Positions 1 through 59,247 of a stretch of 59,247 bases of DNA are shown piece by piece. Positions within the stretch are counted from its first letter, which is position 1. Every line of letters starts with the position of its first letter. The stretch is from an uncultured Candidatus Saccharibacteria bacterium. GTDB taxonomy: Bacteria > Patescibacteriota > Minisyncoccia > JACQLN01. The notes below the pieces were generated by a model. That model was not told the DNA's origin and made no database searches. It saw nothing but the letters and a program-made list of their open reading frames with translations. The stretch is from assembly GCA_964365305.1 (NCBI GenBank), contig CAYIPG010000002.1:1-59247 (forward strand), in the 5' to 3' direction. Made by a program: the position numbers and the translations under genes.

Positions 1-174
1 ACAGCGAAGTTCCCCGCAATGTGGCCGAGGAAATAATTTCGGGTAGAAGAAAATAATCTTCGTTGAATATGGCTGTTTTGCTCGCCAAGGGGGAAGATTC
101 TCTAACCCCCTCTATTTCAAAAAGTTATGAGTCCCCCTTGAGTTCGCAAAACAGCTATATTGCAACTTAAGAAA

Positions 175-1098
175 ATGACAATAAAAGAGAATTTTTCTCT
201 AGCTTCTTTTAGTGGTTATAAAACCGGCGGGCCGGCCGATTTTTTTATTTCCGCTTCCAACTTAGACGAAATTAAATCGGCGGCGGCTTGGGCCAAAGAA
301 CATAATCAGCAAATTTTTATTTTGGGCGGCGGCACCAATATTCTTTTTTCCGACGAGGGATATCGGGGATTGGTTATCAAAATTGATGATAAGAATTTTT
401 GGTTTGAAAACAATAAGTTATACGCCGGCGCCGGCGCTATGATGCCGGATTTGGTTGAGTCAAGCATCAAAAAATGTCGGGGCGGTTTGGAATGGGCAGG
501 TGGTTTGCCGGGCACGCTGGGCGGGGCCATTCGAGGTAATGCAGGTTGTTTTGGTGGAGAAATAAAAGATAATGTTGAATCAGTCACAGTTGTAGATTAC
601 GCCGGCAAGCTGGTAAAGTTTAATAATCAAGATTGCCGATTTAGTTATCGTCATAGCCGGTTTAAAGTTGAACCGTGGATTGTGGTTGAAGCAATTTTAA
701 ATTTAAAAAGTGATCAAGATAAAGAAAAACTGACGCGAATTTCTCAAGACCATATCAACTATCGCTGCGAACGCCAGCCCTTGGAGTATCCCAACTGCGG
801 CAGTGTGTTTAAAAATTTTCCGGTGGCCAAAGCGCCGGCGCAAGTTATTGAACAATTTAAGGCGCTTATAAAAACCGATCCCTTTCCGGTTATTCCCACT
901 GCGGCTTTGATAGATCAAGCTGGTTTAAAAGGCCACACCATCGGCGGCGCGCAGGTTTCGGAAAAACATCCCAATTTTATTATCAATCTCGGTTCCGCTA
1001 CCAGCGCTGATATTTTTTCTCTGCGGAATTTCGTGGTGGATGAGGTCAAAAAAAAATTCGGTGTTAACCTAGAAACCGAAGTAGAGTTTTTGATTTAA
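175..1098 (+). CDS. murB: UDP-N-acetylenolpyruvoylglucosamine reductase
   Basis: Track ORF 160-1098. MurB-like motifs GGGTNILFSDEGYRGLVIKI and RFSYRHSRFK. ATG at 175 preferred over TTG at 160. Confidence 0.88.
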   Translation: MTIKENFSLASFSGYKTGGPADFFISASNLDEIKSAAAWAKEHNQQIFILGGGTNILFSDEGYRGLVIKIDDKNFWFENNKLYAGAGAMMPDLVESSIKKCRGGLEWAGGLPGTLGGAIRGNAGCFGGEIKDNVESVTVVDYAGKLVKFNNQDCRFSYRHSRFKVEPWIVVEAILNLKSDQDKEKLTRISQDHINYRCERQPLEYPNCGSVFKNFPVAKAPAQVIEQFKALIKTDPFPVIPTAALIDQAGLKGHTIGGAQVSEKHPNFIINLGSATSADIFSLRNFVVDEVKKKFGVNLETEVEFLI

Positions 1099-1297
1099 TT
1101 TGATTTAACATATTTCCATTCCATTTTCCAATTACAATTTACAATGTCATTTTTAGGCGATAGCATAAATGTGACATTGTGGTTTTGAATAATTTAAATA
1201 GAGTGAATAGAGATAGAGATGGTCTAACCTCTCTAATCTGACCTTAAATACACTGAGATAACGATGGATTTCTTGAATGGCAGAAAAAAAGAATGAC

Positions 1298-1984
1298 TTA
1301 ATCCTGCGCCAGAGTGAAAGAAATAACTTTGGCGGCGCCCGATGTCTTAAGGACTCGGGCGCATTCTTTTAAGGTGGCGCCGGTGGTGGCGACATCATCC
1401 ACCAATAAAATGGTCTTACCTTTAATCAAATCGGGCTTAGCGCACGAAAAGATATTTTGAATATTCTTTTCCCGCTCGGCCCGTTTTTTAATTTCGGCCT
1501 GCGGCCGGCGGTGGACTTTTCTTATCAAAACATTATTGGCAATTTCTTTTTGGGTTATGGCCGCGATTTTTTGGGTGATTAAATAACTTTGGTTAAAACC
1601 GCGCTCTTTTAATTTTCTGGAGTGCAACGGTATCGGCGCGATCACATCAAAATTCAGTTTTTTTAGAGCTAGCCGTTCTTTTTCCAGAACAACGGCAAAA
1701 ATTTCGGAAATTTCTTTAACCAAGCCGTATTTGAAAGCGTGAATTAATTTTTGGGCCAGAATGTCTTTTTGATAATCAAACAAATGATAGGTCTCGTTTA
1801 TTTCGGGCAGGAGCGAACTTTTGACCCAACGGCTGGTCAAAAATTTATGACAGTTAAAACACAGCCATCGGACACTGGCCGGTTCCTCGGGGGTTTCTTT
1901 TTTGCAATTGATGCAAAAAGAAGGCAAGAATAGTTTAGTGAGAAATTTAGTAAATACAATAGTATTTTGTGATTGTATACTCAT
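1298..1984 (-). CDS. comF: ComF family protein (phosphoribosyltransferase domain with N-terminal zinc finger)
   Basis: PRTase motif ILLVDDVATTGATL near the C-terminus. N-terminal CINC...CFNC cysteine pairs. Confidence 0.85.
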   Translation of the reverse strand: MSIQSQNTIVFTKFLTKLFLPSFCINCKKETPEEPASVRWLCFNCHKFLTSRWVKSSLLPEINETYHLFDYQKDILAQKLIHAFKYGLVKEISEIFAVVLEKERLALKKLNFDVIAPIPLHSRKLKERGFNQSYLITQKIAAITQKEIANNVLIRKVHRRPQAEIKKRAEREKNIQNIFSCAKPDLIKGKTILLVDDVATTGATLKECARVLKTSGAAKVISFTLAQD

Positions 1985-2096
1985 GGTATTGCAGAGTGTT
2001 TAAGTATTAATTTAATCATATAGCCAACCAATATAGTATCAAAGTTGTCTTAATGGGTGGGGATAACTATCCACCCTGAATTTTGCCGCCAAAGCG

Positions 2097-2105
2097 TGAT
2101 ATAAT
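2097..2105 (+). promoter_or_regulatory. extended -10 (TGATATAAT) upstream of pilM
   Basis: Sequence match only. Confidence 0.4.
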
Positions 2106-2125
2106 TAATTCAAAACAATTAAATT

Positions 2126-3271
2126 ATGTGGCCATTTAGTCGTAAAGTTCGGCGTCAGCTTGGCATTGATATTGGCACTTCTTCCATAAAAGTTGTTGAA
2201 CTGGAGCGCGGCAACGGCGGTTTGAGTTTGGCTAATTATGGTTTTATAGACGGTCTGGATTTTTTTGGAGATGTTCCAACCAGCCCTAATAGCCCGTCTT
2301 CGTTTAAGGTTTCCGAAAACGAAGTGGCGATAGTTTTAAAACAGCTTTTCAGTTCCGCCAAAATCAAAACCAAAAATGCCGTTATATCCGTTCCCATTTT
2401 TTCCAGTTTTTTAACCGTGATGGAACTGCCCGCCCTAAGCCAAAAAGAATTGGAAAGCGCCGTGCCTTTTGAAGCCCGATCCTATATTCCCGTACCGCTT
2501 TCAGAAGTTGTTTTGGATTGGATGATTATACCCGCCGCGTCCAACGCGGTTTCATCTCAATCACCAAATCCTAATACCGTTATCGCTTCTCTAACACCCA
2601 ACCCGGTTTCAATTTCGGTTCCTGCGGCTGGTTCCAAGGTTCATATTCTTTTAATAGCTGTGCCGAAAGAAGTTGTTTCTAAATACCAAAGAATTGCCGC
2701 CGCGGCCGGTTTAGCTATAACTGGTTTGGAGACGGAGAGTTTCAGTTTAGCGCGATCGCTGGTGGGCAATGATTTGGGCACAATCATGCTGATTGATTTG
2801 GGCGCGCGCAGCACCAATTTAACTATCGTGGACCGTGGTTATATTTACATGAGCCACAGCGCCGATCTTTCCGGCAGAGAAATAACCAAAGTAATCTCGC
2901 ATGGTCTAGGCGTGGCCGCGGCTCGAGCGGAAGAACTTAAAAAGGTCTCGGGTGTGGCGGCCACCGGGGTTGAAAAGGGTTTAACCCAAGTAATTTCTCC
3001 GATAATAGATAAACTGGTGGTGGAGGTGGAACGGATGAATAATGCTTTTTTTAAAAAAGAAAACCGCCGCGTGGAAAAAATGATTTTAAGCGGCGGTTCG
3101 GCAAATTTGCCGGGAATGAATGAATACTTGAGCCGGCATATCGGTTTGGAGACCATAACCGGCAACCCGTTTAGCAGAATTAAGTTTGAGCCGATTTTAG
3201 AACCGGTTTTAAGAAGAGATCTTTCGCCTAATTTGGCTGTGGCCGCGGGGTTGGCGATGAGGGAGCTTTAA
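2126..3271 (+). CDS. pilM: type IV pilus assembly protein PilM (actin-like ATPase)
   Basis: N-terminus GIDIGTSSIKVVELE and actin-fold length. First gene of a pilMNO-like row. Confidence 0.85.
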   Translation: MWPFSRKVRRQLGIDIGTSSIKVVELERGNGGLSLANYGFIDGLDFFGDVPTSPNSPSSFKVSENEVAIVLKQLFSSAKIKTKNAVISVPIFSSFLTVMELPALSQKELESAVPFEARSYIPVPLSEVVLDWMIIPAASNAVSSQSPNPNTVIASLTPNPVSISVPAAGSKVHILLIAVPKEVVSKYQRIAAAAGLAITGLETESFSLARSLVGNDLGTIMLIDLGARSTNLTIVDRGYIYMSHSADLSGREITKVISHGLGVAAARAEELKKVSGVAATGVEKGLTQVISPIIDKLVVEVERMNNAFFKKENRRVEKMILSGGSANLPGMNEYLSRHIGLETITGNPFSRIKFEPILEPVLRRDLSPNLAVAAGLAMREL

Positions 3272-3370
3272 CACGATGCCAATATACGAATTTATACGAA
3301 TGATACTAATACAAATGCGAATGTTTTATTTGTATAATTCGCATGTCATTCGTTGATTAGCATCGCGTCT
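3272..3370 (+). repeat. TACGAAT-family junction cassette, copy 1 (pilM stop to pilN start)
   Basis: CACGATGCCAATATACGAAT...TTTGTATAATTCGCATGTCATTCGTTGATTAGCATCGC. Nested inverted repeats. Confidence 0.9.
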
Positions 3371-3928
3371 ATGGACAATATTTCACTTATACCAAAAAAA
3401 GATAAAGGGCTGCCCAGTTTTTCCACTTTTCAAAAGCCCAAATTGGAGTTTAACGCTTTAACCAAAGCCGGCATTGTTTTGTTAGCGCTTACTTTGATTG
3501 TTTGGGGCGGTTTGTATTTATGGCAAATTAATCTTAATAAACAGATTCAAACATACTCCCAAGAAAAACAGCAGCTGACGGGACAGAGAAATTTGGAGTT
3601 AGAAAACAAACTCAATAATCTGGGAGTTCTTTTGGAGGTTTTTAACGGCATATTAACTAATCACCGGCGCTGGTCTAAGTTTTTTATCTTATTGCAACAA
3701 AAAACGGTAAGTTCAATTATTTTTAAGACCTTTAAGGGTGATGATAAAACGGCCAGCATTGTTTTAGAGGGTAGTTCGGCTAGTTACGGCGCTTTGGCTC
3801 AACAGATAAAGGTCTTGGAAAATACGGCGGGCGTGGCCGGTGTCGCGGCCAGTGATATTGGTTTATCCGAAGAAGGTCGCGTCAAGTTTAATATCAAATT
3901 AAATTTCACTTCTGATTTAATTAAATGA
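3371..3928 (+). CDS. pilN: PilN-like pilus assembly protein
   Basis: ISLIPKK (INLLP-like) motif, one TM segment, coiled coil. ATG 3371 follows the junction cassette; the track start 3353 lies inside the repeat. Confidence 0.7.
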   Translation: MDNISLIPKKDKGLPSFSTFQKPKLEFNALTKAGIVLLALTLIVWGGLYLWQINLNKQIQTYSQEKQQLTGQRNLELENKLNNLGVLLEVFNGILTNHRRWSKFFILLQQKTVSSIIFKTFKGDDKTASIVLEGSSASYGALAQQIKVLENTAGVAGVAASDIGLSEEGRVKFNIKLNFTSDLIK

Positions 3929-4521
3929 ACAGTCGCTTGATTTTAAATTTATCTATTTTTTTACTGCTGGTTTTTGTGATTCTGGTTGGAGTCAAGCCGG
4001 CTTTCTCGTCGGTCTCAAATTTAAGGGGTGAGGCGGCTTTAAGAAAAGACGAAGTCGAAAAAGAGAGGCAGGTTCTGGAAAAAATAAAATCATTAAGCGG
4101 CGCGGTGGATTCCCGCCAAAGCGAAGTTAAGCGGCTGGAAGCGGCCATTCCCAATTCGGAATCAAAGCCGGAGCTGATTTCTATAATGGAAAATTTGGCT
4201 AGCCAGAATGGTTTGGGTTTGATTGCCATAAGCGCCGAGTTGCTGCCCGATGATCCCAAATCGCGTAAAGAAAGGGTAGAAAATATACTGCAAGGCGCGG
4301 TGCTTAAAACACTAAAGTTGGATCTCAAACTCACTGGAAGTTATGAGGCCTTTAAAAGTTGGCTGGACGCCGTGGAAAATAATTTAAGGATTTTTGATAT
4401 TCAGAATATTTCTTTTTCGGTTAAAGAAAATAGCGGTTCTCAAAATCAGACTGAGGTCTTAAAAATAAATCCGGTTATGGAATACGCTGTGGTAGTGAAC
4501 ACTTATCTGATCAAAAAATAA
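3925..4521 (+). CDS. PilO-like pilus assembly protein
   Basis: N-terminal TM plus coiled coil. 4-nt overlap with the pilN-like gene. The call rests mainly on position. Confidence 0.55.
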   Translation: MNSRLILNLSIFLLLVFVILVGVKPAFSSVSNLRGEAALRKDEVEKERQVLEKIKSLSGAVDSRQSEVKRLEAAIPNSESKPELISIMENLASQNGLGLIAISAELLPDDPKSRKERVENILQGAVLKTLKLDLKLTGSYEAFKSWLDAVENNLRIFDIQNISFSVKENSGSQNQTEVLKINPVMEYAVVVNTYLIKK

Positions 4522-4533
4522 AACATAATTAGA

Positions 4534-4836
4534 ATGGCTGTTGTAATAACACAGGAAATAAAGAAAAAAAGAACGATGCTGGCCTTGGCTGGAATTTTAC
4601 TGGTGGTTACGGCGGTTATTCTTTATGTTGGCCTTAAAAAAACACCGCCGATCGAGGAAACCGTGTCTGCGCCGGCTGGGGTAGCCGGGGCGCCGGAAGA
4701 AATTGCTCCAGCGCCGGAAGTGGGTGATCTTAATATAGGTATTTTGGAAGACACGCGCTTTAAAAAACTTCAGGAGTCGCCGGGCTTGCCGGTGGCGACC
4801 AGCACTACAGGGAAATCAAATCCGTTCTCGGAATAA
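4534..4836 (+). CDS. small membrane protein of the pilus assembly row (function unknown)
   Basis: One TM segment, then a Pro/Ala-rich linker. Tightly packed between the pilO-like gene and pilB. Confidence 0.55.
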   Translation: MAVVITQEIKKKRTMLALAGILLVVTAVILYVGLKKTPPIEETVSAPAGVAGAPEEIAPAPEVGDLNIGILEDTRFKKLQESPGLPVATSTTGKSNPFSE

Positions 4837-4936
4837 CACGATGCCAATATACTAATTTATGCGAATGATACTAATAAAAGATTCAAATGTCTTATTTGTA
4901 TAATTCGCATGTCATTCGTTGATTAGCATCGCATAC
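4837..4936 (+). repeat. TACGAAT-family junction cassette, copy 2
   Basis: Same termini and 3' half as copy 1. Spans stop 4836 to ATG 4937. Confidence 0.9.
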
Positions 4937-6661
4937 ATGGATCTGCTAACCTATCTAATCCAAAACGGTCTTATAAAAGAAAATCAAATCCGGGATATTC
5001 CACCGGAAATTTTAAGCAACCCCAATGATTTAGAGAATGAACTTGTCAAACGCAACTTGATAAGCCCAGACGATATTCTACAAGCCAAAAGCGTTTTTTC
5101 TGGAGTGCCTTATTTGGATTTAACTTCAAAGGCAATAGAAAATAGCGTGCTTCAGGAAATACCCGAGAAGGCCGCTTTGCATTATCGCTTTATACCTATA
5201 GAAAAAAATGGCAATGAATTGACGGTGGGCATGGTTAACCCGGAGGATGTGGAAGCGCGCGAGGCCTTAAAATTTATCTCCTTAAAGGGCAATTTCACTT
5301 CCAAAATTTATCTTATATCCGAAGCCGACTTTAAAAATGTGTCGGCCCAATATCGCACCTTAGGCAAAGAAGTTACTACGGCTTTGGAACAACTGGAAGA
5401 AGAATTGGCCGGCGAAGATAAATCGGGGATCTCGGTCGGAGCGGAAAAAGTGGAGCAGATTGCCGTTGAGGCGCCTATCACCAAAGTCGTTTCAGTTATT
5501 TTAAGGCACGCAGTGGAAGGGCGGGCCTCGGATATTCATATTGAGCCCTTAGAAAACGAGACCCGTGTGAGATTTCGTTTGGACGGGGTGTTGTATTCTT
5601 CCATTATTCTGCCTAGTTCCATTCATAATTCTATAATTGCCCGGATAAAGGTTTTAGCTAGTTTAAAAATAGATGAGACCAGAATGCCTCAGGATGGCCG
5701 GTTTCACACCAAAATAAACAACAAAAAAATTGATTTTCGGGTGTCGTCTTTGCCTACGGCTTACGGCGAGAAAATAGTCATGCGGGTTTTAGACCCGACG
5801 GTGGGCGTGGGCACTTTTGGCGATCTTGGTTTTATCGGTCGAAATCTGGAGGTGTATGAACGGAGCATCAAACAACCCTACGGCATTGTTTTGATAACCG
5901 GTCCCACGGGTTCGGGCAAGTCCACCACTTTATACACCACGCTTAACTCGCTTAACAAAGACGGCGTTAATATCATCACTTTGGAGGATCCGGTGGAATA
6001 TTACATCGCCGGGGTTAATCAATCACAGATAAAACCGGAAATTGGCTATACTTTCGCTTCGGGTTTAAGAAGTATTTTAAGGCAAGATCCCAACATTATT
6101 ATGGTGGGTGAAATCAGAGATAAAGAAACGGCCGGTTTAGCCATGCACGCCGCTTTAACCGGACATTTGGTTTTATCCACCTTGCACACCAACAACGCCT
6201 TGGGAATAATTCCGCGATTGGCGGATATGGGTGTGGATGCTTTTTTAATTCCTTCAACCCTGATAGCCGGTCTGGCCCAACGATTGATTAAAAAACTTTG
6301 CCAAAACTGCAAAACCCCCACCGAAACAGCCCCCGCTCTGGCTAAGATTATAGAAGAGTCGCTGGCTAGCGTTCCCCCCGCCGAATTGGAAAAATACAAA
6401 ATCAAAAAGCCCTTCCAACTTTTTAAATCCCCGGGCTGTGATCAATGCGGCCACAAAGGCACCAAAGGTCGGCTGGCTATTTATGAGATATTTGAAATGA
6501 CTCCTGATTTGGAAAAAATAATTTTGGAATCAATGTCCGAAGTTAAAATTGCGGCCGAGGTTAAAAAACAGGGGATGATAACTATGAAACAGGATGGTAT
6601 AATGAAAGCGTTGCTCGGCTTGTTGCCCATAGAGGAGGTCTTGAGGGTGGTGGAGGAGTAG
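4937..6661 (+). CDS. pilB: type IV pilus assembly ATPase PilB (GspE family)
   Basis: Walker A GPTGSGKST, GspE boxes, C-terminal CQNC...CDQC tetracysteine. ATG 4937 lies directly after the cassette. Confidence 0.92.
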   Translation: MDLLTYLIQNGLIKENQIRDIPPEILSNPNDLENELVKRNLISPDDILQAKSVFSGVPYLDLTSKAIENSVLQEIPEKAALHYRFIPIEKNGNELTVGMVNPEDVEAREALKFISLKGNFTSKIYLISEADFKNVSAQYRTLGKEVTTALEQLEEELAGEDKSGISVGAEKVEQIAVEAPITKVVSVILRHAVEGRASDIHIEPLENETRVRFRLDGVLYSSIILPSSIHNSIIARIKVLASLKIDETRMPQDGRFHTKINNKKIDFRVSSLPTAYGEKIVMRVLDPTVGVGTFGDLGFIGRNLEVYERSIKQPYGIVLITGPTGSGKSTTLYTTLNSLNKDGVNIITLEDPVEYYIAGVNQSQIKPEIGYTFASGLRSILRQDPNIIMVGEIRDKETAGLAMHAALTGHLVLSTLHTNNALGIIPRLADMGVDAFLIPSTLIAGLAQRLIKKLCQNCKTPTETAPALAKIIEESLASVPPAELEKYKIKKPFQLFKSPGCDQCGHKGTKGRLAIYEIFEMTPDLEKIILESMSEVKIAAEVKKQGMITMKQDGIMKALLGLLPIEEVLRVVEE

Positions 6662-6663
6662 GT

Positions 6664-6731
6664 ATTAGGATGTTAGGAATTAGGAGATTAGGTTCTTGCT
6701 AAAATCCTAATGTTCTACCTAACGGCCTAAT
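6664..6731. repeat. TTAGG/CCTAA word-repeat hairpin element (pilB to receiver gene)
   Basis: ATTAGGATGTTAGGAATTAGGAGATTAGG ... CCTAATGTTCTACCTAACGGCCTAAT. Confidence 0.85.
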
Positions 6732-6742
6732 TACTATATTAA

Positions 6743-7117
6743 ATGGCAAACACACATAAAATACTTTTGGTTGAAGATGATCCTTTCTTGTTGGATATGT
6801 ATTCCACCAAGTTTAAGGAGGTGGGTTTTAATATCGTGGTGGCCCAGGACGGCGAGATGGGTTTGGTTAAGGCCAAAGAAGAACTGCCCGATCTTATTTT
6901 ATTGGATATTGTTTTGCCCAAGAAAGACGGTTTTGAGGTCTTGAAAATTCTAAAGTCCGATAGCCAAACCGCCAAAATTCCGGTGATTCTATTAACCAAT
7001 TTGGGTTTGGACAGCGATGTTAAGCGCGGTTTGGAACTGGGCGCCCAGAGTTACATTATTAAAGCCCATTTTACGCCCACCGAAGTGGTGGCGAAGGTGA
7101 AAGAAATTTTGAAATAG
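6743..7117 (+). CDS. stand-alone response regulator receiver (CheY-like)
   Basis: ILLVEDD, LILLDIVLP (phospho-acceptor Asp) and conserved Lys in IIKAHF. 124 aa with no output domain. Confidence 0.9.
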   Translation: MANTHKILLVEDDPFLLDMYSTKFKEVGFNIVVAQDGEMGLVKAKEELPDLILLDIVLPKKDGFEVLKILKSDSQTAKIPVILLTNLGLDSDVKRGLELGAQSYIIKAHFTPTEVVAKVKEILK

Positions 7118-7122
7118 AACCT

Positions 7123-7155
7123 ATAAGACCAATGGGTCCTATCGGTCTTATTTTT
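7123..7155 (+). terminator. hairpin plus U-run between the receiver gene and pilT (terminator/attenuator-like)
   Basis: ATAAGACC-13 nt-GGTCTTAT followed by TTTT. An alternative inner hairpin GACC-AATG-GGTC is possible. Confidence 0.5.
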
Positions 7156-8226
7156 ATGGAGAATTATCAGCGAGAAATTGAGGACTTATTGGCTTTAGCC
7201 GCCGAACAAGGGGCTTCGGATTTGCATATCGCGCCGGGCCGTCATCCGACTTTAAGAATAGACGGCGAACTAATCCAATTGGTCCAAAGACCTATGGTGA
7301 CTCCTGAAAGTTCCCAGGGCTTATGCTTGGCTTTGATGGATGCCGAAAAACAGGCCAAATTTCAAAAAGAAAAAGAAATTGATTTCGCATTTGGTTTTAG
7401 GGATAAAGTCAGATTTAGAACCAATGTTTATATTCAAAAGGGTTATATCTCGGCGGCTTTGCGGTTGATATCCTATAATATCAGGACCTTGGAAGAGTTA
7501 AAATTGCCACAGGTAATTCGTGAGCTTACTCGCCCCAGCCAGGGTTTTGTGCTGGTGACTGGGCCGACCGGTCATGGCAAATCAACCACCTTGGCGGCTA
7601 TGGTGGATGAAATTAATCACTCTCGGGGAGATCATATTATCACCATTGAGGATCCGATTGAATATGTTTTTACGCCCGATAAAGCCATGGTGGAGCAGCG
7701 CGAAGTGGGTACGGACACTTTGAGTTTTCGCCGGGCTTTAAGGTCGGTTTTCAGGCAAGATGCCGATGTGGTGATGTTGGGAGAAATGCGCGACCGCGAG
7801 ACCATCTCCACCGCCGTGACCGCGGCTGAAACAGGGCATTTGATTTTTGCCACGCTCCACACCAACTCCGCGGCGCAGTCAGTCAACCGCATCATTGACA
7901 GTTTTCCTTCGGAACAACAGTCGCAGATTCGTTTTCAATTAGCCGGCACTTTGTTGGGTATTGTTTCACAACGGCTAATACCTCGCGTGGATGGCGGTTT
8001 GACGCCGGCGGTGGAGGTCTTGGTGGCCAATTATGCCGTGCGCAATCTTATTCGCGAAAATAAAGTTCATCAATTGGACTTAGTTATTGAGACCAGCACC
8101 GATAAGGGTATGATTTCGCTTAACAAATCGTTGTCCGAACTGGTGCGACAAGGGCAAATATCGTTAGAGAACGCCGAGACCTATTCGCTTAATCCATCAG
8201 AGTTGGCCAGTATGCTTTCCCGTTAG
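7156..8226 (+). CDS. pilT: twitching motility ATPase PilT
   Basis: Walker A GPTGHGKSTT and PilT-like length. The track start 7132 sits in the loop of a hairpin, so ATG 7156 is preferred. Confidence 0.9.
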   Translation: MENYQREIEDLLALAAEQGASDLHIAPGRHPTLRIDGELIQLVQRPMVTPESSQGLCLALMDAEKQAKFQKEKEIDFAFGFRDKVRFRTNVYIQKGYISAALRLISYNIRTLEELKLPQVIRELTRPSQGFVLVTGPTGHGKSTTLAAMVDEINHSRGDHIITIEDPIEYVFTPDKAMVEQREVGTDTLSFRRALRSVFRQDADVVMLGEMRDRETISTAVTAAETGHLIFATLHTNSAAQSVNRIIDSFPSEQQSQIRFQLAGTLLGIVSQRLIPRVDGGLTPAVEVLVANYAVRNLIRENKVHQLDLVIETSTDKGMISLNKSLSELVRQGQISLENAETYSLNPSELASMLSR

Positions 8227-8327
8227 AACACGATGCCAATATACGAATTTGTACGAATGATACTAATTAAAATTCGAATAACCTATTCGTATAATTCGCA
8301 TGCATTTGTAGATTAGCATCGCATATT
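8227..8327 (+). repeat. TACGAAT-family junction cassette, copy 3
   Basis: Spans pilT stop to pilC ATG. CGTATAAT variant. Confidence 0.9.
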
Positions 8328-9536
8328 ATGAAGTTTAATTATCAAGCCCGTACGCCTCAAGGCGAAGTTCAGACCGGCACAGTGGAAGCGCCCAACCGCG
8401 AGGCGGCCATAGAAACCCTTCAACGCTATCGCCTCACTATTTTGGAGATTGTCGGCGAACAAAAAGGATTATTGGCTTCTTTGGGCGGCGAACTATCTTT
8501 TATCAATCGCGTCAAGAACCAGGACATAGTTATTTTTTCGCGCCAACTGGCGGTTTTGTTTGACGCCCAAGTGCCTTTAGTTCAGGCGTTAAGAACGCTG
8601 GCGGAACAGTCACCTGTTGGGCTCAAAAAAATAATTATGGAGATTGCCTCCGATGTGGATGGCGGCACGGCTTTTTCCCAGTCGCTGGAAAAATTTCCCA
8701 AAGTGTTCTCTTTTTTTTATGTTTCAGTGACGCGGGCCGGCGAGGCCTCGGGGCGGTTGCAGGAGGTCTTAAATTATCTGGCCGATCACGAAGAAAAAAG
8801 CTACGATCTTAATAAAAAAGTAAAAGGCGCGCTTACCTATCCTATTTTTATTGTTTCGTCTTTGGTGCTGGTGGGGGCGTTGATGATGATTTTTGTGGTG
8901 CCTCAACTCACCGCGGTGTTGCAGGAATCGGGCCAAACACTGCCGCTAGTCACCCGAGTCATAATTGGCTTGAGCAATTTTCTTAAAAACTACTGGTGGT
9001 TGGGGCTTATCATAATCATCAGCGCGATCGTAGGCGGGCGATATTATCTTAAGACCCCAATGGGACAAAGAAACTGGGATAAATTAAAATTACGGCTACC
9101 TATTTTCGGCAATGTTTTTCGGAAAATTTATTTGACGCGTTTTTCGGAAAATTTAGGCACTTTAATAAAAGGCGGTATCCCCATAATCCAATCCTTAACC
9201 ATTACGGCTGATGTGGTGGGCAACGCGGTTTTTAAGGATGTTATAATGAGAGCGCGCGAAGAAGTTCGTAAAGGCAATACTATGCACTCGGTGTTTTCCA
9301 CAGAGAAGACCATGCCTATTATGGTCTCCCAAATGATCAGTATTGGCGAACAAACCGGCAAACTTGATCTGATTTTAGCCAAAATTGCCTCATTTTATCA
9401 GAAAGATGTGGATAATCTGGTAGAAAACATGGCGGAGTTGATCCAGCCGATTTTGATTTTAGTGCTGGGCGCCGCCGCCGGAATTTTAGTTGCGGCGATT
9501 TTACTTCCGATATATAATTTGAGCAGTGGACTTTAG
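8328..9536 (+). CDS. pilC: type IV pilus platform protein PilC (GspF family)
   Basis: Two T2SS-F repeats and three TM regions. Typical 400-aa length. Confidence 0.9.
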   Translation: MKFNYQARTPQGEVQTGTVEAPNREAAIETLQRYRLTILEIVGEQKGLLASLGGELSFINRVKNQDIVIFSRQLAVLFDAQVPLVQALRTLAEQSPVGLKKIIMEIASDVDGGTAFSQSLEKFPKVFSFFYVSVTRAGEASGRLQEVLNYLADHEEKSYDLNKKVKGALTYPIFIVSSLVLVGALMMIFVVPQLTAVLQESGQTLPLVTRVIIGLSNFLKNYWWLGLIIIISAIVGGRYYLKTPMGQRNWDKLKLRLPIFGNVFRKIYLTRFSENLGTLIKGGIPIIQSLTITADVVGNAVFKDVIMRAREEVRKGNTMHSVFSTEKTMPIMVSQMISIGEQTGKLDLILAKIASFYQKDVDNLVENMAELIQPILILVLGAAAGILVAAILLPIYNLSSGL

Positions 9537-9645
9537 ACGATGCCAATATACAAATTTATGCGAATGACACGAATAATTATACGAATAAAAATGCATTTGT
9601 GTATCTATTAGTATAATTCGCATGTCATTCGTAGATTAGCATCGC
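9537..9645 (+). repeat. TACGAAT-family junction cassette, copy 4
   Basis: Starts at the pilC stop. Followed by 33 nt of A/T-rich sequence before the pilin ATG. Confidence 0.88.
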
Positions 9646-9678
9646 AATTAATAAATTATAAAAAATAGATATATCCAT

Positions 9679-10143
9679 ATGAACAAATTTAGAAAGGGTT
9701 TTACTTTGGTCGAATTATTAGTCGTTATCGCTATCATCGGCATTTTGGCCTCGGTGGTGTTGGTCTCGTTAAACAGCGCTCGCGGCAAAGCCCGAGACGC
9801 CCGCAGAATTGCCGACTTGCACCAGGTGGTTTTGGCGTTAGAAAATTCTTACGATGCTAGCCAAGCATACCCAACTCAAGATACTGGAAATGTTATTCCT
9901 GCCGTTTTGGTCACAGGCGGTCAATTAACGGTTGTACCAACTGACCCAACGAACAGTGGTTCCTATATTTATACTTATAACTCATCTGGTTGTACTGTCG
10001 CTAATCAAAGCTTTACGCTCAAAGCTGTATTGGAGAATAATAATACCGCTGTTAACAGCGATGTTGATGGTACTCAATGCACTCTGGCTTGCGGTACTGG
10101 AGGGACTGCTGGTAATGAAAAGGAATATTGTATAAAACCGTAA
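9679..10143 (+). CDS. type IV pilin (prepilin with N-terminal cleavage/methylation motif)
   Basis: KGFTLVELLVVIAIIGILA class III signal. C-terminal cysteines. Confidence 0.9.
   Translation: MNKFRKGFTLVELLVVIAIIGILASVVLVSLNSARGKARDARRIADLHQVVLALENSYDASQAYPTQDTGNVIPAVLVTGGQLTVVPTDPTNSGSYIYTYNSSGCTVANQSFTLKAVLENNNTAVNSDVDGTQCTLACGTGGTAGNEKEYCIKP
9724..9828 (+). repeat. 105-nt block shared with pilin 2 (104/105 identical)
   Basis: Direct comparison of 9724-9828 with 10210-10314. The single difference is GCCGACTTG versus GCCGATTTG. Confidence 0.9.
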
Positions 10144-10158
10144 TAAATTATTTTTATC

Positions 10159-10638
10159 ATGAAAAATAAAAAATTCTCATCCGGGTTCACATTAGTAGAG
10201 TTGTTGGTGGTTATCGCTATCATCGGCATTTTGGCCTCGGTGGTGTTGGTCTCGTTAAACAGCGCTCGCGGCAAAGCCCGAGACGCCCGCAGAATTGCCG
10301 ATTTGCACCAGGTGACGCTGGCGTTGGAAAATTATAACGACACTAACCGAAACTATCCCGCGACTCTTTCGTTATTAGTGCCAACTTATATGTCGGCCTC
10401 ACCCAAAGATCCTCAAACATCCGCCGATTATAAATACGCGGCTTTGGGTTCGGGCGCGACCTGCAGTAATTATCATTTAGGAGCTGTTTTGGAAAACTCT
10501 ACCCATGCTTCTTTAACTACCGATTCTGATGCTGCGGCGGGGACTGTTTGTACCGGTAGCGACTCTGACTTTGGTGGTGGCACCACCGATTGCGCGGCTG
10601 GCGCCGGCACTGAAGCATGTTACGATGTTAAGCCGTAA
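10159..10638 (+). CDS. type IV pilin paralog 2
   Basis: SGFTLVELLVVIAIIGILA. The N-terminal block is nearly identical at the nucleotide level to pilin 1. Confidence 0.9.
   Translation: MKNKKFSSGFTLVELLVVIAIIGILASVVLVSLNSARGKARDARRIADLHQVTLALENYNDTNRNYPATLSLLVPTYMSASPKDPQTSADYKYAALGSGATCSNYHLGAVLENSTHASLTTDSDAAAGTVCTGSDSDFGGGTTDCAAGAGTEACYDVKP
10210..10314 (+). repeat. 105-nt block shared with pilin 1
   Basis: See 9724-9828. Confidence 0.9.
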
Positions 10639-10645
10639 AGTAGTT

Positions 10646-10720
10646 TTTAGGTGTTAGGGTATTAGGAAATTAGGCGGTTAGTTTTTGATCTAAAATCCTA
10701 ACTCTTAATATCCTAATTCC
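10646..10720. repeat. TTAGG/CCTAA word-repeat hairpin element (pilin 2 to pilin 3)
   Basis: TTAGGTGTTAGGGTATTAGGAAATTAGGCGGTTAG ... CTAAAATCCTAACTCTTAATATCCTAATTCC. Confidence 0.85.
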
Positions 10721-10729
10721 TGTTTCATT

Positions 10730-11170
10730 ATGATTCGTGATTCAAAAGGTTTTACCCTGGTTGAGCTTTTGGTGGTTATCGCTATTATCGGCATTCTAGC
10801 CACGGTGGCTATGGTATCTTTAAATTCAGCTAGAATAAAAGCCCGAGACACCAAAAGAGTAGCCGATATTCGGCAGATTGCTTTGGCTCTGGAATTTTGC
10901 TACAACGAAACCCAAAAATATATTCCCAGCGCTTCTTTTCCCGCCGCCGGCGCGCCCATGACTTGCGGCGGCAATACCTATATTACGACTATGCCGGCTG
11001 ATCCTAGCGGCGGGGATTATCAATATCGTGTTGATAGTGATGCCAATCCACAAAAATATGTTCTAGGAGTTGCCCTAGAAATACTGGCTAATCCTATTTT
11101 GGCTAGCAGTATTCACGGAACTGTTTTGGGACTGGATTGTGATACCCCAGTTTATTGCATTCAACCATAA
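10730..11170 (+). CDS. type IV pilin paralog 3
   Basis: KGFTLVELLVVIAIIGILA. Ends in YCIQP, like its paralogs. Confidence 0.88.
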   Translation: MIRDSKGFTLVELLVVIAIIGILATVAMVSLNSARIKARDTKRVADIRQIALALEFCYNETQKYIPSASFPAAGAPMTCGGNTYITTMPADPSGGDYQYRVDSDANPQKYVLGVALEILANPILASSIHGTVLGLDCDTPVYCIQP

Positions 11171-11175
11171 GCATA

Positions 11176-11202
11176 GGGATTAGGTGTTAGGCCGTTAGGT
11201 GG
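11176..11202. repeat. TTAGG word-repeat half element (after pilin 3)
   Basis: GGGATTAGGTGTTAGGCCGTTAGGTGG with no CCTAA partner arm. Confidence 0.7.
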
Positions 11203-11215
11203 AATATTAGAAAAT

Positions 11216-11240
11216 AGGGGTCTATTATGACCTCTTTTGT
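11216..11240 (+). terminator. intrinsic terminator after the pilin genes
   Basis: AGGGGTC-TATTAT-GACCTCT followed by TTTTGTG. Confidence 0.55.
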
Positions 11241-11259
11241 GTTATAATTTTATATAATT

Positions 11260-12009
11260 ATGACAGGCGCGTTTGCTTTTATTTTGGGTTTGGTCGGGGG
11301 CAGTTTTGTTAATGCCGTGGTGTGGCGTTTGGATAAAAACGAACGGATAGTGTGGGCTAGATCAAAATGCGTTCACTGCCATCATACCTTAGCCGCGGGC
11401 GATCTTGTTCCTTTAATAAGTTTTTTATGGTTGAATGGCCGCTGCCGCTATTGCCGAAAAAATATAAGTTGGCAATATCCAGCGGTGGAATTGGCAGCTG
11501 GTTTGGGCTTTTGGGTTATAACCCAGTCCGGTTTAAGTCCGGAGAATAAAATTTGGCTGGCCGGATTGTTTTTGATAGGACTGGTGATTTTTGTTTATGA
11601 TCTTAAATATACCCTCATTCCTAATGTTTTCATCGCGGTCGGGTTGGTTTGGACGCTGGCCGGAATTTTATTTTTAGAACCCTCGCGGCTCATTTCAGGT
11701 CTTAGCGCGGGTGTGGTTATTTCGGTCTTTTTTCTGATTTTATATCTTGTTTCCAAAGGAGCTTGGATTGGCGGTGGCGATATTAAACTGGGTTTTTTGA
11801 TGGGTTTATGGTTGGGCTGGCCGATGGCTGTGGCGGCTTTGCTTTTTTCGTATATCATTGGAGCTATTATTGGGCTTGCTTTGATTGCTATCCAAAAAGC
11901 CACATTCAAAAGCCAGATACCTTTCGGACCTTTTTTGATTACAGGAGCCGTGGCAGCTTATGTTTTCGGGAGTAGTTTATTGGAATCGTACTTCGGGTTA
12001 TTTTTATGA
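11260..12009 (+). CDS. pilD: prepilin peptidase / N-methyltransferase (A24 family)
   Basis: CVHC...CRYC zinc-finger loop, GGGDIKL aspartyl motif, multiple TM segments. Confidence 0.9.
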   Translation: MTGAFAFILGLVGGSFVNAVVWRLDKNERIVWARSKCVHCHHTLAAGDLVPLISFLWLNGRCRYCRKNISWQYPAVELAAGLGFWVITQSGLSPENKIWLAGLFLIGLVIFVYDLKYTLIPNVFIAVGLVWTLAGILFLEPSRLISGLSAGVVISVFFLILYLVSKGAWIGGGDIKLGFLMGLWLGWPMAVAALLFSYIIGAIIGLALIAIQKATFKSQIPFGPFLITGAVAAYVFGSSLLESYFGLFL

Positions 12010-12045
12010 CTATAATAGTTTTCAATTATCAGTTGCCAGTTTACA
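12010..12045. repeat. TTCAAT/TTACAAT word-repeat junction element
   Basis: TTTTCAATTATCAGTTGCCAGTTTACA followed directly by the ATG, filling pilD stop to next start. Confidence 0.6.
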
Positions 12046-12606
12046 ATGAATTTTCAATTTTCAAACAGGATTAATGATCGTGGCTTCACCCTTATAGAGG
12101 TCATTGTTGTTGTGGCGGTTATGGGTTTTTTGTCGGCTTCCATATTGTCCAGCCAAAAAAGTTCTTCGGCTCGCCGACAGTTGGGTTTGGATGTTCAAAG
12201 AGCGGTTCAGGATTTGCGCAACGCTCAAAACCTGGCGCTGTCTTCGCAGGTTTCGGTTGATTGCAGTGGTAAGGTTGTGCCCTACGGTATTGTTTTTAAC
12301 ACAGCTTTGTCTGATAGATATCTTTTAGTTGCTGATTGCAATCAAAATAATGCTTATGATTCCGGCGACGCCATTGTTCAAACAGTTTTCTTTCCAGAAA
12401 GCAGAATTAATTCTTTGCAGGCGGAAGGTGTCGGTGTGGGTTCTTTGCAGATTTTTTTTACGCCGCCCTTGCCTGCCGTTTTTGTTAATGGCGTGGTTCC
12501 TGTTTCGGTTGTACCCGCCACCAGCGCGACCTTATGTCATTTTAAACAAACGGCATTGTGCAAAACCATAAGTATAAGCTCTAAAGGGGCAATCAGCACG
12601 CAATGA
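12046..12606 (+). CDS. minor pilin (GspH/FimT-like)
   Basis: RGFTLIEVIVVVAVMG prepilin motif. Confidence 0.75.
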   Translation: MNFQFSNRINDRGFTLIEVIVVVAVMGFLSASILSSQKSSSARRQLGLDVQRAVQDLRNAQNLALSSQVSVDCSGKVVPYGIVFNTALSDRYLLVADCNQNNAYDSGDAIVQTVFFPESRINSLQAEGVGVGSLQIFFTPPLPAVFVNGVVPVSVVPATSATLCHFKQTALCKTISISSKGAISTQ

Positions 12607-13169
12607 TAAAAATCTCAAATCTCAAAAAAGCTTCAAGCTTCAAGCTCCACGATCAGGGGTTTACTTTGATAGAAGCCATTGTGGCTATCGGCGTTATTTC
12701 GGTGGGTTTTGTGGGCGCGTTGGTTATTCTTTCTAAAAGCGCTTCGCAGGCCGGTTTTTTGCGCGAAAGAATTATCGCCTCGCATTTGGCGGCCGAAGGA
12801 ATTGAAGTTATCAAAAACATCAGAGACACCAACTGGTTGGTCAACAGAGATTGGAAAGCGGGGCTGGCCGATACCCCTAACGCTATAGTTAGTTATAACA
12901 GCGGGTCGGTAATCATTGAGGCCGATTCGTCTCGTTGGTGCTTGAGTTACGGACTTGATAACGGTTTTTACAAATACAAACACAGTTATCCCTGCAACAC
13001 TATTTTCAAGCGCCATATCGTTTTAACCACAAAAACCATGGAGGCATACCCTTGGGAGACCGATCCCGAAAAATTGAAGTATCTAGAAATTCAAAGCATT
13101 GTGACTTGGCAGGAGAAAGGTCAGATCAAAACAATACAAGTAATAGATAATTTATATAATTGGAAATAA
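12603..13169 (+). CDS. minor pilin (PilV-like)
   Basis: QGFTLIEAIVAIGVIS prepilin motif. 4-nt overlap with the upstream gene. Confidence 0.75.
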   Translation: MIKISNLKKASSFKLHDQGFTLIEAIVAIGVISVGFVGALVILSKSASQAGFLRERIIASHLAAEGIEVIKNIRDTNWLVNRDWKAGLADTPNAIVSYNSGSVIIEADSSRWCLSYGLDNGFYKYKHSYPCNTIFKRHIVLTTKTMEAYPWETDPEKLKYLEIQSIVTWQEKGQIKTIQVIDNLYNWK

Positions 13170-13210
13170 ATACGAAACCAATCCCGAAGGGATGCCTTCG
13201 GCATATACGA
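13170..13210 (+). repeat. miniature TACGAA junction element with a central GC hairpin
   Basis: ATACGAAACCAAT-CCCGAAGG-GATG-CCTTCGGC-ATATACGA, then the ATG (ATACGAATG spans the start codon), between two minor pilin genes. Confidence 0.7.
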
Positions 13211-13723
13211 ATGAAAACGAATAATGTGAATAATTCAAAATTAGGGTTCACGCTCATAGAACTTCTTGTGGCTATGGCGGTTTTTAGCACAGTGGTGGTG
13301 ATGGTCAGCAGTATTTTTGTGAGCGTGATGGGCTCGCAAAGAAAAAATGTGAACAATCAGGAAGTAATAGACAACGCTCGCTTTGTTTTGGAAAGCATTG
13401 GCCGTTCGGTTCGCCAGAGCCAGGTGCAAAGTCCTAATGGCACTTCCTCAAATTTGACTTTGAATCATCCTATTAAAGGTATTTTTACTTATGGTCTAAA
13501 CGGCGGCCAAGTTTTAGAAAGTGGTGTAGCTTTAAGCTCCAGTAATGTTTTTGTGGACCGTTTGGATTTTACCGTAAGCGGTTTCGGCGATGATCAGATT
13601 CAGCCGCGGGTTACAATTGTAATTTCTCTAAGGATCAGTAATCAGCCAGTGGGCGGCGATAGCGCTATGAATTTACAAACCACTATTACGCCCAGTAATT
13701 TAGATATTGTTACGGGATTATAA
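13211..13723 (+). CDS. minor pilin (PilW-like)
   Basis: LGFTLIELLVAMAVFS prepilin motif. ATG 13211 preferred, because the track start 13160 runs through a repeat-derived junction. Confidence 0.72.
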   Translation: MKTNNVNNSKLGFTLIELLVAMAVFSTVVVMVSSIFVSVMGSQRKNVNNQEVIDNARFVLESIGRSVRQSQVQSPNGTSSNLTLNHPIKGIFTYGLNGGQVLESGVALSSSNVFVDRLDFTVSGFGDDQIQPRVTIVISLRISNQPVGGDSAMNLQTTITPSNLDIVTGL

Positions 13724-13728
13724 AACAT

Positions 13729-14109
13729 ATGAATAACAAAGGTATCGCATTATTAGTTACACTAATTTTATTGGGTACGATTATCGCCACGGTTTTAAGT
13801 ATTTCTGTTTTGATAACCAGCGAGACCAAAATTACCCGTTTGGTGGATGATTCTGTTATGGCGGTTTATGCCGCGGACGCCGGTATGGAAAAAATGTTTT
13901 ACGCTTGTTCGGGCGACAGCGCCAAAATAACTCCTCCGCCGGATGGCCAGGCGTCTTTTACTAATAACAATATTGGCAATCTCGCTAGTTATATAGTTTG
14001 TATGGATAATAACAGCAGTGATCCTTGTACTAATACTTGCGCTGACGCTAAAGTTAGAAGCCGGGGGCAGTTTGGCGCAACCAGGAGGTCTTTTGAAGCG
14101 GATTACTAG
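13729..14109 (+). CDS. PilX-like minor pilus protein
   Basis: N-terminal KGIALLVTLILLGTII hydrophobic helix without the G-F/E motif. Last gene of the pilin row. Confidence 0.6.
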   Translation: MNNKGIALLVTLILLGTIIATVLSISVLITSETKITRLVDDSVMAVYAADAGMEKMFYACSGDSAKITPPPDGQASFTNNNIGNLASYIVCMDNNSSDPCTNTCADAKVRSRGQFGATRRSFEADY

Positions 14110-14116
14110 TAAAAAT

Positions 14117-16159
14117 ATGACTAAGCGGGAAGCCCAAGCATATATCATTAAGCTAAAAGCGGAGATTAATCATCACCGCTATCTTTATCATGTGTTGGAT
14201 AAAGAGGAGATTTCTCCAAGCGCTTTAGATGCTCTAAAGCGTGAACTTTTTAAACTGGAGCGGGAGTTTCCTGATTTAATAACTCCTGATTCTCCTAGTC
14301 AGCGGGTTGCGGGAAAGGTCTTGCCGTTTTTTAAAAAAGTTACGCACGCGGCGCCGATGCTTTCGTTGGAGGATGTTTTTAATGAGGTTGAATTTTCCGA
14401 GTGGCTGGCTCGCATATCAAAACTGGTGCCCAATGAGAAACTGTATTTTTTTGGCGAACTAAAAATAGACGGTTTCGCGGTTTCTTTGGTTTATAAAAAA
14501 GGAATTCTAGAAACCGGTTCCACTCGAGGCGATGGCCGAACCGGCGAAGATGTAACCAATAATATAAAGACCATAGAAGCGATACCCTTAAGTTTAGTTG
14601 AAATCAGAAAAGCGGATATTGATAAACTTGGACTTGATTATAACCATGTTAATAAGGCTATAGAATCGGGCGATCTAGAAATAAGAGGCGAGGTGTTTAT
14701 GACCAAGGCCTCTTTTAACAAGATCAATATTGAACAAAAAAGGTTGAACCTTCCTGAATATTCCAATCCTAGAAACACCGCTGCCGGCAGTATCAGGCAG
14801 TTGGATCCTCAACTAGCCGCTCGACGCAATTTGGATTTTTTGGCTTACGATATAGTAACTGATTTAGGCCAAGAGACCCATTCACGGGAGCATGCTTTGT
14901 TAAGACATTTGGGTTTTAAAACCGATAGTGAAGCCGAGCAACTGGGCAGTTCCCAAGCGGTGTCCAGTTTTTGGCAGAGGGCTCAAAAGAAAAGAGAAAA
15001 ATTGCCCTGGGAAATAGACGGTGTTGTTATTTCGGTAAACAATAACCAAATTTTTTCGCGTTTGGGCGTGGTGGGTAAAACGCCGCGAGGTATGGTAGCT
15101 TTTAAGTTTCCAGGTAAAGAAGCCACCACCAAAGTTGCTAATATTATTATCCAGGTCGGCCGGACCGGCGTCTTAACTCCAGTGGCAATTTTGGAGCCGG
15201 TGGATATTAACGGCGTCACAGTAACTCGGGCTACCTTGCATAATGAAGACGAAATTCGGCGTTTAGATATTCGGGTGGGCGATACAGTTATTGTTCAGCG
15301 AGCCGGTGATGTAATTCCTAATGTGGTCGCGGTTTTAAAAAATCTTCGTCCCAAAAATGCCAAACAGTTTCACTTTCCTAAAAGGTGTCCGGTTTGCGGC
15401 GGCGAGATTATTCGCTTCTCGGGCGAGGCGGCGCATAAGTGCGTTAATAAAAATTGCCCGGCCAAGAAGAGAGAAAATCTATATCATTTTGTTTCCAAAC
15501 GAGCTTTTAATATTGTGGGTTTAGGACCGGAAATAATAGATAAATTGGCGGATGCCGGTTTGATTAAAGACGCGGCTGATATATTTAAGTTAAAACCGGA
15601 AAATATAATTGAACTAGAAGGATTTGCCGAGGTCTCCGCAAAAAAGTTAGTTGGCTCAATCCAAAAATCAAAAAAGATAACACTCGCCCGATTTATTTAT
15701 TCTTTAGGCATAATTCAGGTGGGTGAAGAAACCGCCAATTTGCTCGCCCTTTATTTTGGCAACTGGGAAAATTTAGCGCGGGCATCGTCAGAGGAATTAG
15801 AAAAAATTCCGGGCGTTGGCTCGGCCGCTTCAACAAGTATTACGGCCTGGTTTAGCAATAAAAATAATAAGGACTTGGTGAAGCGGTTAACAAACAATAG
15901 TGTTGAAATTGAGTCAGTCAAACGCCTTAGCCAAAAACTAACAGGCCAAACCTTTGTTTTTACCGGCGCTTTGGACACAATTAGCCGCGACGACGCCAAA
16001 GAAAAAGTTCGCCTGATGGGCGGGGATGTTTCCGCTTCTGTTTCCAAAGAAACCGATTATGTGGTAGCCGGCGCCGAACCCGGTTCTAAATTTGATAAAG
16101 CCACCAAACTCGGCGTCAAAATAATTTCCGAAAAAGAGTTCTTAAATTTAATAAAATAA
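14117..16159 (+). CDS. ligA: NAD-dependent DNA ligase
   Basis: Adenylation motif ELKIDG, CPVCGG...C zinc finger, HhH and C-terminal BRCT-like region. ATG 14117 (MTKREAQ...) preferred over track start 14018, which overlaps the previous gene. Confidence 0.95.
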   Translation: MTKREAQAYIIKLKAEINHHRYLYHVLDKEEISPSALDALKRELFKLEREFPDLITPDSPSQRVAGKVLPFFKKVTHAAPMLSLEDVFNEVEFSEWLARISKLVPNEKLYFFGELKIDGFAVSLVYKKGILETGSTRGDGRTGEDVTNNIKTIEAIPLSLVEIRKADIDKLGLDYNHVNKAIESGDLEIRGEVFMTKASFNKINIEQKRLNLPEYSNPRNTAAGSIRQLDPQLAARRNLDFLAYDIVTDLGQETHSREHALLRHLGFKTDSEAEQLGSSQAVSSFWQRAQKKREKLPWEIDGVVISVNNNQIFSRLGVVGKTPRGMVAFKFPGKEATTKVANIIIQVGRTGVLTPVAILEPVDINGVTVTRATLHNEDEIRRLDIRVGDTVIVQRAGDVIPNVVAVLKNLRPKNAKQFHFPKRCPVCGGEIIRFSGEAAHKCVNKNCPAKKRENLYHFVSKRAFNIVGLGPEIIDKLADAGLIKDAADIFKLKPENIIELEGFAEVSAKKLVGSIQKSKKITLARFIYSLGIIQVGEETANLLALYFGNWENLARASSEELEKIPGVGSAASTSITAWFSNKNNKDLVKRLTNNSVEIESVKRLSQKLTGQTFVFTGALDTISRDDAKEKVRLMGGDVSASVSKETDYVVAGAEPGSKFDKATKLGVKIISEKEFLNLIK

Positions 16160-16188
16160 AATTATCAAACACCGAGTGTTTGATAATT
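16160..16188. repeat. 29-bp perfect palindrome AATTATCAAACAC-CGA-GTGTTTGATAATT
   Basis: Lies exactly between the ligA stop and the stop of the Y1 gene. Confidence 0.9.
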
Positions 16189-16864
16189 AAAGTTCATCAT
16201 CTATATCTATTCTGTATTTTTCTTCTAAACTTTCCTTAGCGCTACTTTTTTTGATAAAATCGTGATACTTGTAATTTTCGCTAAATTGACCAGTTATAAT
16301 ACCAGGAACCAGTAGTTGTCCCCACCTATTTGTCTCTAAATAATCTTGATAACTTGACCACTCATAATTATGTTCTCTGTTTTTCCAATGTTTTAATCCC
16401 CTTGGGTTTTTGTGTATATAAGCAGAAAGATGAAGAAGTTGGAGGTTGTCATTAATATGTACAGCTTTAAAAGGACCTTGAAATAGATGGCCTATTTTGC
16501 GGTATTTGGTATTAAAGTATTTTGTATATGCATTCTGCACTCGTTGCATATAGTCGGATATACCGTTGTCTTTTATCTCTTTCACAATGATATGAAAATG
16601 GTTTGGCATTAGTGTAAAACCAATTAGATTAACCATCTTGTCTTTCATAAATTTATCGATCCCCTTAATTTTATTAAACACTCGGTGTTTAATAAAATGG
16701 GTTACATTGTAGCCAATATTGTTAAAAGATTGTTCGGATTGCAGATGTAAAATAAGAAAAAGGAATCTAACATAATCTCTTTCGTTTGTGAAAATATTTT
16801 GTTTATTATTACCTCTGTTGAATATATGGAAATGTTCTCCGGGAGCAAATTTAGTTTTCCTCAT
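16187..16864 (-). CDS. IS200/RAYT-like HUH-Y1 transposase-family protein
   Basis: HUH motif LMPNHFHIIV and C-terminal YIHKNP tyrosine motif. Flanked by matching palindromes. Confidence 0.8.
   Translation of the reverse strand: MRKTKFAPGEHFHIFNRGNNKQNIFTNERDYVRFLFLILHLQSEQSFNNIGYNVTHFIKHRVFNKIKGIDKFMKDKMVNLIGFTLMPNHFHIIVKEIKDNGISDYMQRVQNAYTKYFNTKYRKIGHLFQGPFKAVHINDNLQLLHLSAYIHKNPRGLKHWKNREHNYEWSSYQDYLETNRWGQLLVPGIITGQFSENYKYHDFIKKSSAKESLEEKYRIDIDDEL
16669..16697. repeat. 29-bp perfect palindrome TTTTATTAAACAC-TCG-GTGTTTAATAAAA inside the Y1 CDS
   Basis: Encodes FIKHRVFNK. Same AAACAC/GTGTTT core as the flanking palindrome. Confidence 0.9.
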
Positions 16865-16925
16865 AGTTATATTTTAATCTATCGAACACTCGGTGTCTAA
16901 TAAAAATTTGATAGAAGGGACGCTT

Positions 16926-16961
16926 ATAAATAAAAATCCCCACCGGTTTTTTCCGGCGGGG
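16926..16961 (-). terminator. intrinsic terminator of the 39-aa ORF
   Basis: Minus strand: CCCCGCCGG-AAAAAA-CCGGTGGGG followed by ATTTTTATTT. Confidence 0.7.
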
Positions 16962-16994
16962 TGTGTGAGTAACCTCTATCGAGGTTCAACCTCA

Positions 16995-17114
16995 CTAATC
17001 TTTCTTGGGTTTTGGGGGCAGTTTATCTACTAGTTTCGTCCCGATCCACAAAAACAATAAATATCCTACTAGCAGCAGTCCTCCCACTAAATACCCCTTG
17101 TCTAAAAAATCCAT
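16995..17114 (-). CDS. 39-aa predicted membrane peptide (below the ORF-track cutoff)
   Basis: My translation: MDFLDKGYLVGGLLLVGYLLFLWIGTKLVDKLPPKPKKD. Strong SD GGAGGTGAG 5 nt upstream (AGGAGG core 8 nt upstream). Intrinsic terminator downstream at 16926-16961. Confidence 0.6.
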   Translation of the reverse strand: MDFLDKGYLVGGLLLVGYLLFLWIGTKLVDKLPPKPKKD

Positions 17115-17182
17115 TTTCTCACCTCCTTTCTAAGAAGAACTCATTTGAGAGACATATTACTCTTTTTAATTAAAATGTCAAA

Positions 17183-17211
17183 TTTAACTATGGTAAAAAA
17201 CTTGCTATCAT
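17183..17211 (+). promoter_or_regulatory. candidate promoter of the gatC leader (TTTAAC-17-TATCAT with TGC extension)
   Basis: Sequence match only. Confidence 0.4.
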
Positions 17212-17217
17212 AAAGTC

Positions 17218-17372
17218 ATATGACCACAGCACCAAAGCCCAGCCGTATCAGTGCTAGTAAAATGGTTGTCTGCGAGATGCCTGCGGCTCACTTCCTACAC
17301 TACGGATTACAGAAGCAGGATTGGTGCTGGGTCTATATTTTATAGTCGTTCACTATCGTTCACGAATAAAAT
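17218..17372 (+). promoter_or_regulatory. conserved structured 5' leader upstream of gatC (paralog of the proS leader)
   Basis: Shares GCCTGCGGCT, GATTTGGTGC(T/G)GGGT(C/T)TATATTTT(A/G)TAGTCG and CTCACGAA(T/C)AAAATATG with 49842-50008. A long-range helix is conserved. Confidence 0.6.
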
Positions 17373-17675
17373 ATGATTTCCAAAGAAGAAGTTAAACATA
17401 TCGCCGAGTTGGCCAGAATTAAGCTGACCGAGAGTCAGATAGAAAAATATCAAAAAGAGCTCTCGGGGATTTTGGATTTTGTCAGCGCGCTAGCGAATGT
17501 TGATACCACAGCTGTCGCGCCGATTAGGCAGATAACTGGACTGGAAAGCGTTTTTCGAAAAGACGAAGATCTTGGTCTGTTGGATCAAAACCAAGGTCAG
17601 ATTTTAATAAAACAAGCGCCGGAGCATCGGGACGGGTTTGTTGTCGTGCCCGAGGTTATTAAAAGAGACAAGTGA
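17373..17675 (+). CDS. gatC: Asp/Glu-tRNA amidotransferase subunit C
   Basis: 100 aa with a GatC-like sequence (EEVKHIAELARIKLTE...). Directly upstream of gatA. Confidence 0.9.
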   Translation: MISKEEVKHIAELARIKLTESQIEKYQKELSGILDFVSALANVDTTAVAPIRQITGLESVFRKDEDLGLLDQNQGQILIKQAPEHRDGFVVVPEVIKRDK

Positions 17676-17722
17676 CCTAATCAAATCCCAATTTCCAATG
17701 TTCAATTTACAATAAATTTTCA
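17676..17722. repeat. TTCAAT/TTACAAT word-repeat junction element (gatC to gatA)
   Basis: CCAATTTCCAATGTTCAATTTACAATAAATTTTCA followed directly by the ATG. Confidence 0.7.
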
Positions 17723-19168
17723 ATGAACCAATTTTCAAATTTGACCATAACTAAAGCGCGGGAGTTGTTGGATAATAAAGAAATTTCGGCGGTGGAATTA
17801 ACTCAATATTATTTAAATCAGATCAAATCCAAAAACAAAGATCTGAACGCTTTTTTGAGTGTGTCCGAATCGGCGCTGGATCAAGCTAAAAAATCAGACG
17901 AAGAAATCAAAAATGGCTCGGCTGGTTCTTTGGTTGGAATACCTTTGGCTATCAAAGATAATATTCTGGTCAAAGACGAAATTTGCACCGCCGGTTCCAA
18001 AATTTTAGAAAAATATAAAGCCGCGTATGATGCCACGGTTATTACCCGGCTAAAAAGAGCCGGCGCGGTGATTTTGGGAAAAACAAATTTAGACGAATAC
18101 GCTATGGGTTCGTCCACGGAAAACTCCGCTTTCGGTCCCACTAAAAATCCATACGATACTTCTCGCGTCCCCGGCGGTTCCTCGGGCGGATCGGCGGCCG
18201 CCGTGGCGGCCGAGATGTGTTTGGGCGCTTTGGGCACCGATACCGGCGGATCTATTCGCCAGCCCGCCAGTTTTTGCGGCGTGGTGGGATTAAAGCCAAC
18301 CTACGGCGCGGTTTCTCGTTTTGGCGCGGTGGCTTTGGGATCTTCACTAGATCAAATCGGCCCTCTGGCTAAAACAATTGAAGATGCCAGTTTAATTTTT
18401 GATGTTATTTCCGGCCACGACCCGTTGGATTCCACAACCGTGCCTAACAATACCCGAACCGCCGAACGAATTGCCGAAATAAACATTGGTGATTTAAGAA
18501 TCGGTTGGCCTAAAGAATATTTTGAGGCCGAGGGCATAGATCCAAAAGTCAAAGAAACTGTTCAAAAAGCCATAGCGTGGTATGAAGCGCAAGGTGCTAA
18601 AATTAAAGAAATCAGTTTGCCGCATACCCAATATGCTCTGGCGGCCTATTATATTATTCAACCAGCCGAATGCTCGGCCAATCTGGCCCGCTACGATGGT
18701 GTTCGTTATGGCGAGAGATCGGGTGATGGAGACCTAATGTCGGTTTATACCCAGAGCCGCGGCGAATTTTTAGGTGAGGAAACCCAGCGCCGCGTCATGA
18801 TTGGAACTTATGTTTTGTCTTCGGGTTATTACGACGCTTATTATTCCAAGGCGCAAAAAGTGAGAAGTTTAATTAAACAAGATTTTATAAACGCCTTTGA
18901 GGAAGTGGATGTGATTATGACGCCAACCTCCCCGGTCACGGCTTTCAAAATAGGCGAGCGGGTTAGCAATCCTTTAGCCATGTACGCCGCCGATATTTTT
19001 ACGGTTACCGCTAACCTTGCCGGTATTTGCGGCTTGTCCATCAACTGCGGCCAAGTAGACGGCTTGCCGGTGGGCTTGCAAATTTTAGGGCCGTGGTTTG
19101 AGGAGAATTTATTATTTAAAGTTGGTGAATTTTTTACACGATGCCAATATACAAATTTATGCGAATGA
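17723..19168 (+). CDS. gatA: Asp/Glu-tRNA amidotransferase subunit A
   Basis: Amidase signature GGSSGGSAAAVAA. The last 10 codons and the stop are encoded by the junction cassette. Confidence 0.93.
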   Translation: MNQFSNLTITKARELLDNKEISAVELTQYYLNQIKSKNKDLNAFLSVSESALDQAKKSDEEIKNGSAGSLVGIPLAIKDNILVKDEICTAGSKILEKYKAAYDATVITRLKRAGAVILGKTNLDEYAMGSSTENSAFGPTKNPYDTSRVPGGSSGGSAAAVAAEMCLGALGTDTGGSIRQPASFCGVVGLKPTYGAVSRFGAVALGSSLDQIGPLAKTIEDASLIFDVISGHDPLDSTTVPNNTRTAERIAEINIGDLRIGWPKEYFEAEGIDPKVKETVQKAIAWYEAQGAKIKEISLPHTQYALAAYYIIQPAECSANLARYDGVRYGERSGDGDLMSVYTQSRGEFLGEETQRRVMIGTYVLSSGYYDAYYSKAQKVRSLIKQDFINAFEEVDVIMTPTSPVTAFKIGERVSNPLAMYAADIFTVTANLAGICGLSINCGQVDGLPVGLQILGPWFEENLLFKVGEFFTRCQYTNLCE

Positions 19169-19233
19169 TACGAATAAAAATTCGAATGTCTTATTTGTAT
19201 AATTCGTATGTATTCGTAGATTAGCATCACATT
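19136..19233 (+). repeat. TACGAAT-family junction cassette, copy 5 (overlaps the gatA 3' end)
   Basis: ACACGATGCCAATATACAAAT...GTATAATTCGTATGTATTCGTAGATTAGCATCAC. The gatA stop 19166-19168 lies inside it. Confidence 0.9.
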
Positions 19234-19785
19234 ATGGATTTTTTATATAACTTTTCCGACAACTTCAATATTTTTATAAAAACCGGCCAGTTTAAGACCA
19301 TCTTGGCCACTTTCAAATGGTTGTTTATTGCTATGACTTTAGTGTTTATAAGTTTGTCGGTGTGGTTGCGAACCAAAGCTGGATTTTATACCGACTTAAA
19401 AATAAAATATTCTTATTATTTTAATCCCAAGAAAAAAGAGGAAGAACTTTCTGGTCCCAATACCAAAGAACTTGTTGATTACTGGGGCCATTTAACCATG
19501 CGTTTGAATTATCAGGACGAGGCCCAGTGGAAGTTGGCGGTGATAGAGTCCGATAATTTTTTTGACTATGTTTTAAGATATTTCCATTATGAAGGCGAAA
19601 GTATGGCCGAGCGGTTACAAAAAGTGCCGCCAGGCGTGTTAAATAACACAGATGATGTTTGGCGGGCGCATCGCATCAGAAATAGTTTGGTGCATGATCC
19701 CAATTACCGAATTTCTTACAAGCAGGCCGAATTTGTTATGAGCACCTACGCTAAAGCGCTCAAAGATTTGAAGATATTGGATTAA
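19234..19785 (+). CDS. hypothetical membrane protein
   Basis: One TM segment. ATG directly after the cassette. No recognisable family. Confidence 0.6.
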
Positions 19786-19793
19786 AAAGATGT

Positions 19794-20702
19794 ATGTTTA
19801 ATTCAACTCCAAAATCAATTTTAGTGTTGGTCGCGATAGCTATAGTATCCGGGTTTATCGGCGGTTATGTGGCCAATAATGCTAGCACCGCTCCGGCTCT
19901 TTTTGTGGGCGCTGATAAAAATAACAATTTGGATTTAAAAACCAGCGCCGCGCCGTTGGCAGTGCCTAAAGCCAGTTTGGCCCAGGAAGAGGCGGTGATC
20001 AATATCGTCAAGAAATATTCGCCAGCGGTGGTGAGTGTGATTGTTTCTAAAGATGTGCCGGTTTTGGAAAAATGTTCCGTTAGCCCTTTCGGCAATGATC
20101 CCTTTTTTAAACAATTTTTTGGCGATATTCAAATACAAACCCAATGTCAAAAGGGCACTAAACTTAAAGAAGTTGGCGGCGGTATTTCGGAAGAGTTGCG
20201 AAACATTATTCAGACCGACGCGGCCATAAACAGCGGCAACTCCGGCGGGCCGTTATTAAATCTAAAGGGAGAAGTTATCGGCGTGAATGTGGCGATGGCG
20301 CAAGACGCGCAGGGCATTAGTTTTGCCTTGCCAATAAACGAGGCCAAAAAAGCGGTTCAGGGTGTAAAGTCACAAGGCAAAATTGTTTATCCATTTTTGG
20401 GAATTAAGTTTGCCACTATTACCGAGAGTGTTCAGAAAGCAAATAATTTGCCAGTAAGCGAAGGTGCGTGGTTGAAGGCGTCTAACGGTGAGTCGTCGAT
20501 AGTCAAAGATAGTCCAGCCGACAAAGCCGGCCTTAAAGCCGGCAACATCATCACCGAAGTTAACGGCGAGAAACTCACCACCAAAAACCTGCTCTCGGAT
20601 GTTATTCAAAAATTTAATGTGGGCGAGACCATAAACCTAAAAGTTCTCCGCGGTGAACAAACCATAACTATTCCAGTGAAGTTGGAGGAGAGGAAGTTTT
20701 AG
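19794..20702 (+). CDS. HtrA/DegP-like protein with PDZ domain, lacking the His/Asp part of the protease domain
   Basis: Has [18 protein letters not shown] (Ser motif) and a PDZ domain, but the segment between EVGGG and IQTDAAIN is missing and the protein contains no His. Confidence 0.8.
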
Positions 20703-20713
20703 GTTTCGTTGAC

Positions 20714-20742
20714 TTGTCAATTTCCGTTGTCAGTGATAATAT
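20714..20742 (+). promoter_or_regulatory. candidate sigma-70 promoter TTGTCA-17-TAATAT with TG extension
   Basis: Sequence match, upstream of the small ORF 20767-20952. Confidence 0.45.
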
Positions 20743-20766
20743 AACAGTTGAAAGGAGGTGGGTCGT

Positions 20767-20952
20767 GTGGCAAAAAAGATCAAGAAGCCCAAGGGAGAAG
20801 CTATCATAGTTTCTTCCAAAAAAGGATTAGAGCCGGATTTTTTCAAGGCGTTGATGGCATTTCAATACGGCGAAGGAGAGGAATCCGACGCTGGCTTTGA
20901 AGAAATGAAACGACAGGCTCAAATCCCGCCCAAGAAAGAGGTGGGGAATTAA
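20767..20952 (+). CDS. small hypothetical protein
   Basis: SD GGAGG 8 nt upstream of GTG 20767 (track start GTG 20758 is too close to the SD). Intrinsic terminator follows. Confidence 0.55.
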   Translation: MAKKIKKPKGEAIIVSSKKGLEPDFFKALMAFQYGEGEESDAGFEEMKRQAQIPPKKEVGN

Positions 20953-20996
20953 AAGAGAAATTTTAGCCGGCACTCCTTGAGCAAGGGTGCGCTTCG

Positions 20997-21031
20997 GCCC
21001 GTCGAGAATAAAAAACTCGGCGGGCTTTTTT
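20997..21031 (+). terminator. intrinsic terminator
   Basis: GCCCGTCGAG-AATAAAAAA-CTCGGCGGGC followed by TTTTTT. Confidence 0.8.
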
Positions 21032-21035
21032 ATCT

Positions 21036-21064
21036 ATTTGTGCAAAACTGAGTTTTGCACAAAT
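21036..21064. repeat. 29-bp perfect palindrome ATTTGTGCAAAAC-TGA-GTTTTGCACAAAT
   Basis: 13+3+13 architecture, just after terminator 20997-21031 and upstream of secD. Confidence 0.88.
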
Positions 21065-21141
21065 TTACCATCAGGAGGTACTTACCTTTCTTTCTGCTTT
21101 TGACTTTTCATTTTAGATTCGTTATATATAGTTGGTAATCT

Positions 21142-22467
21142 ATGAAACCCCGATTCGCTATACCATTAATAATTCTGCTGGCCGTTATCGCCGGATTTTT
21201 TGTTTATCCGGATTTTTTGCAAAAGGGTGGGGTTTATCCCTCATTTTTAGTCAGACCTTTCCGCTTGGGTTTGGATCTTTTGGGCGGCACGCATTTGGTC
21301 TATGAGGCCGATCTTTCTCAAATACCCGATAGCGAACGATCGGTGGCTATGGAAGGCCTGCGAGATGTGATTGAACGGCGGGTTAATTTATTTGGCGTGG
21401 CCGAACCATTAGTGGCGGTTAGCAAAGCCGGCGAGAGCTGGCGGCTGGTGGTGGAACTGGCCGGTGTTAAAGATATCAATCAGGCCATTCAAATGATCGG
21501 CCAAACGCCCTATTTGGAATTTAAGGAAGAACGCCCGGAGGCCGAAACAAAACAAATTTTAGAATCGCTTAACGGCCAAACGCCCGATCCCAAAATTTTA
21601 GATCCTTATTTTACGCCCACAGCTTTAACTGGCCGCTATTTAAAAAAATCAACCTTGATTTTTGAACCCACTAGCGGCCGCCCCGAGGTGTTGTTGGAAT
21701 TTGACGATACGGGTAAACAGATTTTTGGCGAGATAACTAAAAAGAATGTAGACAAACGGTTGGCGATTTATTTGGACGGTTATCCGATTTCCGCGCCGGT
21801 GGTTCAGCAAGAAATTATTGATGGTAATGCCTCTATTACCGGAAATTTTTCGGTGGTGGAATCGCGCCAGTTAGTGGCGCGGCTTAACTCCGGCGCTTTG
21901 CCGGTGCCGATCAGCGTGTTGTCACAACAGAATATCGGCGCTTCGCTGGGGCATGATTATTTGGTTAAAAGTTTGGTGGCCGGCATTGTTGGTTTTATTT
22001 TGGTGGCTTTGTTTATGATTTTTTGGTACCGCTTGGCGGGCGTGGTGGCAGTGTTAGCGCTTAGCATTTATTCAATTTTACTTTTAGCGATTTTTAAATT
22101 AATACCGGTTACGCTAACTTTGGCGGGCATTGCCGGTTTTGTGCTTTCTATTGGCATGGCGGTGGACGCTAATATCCTTATTTATGAACGGCTGAAAGAA
22201 GAATTAAGAAGCGGTAAAATTTTTGGCGCGGCTTTGGAAGAGGGTTTTAACCGAGCTTGGAGTTCTATTCGCGATTCCAATGTTTCCAGTTTAATCACCT
22301 GCGCCATTTTATATTGGTTTGGCAGCAGTATTGTGCGCGGTTTTGCTTTAACGCTGGCCTTGGGCATTTTGGCCTCCATGTTTTCGGCCATAACCTTAAC
22401 TCGAACATTTTTGCGGGGTCTGGCTGGAACTCGCCTCGCCAGAGTTAATTTTTTGTGGAAACACTAA
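21142..22467 (+). CDS. secD: protein translocase subunit SecD
   Basis: SecD periplasmic domain plus 6-TM C-terminus (LGLDLLGGTHLVYE, SIGMAVDANILIYER). Confidence 0.92.
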   Translation: MKPRFAIPLIILLAVIAGFFVYPDFLQKGGVYPSFLVRPFRLGLDLLGGTHLVYEADLSQIPDSERSVAMEGLRDVIERRVNLFGVAEPLVAVSKAGESWRLVVELAGVKDINQAIQMIGQTPYLEFKEERPEAETKQILESLNGQTPDPKILDPYFTPTALTGRYLKKSTLIFEPTSGRPEVLLEFDDTGKQIFGEITKKNVDKRLAIYLDGYPISAPVVQQEIIDGNASITGNFSVVESRQLVARLNSGALPVPISVLSQQNIGASLGHDYLVKSLVAGIVGFILVALFMIFWYRLAGVVAVLALSIYSILLLAIFKLIPVTLTLAGIAGFVLSIGMAVDANILIYERLKEELRSGKIFGAALEEGFNRAWSSIRDSNVSSLITCAILYWFGSSIVRGFALTLALGILASMFSAITLTRTFLRGLAGTRLARVNFLWKH

Positions 22468-22468
22468 A

Positions 22469-23356
22469 ATGATTTCAGTAATAAAGCATAAAAAAAAGTT
22501 TTTATTTTTATCGGGCGCCTTAGTTGTTTTAAGTATTGTTCCTTTGTTGTTGTGGGGACTTAAACCCGGTATTGATTTTACCGGCGGTTCGCTCTGGGAG
22601 ATTGAATTTATCAAAGACCGCCCCAGCAACGAAGCCATACTCTTTTCGCTTAAAAGTTTTAATTTAGAGAACGCTCTGATTCAGCCCACTGGAGAAAAAG
22701 GCGTGATTTTGCGTTTTCGAAGCATTAACGAAAAAACCCGTGAGACGGCTTATCGTTATCTTAACGATCTCTCGCCCCTAACCGAAAAATATTTTCAAAC
22801 CATTGGTCCCACCATCGGCCAGGAATTAAAAACAAAGTCGTTGCAGGCCGTTGTTATGGTTTTGGTTTTGATAGTGGCCTATATCGCCTGGGCTTTCCGC
22901 AAGGTCTCGCGGCCAGTGGCTTCGTGGAAGTATGGCGTGATTGCTATTACCGCTTTGGTTCACGATGTTACCATTCCGGCCGGCGTGTTTTCTTTTTTGG
23001 GAAAGTTTTATGACATAGAAGTTGACGCGCTTTTTATAACCGCTCTGTTAACGGTTTTGGGTTTTTCGGTGCACGATACTATTGTTGTTTTTGACCGCAT
23101 TCGGGAAAACTTAAAGCGCCGGCCTTCGGAAGATTTTTCTAAAACAATAGATGTCAGCATTAATGAAACCATCACCAGGTCCATCAACACTTCGTTCACG
23201 GTTATTTTGGTGCTGTTGGTCATTTTCTTTTTGGGTGGGGAAAGCACCAAATTCTTCGCTTTGACCCTTATTTTAGGCGTTTTTTTTGGAACTTATTCTT
23301 CTATTTTTGTGGCTGGGCCATTGTTGGATTGGGTAGGAAAAAAGGCCAGAAAATAA
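22469..23356 (+). CDS. secF: protein translocase subunit SecF
   Basis: GIDFTGGS motif and HDTIVVFDRIREN. Adjacent to secD. Confidence 0.92.
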   Translation: MISVIKHKKKFLFLSGALVVLSIVPLLLWGLKPGIDFTGGSLWEIEFIKDRPSNEAILFSLKSFNLENALIQPTGEKGVILRFRSINEKTRETAYRYLNDLSPLTEKYFQTIGPTIGQELKTKSLQAVVMVLVLIVAYIAWAFRKVSRPVASWKYGVIAITALVHDVTIPAGVFSFLGKFYDIEVDALFITALLTVLGFSVHDTIVVFDRIRENLKRRPSEDFSKTIDVSINETITRSINTSFTVILVLLVIFFLGGESTKFFALTLILGVFFGTYSSIFVAGPLLDWVGKKARK

Positions 23357-23362
23357 CCTTAG

Positions 23363-23391
23363 TTGACACATTTTTTGCTTAATGATAATAT
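23363..23391 (+). promoter_or_regulatory. candidate sigma-70 promoter TTGACA-17-TAATAT
   Basis: Consensus -35 and 17-nt spacing, upstream of 23487-24521. Confidence 0.55.
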
Positions 23392-23486
23392 GTATATTAT
23401 TAAAAGTAGTTTAAAGCCGGTAGTTTTTAGCTTGGTTGGATAGTTATTTTCTAACATCCTAAAAGTTAACGACTAACAGCTATTCA

Positions 23487-24521
23487 ATGATGCCCAAGTT
23501 TGAGATCAAAAAAATTATTAACCAGTTAATCGGGGGTTTATCGGACCGTTCCAGGGATGTTATTTTATCCCGATTTGGCATTGGCAAAAGCGATTACGAA
23601 ACACTGGAAGCCATTGGCCAGCGCTATGGCATTACCCGCGAACGGGTGCGGCAAATAGAAGCCGACGCCTTAAAACATATCCACAGCCCGGCTGGTGAAA
23701 ATCTTTACCGTCCCATTGTGGTGATGTTGCGCGAGTTCATAAAATCCCGCGGTGGAGTTATGGAGGAGGCCGCTTTGCAGGCAGAATTTGCCAGCGCTCA
23801 TTTTGAGGCCAAACCCGAGACAACTCAAAAATACGAACGGGCCACGATGCTGTTTCTTAACTTGGATAAAAGTTTTTCTCGTTCTAAAGAAGATGACAAT
23901 TTTTGGCCGCGTTGGGCTGTTGACTCTAATTCCGTAAAAAATCAGGAGGGTTTAGCGAGTCATCTTATCGCTTCCTTCAAGAAAACCAAAAAAGTCACTG
24001 ATCTAGCCGGTTTGATTGACTGGGCTGGCAAATATTCCGCTGGTTTGTCGCAGGACATTGTGATGGCTTATCTTTCTTCGGCCAAAGTTATCGCCAAAAA
24101 TGCTTTTGGCGAATGGGGTTTGATTGACTGGCCCGAAATTACTCCGCGAGGCGTAAAAGATAAGGCCTACTTAATAATGAAACGCCAGCGTCAGCCGTTG
24201 CACTTTAAAGAAGTGGCTGAAGCCATAAACAAATCCGCTTTTTCCAACCGGGTGGCCTTGCCGCAAACAGTTCATAATGAACTTATTAAGGACTCTCGTT
24301 TTGTTTTGGTCGGCCGAGGTTTATACGCGCTTAAGGATTGGGGTTATGAAGCCGGCACGGTTAAAGATGTTATTAAAAGTGTTTTGACCTCTGGTGGACC
24401 AATGCACCGCGACGCGGTTATCAAGGCCGTGTTGGCCAAGCGCTTGGTTAAACCCAGCACGATTATTTTGAATCTGAACTCTTTTAAAAAGGGCAGCGAC
24501 AACAAATACACCTCGGTTTAA
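23487..24521 (+). CDS. sigma-70 region-4-like HTH protein with C-terminal HARE-HTH-like domain
   Basis: N-terminal LEAIGQRYGITRERVRQIEADALKHI. C-terminal PLHFKEVAEAI...GRGLYALKDWG. Confidence 0.7.
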   Translation: MMPKFEIKKIINQLIGGLSDRSRDVILSRFGIGKSDYETLEAIGQRYGITRERVRQIEADALKHIHSPAGENLYRPIVVMLREFIKSRGGVMEEAALQAEFASAHFEAKPETTQKYERATMLFLNLDKSFSRSKEDDNFWPRWAVDSNSVKNQEGLASHLIASFKKTKKVTDLAGLIDWAGKYSAGLSQDIVMAYLSSAKVIAKNAFGEWGLIDWPEITPRGVKDKAYLIMKRQRQPLHFKEVAEAINKSAFSNRVALPQTVHNELIKDSRFVLVGRGLYALKDWGYEAGTVKDVIKSVLTSGGPMHRDAVIKAVLAKRLVKPSTIILNLNSFKKGSDNKYTSV

Positions 24522-24557
24522 TTGAAATTCTCTTATCTTATAGATAGAACCTAAAAA

Positions 24558-24586
24558 TCCTCCCGACATAAATTGGGAGGGTTTTT
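24558..24586 (+). terminator. intrinsic terminator
   Basis: TCCTCCC-10 nt-GGGAGG followed by GTTTTT. Confidence 0.7.
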
Positions 24587-24641
24587 AGCAAATTCATAAA
24601 AAATGATAGAATAAAGATATAGATCATCAGTTATAGTAGCC

Positions 24642-25934
24642 ATGACACCATTTGATATAGCCATACAGATATTAAAACCCGTTTGGCGGGCATTTTGGAG
24701 TTGGGGCTGGATTATCGGTCCCATAGCTTTTGGGCCGGTGTTGTGGAATTCGTGGGTGTATTATATCCGCATTCGCACCTTAAAAAAATTCAAATGGCAG
24801 CTGCTGGAATTAAAGATGCCGCCCGATGTGGAAAAAACGCCTTTGGCGATGGAACAAGTTTTCGCGGTACTGCATAGTTCCTATTACAAAGGCGGCTGGT
24901 GGAAGCGAAATATTGAAGGCCGGGTGCAGGAATGGTTCAGTTTTGAAATTGTTTCTTTTGGCGGCCAGTTGCATTTTTATATCAGAACCGTGGATTCGTT
25001 CAGGAATATGGTGGAAGCGGCGGTTTATTCGCAGTATCCTCAAGCCGAACTGACCGAAGCCGAAGATTATGTTTATAATGTGCCCGTAACCGTGCCCAAC
25101 GAAACCCATAATCTTTTTGGCACGGAATATTTTTTGGCCAAAGAGGACGCTTATCCCATTAGAACCTACGAGGACTTTGAATTTGGCACCGAAGAAGGCA
25201 AGGGCAATGTGGATCCCTTGGCGGCGCTAACCGAAGCCATGTCCAAAATGAGAGAGGGCGAGCAGTTTTGGTTTCAGATTGGCATTCGGCCGGCTGACGA
25301 CGGTTGGAAGAAAGTCGGAGATGATTTGGTCAATAAACTTTTGGGAAAAGCCAAACCGTCCCAGAGCGGTTCCTATGTGTGGGCGCTTTTAAAAAAAGAA
25401 ATCATGGATATTTTTTCGGGCGCGGCTCAAATTTTGCATAAAACTCCCGAGTACGACGAATTTAAGTTTGATTCAGCCAAAGATCCCAATAAACCGCATT
25501 CGTTAATGCAGTATCTTTCGCCTCTAGAAAAAGAAGTGGTGGAAGCGATAGAGCGGAACATTTCTAAAGTGGGTTTTGAAACAGTTATCCGCACGGTTTA
25601 TGTGGCCCAAAAAGAGGTTTTCAACATTCCCCAGTTTTTCGCGGTGGTGGCGGCCTTGCGTCAGTTTAACACCATGAATATGAATTCGTTTAAGTGGGAC
25701 TTTACCACCTTAACCGCCGCTAAATTTCCGTTTAAAAAAAGAAAAGAGATCTTCAAAAAGAAATGGCTTTTGTATAAATATCGTTTTCGGTACCGGCCCG
25801 CCAAAATGTTTGTTCTGAATATAGAGGAACTAGCCACGATTTTTCATATACCCGGGCGGATTGTGGCCTCGCCCACTATGCCCAGAATTCAGGCCAAAAA
25901 AGGCGAACCGCCGCCGGGATTACCCACTTATTAA
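24642..25934 (+). CDS. hypothetical membrane protein, partner of the VirD4/TraD-like ATPase
   Basis: N-terminal TM segments. No recognised motif. Co-oriented, 104 nt upstream of the ATPase. Confidence 0.65.
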   Translation: MTPFDIAIQILKPVWRAFWSWGWIIGPIAFGPVLWNSWVYYIRIRTLKKFKWQLLELKMPPDVEKTPLAMEQVFAVLHSSYYKGGWWKRNIEGRVQEWFSFEIVSFGGQLHFYIRTVDSFRNMVEAAVYSQYPQAELTEAEDYVYNVPVTVPNETHNLFGTEYFLAKEDAYPIRTYEDFEFGTEEGKGNVDPLAALTEAMSKMREGEQFWFQIGIRPADDGWKKVGDDLVNKLLGKAKPSQSGSYVWALLKKEIMDIFSGAAQILHKTPEYDEFKFDSAKDPNKPHSLMQYLSPLEKEVVEAIERNISKVGFETVIRTVYVAQKEVFNIPQFFAVVAALRQFNTMNMNSFKWDFTTLTAAKFPFKKRKEIFKKKWLLYKYRFRYRPAKMFVLNIEELATIFHIPGRIVASPTMPRIQAKKGEPPPGLPTY

Positions 25935-26038
25935 GGGCTTGGCCCAAGAGTGAAGCGATTGGTCGCCAAACCTTAACCGCGTCAGACGCGGTGCTCAATT
26001 TTAAAATTATTCATTAATCATTCATAAATAAAATTGGC

Positions 26039-27754
26039 ATGGATAACGAAATAACATTATTTGCCGAGACCAATTTTCGCAACGAACAGCGGAAGTTTGG
26101 CGTTAAAACCGACGATCGCCGCCGGCATATGTATATCATGGGCAAAACTGGCATGGGCAAAACCACCTTGCTGGAGAACATGATTATTTCGGATATCATC
26201 CATGGCAACGGCGTGGGCTTTATAGATCCGCACGGCGATTCCGCCGAAAAGATTTTGGACTTTATTCCCGAAGACAGAATCAAAGATGTAATTTATTTTG
26301 ATCCGTCCGATGTTGATTGGCCCATCGCTTTTAACGCCATAGAAAATGTTGATCCCGAAAAAAAACATTTGGTGGCTTCGGGTTTGATGGGCGTGTTCAA
26401 AAAAATCTGGCCGGATGTTTGGTCGGCTCGGATGGAATATATTTTAAACAACACCATTCTGGCTTTGTTGGATTATCCCGGCGCCACTATTTTGGGCATA
26501 ATGAGAATGTTGTCGCATAAAGAATATCGCAAAGATGTGGTGGATAACATTAAAGATCCGGTGGTAAAATCGTTTTGGGTGGATGAGTTTGCCAAATATA
26601 CCGATCGTTTCGCGGCCGAGGCCACGCCGGCCATCCAAAACAAAGTTGGCCAGTTTCTTTCGGCGATGGTTATCCGCAATATCGTGGGCCAGCAAAAAAG
26701 CGCCATAGACATGAGAAAGGTTATGGACGAGGGCAAGATTTTAATAATGAACCTCTCCAAAGGGCGCATCGGCGAAGATAATTCTAAATTATTAGGCGGG
26801 TTGATGGTTACGAAATTACAGCTGGCAGCCATGAGCCGAGTGGATATTCCCGAAGAAACTCGCCGCGATTTTTATTTGTATGTGGACGAATTCCAAAATT
26901 TTGCCACGGAATCGTTTGCCAATATCCTTTCCGAAGCCCGCAAATACCGTTTGGCCTTGGTGTTGGCCAATCAGTATATTTCGCAGTTGATTCAAACCGT
27001 AGGCGGATCTAAAAGCACTTCGGTGCGCGATGCGATTTTTGGCAATGTGGGCACGATAGTGGCTTTTCGGGTGGGCGCCGAAGACGCTGAACTTTTGGAA
27101 AAAGAGTTCACGCCCGAGTTTTTGGCGGTGGACATTGTTAATTTAACCAAGCATCAAATTTATTTAAAATTAATGATAGACGGCATGGCCTCGCGCGCTT
27201 TTTCGGCCAACACCCTGCCGCCGTATCCCAAACCGGCCGTAAGTTATAGAAAAGAAATTATTGAATTTTCTAGAAAAACTTATGCCACCGCTAGAGAAAA
27301 AGTGGAGCGGGAAATTGCCGAGTGGGCCGGTTTTGACGCGGCGGATTTTGGTTACGCGCCGCTTGATCCACAAGAAAATACTTCTCTTAAAGTAGTTCCG
27401 CAAATAAGCGCCAGACCAGTCGCGTCTTCTTCGGTCGCTACCGGCGGGAAAAAATTATACGAGGCGGTCTGTTGGGAAGGCGGCGAAAAAATAATGGTGC
27501 CGTTCCAGCCCGATGGGGTTCGGCCGATTTATTGCAAAAAACATATTTCTAGATTAACCGAGTTAAAACAGCAAAGCGTCTCTGGCGCGCCTCAAACGGT
27601 CTCGCTCCAAGAGGCCTTGTCTAAAAACATCAGCAACTTTAAGCCCGCCAGTCAGGTCGGATTTAAAAAGAAAAGGCCGCCCAAAAATCCTCATTCCGAA
27701 CCTGATTTAGAAGAACTCCGTTCTTTGTTGTCCGGCATCAAACCCACTTTATAA
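26039..27754 (+). CDS. VirD4/TraD/HerA-like P-loop ATPase (type IV coupling-protein-like) with C-terminal Cys-rich tail
   Basis: Walker A GKTGMGKTT, Walker B YLYVDEFQNF. C-terminal CWEGGEKIMVPFQPDGVRPIYCKKH. Confidence 0.8.
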   Translation: MDNEITLFAETNFRNEQRKFGVKTDDRRRHMYIMGKTGMGKTTLLENMIISDIIHGNGVGFIDPHGDSAEKILDFIPEDRIKDVIYFDPSDVDWPIAFNAIENVDPEKKHLVASGLMGVFKKIWPDVWSARMEYILNNTILALLDYPGATILGIMRMLSHKEYRKDVVDNIKDPVVKSFWVDEFAKYTDRFAAEATPAIQNKVGQFLSAMVIRNIVGQQKSAIDMRKVMDEGKILIMNLSKGRIGEDNSKLLGGLMVTKLQLAAMSRVDIPEETRRDFYLYVDEFQNFATESFANILSEARKYRLALVLANQYISQLIQTVGGSKSTSVRDAIFGNVGTIVAFRVGAEDAELLEKEFTPEFLAVDIVNLTKHQIYLKLMIDGMASRAFSANTLPPYPKPAVSYRKEIIEFSRKTYATAREKVEREIAEWAGFDAADFGYAPLDPQENTSLKVVPQISARPVASSSVATGGKKLYEAVCWEGGEKIMVPFQPDGVRPIYCKKHISRLTELKQQSVSGAPQTVSLQEALSKNISNFKPASQVGFKKKRPPKNPHSEPDLEELRSLLSGIKPTL

Positions 27755-27755
27755 T

Positions 27756-28223
27756 TTATTTTGGTTTATCTAAGTTGAATACAACCTCATCCCCCAGGTT
27801 TATTTTATTGTTTCCTAACCAACCGGAGTTAACTTCTAAAACATATTTTGCTGGCCGGTCTGGTTTGAAAGCGTATTTAGGATAGGTGTCGGGCGTGGCG
27901 TTTTTAAAAATATCAACAATTTTCATATCGGCTCCGATCCAAATCAGGTCCAGTGGAAAATTCATGTCTTTCATCCAGAAGATGTGGTAGTCCTCGTTAT
28001 CAAAAACAAATAACATGCCGGCGTTAGGGAGAAGGGCGGTCCTTCCCGAAAGTCCCGAAGTTCTTTTTTCGGGAGTGTCGGCGATTTCCACGCTTACAGC
28101 CGCTAGGCCTATTTTTATGACGGGCGGATTTGTTTTGATCGGCTGATTTTGAGTTTTTTCGGTAAGAAAGATAATTATAGCCAGAACTATCAAAACGGGT
28201 GAGAGTATTTTTAGTATTTTCAT
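27756..28223 (-). CDS. DUF192 domain protein
   Basis: Signal/TM, then GLSGR...GMLFVF...FWMKDMNFPLDLIWI, typical of DUF192. Confidence 0.8.
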   Translation of the reverse strand: MKILKILSPVLIVLAIIIFLTEKTQNQPIKTNPPVIKIGLAAVSVEIADTPEKRTSGLSGRTALLPNAGMLFVFDNEDYHIFWMKDMNFPLDLIWIGADMKIVDIFKNATPDTYPKYAFKPDRPAKYVLEVNSGWLGNNKINLGDEVVFNLDKPK

Positions 28224-28261
28224 TTTATTAGATTTGTTGTATAACTATTATACAAAAGATA

Positions 28262-28372
28262 ATGGAAAATAAGAACACAAAGGTTTTTGTGGCGATGTCG
28301 GGCGGCGTGGATTCAAGCGTCGCGGTCCCGCCAGTAGAGCAAAGCTCACTACGGGACTGCCTTGAGTTTTAA
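28262..28372 (+). pseudogene. relic duplicate of the mnmA 5' end (PP-loop region) followed by a GC-rich hairpin
   Basis: Translates MENKNTKVFVAMSGGVDSSVA..., then 15 unrelated codons and a stop. Parallels MNEQTKNKKVFVAISGGVDSSVA of the real gene 115 nt downstream. Confidence 0.7.
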
Positions 28373-28376
28373 TAAT

Positions 28377-29504
28377 ATGAACGAGCAAACAAAAAATAAG
28401 AAAGTATTTGTAGCTATATCAGGCGGAGTTGATAGTAGCGTTGCTTTGTTGTTGCTTAAAAATCAAGGTTACGATGTTACGGGCGTGTTTATGAAAAACT
28501 GGGCTGATCCGGCTTGGCCTTGCCCGTGGGCCGAAGATCGCGCCGACGCTTTGCGTGTCTGCGTCAAGTTGGGCATTCCTTTTGAGACCTTTGATTTTAC
28601 AAAGGAATACAAAGCCACGGTGGTTGATTATATGATTCGCGAATATACTTCGGGCCGAACACCTAACCCCGATGTGATGTGCAACAAAGAAATAAAGTTT
28701 GGCTTGTTTTTTGATAGAGCGATGCAGATGGGCGCGGATTATATCGCCACAGGGCATTATGTTAGGTTAGCGACAAGTGACAAGGGACAAGGGACAAGTA
28801 AGAATCAAAACATGTCGCTTCTACGGGCTCGCGATCTAAATAAAGATCAAAGTTATTTTTTATGGACTTTAACCCAAGCCAGGCTTAGGCAATGTTTGTT
28901 TCCGATCGGTGAAATTGAATCCAAAACCGAAGTTCGCCGGCTAGCGGCCGAATATAATCTGCCCGTGGCCGATAAGAAGGACTCGCAGGGTATTTGTTTT
29001 ATGGGGCCGGTGGATGTGGCCGAGTTTATCAAACCATATGTCAAAACCGCTATCGGAGATATTGTAACCACCTCCGGCCAAAAAATCGGCACGCACGCCG
29101 GTTTGGATTTTTTCACTATCGGTCAGCGCAAAGGCATCGGCATCGGCGGCACCGGGCCGTATTATGTGACTCAAAAAAATTACGAAACCAATACTTTGGT
29201 AGTTGCGCCAGCTGCTGATCAAACTTCTTTAGAGTCCAGCTCGCTTATTGCAAGCGATATAAGTTTCGTAAACGATCTCACGAGCATGCGATCGCATGCT
29301 CGTGAGATCGGAGAAGAATCAATCAAGATACAAGCATCAATTCGATATCGGCAAGAACCTGTTCCAGCGACTTTATCTAAGGTCGGAGATGATAAGTGGC
29401 GAGTAGATTTTGAAACTCCCGTCCGCGCTATCACCCCCGGCCAGTCGGTGGTTTTTTATCAGAGCGAAGAAATGCTCGGGGGAGGTGTTATTGACATAGT
29501 ATAG
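28377..29504 (+). CDS. mnmA: tRNA 2-thiouridine(34) synthase
   Basis: PP-loop SGGVDSS, KDQSYFLW, and C-terminal domain. ATG 28377 preferred over TTG 28362. Confidence 0.92.
   Translation: MNEQTKNKKVFVAISGGVDSSVALLLLKNQGYDVTGVFMKNWADPAWPCPWAEDRADALRVCVKLGIPFETFDFTKEYKATVVDYMIREYTSGRTPNPDVMCNKEIKFGLFFDRAMQMGADYIATGHYVRLATSDKGQGTSKNQNMSLLRARDLNKDQSYFLWTLTQARLRQCLFPIGEIESKTEVRRLAAEYNLPVADKKDSQGICFMGPVDVAEFIKPYVKTAIGDIVTTSGQKIGTHAGLDFFTIGQRKGIGIGGTGPYYVTQKNYETNTLVVAPAADQTSLESSSLIASDISFVNDLTSMRSHAREIGEESIKIQASIRYRQEPVPATLSKVGDDKWRVDFETPVRAITPGQSVVFYQSEEMLGGGVIDIV
28772..28799 (+). repeat. four tandem heptamers GACAAG(T/G) inside mnmA
   Basis: GACAAGT GACAAGG GACAAGG GACAAGT. Bracketed by AGCGACA / TGTCGCT. 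Confidence 0.85.
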
Positions 29505-29573
29505 ATAACATAGTATCTTAATATAACCACTGTTCATTCTATAAACCTATAAACTCTAGAGAAAGGATCGATC

Positions 29574-29909
29574 ATGACCAGAAAACCCCGAGAAGCTACA
29601 TCAAAGCAAAAAGAAGTTCTTGTCCGTATGGGGATCTTGTCTCGAGAAAAGGCCGAAGATCTTTTCTTCACGGAGGCAAGTTACCTTCTTCGGATTAATC
29701 TGGCCGCCAGTGGATTGGAGAAAGTACGCAATGCTGCTAAATCCCTAAATGTGGGTGATGATGTCGAATATCATGGGACTATTTGCAGGGTTGTCACTAT
29801 CCACGAGCTTCGTCCGAAGGGTGTGTTCTGTAACATGAACAATGTCACCATCCAACCGCCGGAGGGTAGGAAGAAGACAGTTCAGGCAAACAGCCTTAAG
29901 AAGGTTTAA
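29574..29909 (+). CDS. hypothetical protein (GC-richer ORFan upstream of wHTH-Cas2-like gene A)
   Basis: SD AAAGGA 6-7 nt upstream and its own intrinsic terminator. Codon usage visibly differs from neighbours. Confidence 0.65.
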   Translation: MTRKPREATSKQKEVLVRMGILSREKAEDLFFTEASYLLRINLAASGLEKVRNAAKSLNVGDDVEYHGTICRVVTIHELRPKGVFCNMNNVTIQPPEGRKKTVQANSLKKV

Positions 29910-29946
29910 TTTTGAAAGACCACCAGATCTTTAGGGTTCAACAAAA

Positions 29947-29980
29947 GGGAGATTGCGGAAAAACGCATCTCCCTTTTTTA
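29947..29980 (+). terminator. intrinsic terminator of ORFan 29574-29909
   Basis: GGGAGATTGCG-GAAAAA-CGCATCTCCC followed by TTTTTT. Confidence 0.8.
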
Positions 29981-30048
29981 TTTTCTCGCTTTAATCCAAT
30001 TTTAACCCAAGCCCTGTCACATGCTATACTTTTAAAATATTATACTTT

Positions 30049-30076
30049 GCATGAGATAACGATCGTTATCTCATGC
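30049..30076. repeat. 28-bp perfect palindrome GCATGAGATAACGATCGTTATCTCATGC upstream of wHTH-Cas2-like gene A
   Basis: Follows a TATACT -10-like box. The 26-bp core is identical to 30695-30720. Confidence 0.92.
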
Positions 30077-30129
30077 AATATTTAGTCCAATATCAAATTA
30101 TATATCAAGCTATATATCAACAAACTATT

Positions 30130-30699
30130 ATGAAATCCGGTGGGAAATTACAAAGATTGGGTCCAAATCAGCAAAAGGTTTTATTGCTTTTATTTGGCGG
30201 GGTGGGATTAATGTTATCCCAATCCATTAAGACACAATTTAGAGTTATTAAAGAGGTCTCTAAAGAATGGAAAAATATAAATAATTTGAGTTTGAGAAGA
30301 GCGATTACTACTTTATATAAATCCAAACTTATTTTAGAAAAAGAAAATCCAGACGGGACGACCACTATGTTTTTAACTGAAAAGGGTAAAGAGAAGGCCA
30401 TCACTTTTAATATAGAAACAATAAAAATTATGTCGCCAAAGAGATGGGATAAAAAATGGCGGTTAGTTGTCTTTGATATACCGGAAAAGAAAAGAAAGGC
30501 TCGCGATGCTTTGAGAGAGGTATTAAAGAAGATGGAGTTTTATGAATATCAAAAAAGCATTTTTATTCACCCTTACCATTGTAGAGATGAGTTAGATTAT
30601 ATCATTGAATTTTTTAGGATGAGACCTTATGTTAGGTTAATTGTGTCGGAGGAATTAGATAATGAATTACATCTTAGAAAGATTTTCAACCTATCATGA
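30130..30699 (+). CDS. winged-helix (PaaX-N-like) plus Cas2/VapD-like domain protein
   Basis: WDKKWRLVVFDIPEKKRKARDALREVLKKMEFYEYQKSIFIHPY matches the Cas2-like beta1-alpha1 pattern with conserved Asp. The track N-terminus from 30073 is low-complexity repeat DNA. Confidence 0.75.
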   Translation: MKSGGKLQRLGPNQQKVLLLLFGGVGLMLSQSIKTQFRVIKEVSKEWKNINNLSLRRAITTLYKSKLILEKENPDGTTTMFLTEKGKEKAITFNIETIKIMSPKRWDKKWRLVVFDIPEKKRKARDALREVLKKMEFYEYQKSIFIHPYHCRDELDYIIEFFRMRPYVRLIVSEELDNELHLRKIFNLS

Positions 30700-30724
30700 G
30701 ATAACGATCGTTATCTCATGATAG
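30691..30724. repeat. 34-bp perfect palindrome CTATCATGAGATAACGATCGTTATCTCATGATAG overlapping the stop codon of gene A
   Basis: Stop TGA 30697-30699 lies in the left arm. 26-bp core identical to the upstream copy. Confidence 0.92.
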
Positions 30725-30782
30725 ATATGGTAGGTTAGATCTATTGTTAAATATTTTTTAGCAGATTAGAATTGCTTTATAT

Positions 30783-32534
30783 ATGAATTCTCAAGAAATA
30801 CGGCAACGGTTTCTCAAGTTTTTTCAAGAAAGAGGGCATAAAATCGTGCCGTCGTCGTCTTTGATTCCCGCCGATCCTTCGGTGCTGTTAACCACGGCCG
30901 GGATGCAGCAGTTTAAACAATACTACACCCAGCCGGAATTGGCCGATCGGGATTTTGGTTCGCGCAACACCGTTTCTATCCAAAAGTCATTTCGCACTTC
31001 GGATATAGATGAAGTTGGCGATGAGACCCATTTAACATTTTTTGAAATGATGGGTAATTTTTCTTTTGGCGGATATTTTAAGAAAGAAGCGATAGAGTAC
31101 GCCCATGAATTTATTACTAAAGAAATGGGTTTGGAGATTGACTATGTGAGTATCTTCGCGGGCGACCCCTCGACTGCGCTCGGGGCAGGTCCTGAAGTGC
31201 CAATTGATTCCGAGTCAGAACAGATCTGGCAGTCGTTAGGTATTAAAGATATTAAAAAGTTTGGCCGGGAGGATAATTTTTGGGGGCCGACCGGCGCCGA
31301 AGGCCCGTGTGGTCCGACCACGGAAATTTATGTGAACGGCGTGGAGGTTTGGAATATAGTATTCAACGAATACTATATGAAGTCGGACAAATCTCTCGAG
31401 TCGTTGCCTATCAAGGGCGTGGATACCGGCATGGGTTTGGAGCGGTTAGCTGTGGCAGTTCAGAAAAAAAATAATATTAATAATATTTTTGAAACGGATT
31501 TGTTTGATCTTATCAATCTGATTCCGAAAAATGTTCCCGAAAAGCAAAAAAGAATCATTGCCGATCATCTGCGCGGATCGGTTTTTTTGCTGGCTGACGG
31601 TGTCAGGCCGTCTAACAAGGAAGTCGGTTATGTTTTGCGTCGGTTAGTGAGGCGAGTATTTGTTTATGAAAATATCAATAAGTTGGATAACAATCTAATC
31701 GGCCGGATTGTTTCGGAGATTATAAAAAAGTATGGAGAATTTTATTCGGAAGTAAATAATGCGGATATTTTGGATGTAATAAAAGTAGAGAAAGACAAAT
31801 ATCAAAAGGCGACCGAAGTTGGTATTGATGCGCTGAACAATATTACTTATAGCAGTTCCGAAGAATTAGGGAAGAAATTGTTTAATATTTATCAAAAGTT
31901 TGGTTTTAGTATAGAATTGGCCTTGGAAATTTTAAGGGAAAAATGGGTTGAAAGGGGGGAAGAATGGGAAGCAGATGTTAAAAAATCCTTCGAAATAAAT
32001 TTCGAGAAACACCAAGAAATTTCGCGCTCGGGGGCGGAAAAGAAATTCGGCGGGCATGGCCTGGTTGAGGGTGATTTAACCGCGGCCGACGAGGCAGAAA
32101 TGAAAATTAAAACTCGCCTGCACACTGTCACACATCTATTAAACGCCGCCCTTCATCGGGTCTTGGGTGATGAGGTCTCACAAAGAGGTTCCGATATCAC
32201 AGCTGAACGGACCCGGTTTGATTTTGTTTTTGGGCGTAAATTAACCAATGAAGAAATAAAAAAGGTGGAGGATTTAGTCAATAATGCTATTGCTCAAGAT
32301 TATCCAATCATGATTCAAGAAATGCCGCTTGAAGAGGCCAAAAAATTGGGAGCGCTGTTTTTTTACAAAGGCAATTATCCGAATATGGTCAAAGTTTATT
32401 CAATCAGTGATTTTTCAAAGGAGCTATGTGGCGGGCCGCATGTTAATCGCACGGGCGAGATTGGTAAATTTCGTATCACAAAGGAAGAATCATCTAGCGC
32501 AGGAGTCAGGAGGATCCGAGCTATTATAGAATAA
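30783..32534 (+). CDS. alaS: alanine--tRNA ligase, short form (no C-Ala domain)
   Basis: SSLIPADPSVLLTTAGMQQFK. Editing-domain HxxxH (HTVTHLLNAALH) and CGGPHV. Only 583 aa. Confidence 0.9.
   Translation: MNSQEIRQRFLKFFQERGHKIVPSSSLIPADPSVLLTTAGMQQFKQYYTQPELADRDFGSRNTVSIQKSFRTSDIDEVGDETHLTFFEMMGNFSFGGYFKKEAIEYAHEFITKEMGLEIDYVSIFAGDPSTALGAGPEVPIDSESEQIWQSLGIKDIKKFGREDNFWGPTGAEGPCGPTTEIYVNGVEVWNIVFNEYYMKSDKSLESLPIKGVDTGMGLERLAVAVQKKNNINNIFETDLFDLINLIPKNVPEKQKRIIADHLRGSVFLLADGVRPSNKEVGYVLRRLVRRVFVYENINKLDNNLIGRIVSEIIKKYGEFYSEVNNADILDVIKVEKDKYQKATEVGIDALNNITYSSSEELGKKLFNIYQKFGFSIELALEILREKWVERGEEWEADVKKSFEINFEKHQEISRSGAEKKFGGHGLVEGDLTAADEAEMKIKTRLHTVTHLLNAALHRVLGDEVSQRGSDITAERTRFDFVFGRKLTNEEIKKVEDLVNNAIAQDYPIMIQEMPLEEAKKLGALFFYKGNYPNMVKVYSISDFSKELCGGPHVNRTGEIGKFRITKEESSSAGVRRIRAIIE
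31158..31189 (+). repeat. 32-nt GC-rich hairpin element, in frame within alaS
   Basis: GCGGGCGACCCCTCGACTGCGCTCGGGGCAGG. 27/32 identical to 33527-33558. Encodes AGDPSTALGAG. Confidence 0.85.
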
Positions 32535-32581
32535 AATCGGCGGTTGTTGTATAATAAAATATATAAGAAATTTTATAGTCC

Positions 32582-34357
32582 ATGGCTAGAGAGAATATCT
32601 ATATTGACCTGAACGAAGATGTTCAGTCGGTCATAAGCAAAATTCAAGAAAGCGAATCGGAACAGGTGGATTTAATTATGCCCACCGGCGCTCGCGTGCT
32701 TCAGAATATTGTGGATACTCACTTGATTCGCGAAGCCGGGGCGAACGCCAATAAAGTTCTGACAGTGGTTACGAGCGACCTTATGGGCAAAATTTTTGCC
32801 CAGCGGGCCGGGCTTAGCGTGGCCAGCGAGAACGGCGCGAATGAAGAAAGTATTTTTGGAGCCGCAATTGTTGCGGGTGGTCGAATGAGCGATATTGTGC
32901 CACGGAAGAACACCCTTGCCTTAGCTTCAAAATCAACTGTAAAAAGCGGACTGTTCGCTCCGGTTAAGCCGTTGTCGTTCTCAAAAGTTAAATCAGCCGC
33001 CTTAAAATCAGTTGGTTCAAAAAAGAATATGCCTGCGGGCGAAGTTGCTAAAAACAAAGGTGAAATCGGAGCGGGATTTTTAAAATCATACCGAGAAGAA
33101 AGATCCAAAAATAGCGTTTTTGATGACTTAAGTAAAATCAACCGGAGAAAATCTTTTCTGCCGTTTAAAATAAGCGCTGCTGTCGTGGTGGCGGGTATTG
33201 TGGTTTTAACGGCGCTCGCGGGCGTAGTTGTTTTTTCTAAAGCGCTGCCTAAGGCCGAAATAATTATTTATCCGGCCAGAGAAAGCGTGGATGATAGCGT
33301 GGATGTTTTTATTTCCAGCCGTGATTCCCAAGCGGATTTAGCCAAAGGCATAATACCAGGGGAGTTGCTTACTTTGGAAAAAAGCGAAAATGGGGAATTT
33401 AGCGCCACCGGGCAAAAAGAGGTTTCGCAAAAAGCCAAAGGCAAGATAATTATCTATAATAGTTTTTCTTCACAGCCGCAAACATTCGTGGTTTCCAGAT
33501 TTCAAGCCGAAGGTGCCAATAGCGCCGCGGGCGGCCCCTCCACTGGAGTCGGGGCAGGCAAAATTTTTTGGACCACTAAAGGATTAACCGTTCCGGGCGC
33601 GATTATTAAAGATGGCAAGACCACGCCGGGCCAGATTACAACCGAAGTTATCGCGGCATCGCCGGGCGAGGCCTATAATATCGGCCCTTCCAAATTTATC
33701 ATGCCGGCTTTAAAAAATACGCCCAAGGCCGATAAAATATACGCCATGTCTGATTTGCCTATGGCGGGCGGACAGACAGGACAATCCACAGTGGTTTCCA
33801 ATGATGATGTTAATAAGGCCTATGATTCGCTTAAGGAAAAAATAAAGCCCCAGTTTCAAGGTCTAAAACAAAATTTGCCGGTTGGTTTTCAACTCTGGCC
33901 CGAGGCCTACAACGAAGAATTAGCCGAAAGTTCTAGCGCGCCCGAAGCGGGCGAGGCCGCCGATAAATTTAACGCCAACATAAAAATGGTGGCGCGGGCA
34001 ATTGTGTTTAGATCGCAGGATTTGGATAATTATATTAACCAGCAAATATCGGCTGGCCTGAAAGAAGGCAAAACCTTGCTAATGTCTTCCAAAGAAATTT
34101 CGTTTATAAAATCGCCGGTGGTGGATTACCAAAAAAACGCCATTACGGCTTCGCTGGCGGTACGTTATGATGTTATAGACAATTTTGACGCCGAAGATTT
34201 TAAGAAATCAATTCTCAAGAAAAAAATTTCGGATGTCAATAAAATAAAGTCCGGCTATAAAAATATTGAACGGGTAGAGGTTAAATTTTGGCCCTTTTGG
34301 GTGCGCCGCGTGCCGGCCAATTCCGATCGTGTGACTATAAAAATAGTGGGGATGTAA
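32582..34357 (+). CDS. large hypothetical membrane-anchored protein
   Basis: 591-aa ORF with one central TM segment. No recognised catalytic motif. Confidence 0.65.
   Translation: MARENIYIDLNEDVQSVISKIQESESEQVDLIMPTGARVLQNIVDTHLIREAGANANKVLTVVTSDLMGKIFAQRAGLSVASENGANEESIFGAAIVAGGRMSDIVPRKNTLALASKSTVKSGLFAPVKPLSFSKVKSAALKSVGSKKNMPAGEVAKNKGEIGAGFLKSYREERSKNSVFDDLSKINRRKSFLPFKISAAVVVAGIVVLTALAGVVVFSKALPKAEIIIYPARESVDDSVDVFISSRDSQADLAKGIIPGELLTLEKSENGEFSATGQKEVSQKAKGKIIIYNSFSSQPQTFVVSRFQAEGANSAAGGPSTGVGAGKIFWTTKGLTVPGAIIKDGKTTPGQITTEVIAASPGEAYNIGPSKFIMPALKNTPKADKIYAMSDLPMAGGQTGQSTVVSNDDVNKAYDSLKEKIKPQFQGLKQNLPVGFQLWPEAYNEELAESSSAPEAGEAADKFNANIKMVARAIVFRSQDLDNYINQQISAGLKEGKTLLMSSKEISFIKSPVVDYQKNAITASLAVRYDVIDNFDAEDFKKSILKKKISDVNKIKSGYKNIERVEVKFWPFWVRRVPANSDRVTIKIVGM
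33527..33558 (+). repeat. 32-nt GC-rich hairpin element, in frame within ORF 32582-34357
   Basis: GCGGGCGGCCCCTCCACTGGAGTCGGGGCAGG. Encodes AGGPSTGVGAG in the same element frame. Confidence 0.85.
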
Positions 34358-34360
34358 CAA

Positions 34361-34383
34361 TGTCCAACATCCAATGTTGGACA
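34361..34383. repeat. 23-bp perfect palindrome TGTCCAACAT-CCA-ATGTTGGACA
   Basis: 4 nt after stop 34357. Confidence 0.85.
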
Positions 34384-34389
34384 AGAGCC

Positions 34390-34424
34390 GCCCCGACGCA
34401 AGGTCGGGGCAGCTTTACTTTTTT
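34390..34424 (+). terminator. intrinsic terminator (GC hairpin related to the in-frame GC element)
   Basis: GCCCCGAC-GCAAG-GTCGGGGC followed by AGCTTTACTTTTTT. Confidence 0.65.
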
Positions 34425-34497
34425 ATCTCCGCTAGCTATCATCAAACCCAAGTTGTTAAATAAAACAGAAGCGTACCTTGAAATAAGGAGGTTGGAT

Positions 34498-35223
34498 ATG
34501 TCACTACCACTCTATCAGAAGCAGACCATGATCGCTTTGTTGCAAGCGCCGGGCGCAGTTGTCATTCGAGATGTTGATGGTGGCGAAGCGCCGTTCCTGT
34601 ATTCCTCGGGCAACTATGGTCCGGGATATGTGACCATCAAGGGTATGGTCGGTCAGAAGCGGATAATTGAGCCGCTGACATTTCAGTTGGCGGTTAAAGT
34701 CGCCGAAGAGTTTCCAGCCCTCGATTTTGTGGCCGGAAATGTGAGCGGCGGAGTTGTTCCGGGCTGGATTTTGAGCCAGGCGCTGGAATCGTTGCTCGGC
34801 AAAAAAGTGCCTTTCGTTTACATAAGGGATACCAGAAAGAAGGGAGGACATAAGGAACTCATCACCGGTATTGATAAGAATCCTCTCATCCCCGAAGGCA
34901 ATAACGGCTTGGTGGTTGAGGAACTGGTTAATTTTGCCGAAACCACCTGCAATGGAGCCGAGGCCTTGAGAAACGCCGGTTACGAGGTCACGCATGCGGC
35001 CTGCATTATGTTTTACGGCAATCCGGTATCATTGAAGTCGTTAAAGCAGGCCGAGCTAACCATGATTTATCACTTCACCTTGAGGCAGTTGCTTGATGTG
35101 GCTGAATCATGCGAAACTCACCCACCGAATCTCATCGCGCTCTACCGGGAGTTCCTCGGTGATCCTCTGGCCTGGCAGAAAAAGCGTGGTCTGGAACCGG
35201 TAAAAGAAGGAGGGACGAGGTGA
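34498..35223 (+). CDS. orotate phosphoribosyltransferase-like (type I PRTase) protein
   Basis: SD AAGGAGG 7 nt upstream of ATG 34498. PRPP-loop-like LVVEELVNFAETTCNG. The track start 34288 runs through two hairpins. Confidence 0.7.
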   Translation: MSLPLYQKQTMIALLQAPGAVVIRDVDGGEAPFLYSSGNYGPGYVTIKGMVGQKRIIEPLTFQLAVKVAEEFPALDFVAGNVSGGVVPGWILSQALESLLGKKVPFVYIRDTRKKGGHKELITGIDKNPLIPEGNNGLVVEELVNFAETTCNGAEALRNAGYEVTHAACIMFYGNPVSLKSLKQAELTMIYHFTLRQLLDVAESCETHPPNLIALYREFLGDPLAWQKKRGLEPVKEGGTR

Positions 35224-35915
35224 CGCCGGAGCCCGAACTCTTCATAGCTCTTGATGGCTTGAGAGAAGCGGAATCAGAAACAATTGGAGTCGCCAAATCT
35301 CTAGCCGAGGTGAACGGCAACTTTGGTTTCAAAATTAACCTTGACTACCTGCTCTACAGAGGGGTTGAGGGCGCCGTCAGAAACATTCAACAATTGGGTC
35401 GGCCGGTTTTTGCCGATATCAAAATGTGGAACGGCACCAGAACCATGATCTCGGTTGTTGAGGACATTGTTGGCCTGGGCGTGGATTATTTGAATGTCTA
35501 TGCCTTGGCCGACACACTCATTCCGAAAATGGTTAGGGTTACGCGGGGCACCAAGACAAAAGTTCTTGGTGTTACCGTGCTGACGCATTTTGATGATGCT
35601 TACTGCCAGAGACATTTTTTGAGGCCATTGGTTTCTACAGTTGAACATCTTGCCAGTGTTGCTGTTGAGGCCGGTTGTGATGGGATAATCCTTCCAGGAA
35701 CCACTCTTTCGGTGGTTGAACATTTAGATACCATTAAAGCTGTTCCGGGAATTCGATTTCCCTGGTATCAGGATGATAGGCATGAAGAGGAGGTGGATGC
35801 TCAAACCGCTGTTCAGCATGGAGCCAAAATCTTGGTCTGCGGCAGTCCCATTATGAAGTCAGACAACAAGGTCGCGGCTCTAAATAGAGTCCTGACCGAG
35901 ATGAACTCCTTGTGA
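35220..35915 (+). CDS. orotidine-5'-phosphate decarboxylase family protein (divergent)
   Basis: IALDG..., FKINLD, FADIKMWNGTRT (DxKxxN rather than DxKxxD). GTGA start/stop overlap with the upstream gene. Confidence 0.65.
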   Translation: MTPEPELFIALDGLREAESETIGVAKSLAEVNGNFGFKINLDYLLYRGVEGAVRNIQQLGRPVFADIKMWNGTRTMISVVEDIVGLGVDYLNVYALADTLIPKMVRVTRGTKTKVLGVTVLTHFDDAYCQRHFLRPLVSTVEHLASVAVEAGCDGIILPGTTLSVVEHLDTIKAVPGIRFPWYQDDRHEEEVDAQTAVQHGAKILVCGSPIMKSDNKVAALNRVLTEMNSL

Positions 35916-35923
35916 ATTTTTCA

Positions 35924-35958
35924 GCAGGCGTTGGGAAAAACCAACGCCTGCTTTTTTA
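35924..35958 (+). terminator. intrinsic terminator after the pyrF-like gene
   Basis: GCAGGCGTTGG-GAAAAA-CCAACGCCTGC followed by TTTTTT. Confidence 0.85.
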
Positions 35959-35979
35959 TTGATCTTAATCCATCATTGA

Positions 35980-36118
35980 CCCAGTGAGACAACTTTGACC
36001 ATTAAATCCAGTTGCGTTATTAAATTATTTCAACGCGTTATAATTATCTGAAAATGGAATATCTTATTATAAAATACATATTTAATGACAAAGCAACTGT
36101 CAAAGTTGCTCTACTGGG
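35980..36118. repeat. 139-bp element bounded by 20-bp imperfect inverted repeats (MITE-like)
   Basis: CCCAGTGAGACAACTTTGAC ... GTCAAAGTTGCTCTACTGGG (16/20 complementary). Abuts the infA promoter. Confidence 0.6.
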
Positions 36119-36147
36119 TTGACGCATTAAAGCGGCTTTGTTATACT
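36119..36147 (+). promoter_or_regulatory. candidate sigma-70 promoter TTGACG-17-TATACT (TGT extension) for the infA-rpmJ-rps operon
   Basis: Sequence match. Starts directly after the right inverted repeat of the 139-bp element. Confidence 0.55.
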
Positions 36148-36186
36148 CTTAACGCTGTTAAATTTATAGATCAAATAGATTAAAAA

Positions 36187-36399
36187 GTGAAAAAAGACGC
36201 AATCCGTAAGGAGGGGGTTGTAGTTGAAGCATTGCCTAGCGCCACTTTTAAGGTAAAGATGGCCGACGGCAGCGAAGTGTTAGCCCATCTTTCTGGGAAG
36301 ATGCGGCTAAATTTTATTCGCATTCTGCCCGGCGATAAAGTTACCATGGAGTTCTCTCCTTATGATGATAAAAAGGGCAGAATTGTGTATCGGGGTTAA
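36187..36399 (+). CDS. infA: translation initiation factor IF-1
   Basis: S1-like [36 protein letters not shown] start. Confidence 0.93.
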
Positions 36400-36404
36400 A
36401 AAAA

Positions 36405-36518
36405 ATGAAGGTACGACCATCAGTAAAGAAAATTTGTAACAAGTGCAAAATAGTCCGCCGGAATGGGACGGTTTATGTTATTTGTGAAACCCCCAAGCAT
36501 AAACAGCGACAAGGTTAA
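36405..36518 (+). CDS. rpmJ: 50S ribosomal protein L36 (below the ORF-track cutoff)
   Basis: My translation: [37 protein letters not shown]. Confidence 0.9.
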
Positions 36519-36596
36519 CTTTACGAAATACGAATGGTACGAATTTACGAATTCAATCCATTAGTATATTTGTAAAAATTCGTATTTAGTAAAGAT
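36519..36596 (+). repeat. TACGAAT-family variant junction element (rpmJ to rpsM)
   Basis: TTTACGAAATACGAATGGTACGAAT...AATTCGTA...GTAAAGAT-ATG. Shares its ends with 37430-37514. Confidence 0.85.
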
Positions 36597-36983
36597 ATGC
36601 GTATAGCCGGTATTAATATTCCAGACAATAAAAGAGTTGAGGTCGCGCTCACCTATATTTTTGGCGTGGGGCCGACTGCGTCTAAAAAGATATTAGGCGG
36701 CACTAAAATTAATCCCGATAAAAGAGCTAAAGATATCACACCCGAAGAAGCCAATAAAATTAAGGAATACATGGAAAAGAACTTTAAGATAGAAGGTGAA
36801 TTAAAGCGAGAAATTATCCAAAATATCAAGCGCAAAAAAGACATATCAAGTTATCAAGGCACGCGGCACATGCGGGGCTTGCCGGTGCGGGGCCAGCAAA
36901 CCAAAACGAATAATAGAACTAGAAGGGGTAATGCCAGAAAGACCATGGGTTCGGGCCGAAAACCAGCCGGCCAAAAAACATAA
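36597..36983 (+). CDS. rpsM: 30S ribosomal protein S13
   Basis: MRIAGINIPDNKRVEVALTYIFGVG. Confidence 0.95.
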   Translation: MRIAGINIPDNKRVEVALTYIFGVGPTASKKILGGTKINPDKRAKDITPEEANKIKEYMEKNFKIEGELKREIIQNIKRKKDISSYQGTRHMRGLPVRGQQTKTNNRTRRGNARKTMGSGRKPAGQKT

Positions 36984-36988
36984 AGCGT

Positions 36989-37429
36989 ATGGGAAAAAAG
37001 AGAATCGTATCAGAATCAGTAGTTCAGGAAAAAGCCGACAGCAATAAAAAAGCGGCGGCTGTTTCGGTTCGCCCGTCCAATAAAGTTGAAAGCGGCCGGG
37101 TTTATGTTCAGGCCAGTTACAATAATACTTTGGTGAGTTTAACCGACGAACGGGGCAATCTGATCGCGCAGGCCTCGGCGGGCGCTTTGGGTTTTAAGGG
37201 TCCCAAAAAAGCCACGCCTTACGCCGCCAACAGGATTATTGAATCGTTAGGCGAAAAAATTAAAAAAATTGGTTTAAGAGATGTGGTTGTTTATGTTAAA
37301 GGCATAGGTTCGGGTCGAGAATCAGCCGTTAGAGGTTTGGTGGGGCAAGGTCTTAATATAATCGCTATAAAAGATATTACCCCGACGCCGCATAACGGGC
37401 CCAAGCCGCCTAAACCCCGCCGGGTTTAA
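36989..37429 (+). CDS. rpsK: 30S ribosomal protein S11
   Basis: S11 core (YVQASYNNTLVSLTDERGN...GSGRESAVR) with an N-terminal extension. Confidence 0.93.
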   Translation: MGKKRIVSESVVQEKADSNKKAAAVSVRPSNKVESGRVYVQASYNNTLVSLTDERGNLIAQASAGALGFKGPKKATPYAANRIIESLGEKIKKIGLRDVVVYVKGIGSGRESAVRGLVGQGLNIIAIKDITPTPHNGPKPPKPRRV

Positions 37430-37514
37430 TTTTACGAAATACGAATGGTACGAATATACTAATAAATTCAAAACCCAATTCGTAAATTTGTAAAGATTAA
37501 TAATTCGTAAAGAT
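37430..37514 (+). repeat. TACGAAT-family variant junction element (rpsK to rpsD)
   Basis: TTTTACGAAATACGAATGGTACGAAT...AATTCGTAAAGAT-ATG. Confidence 0.85.
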
Positions 37515-38120
37515 ATGTATAAATTCACTTGTAAAAAATGCAGGCGTTTGGGTTATAAAGTTTGTGATTCAATTAAGTGCGCTATGGTCAAAAAACCCTA
37601 TCCGCCCGGCCAGCACGGCAAAAACAGTTCCAGTCGGCGTTCGGAATTTGGAACACAACTAGCCGAAAAACAAAAATTAAAAGCCATTTATGGTTTGCGA
37701 GAACGGCAATTCCGGCGCTATTTTGATTTTGCTTCCGAGAAAAAAGGCGTAACTGCGCAAATAATGATGGAACTTTTAGAACGGCGGTTAGATAATGTTG
37801 TTTTTCGTTTGGGTCTAGCCCCAACTCGGCACGCTGCTAGGCAGCTGGTGGCCCATGGGCACTTTGCCGTTAACAGCCGTAGAACTTATTCGCCGTCTTA
37901 TTCGGTTAAACCCGGCGACAATATAGCCATAAAGGACTCCAGCCAGCCCAAAAAGATTTTTGAAAATATTAGAACGATCTTAAAAAAATTTGAACCGCCC
38001 AGTTGGCTGGAACTGGATAAAGAAAAATTGGTCAGCAAAATGGCGCGGTTGCCCGACAAAGATTTTTTGAAGGAATTGCCGGTAGAGCTTTCCAAAGTGT
38101 TGGAATACTATTCAAGATAA
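37515..38120 (+). CDS. rpsD: 30S ribosomal protein S4
   Basis: N-terminal Cys cluster CKKCRRLG...C...C, S4 domain RLDNVVFRLGLA. Confidence 0.93.
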   Translation: MYKFTCKKCRRLGYKVCDSIKCAMVKKPYPPGQHGKNSSSRRSEFGTQLAEKQKLKAIYGLRERQFRRYFDFASEKKGVTAQIMMELLERRLDNVVFRLGLAPTRHAARQLVAHGHFAVNSRRTYSPSYSVKPGDNIAIKDSSQPKKIFENIRTILKKFEPPSWLELDKEKLVSKMARLPDKDFLKELPVELSKVLEYYSR

Positions 38121-38218
38121 AATTAATCAATGTGTTGGGATGGAATGGCGGGGATCATGTAAATATAAACGCGCTTTCATGGTTCACGCCAGATCAATCC
38201 ATAACATATTGTTAAATC

Positions 38219-38971
38219 ATGCAGAAATTTTCACTGCCGCAAAAACCCAAAATAGTTAAAAAAGAAGACGGTCTTGCTGTAATTGAAGTTGAGTCCTTGT
38301 ATCCGGGTTACGGCACTACTTTAGGCAACGCTCTTAGACGGGTGTTGTTGTCTTCTATTCCCGGAGCGGCCATAACCACCGTAAAGATAGCGGGGGTGGA
38401 TCATGAATTTTCCACTATGCCGGATGTGATGGAAGATGTAATTCATATTTTACTTAATTTGAAACAAGTCCGATTCAAACTTTTTAAGGATGAGCCGGTG
38501 ACTCTTAAACTTTCGGTTAAAGGCGAGAAAAAAATAACGGCGGCTGATTTTCAGGCATCTAACGATGTGGAGATAATCAATCCCGAGGCCCATATCGCCA
38601 CTTTAACCGAAAAAAAATCATCTTTAGAAATGGAAGTTGAAGTGTCGCCGGGAGTGGGTTATGAACCGGTGGAACGCCGTAAAAAAGAAAAACAGCCGGT
38701 GGGCAGTATTGCCATAGATGCTATCTACACACCCATAAGGCAGATAAAATTTAGCGTTGAAAATATGAGAGTAGGTGATCGGACCGATTTTGATAAACTG
38801 GTTTTTGAACTAAAAACAGATGGATCTATCCAGCCCGAAGCGGCTTTTAAAAGAGCGGTGGAAATTTTAGACGAACATATTACAATACTTTCAGAAATAG
38901 AAATTCCAGAAATTGAGGAAAAAGTAAAAACCAAAAGCAGAGCCAAAAAATCCAAAAAAGAAGATAAGTAA
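38219..38971 (+). CDS. rpoA: DNA-directed RNA polymerase alpha subunit, N-terminal domain only
   Basis: Alpha-NTD (GYGTTLGNALRRVLLSSIPGAAIT). Ends after about 225 aa with a Lys-rich tail; no alpha-CTD. Confidence 0.88.
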   Translation: MQKFSLPQKPKIVKKEDGLAVIEVESLYPGYGTTLGNALRRVLLSSIPGAAITTVKIAGVDHEFSTMPDVMEDVIHILLNLKQVRFKLFKDEPVTLKLSVKGEKKITAADFQASNDVEIINPEAHIATLTEKKSSLEMEVEVSPGVGYEPVERRKKEKQPVGSIAIDAIYTPIRQIKFSVENMRVGDRTDFDKLVFELKTDGSIQPEAAFKRAVEILDEHITILSEIEIPEIEEKVKTKSRAKKSKKEDK

Positions 38972-38985
38972 GAATAAATTAAGGC

Positions 38986-39336
38986 ATGAAGCATCAAAAT
39001 AAAAAAGGTAGAAGATTTGGGCGGGTAAAAAAAGTACGCCAGGCCTTATTCAAGAGTTTAATAGTGGCTTTAATTACGCATGGTAAAATAAAAACCACCG
39101 AGGCCAAAGGCAAGGAACTGGTTAAAAAAATTTCACCCTTAATTACCAAGGCCAAAAAAGGCGGACTAGCCAACACGCGGCTTTTGGCTAAGATTTTACC
39201 GCCAATGGCGCTGGGTAAAATAATTAAAGAAATTGGACCGAAATATCAGGATCGTTCGGGTGGTTATACGCGAGTAATCAAGATAAATCGCCGGCTTAGG
39301 GATGGAGCCAAGATGTGCTATGTTGAACTGGTTTGA
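38986..39336 (+). CDS. rplQ: 50S ribosomal protein L17
   Basis: RRFGRVKKVRQALFKSL...TTEAKGKEL pattern. Follows rpoA. Confidence 0.9.
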   Translation: MKHQNKKGRRFGRVKKVRQALFKSLIVALITHGKIKTTEAKGKELVKKISPLITKAKKGGLANTRLLAKILPPMALGKIIKEIGPKYQDRSGGYTRVIKINRRLRDGAKMCYVELV

Positions 39337-39381
39337 TGCGATGCCAATATACGAATTCATGCGAATGATGCGAATAGAAAT
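39337..39381 (+). repeat. TACGAAT-family junction cassette, 5' half only
   Basis: TGCGATGCCAATATACGAATTCATGCGAATGATGCGAAT between the rplQ stop and the rplM ATG. Confidence 0.8.
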
Positions 39382-39762
39382 ATGAATCAGAAAAATACAA
39401 ATATATATAAATTTGACGCTTCCAAGGAGATTTTAGGACGATTAGCTACAAAAGTAGCTATAATTTTGCGTGGTAAGGATTCAGCTAAATTTTCACCCAA
39501 TAATCCGGATTTATCGATAGAAGTTACGGTCTATAATACCGATAATATTAAAGTTACCGGAAATAAAATGGAGGACAAAATTTATTACCATCATTCGGGT
39601 TATCCAGGCGGAATTAAATCTAGGTCGCTTAAGGATTATATGGCGCGGGATTCGCGCGAGGTTTTTAGAAAAGCGGTGTATGGCATGCTGCCGAAAAATA
39701 AACTTAGAGACAAATGGATTAGATGTCTAATTTTAGTCAAAGGTAATTTAGCCGAAAAATAG
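39382..39762 (+). CDS. rplM: 50S ribosomal protein L13
   Basis: ILGRLATKVAIILRGK..., HHSGYPGG. Confidence 0.9.
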   Translation: MNQKNTNIYKFDASKEILGRLATKVAIILRGKDSAKFSPNNPDLSIEVTVYNTDNIKVTGNKMEDKIYYHHSGYPGGIKSRSLKDYMARDSREVFRKAVYGMLPKNKLRDKWIRCLILVKGNLAEK

Positions 39763-39774
39763 TTTTATCAAAAC

Positions 39775-40278
39775 ATGACAACCGCAGAACAAAAAATAAA
39801 TAATGAGGTCTCCGAGGCGGCGTTGGATTCGGCTGTGGCGGAACGACTAAGCAAAAAAGAACATAGTAAAAGATATTTTGAAGCCGTTGGCCGCAGAAAA
39901 AGAGCGGTGGCCCGGATTAGAATTTTTACGGTCAATCCCAAGGATTCAGCCGCCGAAGGTAATTTTACTGTTAATGAAAAAAAAATCAGCGACTATTTTT
40001 TTAATGAGCCTGGGCTTAAGGAAACAGTTTTTGAATCGTTAAGCAAACTTAAGGCCGCTGATCATTTTAGGGTTTCGGCTAAGGTTAATGGCGGGGGCAT
40101 AAACGCGCAAGCCGAGGCCATTCGGTTGGGTATTGCCCGAGCTTTAGTTAAATTCGATCTTAATTTCAGAAAAAAATTAAAGAAATCAGGTTTGCTTTCG
40201 CGCGATCCACGCGAAAAAGAACGCCGTAAATATGGTCTCAAAAAAGCGCGCCGCGCGCCGCAATTCTCCAAGCGCTAA
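39775..40278 (+). CDS. rpsI: 30S ribosomal protein S9
   Basis: GRRKRAVARI ... RDPREKERRKYGLKKARRAPQFSKR. Confidence 0.93.
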   Translation: MTTAEQKINNEVSEAALDSAVAERLSKKEHSKRYFEAVGRRKRAVARIRIFTVNPKDSAAEGNFTVNEKKISDYFFNEPGLKETVFESLSKLKAADHFRVSAKVNGGGINAQAEAIRLGIARALVKFDLNFRKKLKKSGLLSRDPREKERRKYGLKKARRAPQFSKR

Positions 40279-40482
40279 AACAAAATCAGAAATCAGCAAT
40301 AAAGGTATTGGCCTGGCCATAATTTTTGCCGGCTTGGTTTTGTTGATGGTGATTGGCCTGGCTATTCTTACCAACAGCCCAACCCCTTGGGGAAATTTTT
40401 TATGGGGCTTAAGCCGCAATAGAACACTGGCGCTGGCCATAGCCGCCGTATTAATCGGTTCGTTTATTGTGGATAACTGATT

Positions 40483-41796
40483 TTAAAACTTACCATCCAC
40501 GGATTTTAGGGCGCCATTCTCCAGCAAAAAAAGTTTGGAATCATTGGCCAAGTAATCAATTTCGCTAATAGCTTCGGGCCAGATGTGGATATTTTCTTGG
40601 CCGCGGGTGTCTAATTCAATCACATTCAATTTATCGTCAAAAATAAACATTAAATACTTGTTGGAATTATGCCAATATGGACTGGCGATATTTTTGTTTT
40701 CAAAAATAATTTCCTGATCGCCATTCTGGCGGGGCGGCTGTTCTAGAGAATCCTTTAACCAAATTATACCAGCGGAATTTTTATTAAAATAAGCGGCTGT
40801 GGAAGCATCGGGCGATATTAGAATATTTTTGGGAACAAATTTGGCCTGTCCCAAAGCGGCTACATTTTGAACGCTGGAATCAAGAGAAAGCAGAATATCA
40901 GGATTTTTTAGAGCGATAATTCGGTTTTCTGTAACATCAAAATCAACAATATCGCTTAGGTTGAGATCAGTTATGGTTTTATTTTTAAGATCTAATTGAA
41001 AAAGTTGTTTGCCGATTTTGCTTATAACAGCGTCGTTGTTGAGCCAAACGATTTTATCGGCCTCAAATTTTTTAGGCAAGGGTGAAGCCGAAGGATTTTT
41101 AAGCAGAATTTCTTTTTCGTAAAGATCGTTTAATTGAATAAGCAAATTCGGTTCTTTCCGCCAAACATACCAGATTTTTTGGATGCGACCATTCAAAAAA
41201 ATGTTTCTTGAAAATAATAATTCCTTTGAGTTAGCCGACCAACTTCGCCCGTTTTTTATAAAATCAAGGCCCAGAGTTTTTCTTTTATCGGGAAAGTTTA
41301 TATTGGTCAGCGCCGCGAAGTTGTTTTCTGAAATAGTATTTATTACCATTTTTTGGTCGATTGTTTTGGCGGCAATTATTTCCTGATTGGGCGAAACAGT
41401 GAAATCCGCCAGACCGGCATTAGGCCAGATTACGCTCGTTTTTAAGTCCTGGGGAAACAGAACAACGCTTTTGGCTTCAACTACCAGACCGGGCGTTATT
41501 TCAAAATTCTTGGTCCAGTCCTGATAACCGGCCTTGGCAATTTTAATTTGGTACTTTCTTAACGGCAGCAGGTTTTTTATAAGCGAAGCCGATAATTTAT
41601 CGGTGGATTTATTATTTATATATATCTCGGTATCTGGGGGATAAATAGGCTCAATATAAATGGCTCCAGCCAACAGAAACTTATTTTTATCAAAATCCCA
41701 GCGATAACCGCGAGCATACATAATTAACACAAAACTTATTGCCACAAAAGCAATAACGGCGATTATAAACAACCCTCGGCGAGTTTTTTTAGTCAT
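40483..41796 (-). CDS. membrane-anchored PEGA-domain protein with beta-propeller-like C-terminal region
   Basis: N-terminal TM. PEGA-like TEIYINN...YQIKIAKAGYQDW. Confidence 0.7.
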   Translation of the reverse strand: MTKKTRRGLFIIAVIAFVAISFVLIMYARGYRWDFDKNKFLLAGAIYIEPIYPPDTEIYINNKSTDKLSASLIKNLLPLRKYQIKIAKAGYQDWTKNFEITPGLVVEAKSVVLFPQDLKTSVIWPNAGLADFTVSPNQEIIAAKTIDQKMVINTISENNFAALTNINFPDKRKTLGLDFIKNGRSWSANSKELLFSRNIFLNGRIQKIWYVWRKEPNLLIQLNDLYEKEILLKNPSASPLPKKFEADKIVWLNNDAVISKIGKQLFQLDLKNKTITDLNLSDIVDFDVTENRIIALKNPDILLSLDSSVQNVAALGQAKFVPKNILISPDASTAAYFNKNSAGIIWLKDSLEQPPRQNGDQEIIFENKNIASPYWHNSNKYLMFIFDDKLNVIELDTRGQENIHIWPEAISEIDYLANDSKLFLLENGALKSVDGKF

Positions 41797-41878
41797 GAGT
41801 TTGCGTGATTATTAAAGCATAATATCAATTCCAAGTGTAGTTGCTTTTTATCGCGAAATGTTTTTATATTAGGTTGTG

Positions 41879-43693
41879 ATGTCAAACAGCCCGGTCTTAA
41901 GAGTGCTTAGATTGCTAAAAACCGAGAAAAATACGGTTATTTTTTTGGTCGGACTGATTCTGCTGGCTTCCATTTTTGATATCGCCGTGCCCTTTATTTC
42001 CCAAAAACTGATAGACACGCTTATTAATTTCTTTACCCATAAAACCGCGATTCCGGTAAAGATTTTAATTTTATCGGCGGCTGGAATATTAGCGGCCACA
42101 GTTCTAAATAGAATAATTAAGTCCTTCTATAATTATCGTCTGTTTAAAAATTCCACCAAAATGGAAGATAAAGTCAGGCACGAGGCCTTTGACAAATATC
42201 TGCGGCTTCACACCCTGTTTCATCATAGTTCCAGCGGCGGGCAGATAATCGGCCGGATTGAACGGGGCGCTTCGGCGGTGTATATAATTATCAACGATAT
42301 TTTTGGACAGAATTTATTGCCGCCGTTGGTGATTTTTACGGGCGTGGTTATTTCTTTATTTATTAAAAATTCATGGATTGCGCTGGCAGTGTTATTGCCT
42401 TTGCCGATTTATATTTTGGCCGTCAGAAACATCAGCAATAAAATATATAACATTGAAAAACAATCCAACGAGGAATTTGAGGCCTTGGCTAAAGAGGCCT
42501 ATGATGTCGCTGGTAATGTTCACACCGTTAAAAGATTTTTTCAGGAGGATGTTGAAATTAAAAAACATACCGAATTATTGTCGCAGGCGCGTACCACCCA
42601 ATACGAAGCCGAGAAACTTTGGGCTATGGTGGAAAATACCCAGACATTTATTGCCACGCTGGGGCGGATAGCAGTGATACTTTTGGGCGGATTTTTTGTT
42701 ATCCGGGGTTTAAATACTATCGGCGAATTTGTGCTTTATATCACGCTCCAAAATATGGCTTATCAGCCTTTGGCCCAACTATCTGTTGTTTTGCCGCGCT
42801 TGCGCCGAAACATTTCGCGGGTGGAACGACTCTTTGGCATTTTGGACGAGCCGATTTTAGTTACCGATAAAAAAGGCGCGGCCATATTGCCGTTGTTTCA
42901 AAAACAAATTGAATTTAAAGATGTCGGGTTCAAATTTGGATCCAAAAACAACTGGGCCATAAAAAATTGTTCGGTGATTATTCCAGCCGGCACAACCGTG
43001 GCGTTGGTGGGGCGGAGCGGCAGCGGCAAAACCACCTTTGCCAATTTGTTGTTGCGGTCATTTGATCCGCAAGAGGGTTCAATAATGGTTGACGACCATG
43101 ATTTGCGGGATATTACCCAAGAAAGCTTGAGGAGGCAAATCGGCGTGGTGCCCCAAGAAGTGGATTTGTTTTCGCGCACTTTGGCCGAAAACATTGCCTA
43201 CGGCAAACCGGAAATTGGCCAAAACAAAATAGAAGCCGCCGCCAAAATGGCTTTGGCCCATGATTTTATAATGAAACTGGAACAGGGTTATCAAGCCCAA
43301 GTGGGCGAGCGGGGCATAAAACTTTCGGGCGGCGAACGCCAGCGCATCGGCATCGCCCGCTTAATTCTTAAAGATCCGCAGATTTTAATTTTTGACGAAG
43401 CCACCAGCCACTTAGACACCGAAAGCGAAAAATTGATTCAGCAAGCCACCCAGGCCTTAATCAAAAACAGAACCTCCATAATTATCGCCCATCGGCTATC
43501 CACGGTCATCAACGCCGATATGATTTTAGTGTTTAACCATGGCGAAATAGAAGCCCGCGGCGCCCACGCCGAATTGTTGCAATCCAGCCCCACTTACCGC
43601 AAACTTTATTCTTTGCAATTCAGCCGACAAGAAGAGTCCTTGGGCCAAGAAATCTCCGCTATAAAACAACCAGCTCTAGTATCAAGAGGTTAG
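41879..43693 (+). CDS. ABC transporter permease/ATP-binding fusion (MsbA-like exporter)
   Basis: 6-TM domain, Walker A GRSGSGKTT, signature LSGGERQR, Walker B ILIFDEATS. Confidence 0.9.
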   Translation: MSNSPVLRVLRLLKTEKNTVIFLVGLILLASIFDIAVPFISQKLIDTLINFFTHKTAIPVKILILSAAGILAATVLNRIIKSFYNYRLFKNSTKMEDKVRHEAFDKYLRLHTLFHHSSSGGQIIGRIERGASAVYIIINDIFGQNLLPPLVIFTGVVISLFIKNSWIALAVLLPLPIYILAVRNISNKIYNIEKQSNEEFEALAKEAYDVAGNVHTVKRFFQEDVEIKKHTELLSQARTTQYEAEKLWAMVENTQTFIATLGRIAVILLGGFFVIRGLNTIGEFVLYITLQNMAYQPLAQLSVVLPRLRRNISRVERLFGILDEPILVTDKKGAAILPLFQKQIEFKDVGFKFGSKNNWAIKNCSVIIPAGTTVALVGRSGSGKTTFANLLLRSFDPQEGSIMVDDHDLRDITQESLRRQIGVVPQEVDLFSRTLAENIAYGKPEIGQNKIEAAAKMALAHDFIMKLEQGYQAQVGERGIKLSGGERQRIGIARLILKDPQILIFDEATSHLDTESEKLIQQATQALIKNRTSIIIAHRLSTVINADMILVFNHGEIEARGAHAELLQSSPTYRKLYSLQFSRQEESLGQEISAIKQPALVSRG

Positions 43694-43749
43694 ATCGAAG
43701 GAGGTTTTTGTGTTTGAAATTTATTGGGCTGGTGTTAGGATAATGCCGT

Positions 43750-44754
43750 ATGGCTCTCAAAATAGGTATAGATTTAGGCACGGCCAATGTTTTGGTTTTT
43801 GTGCCGGGTAAAGGAATAATTGCCAACGAACCCTCGGTGGTGGCGGTTACTTTAGACGACAATCGGATTATAGCGGTGGGTGCCGCCGCCAAAGAAATGA
43901 TCGGCCGCACGCCCGAGATTATTGCCGCGGTGCGGCCGATTCGCGACGGCGTTATTGCCGATTACCGCGTTACCGAAGCGTTGATCCGTCATTTTATTAA
44001 AAAAGTAACGGGGCGGTTTAATTTTTTCCGGCCCGAAGTGATGGTGGCGGTGCCGGCCGGCATAACTTCGGCCGAAAAACGCGCCGTTATAGAAGCCACA
44101 CTTAAGGCCGGAGCCAAAGCGGCTTATGTGGTGAAAGAACCAATATTGGCCGCCATCGGCGCCGGCATTCCCATCAACGAGGCCTCGGGCAATATGATTA
44201 TAGACATCGGCGGCGGCACCACCGAGGTGGCAGTGATTGCTTTGGGCGGGATTGTCTGTTGGGCTTCGGCGCGGGTGGGCGGCAACGCCATTGACGCCGC
44301 TATTCAAAATTATATTCATAAGGTTCATAATTTATCGGTGGGCGAACGCACCGCCGAGCAAATAAAAATAACTTTGGGTTCGGCTTTGCCCCAAAAAGAA
44401 GAAGAAATTTTGGAGATCCGCGGGCGCGATTTGGTGGCGGGTTTGCCTAAAACCATAGAACTCCATTCCAACGAAATTCCCAAAGCCATTAAAGACACCT
44501 TGGGCGAAATAATTAAAGCCGTTAAAAAGGTTTTGCAGGAAACCCCGCCGGAACTGGCGGCGGATGTGATGGACAAAGGCATGATTCTTTCGGGCGGTAT
44601 GGCGCTGTTAAAAAATCTGGACAGTTTGATTACCCAAGAAACCGGCGTACCCTGCTATGTGGCCGATGAACCGCTTTTTTGCGTGGCCAAAGGCACTGGC
44701 GTGGCGCTGGAAAATTTGGAACTTTATAAAAGGGCGCTGTTTGCCAAAAGATAA
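43750..44754 (+). CDS. mreB: MreB/Mbl-family actin homolog (stand-alone paralog)
   Basis: IGIDLGTANVLVF..., DIGGGTTEVAVI. Confidence 0.9.
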   Translation: MALKIGIDLGTANVLVFVPGKGIIANEPSVVAVTLDDNRIIAVGAAAKEMIGRTPEIIAAVRPIRDGVIADYRVTEALIRHFIKKVTGRFNFFRPEVMVAVPAGITSAEKRAVIEATLKAGAKAAYVVKEPILAAIGAGIPINEASGNMIIDIGGGTTEVAVIALGGIVCWASARVGGNAIDAAIQNYIHKVHNLSVGERTAEQIKITLGSALPQKEEEILEIRGRDLVAGLPKTIELHSNEIPKAIKDTLGEIIKAVKKVLQETPPELAADVMDKGMILSGGMALLKNLDSLITQETGVPCYVADEPLFCVAKGTGVALENLELYKRALFAKR

Positions 44755-44785
44755 GGCGCAGAAACATCAGTTTTCGCTTCTGCAA

Positions 44786-44817
44786 GCGACTAACCTTGCT
44801 TGAGCAAGGTTAGTCGC
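44786..44817. repeat. 32-bp perfect palindrome GCGACTAACCTTGC-TTGA-GCAAGGTTAGTCGC
   Basis: Downstream of the stand-alone mreB paralog. No U-tract follows. Confidence 0.85.
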
Positions 44818-44902
44818 GAATATCCTCCCTCTTGATAATAAATTATTGAACCTCCTTGAAGTCGTTCAAACCAATGTTTCTACTAGCCACCATCGGTCTT
44901 GT

Positions 44903-45691
44903 ATGATCTATACCAGGCAACTAAATTATTTGGATTTAATTTTACGCAACAACAAACTTCCCCACGCGTTGTTGTTTTATGGCGCCGACACTGATGGGAT
45001 AAAGCAAATTGCCCAGGCGTTGATTTTTAGAATAAACACTCCGGCTTCTAGCTGGGCTGATTTTAATACAGATAATCAGTTAAGCCACACCATCAAAAAT
45101 GAATCCAACCCCGATGTCTTTTTGGTCAAATTAACAGCAGGCAAAAAAGAAATTGGCATTGCCCAAATTCGCGCGCTTAAAAGTTTTTTGTCCCAATCGC
45201 CTTTGGTTCTGGCCAAGAAAGCGGCCATTATTGAAAACGCCCACCGTTTAACCGAAGAGGCCTGGAACGCTTTGCTTAAAACGCTGGAAGAACCGTCGCC
45301 CAACAGTATAATTTTTGTGATCAGTTCTGGGATCGGATCTATCCCCAAAACCATTATTTCTAGAGCCCTGGTTGTGCCTTTTAATTTAACAGCAATTAGC
45401 GCCAAAATTGTTGAAAGTGATATAATTAAAAAATTGGCGGGCAGTGACGATATTTCTATTTACGAAAAATTTGATCTGGCCGAAAAGATTGCGGCGTCAG
45501 ACCGCCTGGCTGAATTTTTAGACGAGTGGATGCTGGTGTTGTATTCGCAGCTTAAATCAAATAGTCATTCTCAAGAAAATATTCTAACCCAAATCAAATT
45601 GATTCTTAAAACAAAAGGCCTTGTTTCTAAAACTAATGCCAATCCCAGAATAATGCTGGAGCGGCTCATTTTAGAAACCCATATTAAATAA
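44903..45691 (+). CDS. holB: DNA polymerase III delta' subunit
   Basis: LPHALLFYG, LLKTLEEPSPNSIIFVIS. ATG 44903 preferred over TTG 44846. Confidence 0.8.
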   Translation: MIYTRQLNYLDLILRNNKLPHALLFYGADTDGIKQIAQALIFRINTPASSWADFNTDNQLSHTIKNESNPDVFLVKLTAGKKEIGIAQIRALKSFLSQSPLVLAKKAAIIENAHRLTEEAWNALLKTLEEPSPNSIIFVISSGIGSIPKTIISRALVVPFNLTAISAKIVESDIIKKLAGSDDISIYEKFDLAEKIAASDRLAEFLDEWMLVLYSQLKSNSHSQENILTQIKLILKTKGLVSKTNANPRIMLERLILETHIK

Positions 45692-46794
45692 TGCAAAAAG
45701 CCATTCAGGTAATTTTTTTCTTTGTGCTGGGACTCATCGCTATTGTGGCGCTGACTGGTTTTTATTTTAGCGATCTATTGGCGTCGCAATCCGGTATTTT
45801 TTTAACCAATAATAAAGGCGCCGATTGGGGGCGTTACGGCGCGTTGGTTTCGGGCAGTAATTTAGGGCGATTAGATATTGCTGATTTGCAATACAATCCC
45901 AAAGACCATCGCATAATGTATCTGGCTACTATGGGCGGGGGTCTGTATAAAAGCGTGGATTCGGGGGCTAACTGGTACAAGTTGGACGATGCCAATAAAA
46001 TTCTTTCGCCTAGTTCAATCGTTTATAGCGTGGCCGTGGATTATACTTTGCCCAAATACGAAAAAAATAAAAACACGCCCGACCGGTTTTACGCGGCGGT
46101 TTATCAAAATGATTACGGCCGGATTTTAAAAACAGATAATGGCGGACTTTCGTTTAAGCAGGTTTATATAACCAGCCGGCCTAAGTTTGCTGTTTTTTCT
46201 GTGGTTGTTGATCCGCGCTTACCCAGCACGGTCTGGGCGGCCACGGCCGAGGGCTTATTATTAAAAAGTAAGGACTACGGCGAAACCTGGAAATTGGTTC
46301 AGGAATTTGGCGGTATTTTAAATTCAGTTCTGATAGATCCGCGTTCGCCCAATAATATCTTTGTGAGCACCTTTGGCAACGGAATTTTTACTTCGGCGGA
46401 TGGCGGAGCAAGTTGGACCGATGAATCCGAGGCCTTGCAAAGTTTTCCGCGCGCCGCCAGCATAGAAATGGCTTATCGCGATCCGTCCACCAACGCTATT
46501 TATTTAGCCACTCAATTTGGATTGTTAAAATCCACCAACGGCGGCGTGAATTGGCAGGCCGTCGGCGTAATTTTCTCCGATGAGGTTTTGCCGGTAACAG
46601 CCGTGGCGGTATCACCTAAAAATAACCAGGAAATATATGTGGCCGCGGGCAAAACAATTTATAAGACCGCCAACGGCGGTGAGTCCTGGCAGGTGCGCCA
46701 ACTGCCCGTCAAACAGCGAGTTCGGGTCTTATTGGTCAATCCCGACAATACCAATCAGGTTTTTGCGACTATAGGCAAAACCTCGCGGAGATAG
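45691..46794 (+). CDS. BNR/Asp-box repeat beta-propeller protein (Ycf48-like)
   Basis: Six SxDxGxxW-type repeats: SVDSGANW, TDNGGLSF, SKDYGETW, SADGGASW, STNGGVNW, TANGGESW. Confidence 0.8.
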   Translation: MQKAIQVIFFFVLGLIAIVALTGFYFSDLLASQSGIFLTNNKGADWGRYGALVSGSNLGRLDIADLQYNPKDHRIMYLATMGGGLYKSVDSGANWYKLDDANKILSPSSIVYSVAVDYTLPKYEKNKNTPDRFYAAVYQNDYGRILKTDNGGLSFKQVYITSRPKFAVFSVVVDPRLPSTVWAATAEGLLLKSKDYGETWKLVQEFGGILNSVLIDPRSPNNIFVSTFGNGIFTSADGGASWTDESEALQSFPRAASIEMAYRDPSTNAIYLATQFGLLKSTNGGVNWQAVGVIFSDEVLPVTAVAVSPKNNQEIYVAAGKTIYKTANGGESWQVRQLPVKQRVRVLLVNPDNTNQVFATIGKTSRR

Positions 46795-46828
46795 ATCTTT
46801 ATTATTCGTGATATGCTAACTTGATCTT

Positions 46829-47359
46829 ATGGAAATTGCTGATTTTAAAAATAAACTAAAAAATGCGTCGGAGTTTTTGGGTGGGGAATTAGCTAAAATA
46901 AGAAGCAACCGTATTAGCCCGGCTGTGGTAGAGGATATTTTGGTGGATTACTTTGGGGCCAAAACTCCGATTAAGGGTTTAGCCAGTATTAGTTTATTAG
47001 ATGCTCGCACAGTGGTGATTGAACCCTGGGACAAATCGGTTTTAGAAACAATTGCCAAGGCCTTGGGCCAGGCCGGTTTGGGTAGTCAGCCAGTGGTGGA
47101 CGGCGAAAAAATTCGTTTCGGTTTACCGCCCTTAACTCAAGAACGCCGATTGGAATTGGTAAAAATGGTCTCGCAAAAAGTGGAGGAGGCCAAAATAAAA
47201 AGCCGCCAACTCCGTGATGAAGCCGTCAAGGCCATTCAACAGGAAAAATCCGAGGACATTAAATTCCGCAAGAAAGAAGAAATAGAAAAAGCCATGAAAG
47301 AACATAATCAAAAACTGGAGGAATTAAGGGCTAAAAAGGAGAGGGAATTGATGAATTAA
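46829..47359 (+). CDS. frr: ribosome recycling factor
   Basis: RRF-like sequence (IRSNRISPAVVEDILVDYFG..., LPPLTQERR). Confidence 0.92.
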   Translation: MEIADFKNKLKNASEFLGGELAKIRSNRISPAVVEDILVDYFGAKTPIKGLASISLLDARTVVIEPWDKSVLETIAKALGQAGLGSQPVVDGEKIRFGLPPLTQERRLELVKMVSQKVEEAKIKSRQLRDEAVKAIQQEKSEDIKFRKKEEIEKAMKEHNQKLEELRAKKERELMN

Positions 47360-47364
47360 TTTTT

Positions 47365-48441
47365 ATGACTGTTTTGATATTTTTTATAGTTTTATCAGTT
47401 TTAGTGCTGGCCCATGAGTGGGGCCATTTTATAACCGCCAAGCGGGCCGGCGCCAAGGTGGAAGAGTTTGGTTTTGGTTTTCCGCCGCGGCTGTTTTCGT
47501 TCAAAAAAGGCGAGACGGTTTTTTCTTTGAATCTGATTCCTTTCGGCGGGTTCGTAAAGATTTTTGGCGAAAGCGGTGAACACGAAAATGAATCCGGCAG
47601 TTTTTCTTCGCTTAAGGTCTCTAGACGCGCTGTAGTAGTTGTGGCCGGTGTGGTGATGAATATTATTTTGGCGTGGGTATTGTTAAGCGTCGGCAACATT
47701 ATCGGCCGGCCGGAAATAATAGACAGCGCTAATGAATCCTTGGCCAAGGATATTAGTATTCAGATTCTGGAGGTAACTAAAAATTCTCCAGCCGAAAAAG
47801 CGGGCTTAACTTCTTCCGATCAAATAATGAATGCTACCCGAGACGGTATCACCCAGACCTTTATCAACATAGATGATTTTCAAAGATTTATTTCCCAAAA
47901 CGCCGGAACAGAAGTTAAACTAAGTATAAAAAGGGGCCAAGAAATTATCGGGATAAATATTATTCCAAGAATTAATCCGCCGGCGGGCGAAGGCGCGCTG
48001 GGTGTATTTTTGATAAAAGTTGGTTTGGTGAGCGTCCCTTGGCATTTGGCCTTGTGGCAAGGCGCTAAAGACACTATTGGTTTGATCGGTATGATTGTTT
48101 CGGGTTTGTTTTTTTTCTTTAAGACGCTGTTTTTGGAGGGTCGGATTTTGGGCGAGATTGCCGGTCCGATTGGTATCGCTTCGCTAACCGGCCGCGCTTA
48201 TCAACTTGGCCTAAGTTACTTAATTCAACTCACGGCGGTGCTTTCGGTCAATTTGGCCATACTCAATATTTTGCCTTTTCCGGCTTTAGACGGCGGCCGT
48301 TTGATTTTATTGGCGGTGGAAAAGATAAAGGGCTCGCCCTTAAACCAAAAAATTGAGCAGTTCATCAACACTTTTGGTTTTGTTTTATTGCTGGGTCTGA
48401 TGCTGTTTATTACTTGGAAAGATGTGGTCAAGTTATTTTGA
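47365..48441 (+). CDS. rseP: RIP metalloprotease RseP (M50 site-2 protease)
   Basis: HEWGHF zinc motif, internal PDZ domain, C-terminal LDGG motif. Confidence 0.9.
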   Translation: MTVLIFFIVLSVLVLAHEWGHFITAKRAGAKVEEFGFGFPPRLFSFKKGETVFSLNLIPFGGFVKIFGESGEHENESGSFSSLKVSRRAVVVVAGVVMNIILAWVLLSVGNIIGRPEIIDSANESLAKDISIQILEVTKNSPAEKAGLTSSDQIMNATRDGITQTFINIDDFQRFISQNAGTEVKLSIKRGQEIIGINIIPRINPPAGEGALGVFLIKVGLVSVPWHLALWQGAKDTIGLIGMIVSGLFFFFKTLFLEGRILGEIAGPIGIASLTGRAYQLGLSYLIQLTAVLSVNLAILNILPFPALDGGRLILLAVEKIKGSPLNQKIEQFINTFGFVLLLGLMLFITWKDVVKLF

Positions 48442-48542
48442 CTGTTTTGTTTGAATGAATATAGTCAAAAAAGATAAAAAAAGGTTACAATTCTATGCGA
48501 ACGCCTTTTATTGTAACCTTTAATTTAAGACCACTCGAGATT

Positions 48543-49088
48543 CTATGCGAGTTCAAATTTAAGTTTTAACTCGGCTTCATTTGTGATTTTTGTGGCAGTT
48601 ACTAAACGCACATAAGGCCGCAATTGAAAAAATTCAGTAACAAAATTTATTTCATTTTCACATTCGTAGGGCAACACAAAAACACTTTTTTGATACAACA
48701 TAAATCCAAGCTCTTTTAGTTTTGATCTCAATAATTCACGCCTTTGTTTCTTTTTGTCGGGGATGTCGAATATCACCAAGCGCCACTTTTTATCCCATTG
48801 CTTCGGCAACTTTATTTTAATCTCATCGATATTATATTTGAGTACTTTCTTGGTGCCATCTTCTGTCAGCACAATTTTTATAGTTCCATCTCTATTTTCC
48901 TTAAAATCAACTAGGCGTTCATATTTAAATTCTTTTATCAACCGAATAAGATATTTTCGATCAAGATCTTTGAAAGCATTGTGAGTGGTCTTGATTATTT
49001 TGTAATATTTTTGGGGCGATCTAGTTAAACTCAAAGCTAAACCAGCACTTAGCAACAATAAGATTTTCTTTTTGGTGGATGTTCGCAT
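48543..49088 (-). CDS. winged-helix (PaaX-N-like) plus Cas2/VapD-like domain protein, paralog B
   Basis: WDKKWRLVIFDIPDKKKQRRELLRSKLKELGFMLYQKSVFVLPY. Clear paralog of 30130-30699. Confidence 0.78.
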   Translation of the reverse strand: MRTSTKKKILLLLSAGLALSLTRSPQKYYKIIKTTHNAFKDLDRKYLIRLIKEFKYERLVDFKENRDGTIKIVLTEDGTKKVLKYNIDEIKIKLPKQWDKKWRLVIFDIPDKKKQRRELLRSKLKELGFMLYQKSVFVLPYECENEINFVTEFFQLRPYVRLVTATKITNEAELKLKFELA

Positions 49089-49270
49089 TTAACTTTCTTC
49101 TCTTTGCTTGTGTTCGTAATAATAAAAGGTGTTAAAACTATGCGATCGCTTAAAATAAACACCATTTTATTTTACCATATTACCATAGTTACCATGTTGT
49201 TGTACATTGTTAAATGTAGAGATGATATATATTGCAGAGATGATGTGTATTTACCGCAATATAACCAATA

Positions 49271-49307
49271 ATTAAAAATACTCCGAGGGATTTTTTCCTC
49301 GGAGTAT
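49271..49307 (-). terminator. intrinsic terminator of the Cys-rich ORFan
   Basis: Plus strand reads ATACTCCGAGG-GATTTTTT-CCTCGGAGTAT. A U-run follows on the minus strand. Confidence 0.8.
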
Positions 49308-49341
49308 TTGATAAGGGTTTGGTAGGTCAATGCTGTTTCAG

Positions 49342-49722
49342 CTACTTCAATTGACAATGGGGAAATAGCTCCGTTGGTTCTCGTTTTGACACCATACTGC
49401 TTTTGCGGAAAACCAGGGTCCAACGCAGGTTTCCGAACCGCTCGCATTTGGGCCCGTTTGCTCCCACAGCAAGAAAAATGCAGCAGTTGTCTTCTTGCCC
49501 CGCGCCGCATTTCTTGAGGTCAGCCACGGCATTTTCCGGACCGATAACCTCGAGTCGGCCAAAGAGCGTGCCACAAGAAGCTGACACCCCTTCGTAAACA
49601 ACTGGAACCTCGTCATCCGTGCAGCAGGAAAGCATTCCACCAAGATCGGGGCACACTACTCCCATGCTGCCACTTTTCTTGTTTTTGACCACCGTTTGAA
49701 TAGGGATCTTATCGCAAGCCAT
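49342..49722 (-). CDS. cysteine-rich hypothetical protein (GC-richer ORFan upstream of wHTH-Cas2-like gene B)
   Basis: SD AAAGGAG upstream of ATG 49722. 9 Cys, including two CC pairs. Intrinsic terminator at 49271-49307. Confidence 0.7.
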   Translation of the reverse strand: MACDKIPIQTVVKNKKSGSMGVVCPDLGGMLSCCTDDEVPVVYEGVSASCGTLFGRLEVIGPENAVADLKKCGAGQEDNCCIFLAVGANGPKCERFGNLRWTLVFRKSSMVSKREPTELFPHCQLK

Positions 49723-49806
49723 TTTTTACTCCTTTCTTTATTGGGTTTTTGATTGGGAAGGAACGATTTCAAACTAGCATTATTAATCAAATGGTGTCAA
49801 GTTTTG

Positions 49807-49835
49807 TTGTCAATGGGAGTTAGTGGTGCTAAAAT
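49807..49835 (+). promoter_or_regulatory. candidate sigma-70 promoter TTGTCA-17-TAAAAT (TGC extension) for the proS leader
   Basis: Sequence match. Confidence 0.5.
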
Positions 49836-49841
49836 CAATCA

Positions 49842-50008
49842 ATTATTTGGTATGCGACCCCAGCATCAAAATCCGACCATGCTTTGACAACTAATAAAAT
49901 TTTTTCAGCGATACGCCTGCGGCTTCTATTCTGCACTAAATTATATCATCGGCAGATTTGGTGCGGGGTTTATATTTTGTAGTCGCTCGCTTCGCTCACG
50001 AACAAAAT
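49842..50008 (+). promoter_or_regulatory. conserved structured 5' leader upstream of proS (paralog of the gatC leader)
   Basis: See 17218-17372. Helix GACCCC-A-GCAUCAAA / UUUGGUGC-GGGGUU. Confidence 0.6.
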
Positions 50009-51256
50009 ATGAAATACTCTCAATCATTTATTAACACTCTGCGGGATGATCCTAAGGACGAGGTTTCTATTAACGCCAAGTTGTTATTGCGGGGCGGGTT
50101 TGTGGATAAACTCATGGCTGGTTCCTACTCGTTTTTACCGTTGGGCTGGCGGGTTTATCAAAAAATAGAAAATATTATCAGAACTGAAATGAACGCCATC
50201 GGCTCGGAGGAAATTTTAATGCCGCTGCTGCATCCCAAAGAAATCTGGAACGAAACCGGCCGTTGGAATGATCCAGGCGTAAAAGAAATAATGTATCAGT
50301 TTAAAACCGGCGATGGCAAAGAATACGGCCTGTCTTTTACCCACGAGGAGATATTTTTGGATATTGTCCGCAAAAAGTCCTTAAGCTATAAAAATTTGCC
50401 GGTAAAATTGTATCATTTTTCCACCAAGTTTAGAAATGAATTTCGGGCCAAGTCGGGTTTGCTTAGGGGCCGGGAATTTTTAATGAAAGATTTATACAGC
50501 ATTCACACCAACCAGAAAGATCTAGACAAATTTTACTGGGAAGTTAAAGAGGCCTATATGAGAATCTATAAGAAGATTGGCCTGGGCGATACCAAAGTTG
50601 TGGAGGCCTCGGGCGGGGTTTTTACCTCGGGGCGCACGCATGAGTTTCAAATTCCCAGTTCCGCCGGCGAAGATATTATTTATGCCTGCGCCAAGTGCGA
50701 TTGGGCCCAGAACAAAGAGATTTATACGGATAAAATCGGGGGCAAATGTCCGCAATGCGGAGGCCATGTTGAAGAATCAAGTTCCATAGAAGTCGGCAAT
50801 ATTTTTAGGTTCGGCACGGTTTATTCCGAAAAAATGAAAGTTAATTTTAAGGATAAAGAGGGCCAAATTAAACCGGCGTTTTTGGGCAGTTATGGTATTG
50901 GCGTGAGCCGTTTGGTGGGCGCGCTTGCCGAAAAATTTAACGATGAACAAGGCCTCATTTGGCCGAAAACAGCAGCGCCGTTTTTGGTTCATTTGGTTTC
51001 TATTGGCAATGTCGCGGCTGAAGCCGAAAAAATTTACCAGAAAATGTTAAGCGGCGGTTTAGAGGTTTTGTGGGACGATCGCGATGAATCGGCCGGAGTT
51101 AAATTGGCCGATGCCGATCTTATCGGCATACCTTATCGGATGGTGATGAGCGAAAAAACATTGGCCCAAAATAGCGTGGAGATAAAAAAAAGAGATAGTC
51201 AAAAAACGGAATTAATAAAATCGGATCAGGTTGTTTCATATGTATCTGCTAAATAA
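50009..51256 (+). CDS. proS: proline--tRNA ligase, short bacterial-like form without the INS editing domain
   Basis: Class II motifs (FRNEFRAKSGLLRGREF, GSYGIGVSRL). CAKC...CPQC knuckle where INS normally sits. ATG 50009 preferred. Confidence 0.88.
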   Translation: MKYSQSFINTLRDDPKDEVSINAKLLLRGGFVDKLMAGSYSFLPLGWRVYQKIENIIRTEMNAIGSEEILMPLLHPKEIWNETGRWNDPGVKEIMYQFKTGDGKEYGLSFTHEEIFLDIVRKKSLSYKNLPVKLYHFSTKFRNEFRAKSGLLRGREFLMKDLYSIHTNQKDLDKFYWEVKEAYMRIYKKIGLGDTKVVEASGGVFTSGRTHEFQIPSSAGEDIIYACAKCDWAQNKEIYTDKIGGKCPQCGGHVEESSSIEVGNIFRFGTVYSEKMKVNFKDKEGQIKPAFLGSYGIGVSRLVGALAEKFNDEQGLIWPKTAAPFLVHLVSIGNVAAEAEKIYQKMLSGGLEVLWDDRDESAGVKLADADLIGIPYRMVMSEKTLAQNSVEIKKRDSQKTELIKSDQVVSYVSAK

Positions 51257-52301
51257 AATTTTTGGCCATTTTGCCAAAGATATCGGGGTTGATTTAGGCA
51301 CGGTTAACACCCTGGTTTATGTTCAAGGCCGGGGCATTGTTATCAATGAGCCGTCGTTGGTGGCGATCAATAAAAAGACCTCGCAGGTGTTGGCCATCGG
51401 CCGCGAGGCCAAAAAAATGGTGGGCCGGACGCCCAGTCATATTGTAGCCGTCAAGCCGCTGGTGGACGGAGTTATTTCCGATTTTGAAATTACCGAACAG
51501 ATGCTCCGTTATTTTTTTCAAAAGATCCAAGGCGAATCATTTTTTATTATGCCGCGCCCGCGGGTAGTTATCGGCATTCCTTCGGGTGTAACCGAGGTGG
51601 AAAAAAGAGCGGTGGAAGAAGCCGCGCGCAACGCCGGCGCGCGGGAGGTAATGTTGATAGACGAGCCCATGGCGGCGGCCTTGGGCGCGCGCCTGCCGGT
51701 GCAGGAGGCCTTGGGCAATATGGTGGTTGATATTGGCGGCGGCACCACCGAAGTGGCGGTGATTTCTTTGGGCGGCATCGTGGCGGTTAGAAGCTTAAGA
51801 GTGGCCGGCGAAAAACTTAATGACGATATTGTTCAGATGGCTCGCGAAGAATACAATCTGTTGATCGGCGCCCGCACCGCCGAGGATGTTAAAATCGCGG
51901 TGGCGAGCGCGGTGGATCTTAGCGAAAAAATAGAAACAACTATGCGCGGCCGCGATTTGGTAACCGGTTTGCCCAAAGAGATCACGATAAGTTCCAAAGA
52001 AGTGAAAAAGGCGATTGCTAAATCGGTTAAAACATTGGTGGAAGTTATCCGTGAAATAGTTGAACAGACCCCGCCGGAACTTTTAGGCGATATTATGAAG
52101 CGGGGCATAGTACTGGCCGGCGGCGGCAGTTTGCTAAGAGGCATAGACGAAGTTATAAACCGGGAAACCAGTATTGTCGTTAAAATAGCCGATGATCCTC
52201 TAACAGCCGTGGCTCGCGGCACGGGTGTTGTTTTAGAAGATGTTTCTAAATACAGAGATCTTTTGGCTTCCCGTGAATATTTAACCGCTCCCAGAGAATA
52301 A
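51231..52301 (+). CDS. mreB: rod shape-determining protein MreB
   Basis: IGVDLGTVNTLVY, DIGGGTTEVAVIS. Followed by mreC. The start could be 51240. Confidence 0.92.
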   Translation: MFHMYLLNKIFGHFAKDIGVDLGTVNTLVYVQGRGIVINEPSLVAINKKTSQVLAIGREAKKMVGRTPSHIVAVKPLVDGVISDFEITEQMLRYFFQKIQGESFFIMPRPRVVIGIPSGVTEVEKRAVEEAARNAGAREVMLIDEPMAAALGARLPVQEALGNMVVDIGGGTTEVAVISLGGIVAVRSLRVAGEKLNDDIVQMAREEYNLLIGARTAEDVKIAVASAVDLSEKIETTMRGRDLVTGLPKEITISSKEVKKAIAKSVKTLVEVIREIVEQTPPELLGDIMKRGIVLAGGGSLLRGIDEVINRETSIVVKIADDPLTAVARGTGVVLEDVSKYRDLLASREYLTAPRE

Positions 52302-52305
52302 TTTT

Positions 52306-53100
52306 ATGGTGAGATGGCAACAGGCGCTGGCGATTTTTATTTTAACGCTGGTCTTGTTCTTTTCCGACAAGGCCGGTTTTTTTGATTTCGGCGTTAATAT
52401 AATCAATAAATTCACAGTGTCTCCCATCACTAAATTTACCGCCGGCGCGTTGGAAGAATCTTTTTTTATTTTTAAAAACTTCTTGGGCATCCGCCAGATA
52501 ATCAGAGAAAATCTTTTTTTAAGGAGTCAACGCGATTTTTTTAGGGGGGAGTATTTTAAATTGTTGGGAATAGAACAAGAAAATGATTTTTTGCGTCAGG
52601 CCTTAAATTCAGAAAAAGAAAGCAGCTCTAAAATTATTCTGGCGCGTATTGTGTCGTTTGATCCGTTTTATGCCAGCGAGGTGTTTTTAATAGACAAGGG
52701 TTCGGCCGATGGTGTCAACGCCAATGACGCGGTTATTCTGCCTGGCGGGATAGTTGTGGGGCATATTAAGGGTATAAGTTCAAAAGAAAGCCGTGTTTTA
52801 TTGATAACTTCGGCTCAAAGCCGGGTGACAGTGTCTTCGAAAAATAGCCAAATCAGCGGGGTTGTTTCTGGATCGGCCAGCGGCGCTTTAAATTTGGATC
52901 TTGTCTTAAAAAACACCCAATTAAGCCCAGGGGAGATTTTAATTACTTCCGGGTTAGATGGAATTTTTCCGGCGGATTTATTGGTGGGCGAAATAACAAA
53001 AATTACCGATAACAGCGCCGCGTCTTTCCGCCAGGCCTCGGTCCGGCCATTTTTCACACTCCGAGATCTCAAGCAAGTTTTTGTGGTTGTCTCAAAATAA
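52306..53100 (+). CDS. mreC: rod shape-determining protein MreC
   Basis: TM, coiled coil, then GLDGIFPADLLVGEI. Directly after mreB. Confidence 0.85.
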   Translation: MVRWQQALAIFILTLVLFFSDKAGFFDFGVNIINKFTVSPITKFTAGALEESFFIFKNFLGIRQIIRENLFLRSQRDFFRGEYFKLLGIEQENDFLRQALNSEKESSSKIILARIVSFDPFYASEVFLIDKGSADGVNANDAVILPGGIVVGHIKGISSKESRVLLITSAQSRVTVSSKNSQISGVVSGSASGALNLDLVLKNTQLSPGEILITSGLDGIFPADLLVGEITKITDNSAASFRQASVRPFFTLRDLKQVFVVVSK

Positions 53101-53102
53101 TC

Positions 53103-53125
53103 ATATCGGTTTGCGAAACCGATAT
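53103..53125. repeat. 23-bp palindrome ATATCGGTTT-GCG-AAACCGATAT
   Basis: 13 nt upstream of ATG 53138. Confidence 0.9.
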
Positions 53126-53137
53126 ATAATACGAATT

Positions 53138-53857
53138 ATGTATAGTAAAAAGTCATACCCAGGTAATTTGTATCATGTCCTTAATCGTGGTGTTGATAAG
53201 AGGATTATCTTTATCGATAAAGTTGATTATTTAAGATTTATTCGTATTTTGTACGATTTTAATAATATTGAACCGGTGAGTAATTTTAGTTATTTTTTTG
53301 CTAAACAAAAACAAGAAAATTCTATTGGTTTCGCAAACAGATATGGAGTTGGATATAATCAGGGTTCTAGAAAGGTGCTGGTTGATGTTTTGGCTTTTGT
53401 TCTTATGCCCAATCATTATCATTTATTATTAAAACCGCGAATTGAAAATGGTGTAACTCTTTTTATGAAGAAAATTAATATTGGCTATGCGAATTATTTT
53501 AATAAAAAATATGAACGGAGTGGTGCTTTATTCCAAGGGCGTTACAAATCTGTGATTGTGACTAAGGAAGCTCATTTTATACATTTACCTTATTATATTC
53601 ATGCTAATCCTTTGGACTTGGTTATTCCTGAATGGAGAGATGGAAAAGTAAGAAACCCAAAAAAAGCAATGAACTTTTTGAAAAGTTATCGTTGGAGTAG
53701 TTTTAGTGATTATATCGGTCGTGTGAATTTTCCACTAACAACTCAAAGGGATTTTCTTTTGGAATTTGTAGGTGGAACTACAAGGTACAAAATAAATTTT
53801 TCAGAGTGGCTTCGAGCGATGGATATGGATAAACTAAACAGCTTTACTTTGGAATAA
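53138..53857 (+). CDS. IS200/RAYT-like HUH-Y1 transposase-family protein, paralog 2
   Basis: LMPNHYHLLLKP (HUH) and YYIHANP (Tyr motif). ATG 53138; the track start 53081 reads through the flanking palindrome. Confidence 0.8.
   Translation: MYSKKSYPGNLYHVLNRGVDKRIIFIDKVDYLRFIRILYDFNNIEPVSNFSYFFAKQKQENSIGFANRYGVGYNQGSRKVLVDVLAFVLMPNHYHLLLKPRIENGVTLFMKKINIGYANYFNKKYERSGALFQGRYKSVIVTKEAHFIHLPYYIHANPLDLVIPEWRDGKVRNPKKAMNFLKSYRWSSFSDYIGRVNFPLTTQRDFLLEFVGGTTRYKINFSEWLRAMDMDKLNSFTLE
53323..53343. repeat. degenerate intragenic copy TATTGGTTT-CGC-AAACAGATA
   Basis: Encodes SIGFANRY. Differs at 2 positions from the 3' flank copy. Confidence 0.8.
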
Positions 53858-53863
53858 TTTAAT

Positions 53864-53884
53864 TATCGGTTTCGCAAACCGATA
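53864..53884. repeat. 21-bp palindrome TATCGGTTT-CGC-AAACCGATA
   Basis: 6 nt after stop 53857. Its last base is the A of the next ATG. Confidence 0.9.
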
Positions 53885-54234
53885 TGGGGTTATTTAACTT
53901 TATGGACTACCAAATTAATAAAAAGTTATTGGGTTCGAAATATCGGCGGGAGATGTGGCAAAACTCCAAAAACATAATTAAAAAATTGGAGAAAGTTTTA
54001 CCGATTTCAGAGGCCTACTTAATGGGTGGTTTTACCACCAAGAAGCCCCGCCCCGCCGATGTAGATTTTATAATTTTGCTGAAAATAAAAGACAAAAACC
54101 ATAAAGCCAAATGGTCGGTGGATTTGGTCATCGCTCCCGACAACAAATATGGCCAGTTTGTGCTGGAAGATGGTGATAAATGGGTCAAAGAAAAATATGG
54201 GTTGGATAAATCAACCATGATAAGAATTAGATAA
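53884..54234 (+). CDS. minimal nucleotidyltransferase-fold protein (Pol-beta superfamily-like)
   Basis: MGGFTTKKPRPADVDFIILL resembles the GS-x(n)-DxD NTase motif. Confidence 0.5.
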   Translation: MGLFNFMDYQINKKLLGSKYRREMWQNSKNIIKKLEKVLPISEAYLMGGFTTKKPRPADVDFIILLKIKDKNHKAKWSVDLVIAPDNKYGQFVLEDGDKWVKEKYGLDKSTMIRIR

Positions 54235-54280
54235 CCTATTATTTGCCTTTAGTTTTTTGTTTTGCTAGAATGTCGGCATT

Positions 54281-54964
54281 ATGGAAAATGAAAACAACAA
54301 TAATTCATCAGCCGAAAATAAAAACAGCCCTTTAACTATTCCGGTTGCCATTTTGGTGGCTGGAGTGTTAATAGCCGGATCAGTTTGGTTTAGAACCGGA
54401 AATAAAATTGACACCACGGCTACTGTCGGTAATAAAAAGTTAGACAAAATAGAACTGGGCAATTTGCCGATTTTGGGCGATGAGAAAGCCAAAATAGAAA
54501 TAGTGGAATTTGGCGATTTCCAGTGCCCGTTTTGCGGCAAATTTTTTATGGAGACCGAGCTGTTGATCCGTGAGCAATACATTAAAACCGGGAAAGTTAA
54601 ATTTGTCTGGCGCGATTTTGCTTTTTTAGGGCCGGAATCGTTTGAGGCGGCCGAAGCGGCCCGTTGCGCCAATGATCAGGGCCAGTTTTGGCAGTATCAT
54701 GATATTCTTTTTAACCGCCAAAGTGGTGAAAATGAGGGCGCCTTCAGTAAAGATAAACTCAAAGGTTTTGCCGTAGAATTGGGTTTGAATCAAACTGACT
54801 TTGATAGTTGTTTGGACAGCGGCAAATATATTCAGGCCGTAAAAGACGATACTGATTATGCCAAAACAGTGGGCGTGGACAGCACTCCTTCAACTTTTGT
54901 GAACGGCGAACTACTGAAAGGCGCTGTGCCATTTAGTAATTTTAAGGCGCTCATAGAAAAATAA
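54281..54964 (+). CDS. DsbA-family thiol:disulfide oxidoreductase
   Basis: TM anchor. FGDFQCPFCGKF thioredoxin CxxC. Confidence 0.85.
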   Translation: MENENNNNSSAENKNSPLTIPVAILVAGVLIAGSVWFRTGNKIDTTATVGNKKLDKIELGNLPILGDEKAKIEIVEFGDFQCPFCGKFFMETELLIREQYIKTGKVKFVWRDFAFLGPESFEAAEAARCANDQGQFWQYHDILFNRQSGENEGAFSKDKLKGFAVELGLNQTDFDSCLDSGKYIQAVKDDTDYAKTVGVDSTPSTFVNGELLKGAVPFSNFKALIEK

Positions 54965-54969
54965 TTAGC

Positions 54970-55593
54970 ATGGACGAACAAAATAATTCAGACGGTCAAA
55001 ATAGTCAGGAATTTGATAAAAAAGAACGCCGCGAGTTGAGGCGTCAGGAAGAAGAACAACAGCAGGCGTCTAGACAGATACACAAAAAGACAAAAAAGAT
55101 ATTTGTTTGGATTGGAGTTGTTGCTGTTTTGGCGTGGGGCGGTTGGGGTGTTTACAAATGGGTCAAGACATCTGAAGCCGATAAACCCGGCGAGGCCATT
55201 TCTATTCAACCGGCCGAGCATATTCAGCCCGGCGAACCTTTGCCTGGTTTATATCTTTCCAATCCGCCGGTCTCGGGTTGGCACTATGGTCAAACGGCGG
55301 AATGGGGTATTTATGATAAAGAATTGATTGATCAGAATGTTATTCATAATCTAGAGCATGGCGGCATTTGGATTTCTTACAAGCCCGACGCGCCGACGGA
55401 ACTTATCGCCAAATTAAAAGAGGTGGCGGGCAGATACAGTCGGAAAGTGATATTGGCTCCGCGCGCGGCCAACGATTCCATAATCGCTGTGGCCGCTTGG
55501 GGGCGGTTGGATAAATTTGGTTATTTTGACGAAGCCCGCATTGTAAAATTCATCAAGGCCTTCAAAGACAAAGGCCCCGAATTTGTTCCATAA
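54970..55593 (+). CDS. DUF3105-like membrane-anchored protein
   Basis: TM, then HNLEHGGIWISYKPD motif. Confidence 0.7.
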   Translation: MDEQNNSDGQNSQEFDKKERRELRRQEEEQQQASRQIHKKTKKIFVWIGVVAVLAWGGWGVYKWVKTSEADKPGEAISIQPAEHIQPGEPLPGLYLSNPPVSGWHYGQTAEWGIYDKELIDQNVIHNLEHGGIWISYKPDAPTELIAKLKEVAGRYSRKVILAPRAANDSIIAVAAWGRLDKFGYFDEARIVKFIKAFKDKGPEFVP

Positions 55594-55620
55594 ATGTTAA
55601 ACATCGGATGTTTAACATTT
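55592..55620. repeat. 29-bp perfect palindrome AAATGTTAAACAT-CGG-ATGTTTAACATTT
   Basis: 13+3+13. Overlaps the stop codon 55591-55593. Confidence 0.88.
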
Positions 55621-55632
55621 GGGTAATTAAAA

Positions 55633-55663
55633 ATCCCCGTCGGTTTTTTGGCGGGGATTTTTG
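55633..55663 (+). terminator. intrinsic (bidirectional) terminator between convergent genes
   Basis: ATCCCCGTC-GGTTTTTT-GGCGGGGAT followed by TTTTGTG. Closely resembles 16926-16961. Confidence 0.75.
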
Positions 55664-55691
55664 TGTGCCAAGCTTAGCTTGGCGCAGGGAT

Positions 55692-55931
55692 TTAATCCAG
55701 ATGGGGTTCGTTGGGGAAGTGACGCTTTTTGCGGTCAATTCCATAGAGCATTCCTGGTACAAGAAATATCCAGGCCGTCAGGGTTATCACTCCGATGAAG
55801 AAGTTGACCCTGAAAGAAGTTGTTATTGAAAATATCGCCAAGGCGACGGTGGCTAACCCATATACATCGCTATGGCCTTGGATGAAATTTTTCCACGAAA
55901 CCATAATGCCGTAACGCAATTGGCCAATCAT
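55692..55931 (-). CDS. small membrane protein
   Basis: Two TM segments. SD GGGAGG upstream of ATG 55931. Confidence 0.6.
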   Translation of the reverse strand: MIGQLRYGIMVSWKNFIQGHSDVYGLATVALAIFSITTSFRVNFFIGVITLTAWIFLVPGMLYGIDRKKRHFPNEPHLD

Positions 55932-56113
55932 TCCGCCTCCCTTTTGTAAGGATAAAGAACCGGCTCACTACTATAAAAAGAACAAAATTATCTTAATAGT
56001 TTTGTTGAGTCCAGCGCATTCTATAGAGGCCTCGCCTCGATAATAAATAAGCCGCCTCGGGGCGGCTGGCGCCATGCCTTTAGGCAGGGTGGATTTCTAA
56101 CAGGGTCAGTTTG

Positions 56114-56143
56114 TTGAGTCCAGATTGGATTTTGTGCTATCAT
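56114..56143 (+). promoter_or_regulatory. candidate promoter TTGAGT-18-TATCAT (TGC extension) for ftsK
   Basis: Sequence match. Confidence 0.4.
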
Positions 56144-56173
56144 GAACCTGTTTAGAGGTCTAAATTTTTAAAA

Positions 56174-58417
56174 ATGGCATCAGAACAGGAACCGAAAAAC
56201 GGCAAGAAAAATTATTCCAAAAAAGCAAAGAAAAGCGGCTGGTTTCATTTGGAACATGGAGTCAAACGGGGCGTGGCTGGTGTAATACTTTTAGCGTTGG
56301 CGCTAGTAATGACGATTTCTTATTTTGGCGTGTCGGGGTCGTTTTCTTCGCTGGTTATCCAGGTTTCGCAATATCTTTTTGGTTCCGGCAGTTTTTTTGT
56401 GCCGTTGACTTTATTTTTCACGGCCTTTTTTGTTTTAACCTCGGAAAAGAAAAAAATTCTGGGCTCAACCGTGGTGGGCGCGGGACTATTTTTGTTAAGC
56501 GCGCTGGGGCTTTTTGAAATTCTTACGAATACCCGCGCTGGCGGCCAGGCGGGTTATTATTTTGCCTGGCCTTGGGTGTATTTTTTTGGTTTTTGGGGCG
56601 CGCTGATATTTTTTACGGCCTTTGTATTTTCGGCTTTGCTGGTTATTTTCCGGGTGCCCTTGAAAGATCAAATCAAAGAAAAATTTACTTTCAGCCCCGA
56701 TGAAACCGGCGAGATGATTCCCGAAAAAAAATTGGTTTTGGAAAAAGGTTTGGTGAGCCATGTTTCCACGGTTCTTGCCAAAGCCAAATCGGTTAAAGCC
56801 ATACCCAAGCCCTTGCCGGCCGAAGACACAGTTACTATAAACAGTCCGGTTGGATCTGTTACTCCGACGGCGGAAAGCAAAAAGAAACCGTCAGCAGAAA
56901 ATCCTTTCGGATTAAACATTTTACCCGCCGCCGCCGGTTACAAATTTCCGCCTTTGGATTTATTGGAAGAAGACGGCGCTATGCCGGTTACAGGCGATAT
57001 TAAAGCCAACGCCATTATTATTCAAAAAACGCTGGAGAATTTTAATATTCCAGTGGAAATGTCGGAGGTGAACATCGGTCCAGCCGTAACCCAATTTACC
57101 TTAAAACCGGCCATTGGCGTAAAACTTTCCAAAATAACCGCTTTGCATAATGATCTTTCATTGGCTTTGGCGGTTCATCCCATCAGAATAGAAGCGCCCA
57201 TTCCGGGAAAATCGCTGGTGGGCATTGAAGTGCCCAACCATAAATCCATGGTGGTTCGGTTAAAAGGCATGTTGCAAAGTTTTGACGCCGAAGAACGCAA
57301 GAGTTTTCTTAATATTGCCATAGGCAAGGATGTTTCCGGCCGGCCGGTTTGGACCACGCTCACAAAAATGCCGCATCTGCTGATCGCGGGCGCCACCGGT
57401 TCCGGAAAAAGCGTGGCTATAAATTCCATGATTATAAATCTGCTGTATCAACACTCGCCCGAAATTTTAAGGTTTATAATGATTGATCCCAAAAGAGTGG
57501 AATTAACTCTTTACAACGGCATCCCGCACCTACTGACTCCAGTTATCGTTGAGCATAAAAAAGTTGTTTCGTCGTTAAGGTGGGCGGTTTCGGAAATGGA
57601 AAGAAGGTATGAAACATTGTCACAGGCCGGTGTGCGCGACATCCATGGCTACAATACTCATGTCAATTCCAGCAAAGATAAAGATCTAATGCCCTATATT
57701 GTGATTGTGGTGGATGAATTGGCCGATTTAATGGCCGCTTACGCGCGTGAAATAGAAGGCGCGGTGGTGCGGTTGGCGCAGATGGCGCGGGCGGTAGGCA
57801 TTCATTTGGTTTTGGCCACCCAACGGCCTTCGGTGGAAGTAATCACTGGTTTAATTAAAGCCAATATAACTAGTCGGGCGGCTTTCGCGGTGGCCTCGCA
57901 AATTGATTCGCGCACTATTCTGGATTCAGCCGGCGCCGAAAAACTTTTGGGCTCGGGCGATATGTTGTTTGTTTCGGCGGAATCCTCCAAGCCCAAACGG
58001 CTTCAAGGCACTTATGTTTCCGATAAAGAAATTAAAAAAGTGGTGGGCTTTATAAAATCCCATCAAGCCGAAGCAGAAAATTCCGATCAAAAAGAAGAAG
58101 ATGCGTCTTTGGATAAAACCTTGGCCGATAAAAATATTTCTTTAGTTATGGATCTGGAAAAAGTGGAAGACGGCGGTGTTGATGAAGATGAATTATTGCC
58201 CCAGGCCCAAGAAGTGGTGATGCAAGCCGGCAAGGCCTCGGCTTCGTTGTTGCAACGCCGTTTAAGAGTCGGCTACGCCCGCGCCGCGCGTATTTTGGAT
58301 ATTCTGGAAGCGCGGGGAATTATTGGGCCGGGGGAAGGAGCTAAACCGAGGGAAGTGTTGATCAATATTGCTGTCGCGGATAAAGAAAGCCCAGAGGAAA
58401 ATCTGGAGTCATTGTAG
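56174..58417 (+). CDS. ftsK: DNA translocase FtsK/SpoIIIE
   Basis: N-terminal TM segments, Walker A GATGSGKS, C-terminal gamma wHTH SLLQRRLRVGYARAARILDILE. Confidence 0.93.
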   Translation: MASEQEPKNGKKNYSKKAKKSGWFHLEHGVKRGVAGVILLALALVMTISYFGVSGSFSSLVIQVSQYLFGSGSFFVPLTLFFTAFFVLTSEKKKILGSTVVGAGLFLLSALGLFEILTNTRAGGQAGYYFAWPWVYFFGFWGALIFFTAFVFSALLVIFRVPLKDQIKEKFTFSPDETGEMIPEKKLVLEKGLVSHVSTVLAKAKSVKAIPKPLPAEDTVTINSPVGSVTPTAESKKKPSAENPFGLNILPAAAGYKFPPLDLLEEDGAMPVTGDIKANAIIIQKTLENFNIPVEMSEVNIGPAVTQFTLKPAIGVKLSKITALHNDLSLALAVHPIRIEAPIPGKSLVGIEVPNHKSMVVRLKGMLQSFDAEERKSFLNIAIGKDVSGRPVWTTLTKMPHLLIAGATGSGKSVAINSMIINLLYQHSPEILRFIMIDPKRVELTLYNGIPHLLTPVIVEHKKVVSSLRWAVSEMERRYETLSQAGVRDIHGYNTHVNSSKDKDLMPYIVIVVDELADLMAAYAREIEGAVVRLAQMARAVGIHLVLATQRPSVEVITGLIKANITSRAAFAVASQIDSRTILDSAGAEKLLGSGDMLFVSAESSKPKRLQGTYVSDKEIKKVVGFIKSHQAEAENSDQKEEDASLDKTLADKNISLVMDLEKVEDGGVDEDELLPQAQEVVMQAGKASASLLQRRLRVGYARAARILDILEARGIIGPGEGAKPREVLINIAVADKESPEENLESL

Positions 58418-58507
58418 TGAATTTTCAATTTTTAAATTCCAATTATCAATCAATTTTCAATGTTTCAATTTTCAATGTTTTCTTACTTGTAAATTGTAAA
58501 TTGTAAA
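58418..58507. repeat. TTCAAT / ATTGTAAA word-repeat hairpin element (ftsK to RodZ-like gene)
   Basis: TTTTCAAT x4 in the 5' half, (TGTAAAT)x3 and ATTGATAATTG in the 3' half. CAATTATCAAT pairs with ATTGATAATTG. Confidence 0.8.
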
Positions 58508-59191
58508 TTGATAATTGTTAGCGTGCCCATCGCCCACACCAAAGACAATTTGCTGTTGAATGAATATCTGGCCCAAAGAAGAAAATTTTTAAAAATCGGC
58601 CTTGGAGAACTGGCCTTAAAAACAAAAATTCAACTTAAACACTTAAAAAAAATAGAAGCTGGTGATTGGACTAATTTGCCGTCGGCCGCCTACACCAAAG
58701 GATTTTTAAAAAAATACGCCCAGGTTATCGGTTTGGATGAGGGTGAGGTTGGCCAGCGCTATGAAATGGAATTGGCGGAGTTATCCGAGTCCATTGACGG
58801 TTCGGCCGATAATAGTTTTTTTTCTGGTCTTGCCAACAAAGTGGATTTTTTAAAGGATTTGCCCATGTGGAAAGTTATGGTTGCGGTAGGCGTGGTGGCA
58901 GTGTTAAGTTACATGTCTTGGCAGATCAGCGTAATTTTGGAAAAACCTAATTTGGAAATTAGTTTTCCTAAAGAGGATATCACGGTTTTAGGTTCAAATT
59001 TAACAGTTGAAGGCCAGGTTTCTTTGGGAGACGCATTAAGCATAAATAATGAGCAAATTTATTCCGAGGAGAATGGATTTTTTAAGAAAGAAATAGAATT
59101 GTTAAGCGGAGTGAATATTTTGGAAATAAAAGCGGTAAGCCGCTTTGGCGAAGAAACAAAAATTATAAGAAGAGTAACTTACAATCCTTAA
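58508..59191 (+). CDS. RodZ-like HTH membrane protein
   Basis: HTH LGELALKTKIQLKHLKKIEAG, then AYTKGFLKKYAQVIGLD, a TM segment and a C-terminal domain. Start codon uncertain (TTG 58508 or GTG 58523). Confidence 0.7.
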   Translation: MIIVSVPIAHTKDNLLLNEYLAQRRKFLKIGLGELALKTKIQLKHLKKIEAGDWTNLPSAAYTKGFLKKYAQVIGLDEGEVGQRYEMELAELSESIDGSADNSFFSGLANKVDFLKDLPMWKVMVAVGVVAVLSYMSWQISVILEKPNLEISFPKEDITVLGSNLTVEGQVSLGDALSINNEQIYSEENGFFKKEIELLSGVNILEIKAVSRFGEETKIIRRVTYNP

Positions 59192-59247
59192 CACGATGCC
59201 AATATACGAATGTATTCGAATGATACAAATGAATAAACGAATTTGTG
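59192..59247 (+). repeat. TACGAAT-family junction cassette, copy truncated by the window end
   Basis: ACACGATGCCAATATACGAATGTATTCGAATGATAC... directly after stop 59191. Confidence 0.85.

Follow-up and report, generated by a model that had tools for sequence, protein, structure and literature searches.

A Y1 HUH enzyme gene of Patescibacteria bracketed by its own palindromes, with a third copy translated within the reading frame

Two Y1 HUH genes and their palindromes

The window analysed here, a stretch of 59,247 nucleotides from an uncultured Candidatus Saccharibacteria bacterium, holds two paralogous genes for Y1 HUH enzymes, W2 and W1, whose proteins are 32% identical. Each gene has palindromic copies at three sites, one upstream, one downstream and one within its reading frame:

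53103-53125, plus strand: W2 upstream palindrome ATATCGGTTT-gcg-AAACCGATAT (21-mer at 53104-53124), 0 mismatches, loop GCG
53138-53857, plus strand: W2 gene, encoding a 239-aa Y1 HUH enzyme
53323-53343, plus strand: W2 intragenic in-frame copy TATTGGTTT-cgc-AAACAGATA, 2 mismatches, loop CGC
53864-53884, plus strand: W2 downstream palindrome TATCGGTTT-cgc-AAACCGATA, 0 mismatches, loop CGC
16160-16188, minus strand: W1 downstream palindrome AATTATCAAACAC-tcg-GTGTTTGATAATT (gene strand), fold -10.4 kcal/mol
16187-16864, minus strand: W1 gene, encoding a 225-aa Y1 HUH paralog of W2
16668-16698, minus strand: W1 intragenic in-frame palindrome ATTTTATTAAACAC-cga-GTGTTTAATAAAAT, intact, -10.2 kcal/mol, z = -8.1
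16880-16903, minus strand: W1 upstream copy, degenerate, arms no longer pairing, -1.5 kcal/mol

The W2 palindrome, of the general form TATCGGTTT-nnn-AAACCGATA, matches the window three times against 0.06 matches expected, and at least three matches were reached in 0 of 100 shuffles; beyond these three unit-associated copies, none occurs in the 59-kb window. All three lie where a first-pass annotation of this DNA had placed them, and the downstream copy does begin 6 nt past the W2 stop. The upstream copy, which starts 2 nt past the stop of mreC, ends 12 nt ahead of the ATG. The last base of the downstream palindrome is the A of the ATG of a DUF6932 gene (53884-54234). Folded as ssDNA, the upstream palindrome reaches -8.1 kcal/mol (z = -5.1) and the downstream palindrome -7.2 kcal/mol (z = -4.3). 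The intragenic copy, which encodes residues 62-69 (SIGFANRY), does not fold as ssDNA (-0.9 kcal/mol, z = -0.15), and its two mismatches (ATC>ATT, CGA>AGA) are synonymous. This copy has decayed in this genome. The ortholog L161, in which synteny is kept, carries the intragenic copy as a perfect palindrome. The stems of both flank palindromes are identical between W2 and L161 while their loops are flipped, which contradicts the conserved loop orientation proposed earlier, and the spacer adjoining the upstream palindrome has diverged with the stem unchanged. Between the two orthologs, dN/dS is ~0.13.

The W1 palindromes take the form AAACAC-nnn-GTGTTT downstream of and inside the gene. In the protein, the intragenic copy corresponds to residues ~57-65 (FIKHRVFNK); relative to the downstream copy, it shows a compensated change of one stem pair, from T-A to C-G. 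The degenerate upstream copy is 88% complementary to the downstream copy and is found in the same degenerate state in the ortholog L162. The decayed site differs between the paralogs, being the upstream copy in W1 and the intragenic copy in W2. As noted in the first-pass annotation, the distance from the intragenic site to LMPNH is 26 residues in W2 and 25 in W1.

Structurally, this site corresponds to the connection of helix alpha-B to the beta-strand preceding the HUH strand. Structure prediction with AF2 (pLDDT 87 overall for W2 and 89.5 for W1) divides the paralogs on the question of whether the segment is a dispensable loop. This holds for W2, where residues 59-74, which contain the peptide encoded by the intragenic copy, have pLDDT <50, but not for W1, where the peptide is modelled as a helix end and turn with pLDDT ~90 and is conserved in the subfamily. 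With a peptide that is ordered and conserved, the constraint at this site in W1 may run from protein to DNA.

Enzyme family, inheritance and mobility

Both proteins exceed the cut-off of 23 bits for Pfam PF01797 (Y1_Tnp), W2 with 36.5 and W1 with 39.5 bits, and both fall under the cut-off of 80 for the NCBIfam RAYT equivalog NF047646 (39.5 and 38.6 bits). A Pfam scan at E <= 0.01 returned Y1_Tnp alone, with no HTH or DnaA-like C-terminal domain; the C-terminal third of the W1 and W2 models is helical. W2 contains the motifs PNHYH, with the HUH histidines H93/H95, and YYIHANP, whose YIHANP tyrosine occupies the Y153 column; across 150 sequences, H93/H95 and Y153 never vary. The tyrosine motif is of the class-2 Y---NP type (YIHANP in W2, YIHKNP in W1, YIHLNP in the consensus), and the alignment consensus comprises MPNHYH, LFQGRYK, YYIHLNP and YRWSS in proteins of 225-240 aa. 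In a Foldseek search, the best PDB fold match for W2 was 4ER8, E. coli TnpA_REP with REP, at E = 3e-5; next came the TnpA structures of ISDra2 and IS608 (2XO6, 2XM3 and 2VJU). On these motifs and fold matches, the gene is assigned as encoding a class-2 Y1 HUH ssDNA nuclease/transposase of the RAYT/TIRYT branch. The possibility that the peptide of the intragenic site is itself a DNA-reading element was rejected, since the hairpin contacts reported for 4ER8 (K82, R78 and R97) are all C-terminal to HUH and the W2 segment is disordered. W2 has >4200 homologs, the named sources being Patescibacteria, and W1 has >2400; several diverged Y1 paralogs occur per Patescibacteria genome. A scan of viral_contigs yielded two distant relatives only, one of which has flanking palindromes without an intragenic copy.

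In this genome the module sits in the mreC-dsbA spacer together with the unrelated DUF6932 gene. DUF6932 was considered as a partner gene and dismissed, as none of the 160 other loci contains it. In close relatives, the mreC-dsbA spacer is empty, holds a deletion remnant, or holds a solo hairpin alone. The module is mostly inherited in place, yet accessory. Distal copies of the palindromes number 16 in 373 kb of flanking DNA. Solo hairpins of the same architecture were also seen directly after the stop codons of other genes.

The unit could also be read as an active IS200/IS605-like insertion sequence, with the flank hairpins as its ends and the internal copy as an alternative end that mobilises sub-segments, which we regard as improbable. 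This reading draws on the absence of the unit from the mreC-dsbA spacer of close relatives, on the several diverged paralogs per genome, on Y1 genes that are AT-richer than their flanks in 134 of 135 loci, and on nucleotide homology between related loci that ends at the outer palindrome edges in several groups (megablast, alignments). However, the flanking genes of such 'unit-only' pairs are homologous at 70-87% amino acid identity (tblastx), so that these pairs are syntenic orthologous loci; recent transposition was therefore rejected, and the break of homology at the palindromes is reread as that of orthologous loci with more diverged neighbours. No identical or near-identical units in different contexts were found among the sampled loci. 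Loci that are at least 99% identical are accompanied by fully shared flanks (L020/L077 and L147/L148), and L090/L091, on two short contigs, are 100% identical across their entire 1.7-kb overlap. The indel at the W2 locus takes in DUF6932, and its right edge does not coincide with the hairpin. Mobilisation of sub-elements was likewise discarded, as no N-terminal-only or C-terminal-only gene fragments occur in the window or the 160 loci (~1 Mb); junctions, circles or partial copies were not found in the window or sampled loci either. Moreover, the Y---NP motif and the length of 225-240 aa are unlike IS200/IS605, where TnpA has ~150 aa and Y---Q and is present in several near-identical copies. 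A further idea, that the unit is younger than its flanks, came from Y1 dS values lying under those of all, or all but one, of the neighbours in ~6 of 9 ortholog pairs. It was set aside because the comparison is confounded by the very low GC3 of the Y1 genes (~0.2).

Relation of the three copies across the family

The family sample comprised 82 loci of the W2 subfamily and 80 loci of the W1 subfamily, with a flank hairpin of at least 8 bp present in 76 and 73 of them, respectively. In the W2 subfamily, the cognate flank 21-mer recurs inside the CDS with at most 2 mismatches in 48/76 loci (63%), compared with 65 of 5700 tests (1.1%) for non-cognate flank palindromes. Similarly, the cognate palindrome is found inside the CDS in 33/73 loci of the W1 subfamily (45%) versus 3.9% for non-cognate ones. 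The proposal, made from two genes, that the family conserves the intragenic palindrome and does not carry it by accident is borne out by these figures, the relation between internal and flanking copies being present in the larger sample (63% and 45% against 1-4%). The view that each gene has its own palindrome at three sites is likewise upheld by this cognate matching and by the different palindromes carried by paralogs resident in one genome. Palindromes of paralogs do differ in sequence, as the first-pass annotation stated, but some relation exists: within a subfamily, the palindromes have a common architecture with a few variable stem positions, and the family consensus is AATnTAnnGACnTCnGAnGTCnnTAnATT.

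Every intragenic match in the W2 subfamily lies 57-90 nt (19-30 codons) before the HUH codon, and in the W1 subfamily the site is in codon phase 2, 80 nt before HUH. There is one fixed codon phase per subfamily and the phases differ between the two, so descent from one ancient copy would require additional indels to restore the frame. Hairpins of at least 8 bp occur upstream, downstream and internally in 80%, 85% and 56% of loci in the W2 subfamily and in 76%, 78% and 56% in the W1 subfamily, versus up to 1.2% for other CDS windows. Among 11 stem positions, 1.6 are unpaired in the internal copy compared with 1.3 and 1.1 in the flanks. Genes with and without a detectable intragenic match have loops of nearly equal length (44 and 42 aa), often with the same peptide motif; this indicates that the copy decays in place, and the idea of an insertion that is present in some genes and absent from others was rejected.

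The agreement between internal and flank copies is spread evenly over codon positions, with cognate matches of 75/75/72% at positions 1/2/3 against 54/51/51% for non-cognate pairs, and at family-variable positions it amounts to 71% against 37%. Across 81 genes, the stem covariation score is 0.384, compared with 0.133 in shuffled data (as high in 0 of 500) and at most 0.137 with slid partners. Mismatches per 25-mer average 2.6 between internal and flank copies and 2.0 between the two flanks. Where the internal copy differs from the flanks, pairing can be preserved by compensation: the W1 subfamily shows 21 compensated differences and the W2 subfamily 6, where by a rough estimate ~1-1.4 would be expected. 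In 19 of 48 loci, the flank copy would put an in-frame TAG or TAA into the gene. The internal copy differs at the would-be stop codon in all of these (19/19), and in most of them it is identical to the flank at the other 23 of 24 nt. Nearly all departures of the internal copy from the flanks thus fall where the flank sequence would create an in-frame stop. By these sequence comparisons, the three copies evolve in concert as DNA. Since stem bases are shared, pairing is kept and deviations avoid stops, the internal copy can be described as a 'REP inside its own RAYT-like gene'.

In contrast to this tight covariation among the three DNA copies, the co-evolution of protein and hairpin put forward in the first-pass annotation is weak: flank-hairpin identity and protein identity outside the loop are correlated with a Mantel r of 0.13, a value reached in 58 of 2000 permutations. 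Given this low correlation, it is no more than putative that the protein recognises the variable bases of the stem. The state of W2, with its two synonymous mismatches and a hairpin that no longer folds, would suit the view that the internal match arose by chance or is a relic that only selection on the peptide has retained. As an account of the family this is hardly credible, and at that level it is refuted by the excess of cognate over non-cognate matches (63% versus 1.1%), by agreement with the flank that is as good at third codon positions as at first and second ones, by the stop-avoiding differences in 19 of 19 loci, and by the covariation of the stems across 81 genes.

Whether the palindromes act as RNA is a related question. 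Expression might be tuned by a stem-loop at the 5' end, a site of pausing or RNase action inside the gene, and a terminator or stabiliser at the 3' end, and the upstream and downstream copies do abut the ORF ends, while solo hairpins just past the stops of other genes resemble the placement of many REPs (PMC3733652). However, G.T and A.C mismatches are about equally frequent at all three sites in both subfamilies, and the sense strand thus has no excess of G.U-compatible mismatches; this places the constraint on DNA rather than on sense RNA. Loop orientation also flips freely. The earlier description, in which one flank loop is inverted and the other two copies are alike, does not generalise, as all four combinations of loop orientation occur (19, 12, 7 and 6 of 44). 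Additionally, no T-run follows the W2 downstream hairpin on the plus strand, the sole terminator-like match is the W2 upstream hairpin on the minus strand, and a search of Rfam gave no family match. A role as RNA structures is accordingly judged very improbable.

Proposed module and its place among known systems

A reasonably likely explanation is that of a compact module, widespread in Patescibacteria and made up of a Y1 HUH gene, two flanking palindromes and a translated third copy, kept alike by copy-correction. Palindromes of 21-29 nt tightly bracket the gene and, by analogy with TnpA_REP on REP and with the end hairpins of IS200/IS605, would be hairpin substrates bound on ssDNA by the enzyme. 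The most likely route by which the copies are kept alike would be copy-correction between nearby identical hairpins, in which hairpins would be extruded, the module's own enzyme would nick them, and templates would be switched or strands transferred. Such a process may have left its footprint in the 3-nt loops, which flip often. The intragenic copy has decayed in about 40-44% of genes with their ORFs intact, and it is not needed for the protein, given its loss in ~40% of genes while the ORF is under purifying selection.

Selection on a function of the internal copy would yield the same covariation. It is conceivable, though doubtful, that the internal hairpin is a selected cis-acting site, whether an autoregulatory binding or nicking site, a roadblock, or a third recombination site; the arrangement would then be like that of HUH Rep proteins whose own origin is located in the rep gene (pT181 repC, phiX174 gene A). 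Several observations fit this. One structural position has been kept in two subfamilies that are only 32% identical and in over half of 160 loci, the palindromic quality of the internal copy is near that of the flanks (1.6 versus 1.3 and 1.1 unpaired of 11), and compensated changes preserve pairing even where the internal copy differs from the flanks. In addition, the W1-type flank hairpins stay near a sequence whose translation is itself an ordered and conserved peptide, as if the three must match. However, decay in ~44% of genes with intact ORFs, W2 included, implies that the internal copy is dispensable over long periods, template switching or conversion between nearby repeats could give the pattern without selection, and promoter and terminator signals at the internal site are at or below chance. 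A tentative version of the idea is that the internal hairpin is a working self-targeting site, through which, in a large and ancient lineage of HUH enzymes, the activity of the enzyme feeds back on its own gene. The enzyme might bind or nick the site, a roadblock might form there, or strands might be exchanged between this hairpin and those at the two ends, and the three sites would then have to match each other, not the protein, like recombination crossover sites. If the internal copy were functional, this would be a new kind of self-regulation of a HUH enzyme.

The module offers a clean natural experiment in which the same 21-29 nt serve as DNA palindrome and as codons. The conflict between the two is resolved by holding the codon phase fixed, by edits that avoid stops and, depending on the subfamily, by a loop that tolerates the copy (W2) or a conserved helix end (W1). 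The cognate and non-cognate palindromes, and the decayed and perfect internal copies, are simple substrates for a first biochemistry of Patescibacteria Y1 enzymes. The lineage counts thousands of members, and a tiny genome often holds several of them, with the system reduced to three hairpins of which one is translated.

Among domesticated transposases that coexist with short repeats of their own, RAYT enzymes and their REPs are the best known. Their gene-repeat units, the REPtrons, are reportedly also the subject of Nunvar 2010, Bertels and Rainey 2011, and Ton-Hoang 2012. REPtrons consist of TnpA_REP/RAYT genes flanked by cognate REPs (Messing 2012, PMC3479197; Corneloup 2021, PMC8266576). 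The present module resembles them in its Y1 HUH enzyme with Y---NP, in gene-specific bracketing palindromes with an own palindrome per co-resident paralog, in its mostly single-locus, syntenic inheritance under purifying selection, and in having 4ER8 as best fold match. Unlike in REPtrons, the family consensus has no GT[AG]G foot (the foot of W2 is CATATCGG), the palindromes form no dispersed high-copy family in the 59-kb window or the 373 kb of flanks, the protein is longer (~225-240 aa) and below the NCBIfam RAYT cut-off, and a third palindrome copy lies inside the ORF.

In motifs and length, the enzymes fit TIRYT/TIRtrons, which correspond to TnpA_Y1 subclass 2.1 and RAYT group 1 (Di Nocera 2013, PMC3733652; Quentin 2018, PMC6006769; Bertels 2017, PMC5581495). 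The signatures of this subclass are NH[YF]H, FQ, Y[IV]HLNP and a proximal SS, with a median length of ~238 aa (PMC6006769 Table 1); the comparison was one of motifs against that table only. Subclass 2.1 has been reported without REP-like sequences (PMC6006769), and TIRYT and the present module share few or no dispersed repeats. However, TIRYT have TIRs of 19-26 nt, often GGGGWSAS, whereas the flanks here are complete palindromes of other sequence, and no HTH/DnaA_C-like C-terminal domain was found by Pfam here. The nearest homologs outside Patescibacteria are 26-29% identical and lie on plasmids (L166-L168) with TIRs of the GGGGTCAGA type (GGGGWSAS-type); the intragenic copy is absent from these three plasmid TIRYT loci.

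REPs inserted in frame within tnpA_REP have been described for subclass 2.4 of TnpA_Y1 (Quentin, Siguier, Chandler & Fichant 2018, PMC6006769). There, as here, a cognate REP lies inside the enzyme gene, with the frame unbroken, in a region taken to be peripheral to the catalytic core. In contrast to subclass 2.4, the copy in the present module is N-terminal to HUH (19-30 codons upstream, in the alpha-B to beta-2 connection), keeps a single position and a single codon phase within each of two large subfamilies of Patescibacteria, and covaries quantitatively with the flanks; the motifs FQ and YIHLNP also depart from the subclass 2.4 criteria. In-frame palindromic repeats occur in ordinary genes too, as Rickettsia RPEs and as intragenic GTAG/CGTC REPs (PMC3733652). 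These are likewise translated, usually in a tolerant protein region, but they are dispersed among unrelated hosts, whereas the host gene here is that of the presumed acting enzyme and the site is family-wide.

HUH Rep proteins with a cognate origin inside the rep gene, such as those of pT181 repC and phiX174 gene A, share with the module a recognition hairpin within the own CDS and a specificity that varies among relatives. They initiate replication of plasmids and phages from a single origin, in contrast to three copies in a chromosomal module. The hairpin triad with a translated copy is an unreported variant of REP/RAYT-type systems, and it extends in-gene REPs, earlier noted for one subclass, to a branch that had been reported without REPs.

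Two Y1 units and their predicted enzymes

The Y1 HUH gene W2 has three copies of its own palindrome, before the start, inside the gene and after the stop, as described in the first-pass annotation. These copies were located by reading positions 52900-54100 together with a mismatch-tolerant search, and the three matches compare with 0.06 expected by chance; none of 100 shuffles gave as many as three. A paralogous unit, W1, lies on the opposite strand.

Y1 units of the window and their palindromes
53138-53857, plus strand: W2 gene, open reading frame with PNHYH and YYIHANP
53104-53124 (outer span 53103-53125): W2 upstream palindrome TATCGGTTT-nnn-AAACCGATA, loop GCG, perfect
53323-53343: W2 internal palindrome, same pattern, loop CGC, two mismatches
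53864-53884: W2 downstream palindrome, same pattern, loop CGC, perfect
16187-16864, minus strand: W1 HUH gene, 32% identical to W2
16160-16188: W1 downstream palindrome AAACAC-nnn-GTGTTT, after the stop of the minus-strand gene
16668-16698: W1 internal palindrome AAACAC-nnn-GTGTTT, minus-strand gene
16880-16903: W1 upstream copy, degenerate, minus-strand gene

Both proteins match the Pfam Y1_Tnp model above its cut-off and the NCBIfam RAYT model well under its cut-off. The AlphaFold model of W2 (pLDDT 87) has as its top structural match the E. coli TnpA_REP with bound REP hairpin (4ER8, E = 3e-5), followed by ISDra2 TnpA and IS608 TnpA. Homolog searches returned over 4,200 relatives for W2 and over 2,400 for W1, which belong to Patescibacteria wherever the source names an organism. 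Judged from sequence, the motif set of these proteins (MPNH[YF]H, LFQG, YIH(L/A/K)NP and (Y/E)xWSS) and their length of 225-240 aa fit subclass 2.1 of the TnpA_Y1 classification (Table 1 of Quentin et al. 2018, PMC6006769), a subclass that the same paper treats as equivalent to RAYT group 1 (Bertels 2017) and to the TIRYTs (Di Nocera 2013).

By family alignment W2 starts at ATG 53138 and not at an upstream TTG. The frame is also open in the 5' direction as far as TTG 53081 (region 53081-53137), and the upstream palindrome shares the codon phase of the internal copy, so that it would encode HIGLRNRY compared with the internal SIGFANRY.

When folded as ssDNA, the W2 flank copies are stable (-8.1 and -7.2 kcal/mol) and the internal copy shows no fold (-0.9 kcal/mol, z = -0.15) because its stem is disrupted by the two mismatches, each of which is synonymous. 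In L161, an ortholog of the W2 unit, the internal copy is a perfect palindrome, indicating that the copy in the window is a product of recent decay. The W1 internal and downstream copies reach about -10 kcal/mol each and the decayed upstream copy -1.5, and the first two differ by a compensated T-A to C-G change in the stem. The suggestion that the encoded peptide could be a dispensable loop suits W2, where it lies within residues 59-74 of the model at low confidence (pLDDT <50), but not W1, where it is predicted to comprise the end of helix 50-60 and a turn (pLDDT ~90); in the subfamily alignment the W1-type peptide has the conserved motif FVKHRVFNI. In four W1-unit orthologs from four different assemblies (L162-L165, 90% aa), all four contigs shown stop exactly 51 nt 3' of the Y1 stop codon, a little past the downstream hairpin, which points to a repeat at this boundary or to heterogeneity among strains.

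Three palindrome copies evolve in concert, one of them translated

The sample comprised 80 loci from genomes for the W2 subfamily and 80 from metagenomes for the W1 subfamily. Of 82 W2-subfamily loci, 76 have a hairpin of 8 bp or more in a flank, and 48 of these 76 contain their own 21-mer inside the CDS with at most two mismatches, compared with 65 positives in 5700 tests using the palindromes of other loci; the W1 subfamily has a cognate internal match in 33/73 loci versus 3.9% for non-cognate palindromes. The intragenic palindrome is thus a subfamily feature and no accident, as had been proposed. The centres of all W2-subfamily matches lie 57-90 nt before the HUH codon, at a median of -72, and fall on codon position 1, and the W1-subfamily site typically lies at -80 nt with its centre at codon position 2. 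Among W2-type loci, hairpins of at least 8 bp occur upstream in 80%, downstream in 85% and internally in 56%, and for W1-type loci the corresponding values are 76%, 78% and 56%, compared with 1.2% of other 50-nt windows in the same genes. The architectures, AATnTAnnGACnTCnGAnGTCnnTAnATT for the W2 type and TGTnnnACAy-nnn-rTGTnnnACA for the W1 type, are each common to their subfamily, with a few variable stem positions. The region from the FEFN anchor to the HUH motif measures 44 aa with a detectable internal match and 42 aa without one, and the peptide motif is often kept, so the internal copy degenerates in situ and is not an insertion that some genes have and others lack.

The internal copy matches the flanks as DNA, and the three copies evolve in concert with one of them translated. 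With the internal site defined solely by family consensus and codon phase to avoid circularity, identity to the locus's own flank at codon positions 1/2/3 is 75/75/72%, versus 54/51/51% for the flanks of other loci, and at family-variable positions 71% versus 37%. In 19 of 48 loci, a copy of the flank palindrome at the internal position would introduce an in-frame TAG or TAA, and exactly that stop codon is altered in the internal copy of all 19, most commonly to TAT. This accounts for the conserved Tyr in the '...PYI' peptide motif. In most of these 19 loci the remaining 23/24 nt are identical to the flank. Compensated double changes between internal copy and intact flanks number 21 in the W1 subfamily against about 1 expected and 6 in the W2 subfamily against about 1.4, the expectation being a rough estimate under independent mutation. 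Across the 13-bp stem in 81 genes, paired cells amount to 73.9% versus 57.1% when shuffled, double-change cells to 178 versus 73, and the covariation score to 0.384 versus 0.133 shuffled (0/500) and at most 0.137 with slid partners. Internal and flank copies are about as close to each other as the two flanks are (2.6 and 2.0 mismatches per 25-mer). At each of the three sites G.T stem mismatches are as common as A.C ones, and thus give no sign of sense-strand selection for RNA structure.

Loop orientation does not follow the pattern first described, in which one flank is inverted relative to the other two copies: all four combinations occur, in 19, 12, 7 and 6 loci. Between the window and L161, the loops of both flanks are inverted (GCG/CGC versus CGC/GCG) with identical stems, a diverged neighbouring spacer and unchanged gene order (identity 84% for Y1, about 72-73% for MreC and 90% for DUF6932). 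The accompanying idea that protein and hairpin co-evolve is only weakly visible, protein divergence outside the loop being a poor predictor of hairpin divergence (Mantel r = 0.13; 58/2000 permutations as high); the tight covariation is among the three DNA copies.

Genomic setting, composition and solitary hairpins

Relatives graded by MreC identity differ in what lies between mreC and dsbA.

Content of the mreC-dsbA interval
Window, MreC 100%: Y1 unit and DUF6932
L161, MreC about 72-73%: Y1 unit and DUF6932
L171, MreC 88%: spacer of 46 nt without Y1, DUF6932 or hairpin
L172, MreC 89%: DUF6932 3' fragment alone, a deletion remnant
L173, MreC 80%: a solo hairpin that has the family architecture and another core, TATCAACTT-cgc-AAGTCGATA
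L174 and L175, MreC 57-59%: without Y1; hairpins of the family type were not seen, but L174 contains one that is GC-rich and terminator-like

On this series the Y1 unit is an accessory element, and the interval (window 53101-54280) an indel hotspot. DUF6932 stands beside no other Y1 locus among those sampled. Few copies of a unit's own palindrome lie at a distance from it (16 in 373 kb).

In several locus groups nucleotide homology is bounded by the outer edges of the palindromes. Transposition was rejected as a reading of this pattern since the neighbouring genes are homologous (70-87% aa, tblastx); these groups are syntenic orthologs whose neighbours evolve faster. In about 6/9 pairs, Y1 has a lower synonymous divergence than every neighbour or every neighbour but one. 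In several ortholog pairs its synonymous divergence is 2-6x below that of adjacent syntenic genes (e.g. 0.24-0.31 vs 0.9-2.2), the cases being L085/L088/L097/L104, L125/L134, L023/L050, L069/L078 and the window vs L161. The difference may come from a more recent exchange involving the unit, or be a compositional artefact of low GC3. Among 135 loci with flanks of at least 1.5 kb (from L001-L160 plus the two window units), Y1 genes average 34.9% GC versus 43.4% for flanks and are lower in 134; GC3 is ~0.2 in the examples listed, and Y1 GC tracks host GC (r = 0.81). The dS comparison is confounded by this AT enrichment. At L023 and L035 a short motif, AGCGCnCGGTTG, lies either side of the Y1 unit, about 45-65 nt upstream and ~55 nt downstream, and could represent a target duplication or an additional repeat flanking the unit.

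The W1-architecture pattern has 6 matches in the window versus 0.37 expected, namely the W1 triad and three solo hairpins, each with its own core. A third palindrome family has a GATC loop.

Other hairpins of the window
21036-21064: solo, inside intergenic spacer 20702-21142
34361-34383: solo, at or just 3' of the stop codon of an unrelated gene
55592-55620: solo, likewise at or just 3' of a stop codon; missing from the close relative L171
29273-29310, 30047-30078 and 30689-30726: GATC-loop palindromes

Two related GATC-loop copies (..CATGAGATAAC-gatc-GTTATCTCATG..) flank ORF 30073-30699 (208 aa, PaaX_M/Cas2-like domain), and the mnmA-like gene 28362-29504 contains a distinct palindrome of 17 bp that also has a GATC loop.

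Maintenance of the internal copy and known systems

By analogy with the biochemistry of TnpA_REP and TnpA_IS200 (PMC3479197, PMC8266576), the hairpins would be ssDNA substrates of the Y1 enzyme, and extrusion and nicking, with subsequent template switching or strand transfer from one identical hairpin to another close by, would keep the three copies alike and flip their loops. The internal copy is probably maintained passively, since it is lost in about 44% of otherwise intact genes, its variable bases do not follow the protein, and subclass 2.4 offers a precedent of in-gene REPs as tolerated insertions (PMC6006769). The main rival, which we consider rather unlikely, is a selected cis-site; such a site would explain the single position retained in two subfamilies with different codon phases, the flank-like integrity of the internal copy, and the way W1-type flank hairpins are confined to sequences which at the same time encode an ordered, conserved peptide.

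The closest homologs outside Patescibacteria among those fetched are on proteobacterial plasmids (26-29% identical); these TIRYT homologs have flanking inverted repeats of 19-26 nt with the published GGGGWSAS motif, and the internal copy is absent from the fetched plasmid loci. A distant relative (27% identical) on L169, an IMG/VR contig classed as viral, has palindromes of the type ATACGATGACT-cca-AGTCATCGTAT on its flanks (contig features 1297-1328, 1425-1455 and 2062-2101), and no internal copy was detected there. Literature searches returned no description of an in-gene cognate palindrome in Patescibacteria or in the 2.1/TIRYT-like branch, which is reported to lack REPs (PMC6006769), nor of a fixed N-terminal site, codon-phase conservation, stop-avoiding edits or three-site covariation. 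REPs inside ordinary genes are already known (PMC3733652), as are subclass 2.4 tnpA_REP genes with internal REPs (PMC6006769); in the latter the REP lies between HuH and Y, whereas in the W2 and W1 families the copy occupies a fixed N-terminal site.
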